Assembly: GCA_002245135.1 (NCBI GenBank)
Contig: NGBS01000031.1
Coordinates: 62,001 to 82,871 of the forward strand
DNA: 20,871 nucleotides
Origin: Proteromonas lacertae
Taxonomy: Eukaryota
Reading direction: 5' to 3'
The notes beneath the pieces were generated by a model. That model did not search any database. It had not been told where the DNA came from and saw only the letters and a program-made list of their open reading frames with translations. Made by a program: the position numbers and the translations under genes. Positions 1 through 20,871 of this stretch are shown here, piece after piece; position 1 is the first letter of the stretch; the number at the start of each line of letters is the position of its first letter.

Positions 1-645
1 GTTAGATTGAGGAGGCCTTAAGTATGGTGGTAATAGATATTTAGTAACTGATCCTTTTGTTGTATCAACTGGATATTCTATTGGACAACCCTGGAAAATC
101 AAATCTAATATTTTCATAGTCTAAAAATCAATATATAAATAAAACAAATATACTAAATGTGGAATTGGATTATCTTTCATATTAATCTTGATTGAATATT
201 TGGGTAAAATATGATAAACATTAATAATTGCTCTTCCTCCCACTCTACCTATCATATTTCCCGTTAAATTAATAATCTGCAATGAAGTGTTCCTTAGTAT
301 ACCATTACAAAATGGTATTACTCCTTTTGAAGTGATTCTATTAGAACTTAGATCAATCTCTGTTAAGAATGGGCAAAATGGAATTATTTTACTCAATTTT
401 CTTACTCCTTTATCACCAATTTCATTTCCACTAAATCCAATGCAAGTCAATCTTTGATATGTCTTTAAGGATGGAACAAATTTAATAAAACCTAAATCAG
501 TAATTCTACATCTATTCAATATTATCATCTGCATTTTAGCAAATCTTGTAACTAGATAATCTGAGAGATAATGTTCAACCAATTTCAAACTTGCATCTCC
601 TAATGGATTATCTTCAATTAACAAAGTCTAATTGAGTATTATTAA

Positions 646-676
<31 letters not shown>

Positions 677-3475
677 ACTTGTGGAGTATAAGTATAACAT
701 CTCAAAGTCTCGATTAAATTATTCATTCCAATTTCATTTATCATATTCTTTGCAAATGCTATTGCTTCAACTGTAAAACACGATTTCAATCCTTGTGATA
801 ATCTTCTAATACCTTTATCATCTATTGTTCCTTCACCAATTGCTAATGTGTGTAAGAATTCACTATGTGGTAATAAATCTGTTATAATTGAAGCCTATAT
901 ATTGATGATAAACTAATATTTTATACATCATTATTTGTTATTGTAACTCCATCAATTAAGACATTATTTCTTTCAAAACCTGTAAGATTCTCCCACCATC
1001 TTGCTTCAGGTTGACTATTATAATAAATAAATAAAATGAAAAAATATACTCTAAAGGCTTCCAATTGGTTGTTTTTAAATCATAAGCAACCATTTTGAAT
1101 GATCTAATTGGTAATAATGGTTTATAATGTCCTGTTCTCATTTGTTGTGCATTTGCATAACTGAATAATTGATCAACTTTAAATCTTTCATTAAATCCTC
1201 TCCATCTAAATCAAAATAAATATATATTCAAATATAAGAAAAATACAATTTCTGAAATGATGTTGCAGCATTTTGAATACTTTCATACTCAGCTTTTTCT
1301 AATGATCTTAAATACTCTACAAGCTTCTTTGCATTATGCCTTCTTACAATGGATTGTATTTTTATTGCCGCTTTTGTATATTCTAAATATAATTTATAGT
1401 TCTTTCTGGTATGATAACCTCTATATTTTGTTTGTATTACTAAAGCTGCATGATATAATTTCTTTCTTAACTTTCTTCTTTCTATCATTTGAGTTTTCAC
1501 TTGTTTTCTAACTCTATATCCTCTCCATCTATACACATAATAATACTAATAATAATAAATTCATACACTCTTTGAATGGTAGAACATGCCAACATCTGTC
1601 TTTTTGCTCTTTTAATTGATTTGAATATCTTTTGAGCTTGTCCAAAGGCTGATAAACTTAGTCTTGTTTTATAACCTCTGTATACTCTTTGTATATTTGT
1701 AGCAGCTGCTATTTGTCTTCTCTTATTCTCAATTGCTGCCATTGCTGCTTTATAACTATTTAATAAATATATATGTGATTTATGTTTATATATACTTTTT
1801 ATCTCTTTCTCTTTCTTCTAATCTTTTTAGTTTTGATGTTGATGGTTTTGCTCTAATATATAATTATAATATAAACTAAAATAAAATATACAATCTTGAT
1901 TTTCTTGGTTCAAGAGATGTAGAAGTATTAGAAAGTTTTGAATTTCTTGCCATTGTACTCTTTCTATGTTTCATTGGTGAAAACTGTGATATAATTGAGA
2001 TTCTACTAGTTCTATTGGATGTTGAAACATTATCAATTAAAGGACTTCTTACTCTTTGTGTGAACTTTCGTTTAATGTTTAATATATCTTCTGTAAACCT
2101 CTGATCATCAGATTTATATGTTGCTACAGATGCTCTACTTAAATCATTATCTTCTTCTTCTTCTCCTGCTCCAGTAGCAATTGATTTTAATTCTCCCACT
2201 TTATCTTCTTCTTCCTCATCTACTTCACTTACAGGCTGAACTTCATCACTTTTTACATTTTCTTCTGATACTTTTTCTTCTACTTCTTCTTGTTTTACTT
2301 CAAATTCATTCTTTTCATTCTCATTTTCTTCATTTTCTTTTTCTACATCATATTCACTATGTGGTTCAACTTCATCGACTGGTTGTTGTTGTTCTTCTTC
2401 TTCACTGTTATTCTCTGTACTGTCTTTATCTATTTCTACTGGTTCTGGATTATCTACAATATTTAATAAATGAGCTAATTGTCTATGCATTGATTGATCT
2501 TTTAGATTATTCAAACATCTATTCAAAAAATATAAATATAAATAATATTATATACAATTCTGCAAATTGTTTTTGAAACGATTTAGCTGAACATGTTCCT
2601 AATTTAAAATATAACTCATCAGATGGTTTATCAGATCTTTTCAATGCTTCTAAAAAGAAATCCATAGCTAATGTAAAATATCTCAATTTCATAAAACTTT
2701 TACCATAATAAAACCAAGTCTTTTCATCAGCATACCATTCCTCCCATCGACTGTAATGATATCTTGTTTCATCACGTATTTTATTGTCAAATGTTGCTTT
2801 GTATAATCTTGTATTCTTTGGACTATTTGATTCTTCTAACGTTCTAGCTAATGCCATATAATAATCTTGTTCTTCCAGTTTATAAGGTATTTTTGTACTT
2901 AAATGTTGAAGATAATCAATTGATTTTCTGTACTGTTTTAAGTATTTAAGTATGATTGCTGCTTCAAATATAACATTTGGTAGAAATTCATATGTTGGAA
3001 ATCGAGTTATAATTGTTGATTCAATTTGTAAAGCTCCTGAATACACTCCATATTCATAATAGACCATACTCACTTTGTGTAATAACTGAGCATTTCCTGC
3101 ATTTATTAAATATTTTAATGCAGTGCTAAACACTTCCTGACATAACTCAAGATAATTGTAATTGTCTGTTTCTTTATAAAGTCTATAATAACATTCTCCC
3201 AGTAATCTGAACATCTCACCTTCTGTGTTATTGTGTTTATTTATATTTGGAGTCATATCTGCGACTGTTTGAAGGTATTTGGCACATTTCTTTATATTGT
3301 CATTTCCTGTTTAAATATAAATTATACATTATAAAATACTATAATAATTATAACCAATTTCAATCAGTTCTTTCACTGGAACACCAGTTAAAGAGTTATC
3401 ATCTGATTTCACTAGATCAATAATACATAATTTCATACACTTATCTAATTTTTTGGGTTTCGCTGATTTATTCAT
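1..3475 (-). CDS. Multi-exon host protein: N-terminal TPR-like repeats, acidic linker, several IQ calmodulin-binding motifs, C-terminal RNI-like leucine-rich repeats (3' end runs off window)
   Basis: ATG at 3475. ORF fragments join in frame across GT-AG introns (e.g. 3307-3339, 2519-2555, 1853-1891, 1756-1795, 1529-1566, 1206-1246, 1015-1049, 628-678, 121-153). IQ motifs IQRVYRGYKTR, IQTKYRGYHTR, IQSIVRRHNAK. LRRs LSSNRITSKGV, LTGNMIGRVGG. Confidence 0.85.
651..674. repeat. (TA)12 microsatellite inside the 628-678 intron
   Basis: Read directly from the sequence. Confidence 0.9.
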
Positions 3476-3604
3476 CCGATGTCAATCAAAAAATAAAAAA
3501 AATAAAAAATAAAACCACACTAGTCGTTTCATGTTGTGAAACGGATTCATTTTTGGATTAGTTATCGAATTAATATTCGTTTTATAATCATTTCAAAATA
3601 AAAA

Positions 3605-5027
3605 ATGAGTGTCAAATTGGTTATGGATAATGGAGGAAGTAGTATAAAATGCGGATATGCTGGTGATGAAAACCCAAAAATGTATTTCTATTGTTATACA
3701 ACCGTTAGTGATTTATTAAATGCAACGGCATATGTTACAAAAACATTATTTCATCTTGTTGCTGATGAAATTAAGACAAAAGTTAAGCAAAAGTCTCAAT
3801 TGAGATATCATTTGCCTTTTGAGAGGTATGTATAATTCTTTATGTTTTGTTAGAGGTTATTTAACTAATTTTGATGAATGTGAAATTGTTTGGAAAAGAT
3901 TATTCTCTCAAGATTTACTAAATATAGTATATACTCTGCAAACTCAAAATATTCAATAGAATTGTCAAGATACAAGTCTGTTTATGACAGAACCATTGTT
4001 TAACTTTCGTTCAATACAAGAAAAAACAGCAGAAATGGTGTTTGAAAAGTTTGGATTTTCTTCTTTTGCTTCTACTCCAGGATGTTTATTAGCAGCTTAT
4101 TATCACAACTGTCATTTTCAAAAACCGCCAAGCTGTTGTTTAATAATTGATAGTGGCTTTAGTTTCACTCACATAATACCAATTATTAATGGAAAAATAT
4201 ACAAATCAGGAATTAAAAGGTATGTTTATAACATTTTTGTTTTGCCATTATTATTTATTAAATAGAATTGATATTGGTGGTAAACTGTTGACAAATTATC
4301 TAAAAGATGTTATTAGTTATCGATATTTCAATATGCAAGATGATACTTATGAAATAAATAAAATAAAAGAAGAATTATGTTTTGTGAGTTTAGATTATAA
4401 GAAAGATTTTGAAATGAGTGGAAAATTAGGTGGAAATAACAATATTGTTAAGAATTATGTATTACCAAACTATACACAATAATGGAAGGAATATTACAAG
4501 AAAATATCTCCGAAGAAATGAAGAGAACAATAAATCGACAAGATATTCAAATATTGTCATTAAAGAATGAAAGGTTTATTGTTCCAGAATTATTATTCAC
4601 TCCAAATGATATTGGTATTAATCAAAAAGGTATTTGTGAAACGATTGTTGATAGTTTAAATACACTACCAAGTTATATTCATCCATTATTATTAGAAAAT
4701 ATCGTATTATGTGGAGGAAATACACTCTTTCCAAACTTCAAATTGAGAATTGAGAAGGATTTAAGATGTTTAATCAATGAAGATTATAATATTAAAGTTT
4801 ATCAATATGATGAGTATTATTAGTTTATATTATTATTATGTTATAGAAGTCAATATACTGCATTTAGAGGTATAGTCACTCTATGCAAGCAGGTTTAATG
4901 ATATTGTAAATGTATATTTTATATAATTATAATTATATATTTTTGTGAATAGTATGTTACAAAAGAAGAATATAGAGATAGTGGAATTAATTTAATGTAT
5001 ACAAATGAAGATGAATTTGATTTTTAA
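3605..5027 (+). CDS. ARP6: Actin-related protein 6 (SWR1 complex subunit), multi-exon, with one clear and one probable 1-nt frameshift in this sequence
   Basis: Actin-fold motifs MDNGGSSIKCG, PFERGYL, MTEPLFN, IIDSGFSFTHIIP, IDIGGKLLTNYLK, YVLPN, LKNERFIVPELLF, GGNTLFPNF, VTKEEY. Introns 3682-3708, 3826-3853, 3927-3959, 4220-4265, 4814-4846, 4912-4952. Stop TAA 5025-5027. Confidence 0.9.
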
Positions 5028-5118
5028 ATTTTTAATAAATGTGTTTTTCTTTTAGAAACTTTGTAAAGATAAGTAAAAAAATAATTATTATATTTATATA
5101 TATATTTCTTATTATAAT

Positions 5119-7103
5119 TTAAAAATCATATAACTCATCTTCATTCTCAACTTTCAATACATTCATATTCATAACCTTTTCAATTTGCCATTGAGTTATT
5201 CTCTTTGACAATTCTTCATCATATTTCAAATCTTCAACCTTCAAAGGCTTTCCAGTAATTGGACATGTATTACCATTCTCTTTCAACCATTTCTCAATTG
5301 TATCTTTCTCAAATACTTGTCCATAAGGAGATTTCATCGGTTTTCTCATTACATGGCCATTTATTGAACAAACAAATTCTTCAGGAACATCGGATGGTTT
5401 TGGCGCTGGTTTTACTAATGGAGGTTGTTGTTGTTTCTTATTAATTCTCTTCTTATGTCTTCTTTTGGTTGTTGTTTTATCTAAATCAGGTGGTAATTGT
5501 AATGTACATTGTCCTGGACCAATGGGTGGTAAATCTCCCAGTAATGATTTTACTTTATCAGGTTTTGGAGTTGCTTTTACTGGTGATGCAATGGCTGATT
5601 TACTTTCTTCTCTTACACTTCCTGTAGTTTCATTAAATGTATCGTCCATATTGTCTGGTGGAGGTGACATTGATTCTTCACAACCTATTTAATAATAATA
5701 ATAATAATATAATATATGTATACTTGGATCTTCTAAATATGAATCTAATAATCTAAATAACAATGCATAAGTCACTGTATCTCTACTAACATTAATTTCA
5801 CCTGATTTTTCCAATAGATTAGTTACTTGAATCACATCTTCAATATTCAATTCACTAAATATATCACCAAATCCACCTAATATATTATGTGGCATTACAT
5901 CGTCAGGTATTTCTAAATCATAACTTGGATGGAAGGAATCAATATTTGCATTGTATAATAGTAATAACGATAGAATACCTTGATGAGCTTGAAAGAACTT
6001 GGATGATTGTAATAATGGAACAGTAAAGTTTGATAATAACAACTGATTTCTATCATCACCTTCCACTCTGAAACTGATTGTACATAATAGTTTTAATGCG
6101 ACAATAATACCTTGTACCAATATTGGATCTTCTACAAAAGTAGCTGCTTTGGATAATGCTGGTGCAAAATCAACTGAATTGGTGATATAAGGAATTAATA
6201 TCTTGCCAGTTATAGCCAGTCTTTTTAATTAGAAAATCTCTTATATTTGTGGTAGAAGAAGAGTTAATCATGTATAAATCATAAATTCCTTGTAGTAAGT
6301 AAATGATTAATAGATGTTGGTTTAATTCTAAATCTGATTTTCGTGGTTTTTTGAAGAATCTTTCATATATTGTATCACAACAAGAAACTAAGAAGGAATT
6401 GTTGGTGAACAATTTCTATTAAATATTATATAACAATTATATATATATATACATCACACATTTTACCCATTAAATCTTGATACATTAACAATGAAGCTAA
6501 TAATTGAAATGTATCGTCTGGTTTTTTAAAGTATGTATCTGGCCTGGTTAATCCATAGAATATTTTCAACATGTTATTCAATAACATATCTTCACAATCA
6601 GTAGTCTATTGATTATATAAAAATGTACAAATATACTTTTAAAATTGCTTCTACAAGTAAGAAAGCAACATCAATATCTTTATCTAACAATTCTAAAAGA
6701 TCAGAAGCGGTAAATTTATAATCACAACTTCTACAAAGGATCATTACGACTAATTGATGAAACTTTCCTATTTTGGATGATTTTTTGAGATCTTTCAATG
6801 TATCATCAATAACCTCAGTTAGTCCACACTTCAATAAGTCAAGAATTAAATCTCTGACTTTTTGTCTCATTGCTAAGTTAGCTAATACCTCTAATGCATT
6901 TGTTTTAAGATCAACATTTATGTCTTTATTGTTTAATACATCAAGCTAGAGGATATACTATTAATCTATACAACTTTCTGAATTACAGCTTTTGTGGTGT
7001 CATCTTTTAATATTTTACTTGTCATGTCTTTTGTGAGTTTAAGCAACTCTGCAACTTGGCTTGCACCAAGAGCAGCAGCTGAAACATACTTTGAAAGTGA
7101 CAT
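5119..7103 (-). CDS. Helical (ARM-like) protein with C-terminal U-box domain, putative E3 ubiquitin ligase
   Basis: U-box motif VPEEFVCSINGHVMRKPMKSPYGQVFEKDTIEKWL..TCPITGKPL. ATG at 7103. Introns 6946-6974, 6606-6636, 6416-6452, 5685-5723. One frame break between 6172 and 6231. The ARM-like call for the N-terminal part is an inference from Leu-rich helical composition. Confidence 0.8.
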
Positions 7104-7155
7104 TTTGAAATAACTGAATTTTCAAAATTTCAAATTTCTTTTTTCATTACTTCAC

Positions 7156-7163
7156 AACAAACA
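7156..7163 (-). promoter_or_regulatory. TGTTTGTT motif just downstream of a stop codon, matching the Blastocystis polyadenylation-associated motif
   Basis: Minus strand reads CTA TAA AATATTG TGTTTGTT. A variant, TGTGTGTTGTTGTT, follows the next gene at ~8409-8422. Confidence 0.5.
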
Positions 7164-7170
7164 CAATATT

Positions 7171-8334
7171 TTATAGAATGAAATAGGTTATATTATCTAA
7201 TGCCTCCATAAAAAGAACAACTGTTCTATAGTTATATGGGAAATTTGCATATTTAACTGCATGAGGTAATTCTTCCATACTAAATCTCTTGCAATATGAT
7301 ATTATTGTTTCATCTTGCACCATTGGTACTATCTTATCCAAAGTTTCATCTATTTGTTCTGGTGTAGCATGTAACAACCAACTATTTAATTATACTATCT
7401 AAATATGTTTATACTGTTTGATCGAGAATCCGTTAATTTTAATATGCTTATTAGCCATAGCTCCAGGTGGTAGAATAAGTGATTCTTTTGAATTACAACC
7501 ATAATTTACAAATTGACCATCATCACTATAAATATATAAAATAAATAAGAAAAATACTCTAATTTTCTTACCAATTCTAAGGATATCTTACCTCCTTGTC
7601 CATCTACTACTAATCTTGGTAATTTCTTTCCTTTCACTAGTTCAGAGTATTTATATGTTCTTAAATAATCTTCATGGGCAATAATATTAGCTCCATTTGT
7701 GAATAAATGTTTAAATATATCCTCATAATAAGGGGTTGAAGCTACTAAGTTGATTGTCTCAATTTCTAATTTTGCACATTGTTGAATGATTGATTGACCA
7801 ATTGGATTCTGTGCACCAGCTTGTAATAATACATCCTGCTTACTTAATTTCACAAAATCGTTTAAAATGTGATAAGCAGCTGCATGAGTTAATATTGTGG
7901 CTGCTTGAGCAATTGGGATAGTTGATGGAATTACACGAACATTTTCACTATCAACTACAGTTTCATGACACCAAGTTCCACAATTTGGCTTAGTAAACAC
8001 AACATGGTCTCCCTCTTTCATATTTTTTACTCCTGCACCTACACCAGTAATTACAGCTGTACCTTGACTTCCACCAACAGCTGGAAGGGAAGCTGGGACA
8101 TGTGCGATTCCTGCAATCTATATACTAAGATAAATTCATTTATACAGAAGCTAAATCAGTCTGATCCATAGGAGCAGCTAACATCTTGCAAGCTACTTGA
8201 TTTTCTTTTGGTTCTGCAGGTTTTACATCTTTTGGTTTAAGAACCTCTTCAACAGCACCATATTTCTCAAACATATAAGAAATCAATCTTGCATTTCTTA
8301 CAGATCTTTTAGTTATGGAGGAAAGACAAAACAT
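7171..8334 (-). CDS. MECR: Mitochondrial trans-2-enoyl-thioester reductase-like protein (MDR superfamily), divergent
   Basis: Presequence-like N-terminus MFCLSSITKRSVRNAR. Motifs KYGAVEEVL, KMLAAP, PAVGGSQG, GTWC, AYHILNDFVKL, GGTMVNYG-like segment, KHIKINGF. Introns 8118-8145, ~7530-7558, 7382-7414. Confidence 0.75.
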
Positions 8335-8451
8335 CTTTAAAACTATTTAGCTTGACTTTATTTTTTGCTTGAACATTTTGACAGTCACATTCATGTAAAT
8401 CAAATTTTAACAACAACACACAATATAAATATGTTATTACATTATTATAAA

Positions 8452-9444
8452 TTAAACAGGAGGAGGAATTCTATTAAGAACATCCATCAAAATACATGTT
8501 TGCTTCTTATAATCCATTTCATACTCTCCATCAACATCTACTAAGAACTTATGGGTTAATATCATTGCAGCTTCCTTCACTTATAACAACATAGAATTAA
8601 AGAATAACTACATATTAACCATTTAATTAATATAAAAGATATATGATATGGTTTTACAAACAATGAATTTTGCAGTATTGCTACTGCTTTTATTGCTGTC
8701 ATAAACTGTTGAATTGATCTAGGTGATAGTCTTTCAACTACTTTATAATGTGTATTTATTGCAACACATATATTTCTAGCATAACATTCAATATCACTAT
8801 GACAAATAAAATACTCTATTGATTTGGACATTTGAATTAAATCAGCTATTTTTATTGTTTCTACTGCTATATTACTTGAACTATTTCAATAATTAATATA
8901 TTTATATTATAAATACTGTAAATAATTTGGAGTAAAATCTGGGATTTTCAATGAATTTACATATACTGAAAAGATTGACCAAAACCTTTTCTTATAGAGT
9001 GAAAAATTGGGTAATATTACATCATAACAAGCAATAATCACAAATAAATACGGTATATCTAATCTAAATGAAGAACGAGCCATGTGAAATGAAGGAGAGA
9101 TTGATAACTAAATACATAATACTATTTCAATTATATACATCAATTATATGAGATATGATTTCATTACTTGCATTGTGAAAATGAGTTAAAATCACCACAT
9201 TATAACCTTTTCTTTGTGTACCATTATATCCTGGAGATTGTATGCTGTCTGTTTTTATATGCTCCAATGTAGTCTCAGGTAATATTTCATAAATCATAGA
9301 ATTCTCTATTAGTGAATTTATTCTTTCTGCAAGTTTATTCTCATCAAATTCAGAATTTGTACGTATAAAAATATGGCCATTTGTAAGAATAGATAATTTT
9401 ATCAAACTACTCAACTTCTGACTTAGTTCAATACTTTCATCCAT
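8452..9444 (-). CDS. Degenerate AAA+ family protein with ChlI/MoxR-type lid domain, function unknown
   Basis: Lid-like segment YARNICVAINTH..LSPRSIQQFMTAIKAVAILQNSLFVKPYH..ILTHK. C-terminus VLNRIPPPV*. Introns 9108-9138, 8881-8916 and an unusual last intron at ~8580-8642. No intact Walker A seen. Confidence 0.6.
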
Positions 9445-9528
9445 ATCCAAAATTATATTCGTTTCTTTATTTTGTTTTTAAAGAAATAAAGCAAATATAA
9501 ATAAAATAATTCAGTTATAAATGTTAAA

Positions 9529-11091
9529 TTATCTATTATTCTTCATATTATTCAACAATTTTATACAATCATTCTTCTTTTCTTCAGTATCTGAAAATCT
9601 CAAAGCCATTTCACAGTAAGGTATTGCTTCATCAAAATTATTCTAAATAATATATATTATGAAAGAATTAATACCATTTTGTAATAACATGTACTTAAAT
9701 AGGCATTACACATATAAATATCCACATATGACTTTGATAAAGATAATGAGGATTTATAATAGTATATTGCACTATTATAATCACTTAAATTGAAATAACA
9801 ACATCCAAGATTGTAATTTATAATAAACTTATCATCATTTTTTGTTGAAACTAGTAATGAAGATTTGAAATACTTTATACTATTATCATAATCATTCTAT
9901 TTAAATTTTAATTTAAATAATATATATAAATACAATATAAAAGTAGCAACCTCCTATATTAAATAAACAAATATGTCTATGTTTATCATCTGTAAATATT
10001 GTCAAAGCTGATTCAAAATATTCTATTGCTTTCATTGATTCTTTTATTGTGTAATAACATTTTCCTAATAATGTTAAATACTCAAATTTATCTTCGTCTA
10101 CACTAATATCAATTAAAGCAGAATTTAGATGATTGATTGCTAATTTATATTTACTAATTCTATAACAACTAATGGCTAATGTATAATTTCTTTGTACTTT
10201 TTGTTCTTTTGTTAAATCATTTTCTTTAATTGTTTCCAACAAATTGTTACATTCTTCAAACTTCCCAATTGATAATAATCTAGTTGCTGCAGTTAAAATA
10301 TTCTCAAACTTATTTTCACTTACTTCATTTACACATGATTCTATCTTTCTTAATAGTGTATTTATTCTATTTTCTATTTCATACAATGATGGTCTATCAT
10401 TTGGTTGAATATTCAACATTTCATCTATTAGTTCTTCAAAGAGTGATTCTCTTTTCCCACCATAATTTCGAGTAAAGTCTAACTCTTCTTGTGGAATAAT
10501 TATTTTCATATTAATAGTTTGTGTTTTTGATCCATCAAATGCTAATCTCAATGTATATAATTCATATAAAACACATCCCAATGCAAATATATCACTTTCT
10601 ACAGAGTAATCACTCATTATCCATATCTCTGGAGCTATATAATTCCTTGTTCCATTTATATTCTCATCTTTTTCATCAATATCAATTGCCAAACCAAAAT
10701 CACCAATTATTAACTCATCATTATCTCCAATAAATATATTATCTGGTTTTAAATCTCTATGTAATATTCCTTGCTCATGGATATATCTTAATCCATTTAT
10801 TAAATTCATTGTGTATTTGAGTATTACATCAATTGATAAATCATGCCCTTCTCTCTGTTTTTTCAATAATAAACCACGCAAATCACCTTTCTCAAAGTAT
10901 TCTGTATATATATAAAACTTCTTTTCATCAGTGTCATACTTTGATCCATAATATATCAATACATATTGATTTTTCATCTTTTCTAATACTTTTGCTTCAT
11001 TTAATACTTTATCTGCTGATTTTTTATTGACTATTAGCTCTTTTCTCGCAACATTTATCCCATTCATTTTTATTAAATGCACTTTCCCATA
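9529..11091 (-). pseudogene. NEK-like Ser/Thr protein kinase with C-terminal TPRs, 5'-truncated in the Gly-rich loop by the viral insertion
   Basis: [48 protein letters not shown] helices follow. Introns 9897-9933 and 9643-9674. Stop 9529-9531. Upstream of YGKV the frame reads [10 protein letters not shown], with no GxG and no ATG. Confidence 0.85.
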
Positions 11092-11113
11092 ACATATAAT
11101 ATAAATGCATGAA

Positions 11114-11262
11114 ATCCTCTTTTATAGAGGATCCTCTTCTAAAAGAGGATTTTTAGATCCTCTCTGAAAGAGGAAAGAGGATTTTTAGATCCTCTTTAAA
11201 AGAGGAAATATAATTTTTATAAAATCCTCTTATTAAAAAAGATGACAAATGAAAAATCCTCT
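11114..11262. repeat. Sub-terminal array of ATCCTCT/AGAGGAT inverted repeats, including a perfect 22-nt direct repeat
   Basis: ATCCTCT at 11114, 11131, 11157, 11189, 11224, 11256. AGAGGA(T) at 11126, 11144, 11169, 11176, 11201. AAAGAGGATTTTTAGATCCTCT at 11142-11163 and 11174-11195. Confidence 0.92.
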
Positions 11263-11277
11263 ATCCTAAACATATAT

Positions 11278-11393
11278 GTATAACCGTAAGAATATCACTG
11301 TATGTGGGTAAACCGTACCAGACTATTCTTAGGTGCCTTCTACAGGTAAGAATAAGCGATTTGAGTGTGAATTAGTTTTTGGTACGGTTATAC
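11278..11393. other. Nested inverted repeats able to form two mutually exclusive folds
   Basis: GTATAACCGTA (11278-88) pairs with TACGGTTATAC (11383-93). AACCGTACCA (11311-20) pairs with TGGTACGGTT (11380-89). TATTCTTA (11324-31) pairs with TAAGAATA at 11287 or 11347. Confidence 0.75.
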
Positions 11394-11522
11394 TGGAGCA
11401 AGCGGTGAATTTAAATTTCTTTATATATTTTAGTGTGTGAATAAATTTATGGGTTAAAATTTATTTTTATGTTTTTAATAGTTTGTAGTGTAGGATAGTA
11501 GAAATAAAGTGTATAAATAGAT

Positions 11523-11560
11523 AAGTAGCTACCTGTTCTACCCCGGCAGGGTAGCTACTT
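11523..11560. other. Strong GC-rich hairpin
   Basis: AAGTAGCTACC (11523-33) / GGTAGCTACTT (11550-60) is a perfect 11-bp stem, extendable with one bulge around the loop CTACCCC. Confidence 0.8.
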
Positions 11561-11587
11561 TATATAATAAGAAATGTATTTCTATGT

Positions 11588-11687
11588 AAGTAAGTAGCGT
11601 GTCCTGTGTAGCCTAGCTAGGACTTAGTGATTAAATAGTGTGGTGGCCAAGCTACAGAATGCGTTCTTACTTTTTTGTTACTTTTTT
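11588..11687 (+). ncRNA. Candidate small structured RNA (long imperfect stem followed by T6 runs)
   Basis: AAGTAAG/CTTACTT closing stem, inner wobble-rich pairing, palindrome CCTAGCTAGG (11612-21), A-box-like TAGCCTAGCTAGG, T6 at 11671-76 and 11682-87. No B-box. Confidence 0.3.
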
Positions 11688-11907
11688 CATTTATCAATTT
11701 ATTTATGGATTTATATAGTGTAGTTAAAAACATTCAAAAGAATTTAAATAGTGTCAAAAATATATATTTAAAGAATTATCTGCAATATTCTATATTTTTT
11801 ACTAAATCGAAATTCTGACGAGAAACTGTTGTTATAAACAGAAAAAAGAAACAGTTTTGATTTTCCTGACATTTTAGAAAAAACCGTTTTTTATCAAAAA
11901 TATAAAT

Positions 11908-12387
11908 ATGTGTGCTTCAGTAAACTTTGCTTCCTTTTGTTCATTTAGAAATAATGAAGATTATTTGGATAAGTGTATATGTGGAACCTGTAAGTTTTAC
12001 TTATATTTTAACCATAATATAAGTGCAGTTTTAGATAGCCCATTACCTAAGGAAGAGATAAAGTCTTATAATGAATTCTGTGCTATTTGTCATCAAAAGA
12101 TGTGGACTAAGTATAGTGATAAGAGATATTATATGATGCTTTTTGATATTAAACCATCAGTAAAACCAAGAGGATTAAATAGACATTATTTTGCAGTGTT
12201 TGATAAGTATATTGAGTGGTTAACACTACCTGAAGGAATGGGAAGTGTTCATTTGAAGAAGAATCCTATGTTGAAACATTATGTAAAGAAGAATTATATA
12301 TTTGATGATAGTGATGATGAGGAAGAAGAAGAAGTACAAGAAGAAGTTAAAGGAAATAATGATCAAACTACGATAAACATAGTCTAA
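11908..12387 (+). CDS. Viral hypothetical protein, Cys/His-rich (possible Zn-binding) with acidic tail
   Basis: 159-aa intron-less ORF with CICGTC and CAICH motifs and a DDSDDEEEEE tail. Confidence 0.7.
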   Translation: MCASVNFASFCSFRNNEDYLDKCICGTCKFYLYFNHNISAVLDSPLPKEEIKSYNEFCAICHQKMWTKYSDKRYYMMLFDIKPSVKPRGLNRHYFAVFDKYIEWLTLPEGMGSVHLKKNPMLKHYVKKNYIFDDSDDEEEEEVQEEVKGNNDQTTINIV

Positions 12388-12448
12388 ATTTTAAAACGAA
12401 TCTCTATCTTAAAATGATTTGGGACAGGGTTTAAAAATATGCGTAATT

Positions 12449-12514
12449 TAATAAAAATCACATAATATAATAAAAATATAATAAAAACATAATAAAAAAT
12501 ATAATAACCATAAT
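12449..12514. repeat. Imperfect TAATAAAAA tandem repeat between convergent viral genes
   Basis: Copies at 12449, 12468, 12479, 12490. Confidence 0.7.
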
Positions 12515-12526
12515 ATATAATTATTA

Positions 12527-13312
12527 CTAAAATGGTTCTGTAACACCTGTATCCATCCACTCTGTTATAATAACTTGAGGTGGGAATGCTTGATATGAAT
12601 ATGCATCAAGACCTTTTCGTTCTATATAAAGATTACATTTATTATTATTATTTCTTAATATAGCAAAAAAACCATCATATTTATTTAATGCAGGTTGTGA
12701 AGTTTCATTTATTACACCTTGTATAGGGAAGTATATTCCATTACTTCCATCTACAAAGTATGTTTCTAATAATTTGTTATAATATTGTTGTAATAAATCT
12801 TCTTTACCTGGTTCAGCTTTAATAACATGATGATCATCTAGATATAATATAAATCCATTACCATTATCATGATTTTTTAAAACAAGGCCATTGTATATCT
12901 TGATTCTCATAAAATGTTCAAACATTTGAATTTTTATAGGTACTTTTACAGTAGATTCATATTGATTGATCGAACCATCTTGAAATATATAGAAATTAAC
13001 TGACCAATATGTATATTCAGTATGCAATAATTTAGGTGATACAGAATTATTAACTATTGTAGTGCTACCTCCAGAACTATTATTTACAACATTATATATT
13101 TCTTGACATTTACCATATATAGTATTTGTAGTAGTTTTGATATCATTAACAGGTGTAACTATATTATTTATTTGTGTGTCAGTATGATTATTAATAGGTT
13201 TAACAATAGTATCAGGATCAGTAGGTTGTATATTTATTTTGTCAGCTATATCTTTAGCAAGCTTATCTGTATCAATATTTATATCTGAAGTATTTCGTTC
13301 CCCAATAAACAT
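12527..13312 (-). CDS. Viral hypothetical protein, possible fibre/spike
   Basis: Likely start AAAA-ATG at 13312 (MFIGERN). Heptad-like I/N/T-rich N-terminus, SSGGS linker, beta-rich aromatic C-terminal domain. Last gene of the capsid-ATPase run. Confidence 0.6.
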   Translation of the reverse strand: MFIGERNTSDINIDTDKLAKDIADKINIQPTDPDTIVKPINNHTDTQINNIVTPVNDIKTTTNTIYGKCQEIYNVVNNSSGGSTTIVNNSVSPKLLHTEYTYWSVNFYIFQDGSINQYESTVKVPIKIQMFEHFMRIKIYNGLVLKNHDNGNGFILYLDDHHVIKAEPGKEDLLQQYYNKLLETYFVDGSNGIYFPIQGVINETSQPALNKYDGFFAILRNNNNKCNLYIERKGLDAYSYQAFPPQVIITEWMDTGVTEPF

Positions 13313-13378
13313 TTTTTGTATTAATAAACAATAAAATAATAAAATTAATAAAAACATCAAGAAACTTCAGAATGATCT

Positions 13379-14119
13379 TCAATCAAAATATTGAAAGTTA
13401 GCTCTAAACACTTTTTTAACATTATCAATATATAAGAAGTTATATTGTGGCTTAGTAACAGCTAAATATAACTCTTTAAATGTTTCATATTCAGGTATCC
13501 ATATATTCAATGAGTTGTATAAGTCAAACAAATTTCTGTTACTCAATCCATAAAATGTTAAACAATAATCTACTTGTGATCTTGCTGAAGGTACTATATC
13601 AGTAATATATTGACTACTAATTATAATTTTTGATTTCAAATGTCTATTTTCTTTCATTAATACTGGTATGATATTAGCTGTTTTCAACTCTAAACTAAGA
13701 TCATCAAATATTATAATATGTTCTGCATACTCATAATTATCTTTGTTTGTATCGTCAATTGATTTCATTAACTTCTCTACTAAATTATCTCCTGAGTAAG
13801 GTTCAAATAATGAATCATTTTCATCATAGCTAATTTCATTATAATCTAATAACTCTTTAATTGAATCATATATCCTATCTTGTTTGATTGTACCTACGAA
13901 AAAATGTACATGTTGTTTTTTCTTATATTTTGGATCTATAATATGTCTTAATATATTGTATATCAAAGTTGTTTTACCACTATTCTTACGAGCCACAATA
14001 AATATATTGCAGAAAGGCTCATTAAAGTAATCATATCCCAGAATTTTCTTAGGATCAAATGACTCACCACCATCAACAGGTTCAATTTGTATATTATTTA
14101 TTTTTTCAAATTTAAACAT
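13379..14119 (-). CDS. A32-like FtsK/HerA-family genome packaging ATPase
   Basis: Walker A ARKNSGKT, Walker B IIIFDD, ENRHLK (Arg motif), IIISSQY, ARSQVDY, YNFLYID. 246 aa. Confidence 0.93.
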   Translation of the reverse strand: MFKFEKINNIQIEPVDGGESFDPKKILGYDYFNEPFCNIFIVARKNSGKTTLIYNILRHIIDPKYKKKQHVHFFVGTIKQDRIYDSIKELLDYNEISYDENDSLFEPYSGDNLVEKLMKSIDDTNKDNYEYAEHIIIFDDLSLELKTANIIPVLMKENRHLKSKIIISSQYITDIVPSARSQVDYCLTFYGLSNRNLFDLYNSLNIWIPEYETFKELYLAVTKPQYNFLYIDNVKKVFRANFQYFD

Positions 14120-14191
14120 AGTGTGTGTATATATATTATGTAGTGAGAAATCAAAAAATAAAAATAGAAGTCAATAATAAAGTATTATTAC

Positions 14192-15613
14192 TTATACTAC
14201 CTTTTCAACACCTCTTGGTCCAATAATCAATTGTTTACCAGTAATTATGTAGAACTTATGATGAATTGTATATGGATTATGATTAGCATCAAATCGTTGA
14301 TTTGAGCAATCCAAAGTAATTTTTAAATCACTTGCTAAGTCTTTACCAGCTCTTAATTTTAATTCAGTTAATCGATCAGTACTGAAATTTAGAACATCAA
14401 AAAATGAATTGGGAAATGATAATGTATTACATTTATCATATATTGTATTTTGAATAATATTTCTCATATATTCCCATGTCTGATATTTTGCAGGATATAA
14501 ATAATCAGGTGTATAAACGAAATCATTAATTTGCCATCTTATTCTATCTTGATCTTGATCAAAAGGAATAGTATCTCTATTATATGCATCATTATAATAT
14601 GCTCTGTATAATATATATTTAACATAACTTCCTATGCTACTATTAATACTGAAGTTATAGTTAAAAGTATTACTACCTGGAATTGGATCTTTAGTGATTT
14701 GAACTATATTAAAGTCAGTAAAGTCAATAGGATGATGAGTTGAATAATTAATGGTATTAGCATTACATGTTGGATCTTTATTGTAACAAATGTAAAGTCT
14801 AGGATTAATAATTTTCATTCCTACATGCTGTTGCCATGAATTAATCCAAACAGAACCATTGCTATGATGAATCCAATTCATTATAGGAGCAAATGTGAAT
14901 TGAATATAAATGACTTCACCAAAATAAATATCATTCTTCAAAGCTAATATGGTATTATAGAAATCTGCAAAATGAAATCTACAGTATAGTTTTCCATGTA
15001 ATATATCTTCTGTTGTTCCCATTTCTTCCCAATAATTCCAAACACCTCCATTTGCATTTAAAGTAGAATTAGAATTACATATAGTTGTTTCAGCTATTTT
15101 ATTATTTCTAATGCGTAAGCCATCAAATAAATATTCATAATAATGATAATCTTTTATATCATAAGGATACTGATTAGCAATTTGATGAGCTAAATCTCGA
15201 TATTCATTATAACTACTATCTAAATCACATAGAAGTGTTCCAGTTTTATTGTATACTTTGATAGTTCCAAAATTCATTGAATTCCTTAAATTTATATGAT
15301 CTAACATTTTACCAGTAGTAGAATCAGTTACAGGTGTAATAGGTAATTTCCATTGTCCTTTACCTGCATCTGCATGATCTCTTTTTTGACCTGTAGTATA
15401 ATCTAATTCAAATTCAAAGTAACTTTTAGATAGATTAACACAATTATCACCAGATATTTCAAATGTAATAGCATCACTGTTTGAATTTAAAGTATTCAAT
15501 ATAGTCTCATTTCTACTTTGGTTAGGTGTAACTAAAATATGATTGTAGACAGGTATATAAGCTGGCACAATGCTTTCATGTTTTTGTGAATTAGGTACAG
15601 CAGTGATTGACAT
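14192..15613 (-). CDS. Major capsid protein (predicted double jelly-roll)
   Basis: 473 aa, beta-rich. N-terminal ITFEISGDNCVNLSKSYFEFEL resembles the Polinton/PLV/virophage MCP signature. Also IYIQFTFAP and IINPRLYI. Lies between penton and ATPase. Confidence 0.8.
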   Translation of the reverse strand: MSITAVPNSQKHESIVPAYIPVYNHILVTPNQSRNETILNTLNSNSDAITFEISGDNCVNLSKSYFEFELDYTTGQKRDHADAGKGQWKLPITPVTDSTTGKMLDHINLRNSMNFGTIKVYNKTGTLLCDLDSSYNEYRDLAHQIANQYPYDIKDYHYYEYLFDGLRIRNNKIAETTICNSNSTLNANGGVWNYWEEMGTTEDILHGKLYCRFHFADFYNTILALKNDIYFGEVIYIQFTFAPIMNWIHHSNGSVWINSWQQHVGMKIINPRLYICYNKDPTCNANTINYSTHHPIDFTDFNIVQITKDPIPGSNTFNYNFSINSSIGSYVKYILYRAYYNDAYNRDTIPFDQDQDRIRWQINDFVYTPDYLYPAKYQTWEYMRNIIQNTIYDKCNTLSFPNSFFDVLNFSTDRLTELKLRAGKDLASDLKITLDCSNQRFDANHNPYTIHHKFYIITGKQLIIGPRGVEKVV

Positions 15614-15667
15614 ATTTTATGTTATTTTTTAAAAATCAAAAAATGCTTAAAAATAGCAAGAAATTTA

Positions 15668-16639
15668 TTAATACAAAATAATCTCAAAATAAATAGGTAA
15701 GTTATTTAAATCAATTGCATAACCATCTTGTTGAGAGACTGATATATTCATTCGTTGATATTCGTGATATTGCATCTTTTTAGTTGTCCATTCAATTTGT
15801 GGATTAGTGAATGTAGTATAATCTGCATTTATATCAGTTACAGGTATATTTGCTAAAACCATTGAATTCTCACCACTATTAACCCAGTCACATCTAATTT
15901 GTATGAATGACACCCATAGTAAAGAAGGCTGATTTGGTAACAAATTAGAATAATAATTAAAATCTTTACTGAAATATGCATCACTTAAATGATTTGCATG
16001 ATAAATTGATATACTTTTATTTATTTCATCTAAACCAAATAACTTATATGCTAAGTTAGGGAATTCCATACTAAAATCTGTAAAGTAATATTTTCCGAAA
16101 TGAGTAATATAATTAAATTGTAACTTTAATCTATTTTCTGAAGTTTTTTCAAATTGAAGTACATCTGTTTGATCATCTACTTTATGAAATGGAAATCTAT
16201 TTGCAAAATCTTCATCAGGTAATGGTACCACTCCATTATCAAATGCATAAAAAGTAAAACTTAAGAGATTTCTAGCAAAATAATCTAATAATTCTTTTCC
16301 TGTATATTTTCTTTGAGGTATTTTAATATCAATAGTTTTATTATAAGGTCCATTTTGGTTTTCAGGGTATGCCCATTTTATTGGATTTGTTTCATCTGGA
16401 TTAATGCAGCTATAATAAGTAAAATTAAAGAGTATATGATCATTTACTTCATCTTGTATTGTATAGAAGTTATTTGGAATAACTGCAGTAATTAAACTCA
16501 TATATTGATATTTTTCAGTTATAGTTGGAGTATTAATACATCTTGTCCATCTATTTGAAAATTTTGAATCATAGTCTGATGTAGTTAAGAACAATGATCT
16601 TCTATTATTTATAACATTATTACTATCTTTAGGTTGCAT
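15668..16639 (-). CDS. Minor capsid protein (penton, predicted single jelly-roll)
   Basis: Typical pattern LFLTTSD, MSLITAVIPNNFYTI, IKIPQRKYT, KLFGL, IQIRCDWV, VLANIPV, ISVSQQDGYAIDLNNLPIYFEIILY at the C-terminus. Confidence 0.85.
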   Translation of the reverse strand: MQPKDSNNVINNRRSLFLTTSDYDSKFSNRWTRCINTPTITEKYQYMSLITAVIPNNFYTIQDEVNDHILFNFTYYSCINPDETNPIKWAYPENQNGPYNKTIDIKIPQRKYTGKELLDYFARNLLSFTFYAFDNGVVPLPDEDFANRFPFHKVDDQTDVLQFEKTSENRLKLQFNYITHFGKYYFTDFSMEFPNLAYKLFGLDEINKSISIYHANHLSDAYFSKDFNYYSNLLPNQPSLLWVSFIQIRCDWVNSGENSMVLANIPVTDINADYTTFTNPQIEWTTKKMQYHEYQRMNISVSQQDGYAIDLNNLPIYFEIILY

Positions 16640-16718
16640 TATGATTTATAATTGTTGAGAAATATTAAAATATAATTTTATTTGAATTATTCTTTAATTT
16701 ATATATCGTTATATATAT

Positions 16719-19397
16719 ATGCAACCACAACCACAAGTTAACAATTCAAATGATGAAGAAGATGAACCAACAGATGATGATTATGAATATGAAGAAGATG
16801 AAGATAATGTACCTATTGATATGAACAGAATAAGACATAGAAGAAGACATAGAAGGAATCAAGTCATACCATTTCAAGATATAAGCGAAGATGATTTGAA
16901 TAACTATGTGAATCAAGAAGTGAAAAGATTTAACAAAGCATTGATTATGCAATATAGACTAATTCCTATAGGATGGCCAAATCATGAATTTAATAGAATA
17001 TATAATTTATATGATGAACATATGAAAATGTTTAATTGGTGTAAGAATTTATTTGTAACAGGTCCTTTTGCACATGGCAAACCATTAGAAGCTTATAATC
17101 CAAAATTAGCAGGAAATGAAAATTCTGCTAATGCAAGAGAATGTGGAATATTTAAAACTCGTATAGCAGATGGTATTGATAAATTGTGTATGGCATCTGA
17201 TTTTATATTACAAAGAAATCCATTTGTTGTTTTACACCCAAAAGAGAGAATAGGTGTTACACAACTAGAAAATAGAAGAATTAAAAAAACTCATTATGAA
17301 ATTGATGAAAGACATCCAGAACCAGAAAATGATTTTAACATAATGAATAATGAACATTATAATAGTGCAGCTGAAATAAGAGCGGAAAATGTTATGCAAA
17401 ATAGACATGATAATATGGTAAGAGGAGTATTAGTAAATGCAGACAATGGAAGTAATGATAATAACAATAATAACAACAATGGAAATAATAACAATGATAA
17501 TAATGAAAATAATAACAATGCAAATTATGATATAATTAGCTTTTGCGATTCTCTGAAAGATAAGATAAAGTTCTACATAGGTCGTTTAATGAGAACTAAA
17601 TTTTGGTATTTAACAAATCAAAAAGAAGAAACAGCTTATTCAATTGCATTAATCATATACAACTGTGTAACTGATTTGTATATATTAGCTTTATATTACA
17701 TACCAATATTAAAAGATAAGTTAAGTGGTAATTATCAAAATGATAATGAATATACTTTACCATATCATCCTGATAGAAGAAATTTTATGGGATTACCAGA
17801 TGGTGATAATAGAACAGGATATAGATATAACTATTTAGCAACTATACAAAAAATATTAACAGAAGCGCATGTACCACAAGGTCAAATCAATACAAATATA
17901 TTTGCTAATCCTATAACTTTTAGAATGAATAGAGCTTTAGATACGCAACTTAACCGTCAAATTAAACATAGAAGATCAGTTCCAGCTTATGTTGGAATGA
18001 ATGTTGCAGATCATAGAAATTGGAGATATGTTGCACCAGCTAATTATCCTCCTGCTCATCCATCAATTACTGCAGATTTGATTGATAGAAATGTCAATGC
18101 ATTTTATAATGCATCACCTGCAAATAGTGATAGTGAAGATAATGATAATAATCCATCAAGTAGTGATACTGAAGAAGATTCAGACACTTATGATCTTGGT
18201 GATATGAGTAATCAAATACCACCTCCTCCTTTGCCACCAAGACCTATGCCAGCAAGAACTGATCAACAACAACCACCTCCACCTCCTCCTGTATCAAATG
18301 TATCTAGATCTAATGTAATTAGTTTAGGTAATCAATTTAATCCTCATCATCTTATACCATCTGATAGATTTTCATTTTTAGTATCAGATGATTTGCTTAA
18401 TGCTATACCAAATCCAAATAGAGACTTTAATAAATCTCATAGATTTTTAGCTAATAGAGAAAATGGTGCAAAAATAGGTGTAACTAGGATAATACAAGAG
18501 TTTTATACACAATTGTTAACAAATAATGGTAAAATCTATTCAATTGATGCATTTATACATAACCATAATCCACCTTGTACAATTGTAGATGAAAATTCAA
18601 GCAAGAGTTATATGTTCTTTACTGATTGGGTTAGAGAAGAAAACATCAATTTACCTTTATTACCTAGATCTAAATATAATGCAACTGAAGTAAATGATAT
18701 ACCTCAAAATTACAGTAGTATCAATATGATGTTCTATGGATATGATTACAATAGAAATATATATTCATATACTGGTTTATTAGAATATTGGTTAAAGAAT
18801 CATAGAGGAACGGCATTTAATGAAAGACAAGCTAAGCAGGAAATATACATATATAATCCATGTATCAATATTCTATCAGATGATGAAGAGGAAAATAAAA
18901 ACATAAAAGTATTAATAGGTATGGATTATGATAAAAATTGGCCTAACGATAAAAAAATCAAATGTAAACAAATCAAAGTAATAGTATCTCAAGAAAGTGA
19001 TAGAGCATGGTATGTAATAAGTGATCCAATGTTTGATTATATGTCATGCGATATACCAGGTGATGGAATTCACAAATTCTATAACTATCCATTCTTTGTT
19101 AAGATAGGAGATACAGTAGAATTGATAGTACCAGTATCTTTGAAAGATAATATTTATGTATTAAAAGATGCTAGATTAGATGATAAAGATGAAAATAATT
19201 ATTTAAAAATTGATGATTATATGAGAAATGCAAATCGAGATAGTATTAATCAAAGAGCTATTGATGATAGAGAAACAGCTAAGCGTAGAATACATGGTTT
19301 AGGTAAAAAGCGTAGAAGAAAGACACAATCATTAGTAAAATTGTATACCAAATTGTTTACACACAATAATAAAAGAAAAAGAATAAAAATTATATAG
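16719..19397 (+). CDS. Large viral hypothetical protein (892 aa) with acidic, Asn-rich and Pro-rich segments and basic clusters near both ends
   Basis: Uninterrupted 2.7-kb ORF. No recognisable enzyme motif. Its 3' end overlaps the convergent protease gene by 8 nt (19390-19397). Confidence 0.85.
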   Translation: MQPQPQVNNSNDEEDEPTDDDYEYEEDEDNVPIDMNRIRHRRRHRRNQVIPFQDISEDDLNNYVNQEVKRFNKALIMQYRLIPIGWPNHEFNRIYNLYDEHMKMFNWCKNLFVTGPFAHGKPLEAYNPKLAGNENSANARECGIFKTRIADGIDKLCMASDFILQRNPFVVLHPKERIGVTQLENRRIKKTHYEIDERHPEPENDFNIMNNEHYNSAAEIRAENVMQNRHDNMVRGVLVNADNGSNDNNNNNNNGNNNNDNNENNNNANYDIISFCDSLKDKIKFYIGRLMRTKFWYLTNQKEETAYSIALIIYNCVTDLYILALYYIPILKDKLSGNYQNDNEYTLPYHPDRRNFMGLPDGDNRTGYRYNYLATIQKILTEAHVPQGQINTNIFANPITFRMNRALDTQLNRQIKHRRSVPAYVGMNVADHRNWRYVAPANYPPAHPSITADLIDRNVNAFYNASPANSDSEDNDNNPSSSDTEEDSDTYDLGDMSNQIPPPPLPPRPMPARTDQQQPPPPPPVSNVSRSNVISLGNQFNPHHLIPSDRFSFLVSDDLLNAIPNPNRDFNKSHRFLANRENGAKIGVTRIIQEFYTQLLTNNGKIYSIDAFIHNHNPPCTIVDENSSKSYMFFTDWVREENINLPLLPRSKYNATEVNDIPQNYSSINMMFYGYDYNRNIYSYTGLLEYWLKNHRGTAFNERQAKQEIYIYNPCINILSDDEEENKNIKVLIGMDYDKNWPNDKKIKCKQIKVIVSQESDRAWYVISDPMFDYMSCDIPGDGIHKFYNYPFFVKIGDTVELIVPVSLKDNIYVLKDARLDDKDENNYLKIDDYMRNANRDSINQRAIDDRETAKRRIHGLGKKRRRKTQSLVKLYTKLFTHNNKRKRIKII

Positions 19398-19950
19398 TTT
19401 TAAATTTTGTTTCTAACATTTTTGCTCTTTTTTCTCCTTTTAATGAATTAAAATTTGTTGCTTGCACAAACGATTTGTTATTTACTATGATATCAACTAA
19501 AAACAAAATTGCATGATAACCGCATCTTACACTATCAACTCTTTGATTTTTCACTCTGTTTATTTTAATCTTATATTCATCATTAGGATATTTTTTTAAT
19601 TTTGTTAAATCTTTATAAAACTTTGTTATTTGTTTTGGTTTATCTCCAAAACTATCATAGTACATTATCCTCCTAGTATTATTGTTAACACATAAACTAA
19701 CCCAATGACCTATTTTACTTACAGGATCTTTAGTTGTATTAGTACAAAGTATTACACACCAAACATCATCATTTTTATATAGCTGACCTATTTTGCTAAG
19801 TTCATCCCATAGTATAACACCTTTAAAATATTTTAGTAGTCTAGGAAACATTTTTTTAATGATCTTTTCAATATCAAAATTTGAGAGTGCATCTTCTTTA
19901 TGTAAATCACCTGTACCTATATAGTCATTTGTGATATATCTTTTAAACAT
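19390..19950 (-). CDS. Adenain/Ulp1-like (clan CE) cysteine protease, virion maturation protease
   Basis: Catalytic order His (GHWVSL), Asp (YYDSFG), Gln (KNQ), Cys (RCGYHAILF). Also FKGV and CVILCTNT. 186 aa. Confidence 0.92.
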   Translation of the reverse strand: MFKRYITNDYIGTGDLHKEDALSNFDIEKIIKKMFPRLLKYFKGVILWDELSKIGQLYKNDDVWCVILCTNTTKDPVSKIGHWVSLCVNNNTRRIMYYDSFGDKPKQITKFYKDLTKLKKYPNDEYKIKINRVKNQRVDSVRCGYHAILFLVDIIVNNKSFVQATNFNSLKGEKRAKMLETKFKTI

Positions 19951-20044
19951 TATATAATTAATAACTATAAGAATTTATTGAATATCAATTCATTTGATAA
20001 ATTCTTAACGTTTTTAATATATATATATTTATGTTATTTAATTA

Positions 20045-20821
20045 ATGGGTAAGTTTAAAGATTGGTTAAAAAAATCTAAAATTCTATCTAGCGCAGCTAG
20101 TTTAATACCTTTTGCTGGACCAGCTATTAGTAACCAGTATAGAGAATATGGGGATATGGTAAGAGAAGACGTAGAGGTAGGGTTGCAAGACATAGAGTTA
20201 CTAGAATGTCACAATTTACACCTGATGGTAGATTCTTAGGTGATACTTCATCTATGACTGGTGGTGGAACTGTTAAGTTTAGGACAAAATCTGGTAAAGT
20301 TGTTTCATTTCATACTAGAAAACGGAAGGGAGCTGGTTTAGGTAGTTTGTTTAAGAAAGGATGGAATAAAATAAGAAAAATAGCTACAAAAGACAATATT
20401 ACAAGAGGTATTCAGAAAGCTAAAGAGATAAATAACACTTTAAAAGATAAGAAATATATTAGTGATATATCAGGTAAAGTAGGTACTGTAGCTAATACTC
20501 TTGGTTTAAGTAAAATTGGTGATATAGCAATAAGATAAGTTCCACTGCTAGTAATTATGGTTATGGAAAACGTAGAAGAAGACATAGGGGAGGTAAAAGA
20601 TTTGGACAAAATGGTGGACTTAGATTACAATGAATGGTGGTAGTAAAATACGTAGTATAGCTATTACTAAACCTCCTAGCAATAGGCCTATTTTAAATGG
20701 ATTAGCTAAACCTTGTGGATTTAACCATAGAGGTTTATACAATCCACAAAACAGTTTACAAAAGCTTTTTAGCTTACAAGTTAACAACATAAACTTTGTT
20801 ATTGATTTTATTATTCATTGA
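20045..20821 (+). CDS. Basic core/minor virion protein precursor, split here by three apparent 1-nt deletions
   Basis: The three short ORFs join into one ~260-aa Lys/Arg/Gly-rich protein if one base is restored at ~20150-53 (G run), ~20529-30 and ~20629-30 (A runs). This reveals two GYGKRRRR motifs plus MTGGG and MNGGS. Confidence 0.65.
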
Positions 20822-20871
20822 TAATTCTTATTGTTTTTTTATATATTTAATAATAACATAATGTATAACAA

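Follow-up and report, generated by a model that had tools for sequence, protein, structure and literature searches.

In the window analysed here, a stretch of DNA of 20,871 nt in all, host genes give way near position 11094 to genes of a viral kind, which raises the question of what this element is, in whose genome it lies and whether it can still make virions. We consider it very probable that 11094-20871 comes from a Polinton-type DNA virus and is its left portion, in which the capsid-building genes lie. Its likely site is exon 1 of a host kinase gene, its likely host Proteromonas and its likely family a cluster of 285 capsid copies. The element is real, but of a largely known kind. Its features and their basis are:

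9453..11094, minus strand: host NEK/PLK-like kinase with TPR tail, in the flank outside the virus (Pfam Pkinase, NEK1 alignment, intron and stop search)
11091..11095: host-virus junction, the interval into which the element's left end falls (codons read from the sequence)
11112..11262: nested palindromes and repeats forming a terminal block, with nine AGAGGAT copies and a 32-nt direct repeat (repeat count, DNA fold)
11523..11562: second hairpin (predicted DNA fold alone, without shuffle control)
11908..12387, plus strand: 159-aa ORF with paired CxxC motifs and acidic tail (sequence)
12527..13357, minus strand: 276-aa ORF (likely start 13312, giving 261 aa), predicted trimeric shaft and C-terminal head (three-copy fold)
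13379..14119, minus strand: A32/FtsK-HerA genome-packaging ATPase, 246 aa (Pfam and motifs)
14192..15613, minus strand: double jelly-roll major capsid protein (MCP), 473 aa (AlphaFold and Foldseek)
15668..16639, minus strand: penton candidate (minor capsid protein), 323 aa (weak model, structure matches)
16719..19397, plus strand: 892-aa conserved protein with C-terminal G-x-G and basic tail (homologue cluster)
19390..19950, minus strand: adenain/Ulp1-clan maturation cysteine protease, 186 aa (Pfam and motifs)
20045..20821, plus strand: Arg/Lys/Gly-rich core-protein-like gene with amphipathic helix, in four pieces (composition, frames)

Capsid-building genes

On its predicted structure, the 473-aa ORF is a true double jelly-roll MCP. 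A preliminary description of this DNA had named it as a capsid protein and asked for a check of the fold, which bore this out: the AlphaFold model (pTM 0.65, pLDDT 61) finds the mavirus MCP in a Foldseek search of the PDB at E 5e-11, double jelly-roll capsid or scaffold proteins make up 25 of the 25 matches listed, and a search of BFVD also supports the fold. The best solved-structure matches are the mavirus and Sputnik MCPs at 9-13% identity, with iridovirus and PBCV-1 capsids scoring nearly equal. The protein matches no Pfam family at E<=0.1, virophage MCP families included, its profile found nothing useful among PDB sequences, and the Atlas search returned unnamed or capsid-leaning clusters.

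The ATPase has Walker A, Walker B and arginine-finger motifs and matches Pox_A32 (E 9e-5; 22.5 bits, just below the cut-off of 22.8) and the STIV2 packaging NTPase B204 (E 0.003), while tblastn against phage records gave no match. The protease exceeds the cut-off for both Peptidase_C48 (E 5e-7) and C5 (E 3e-5), and His82, Asp99, Gln136 and Cys143 are present. The 323-aa ORF, which has six homologues at 35-58% identity, is likely the penton, judging from its modelled structure. In VIA the top five rows (Z 5.0-6.6; next Z 3.8) are all viral capsid entries, adenovirus and mavirus pentons among them, although a Z under 8 may reflect merely a common arrangement. The earlier naming of this ORF as penton is plausible in that capsid and penton entries rank best, but the model is confident in part only, with a poorly modelled jelly-roll base, and its best Foldseek match, an adenovirus penton-base derivative, reaches E 0.025, with none at E<=0.001.

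All four module ORFs are uninterrupted and intron-free, and the seven ORFs of the element, 7,686 nt in total, are open without a stop. The Polinton-type morphogenesis module first described is upheld by the fold of the MCP and the motifs of the ATPase and protease. The word 'intact' fits the ATPase, MCP and protease, with a likely penton, but not the nearby core-like gene, whose frame is broken.

Insertion site and host

The element is likely inserted into the first exon of the kinase gene. The kinase has three introns, and its 5' end is cut within the glycine-rich loop: the match to Pfam Pkinase (E 4e-46) begins at profile position 12 of 263, and the alignment to NEK1 starts at the same residue. 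Its codons up to 11094 read C-Y-G-K-V-H, and the next in-frame codons hold no glycine and no GxG. An intron as the cause of this break was ruled out, as no splice acceptor there restores GxG. Left of the junction, a splice search over five spans of host genes, all but one yielding a model, found 13 GT-AG introns of 26-46 nt, and the same search called none in three element spans, in agreement with the earlier remark that intron-less viral ORFs abut intron-rich host genes. The 'sharp junction' of the preliminary description is sharp in gene structure, where the kinase is truncated in its glycine loop, but not in composition. A GC step was looked for and is absent (27.0% left of the junction, 26.8% right), dinucleotide ratios are similar on both sides, CpG depletion is common to element and host, and their codon usage correlates at 0.94. 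Element and host agree in composition and codon use, which gives no hint that the element arrived lately, and the idea of a recent, possibly inducible provirus is unsupported as it was stated.

The left end of the element is 814 nt of non-coding DNA, which also holds the second hairpin. The terminal block is likely an origin or the outermost part of a terminal inverted repeat. AGAGGAT has 13 matches in the window against a whole-window expectation of 2.5, a number reached in none of 100 shuffles, and 9 of the 13 lie in this block; its DNA fold has a z of -5.76, equalled by none of 200 shuffles. Genes for a polymerase, helicase, integrase or recombinase are absent from the window, and so are a right-hand repeat, a target-site duplication and a second copy of 11094-11900; Rfam gave 0 matches.

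The host is likely Proteromonas, which fits better than the sequenced Blastocystis in GC, intergenic size, stops and capsid family. Host GC in the window is 27.0%, as in P. lacertae (27.0%), against 21.5-23.1% in tortoise and 39-55% in other Blastocystis. Two intergenic gaps measure 63 and 127 nt, compared with medians of 645-719 in tortoise Blastocystis, and the host genes end in canonical stops. Counting against Proteromonas is one TGTTTGTT motif 3' of the MECR stop, which we take to be the Blastocystis downstream element. Of the 'Blastocystis-like' host suggested at first, we would keep the anaerobic gut stramenopile but not Blastocystis, since GC, intergenic gaps and stops favour Proteromonas.

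Further genes and the state of the copy

The 276-aa ORF is likely a fibre or spike, as predicted by three-copy folding. It scores 0.39, the best of three controls reaching 0.00, with contacts at residues 18-77; the models have a pLDDT of 40-44 and a between-run contact agreement of at least 41%. Solved self-pairs attain the mark for this score in 21 of 30 cases, single chains in 0 of 23 (17/29 and 0/30 for eukaryotes). The ORF has no match in Pfam or, searched in its 261-aa form, among PDB sequences. For the 159-aa ORF the sole Pfam match is a sub-threshold zinc finger (E 0.035), and from its sequence it is likely a small regulator.

The 892-aa protein has one homologue cluster of 20 members at 45% identity, and the G-x-G-basic tail motif is present in 14 of 14 full-length members examined. 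It has no Pfam, PDB sequence or usable Atlas match, nor any to PLA2 or gasdermin, and its tail suggests that it is likely a protease-processed virion cargo. The same motif occurs twice in the core-like gene, once in the 892-aa ORF and not at all in the six frames of the host half. The middle pieces of the core-like gene are 26-29% K+R, its helix ranks fifth among 4,090 14-residue windows by hydrophobic moment, and a PDB sequence search with one piece gave nothing useful. Its frame switches near 20135-20150, 20529 and 20625, at least three in about 780 nt, and each piece has a third-position GC of 0.10-0.17, as in other genes. A splice search and the sequence ruled out introns as the cause. The switches may be assembly errors, because two host genes, ARP6 and an ARM/U-box gene, are broken similarly. 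In ARP6 a one-base frame break separates pieces mapping to human ARP6 173-242 and 264-349 and leaves no room for an intron, so that the sequence likely contains indel errors; such artefacts have been reported in multi-copy EVEs (PMC10120064). The palindromic left end, the predicted trimeric fibre, the 892-aa protein and the frame-broken core-like gene are all absent from the preliminary description.

We propose that the MCP and likely penton would form an icosahedral shell carrying the predicted trimeric fibre, into which the ATPase would pump the genome. The protease would have two substrates, the 892-aa protein and the basic precursor of the core, both cleaved at G-x-G sites. This would release DNA-condensing peptides and the amphipathic helix, and the helix might breach a membrane when the virus enters, in the manner of adenoviruses and adintoviruses; short motifs and the adenain consensus are the basis on which we propose the cleavage sites and the membrane activity. 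The terminal hairpins may serve in replication priming or integrase binding, and the genes for replication and integration would be situated to the right of 20871; if the association seen in Halocafeteria holds, palindromic tips would foretell a replicase other than pPolB. We see the chances that this copy can still make virions as evenly balanced.

The copy could instead be a relic, decaying or non-autonomous: a genuine insertion that has lost the ability to make virions and owes its spread within the genome to the enzymes of other copies. We think this rather doubtful, even though the frame switches of the core-like gene, a composition the same as the host's and the lack of a visible replication or integration gene in the window speak for it. 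The seven ORFs are open with their catalytic motifs intact, the breaks in ARP6 and the ARM/U-box gene point to indel errors, and artefacts of this kind are reported from multi-copy EVEs (PMC10120064). A helper-dependent, virophage-like provirus, expressed only on giant-virus infection as an antiviral defence, is unlikely. The mavirus and Sputnik MCPs are the best solved-structure matches, the four-gene module equals the virophage set, and an antiviral role for protist EVEs has been discussed (PMC10120064). But identity to these MCPs is low, iridovirus and PBCV-1 capsids are nearly as good, no Pfam virophage MCP family is matched, and in Table S4 (PMC10120064) the virophage columns do not contain the P. 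lacertae count. Virophages (Maveriviricetes, Roux 2023) are recognised by HMM profiles for MCP, ATPase and protease. The egovirus preprint also reports no gene flux to Blastocystis, a statement that does not extend to Proteromonas.

It is very improbable that the join is an assembly chimera between a free or extrachromosomal virus end and a host contig. Such a join would fit a window that appears to stop inside the element, the absence of the remaining kinase from it and the indel errors. GC, CpG depletion and codon use are nevertheless the same as in the host, members of the likely cluster lie deep within long contigs, at 108-166 kb (PMC10120064 tables), and a palindromic terminus marks the break, a feature that Halocafeteria elements share. 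An inserted Polinton-type virus, seen here in its left part, remains our preferred reading.

Relatives and known systems

In the MCP profile search, 12 of 284 matches reach E<=1e-30. A quick tree sets the window MCP and 11 close rows apart from 45 distant rows on a long branch (SH-aLRT 100); being unrooted and without named reference MCPs, it places the MCP in no named group. MCP and penton homologues sit on contigs of equal size (10216, 7277, 4941; 9425, 5898, 5312, 4850, 3110), so the two genes are likely linked. No related loci were confirmed in IMG/VR and JGI metagenomes. In Bellas et al. 2023 (PMC10120064), Tables S1, S3 and S4 assign 285 MCPs from P. lacertae to a single cluster and leave all 10 Blastocystis rows without a count. 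Proteromonas is never named in the main text, and what the paper provides on this cluster is the MCP counts and five gene maps drawn automatically. The cluster has been termed PLVs (bioRxiv 10.64898/2026.07.28.741278). The window MCP likely belongs to it, given the motifs shared with the printed representative: NCINLSKSY/NCVNLSKSY, INSSIGPY/INSSIGSY and WMINDF/WQINDF. The cluster criterion is 25% identity over 30% of length, and the likeness of these several motifs, of 6-13 residues, was judged by eye, not by alignment. The lineage, at first taken as poorly described, thus appears to have been catalogued before.

Protists commonly carry endogenous PLVs, a well reported class. We can add gene-level anatomy for a capsid cluster that was until now mainly a supplement count, and one copy that is seen, as is likely, breaking a host kinase. 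Proteromonas is a comparison genome for Blastocystis evolution, and 285 copies against no count in 10 Blastocystis assemblies bear on the genome size gap (52 vs 13-33 Mb). The putative protease-tagged cargo and core proteins are testable leads on Polinton-type virion maturation and cell entry. A bolder view, for which we hold only a modest expectation, is that of a still-active virus lineage of gut opalinates making up about one tenth of the Proteromonas genome. It would have hairpin-end replication and an adenovirus-like entry kit (fibre, protease-released amphipathic core peptide and a large tagged cargo protein that fits no known family), and relatives in public sequencing runs would be the same group in other animal guts.

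The element resembles the P. lacertae cluster in motifs along the MCP, in MCP size (members 304-509 aa), in identical host GC and in a double jelly-roll shown by the same fold-then-search route. In the parts of the published account consulted, neither a fibre nor a core precursor is described for the cluster, nor an 892-aa protein or palindromic ends. With Polintons/Mavericks and adintoviruses (PMC10748475, PMC8502044) it shares the MCP, likely penton, ATPase and adenain-like protease. By analogy only, their PLA2X/GasderminX genes recall the 892-aa protein, a large accessory with a basic C-terminal tag, and the cupiennin-like genes recall the amphipathic basic protein. Polintons/Mavericks are marked by pPolB, rve integrase, paired TIRs of 100-1500 bp and a target-site duplication of 5-8 bp, and the P. 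lacertae cluster falls outside the Maverick-Polinton-Adintovirus columns of Table S4 (PMC10120064). PLVs in the sense of Yutin et al. 2015 (PMC4642659) and those of Halocafeteria have the same core of MCP, mCP and ATPase, and the latter are also integrated in a Bigyra host and have palindromes at the element tip, but both lack the protease that the element, like Gosseviruses, possesses. The four-gene set was therefore wrongly said to define PLVs, which were originally defined by protease absence (PMC4642659); later usage includes protease-bearing elements. The MELD virus of Blastocystis (Starrett et al. 2021, PMC8502044) is likewise a double jelly-roll virus of middle size; its virion proteins are divergent and its host is an opalinate from the gut. 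The one BFVD structure match named 'MELD virus sp.' is only 12% identical to the window MCP.

The virus end and its junction with the host

Positions 11094-20871 of the window are a real endogenous Polinton-type virus end, and the group to which it belongs is known and likely already catalogued. Its direct support consists of a capsid fold, enzyme motifs, a truncated host gene and a structured terminus. The ORFs for ATPase, major capsid protein (MCP), penton and protease named in the preliminary description are all present and all open. No long ORF occupies the first 814 nt to the right of ~11094; beyond that stretch, ORFs extend over 95% of 11908-20821. The relevant features are:

9453-11094, minus strand: host NEK-like kinase gene
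11908-12387: ORF with paired CxxC
12527-13357, minus strand: 261-aa protein (likely start 13312), fibre candidate
13379-14119, minus strand: ATPase
14192-15613, minus strand: MCP, 473 aa
15668-16639, minus strand: penton candidate, 323 aa
16719-19397, plus strand: 892-aa protein
19390-19950, minus strand: protease
20045-20821, plus strand: core-like gene

The minus-strand kinase aligns to its Pfam profile from position 12, and the NEK1 alignment starts at the same residue. The last glycine alone is retained of the glycine loop. Rescue of the loop by splicing was rejected, as the nearest AG adds seven or eight unrelated residues. Because the match begins in the middle of this loop, the codons above 11094 hold no glycine and the nearest AG does not help, the sequence places the host-element break at 11091-11095, in agreement with the earlier estimate of ~11093. 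There is no compositional step at the junction (GC 27.0% left, 26.8% right); the CpG ratio is 0.26 on the left and 0.29 on the right, and codon usage of the host half and the element correlates at 0.94.

A structured repeat block starts less than 20 nt from the break and carries nine of the 13 AGAGGAT copies in the window, where 2.5 are expected. This terminal block folds into hairpins (z -5.76). The first bases of the element appear to be two TATAA units in direct repeat (11095-11104). Short terminal repeats are a feature of protein-primed replicons, and Polintons have an AG end, unlike this repeat. According to a 2026 Halocafeteria preprint, virophages of Halocafeteria and one PLV subtype bear palindromes at their tips; the authors link these palindromes to replicases other than pPolB and suggest that replication is primed from hairpins (bioRxiv 10.64898/2026.07.28.741278).

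Capsid proteins, enzymes and relatives

The 473-aa protein has seven homologues (39-75% identity) and no matches in Pfam, PHROG or PDB sequence searches. The structural search proposed in the preliminary description, run with a model from eight sequences (pTM 0.65), gave a double jelly-roll fold: the best 25 PDB matches listed are exclusively double jelly-roll capsid or scaffold proteins, led by mavirus MCP (E 5e-11, 9% identity), and viral MCPs were matched in BFVD. For the 323-aa protein, with six homologues, the proposed capsid role is favoured by capsid and penton entries as best matches in two structure searches and weakened by a model that is confident in its middle portion only. It is likely the penton, given these matches, its gene adjoining that of the MCP, and homologues on contigs equal in size to those with MCP homologues. 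The ATPase falls slightly below the cut-off for Pox_A32 (E 9e-5) and also matches the STIV2 packaging NTPase, and the protease is above cut-off for both Peptidase_C48 and C5, with His, Asp, Gln and Cys retained.

When 1.84 billion proteins were searched with a profile of the MCP, 284 matches came back, 12 of them at E<=1e-30. The close MCP, penton and 892-aa clusters that we looked up all come from Logan assemblies only. In a quick tree of 57 rows, a long branch splits the 12 close rows from the others, a distant set of 45 matches picked by rank and length with fragments omitted. The distant MCP relatives P0053-P0186 (E 1e-17 and weaker), 420-510 aa in length, make up a large family that is dark in Pfam; one member comes from a Lithocolla globosa transcriptome.

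Bellas et al. (PMC10120064) report 285 MCPs of P. lacertae in one cluster, and give no count for 10 Blastocystis assemblies. At 20 kb each the 285 would make up about 11% of the P. lacertae genome, by our own reading of that row. Since the printed representative shares motifs with the 473-aa family from end to end, as compared by eye, and the count is from P. lacertae, this cluster is likely the capsid family of the element, so that the suggestion of a poorly described lineage is probably not borne out. Literature searches on Proteromonas together with Polinton, Maverick or major capsid gave the Halocafeteria preprint alone. PMC9952930, PMC4642659, PMC10748475 and bioRxiv 10.1101/2024.03.23.586382 also served for comparison.

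The host half and its sequence quality

The window left of ~11094 holds closely packed eukaryotic genes (LRR, TPR-IQ, ARP6, ARM/U-box, kinase-TPR), with introns of 26-46 nt and stops encoded in the DNA. One-base frame breaks are found in ARP6 (4479-4482, flanking pieces co-linear) and in the ARM/U-box gene (at about 6226). These are likely assembly indels, and gene models built on the window sequence would come out split. A further gene, which we take to be MECR, retains its own stop, and after it lies an exact TGTTTGTT at 7149-7156 (minus strand), one of only two exact copies in the window. This resembles the downstream element of human Blastocystis. The host had been called Blastocystis-like; its GC equals that of P. 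lacertae and matches no Blastocystis in the published table (PMC12129017). We conclude that Proteromonas or a near relative is the likely host.

Putative core, entry and attachment proteins

The 892-aa protein has a single homologue cluster, at 45% identity. Its C-terminus carries G-x-G and then basic residues, a motif shared by 14 of the 14 full-length homologues fetched and absent from the 221 other fetched proteins outside the family. These 14 homologues (P0201-P0214) are all listed on contigs of 2.86-2.97 kb, hardly longer than the gene, which may reflect a transcript, a small replicon of its own or an optional cassette flanked by repeats. Two further copies of the motif lie in 20045-20821, and the host half has none; its G-x-G sites were read as putative cleavage sites with the adenain consensus. 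By third-position GC, 20045-20821 is coding in four pieces; it reaches 29% Lys+Arg, and its helix is among the most amphipathic of 19 reading frames scored. We infer that the 892-aa protein and the core-like gene would supply core and entry functions after maturation by the protease.

The four pieces may be separated by sequence errors, since ARP6 has a similar one-base break between co-linear pieces and PMC10120064 describes artefacts of this kind in multi-copy EVEs. The frame switches may also represent genuine decay, a reading that we keep because their density is greater in the element region than in the host half, even if the ARP6 break speaks against it.

For the 261-aa protein, modelling predicts a trimer formed through residues 18-77. 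Its score is 0.39, against 0.00 for the best control; of the solved self-pairs 21 of 30 reach the mark, and of the single chains 0 of 23. The model, with pLDDT 40-44 and contact agreement of at least 41%, is compatible with a fibre shaft. The element would have integrated by its own integrase encoded beyond 20871; virions would assemble in the nucleus, the ATPase packaging the genome and the protease maturing the particle, which would attach via the fibre and breach the membrane with the freed amphipathic helix.

The ORF 11908-12387 has paired CxxC and an acidic S-D-D-E tail, similar to the adintovirus 'Oncoid' class, but is without the LxCxE motif. Adintoviruses have large proteins bearing a C-terminal pX-like tag and a cupiennin-like amphipathic protein (PMC8502044); by analogy, the 892-aa protein would correspond to the former and the core-like gene to the latter.
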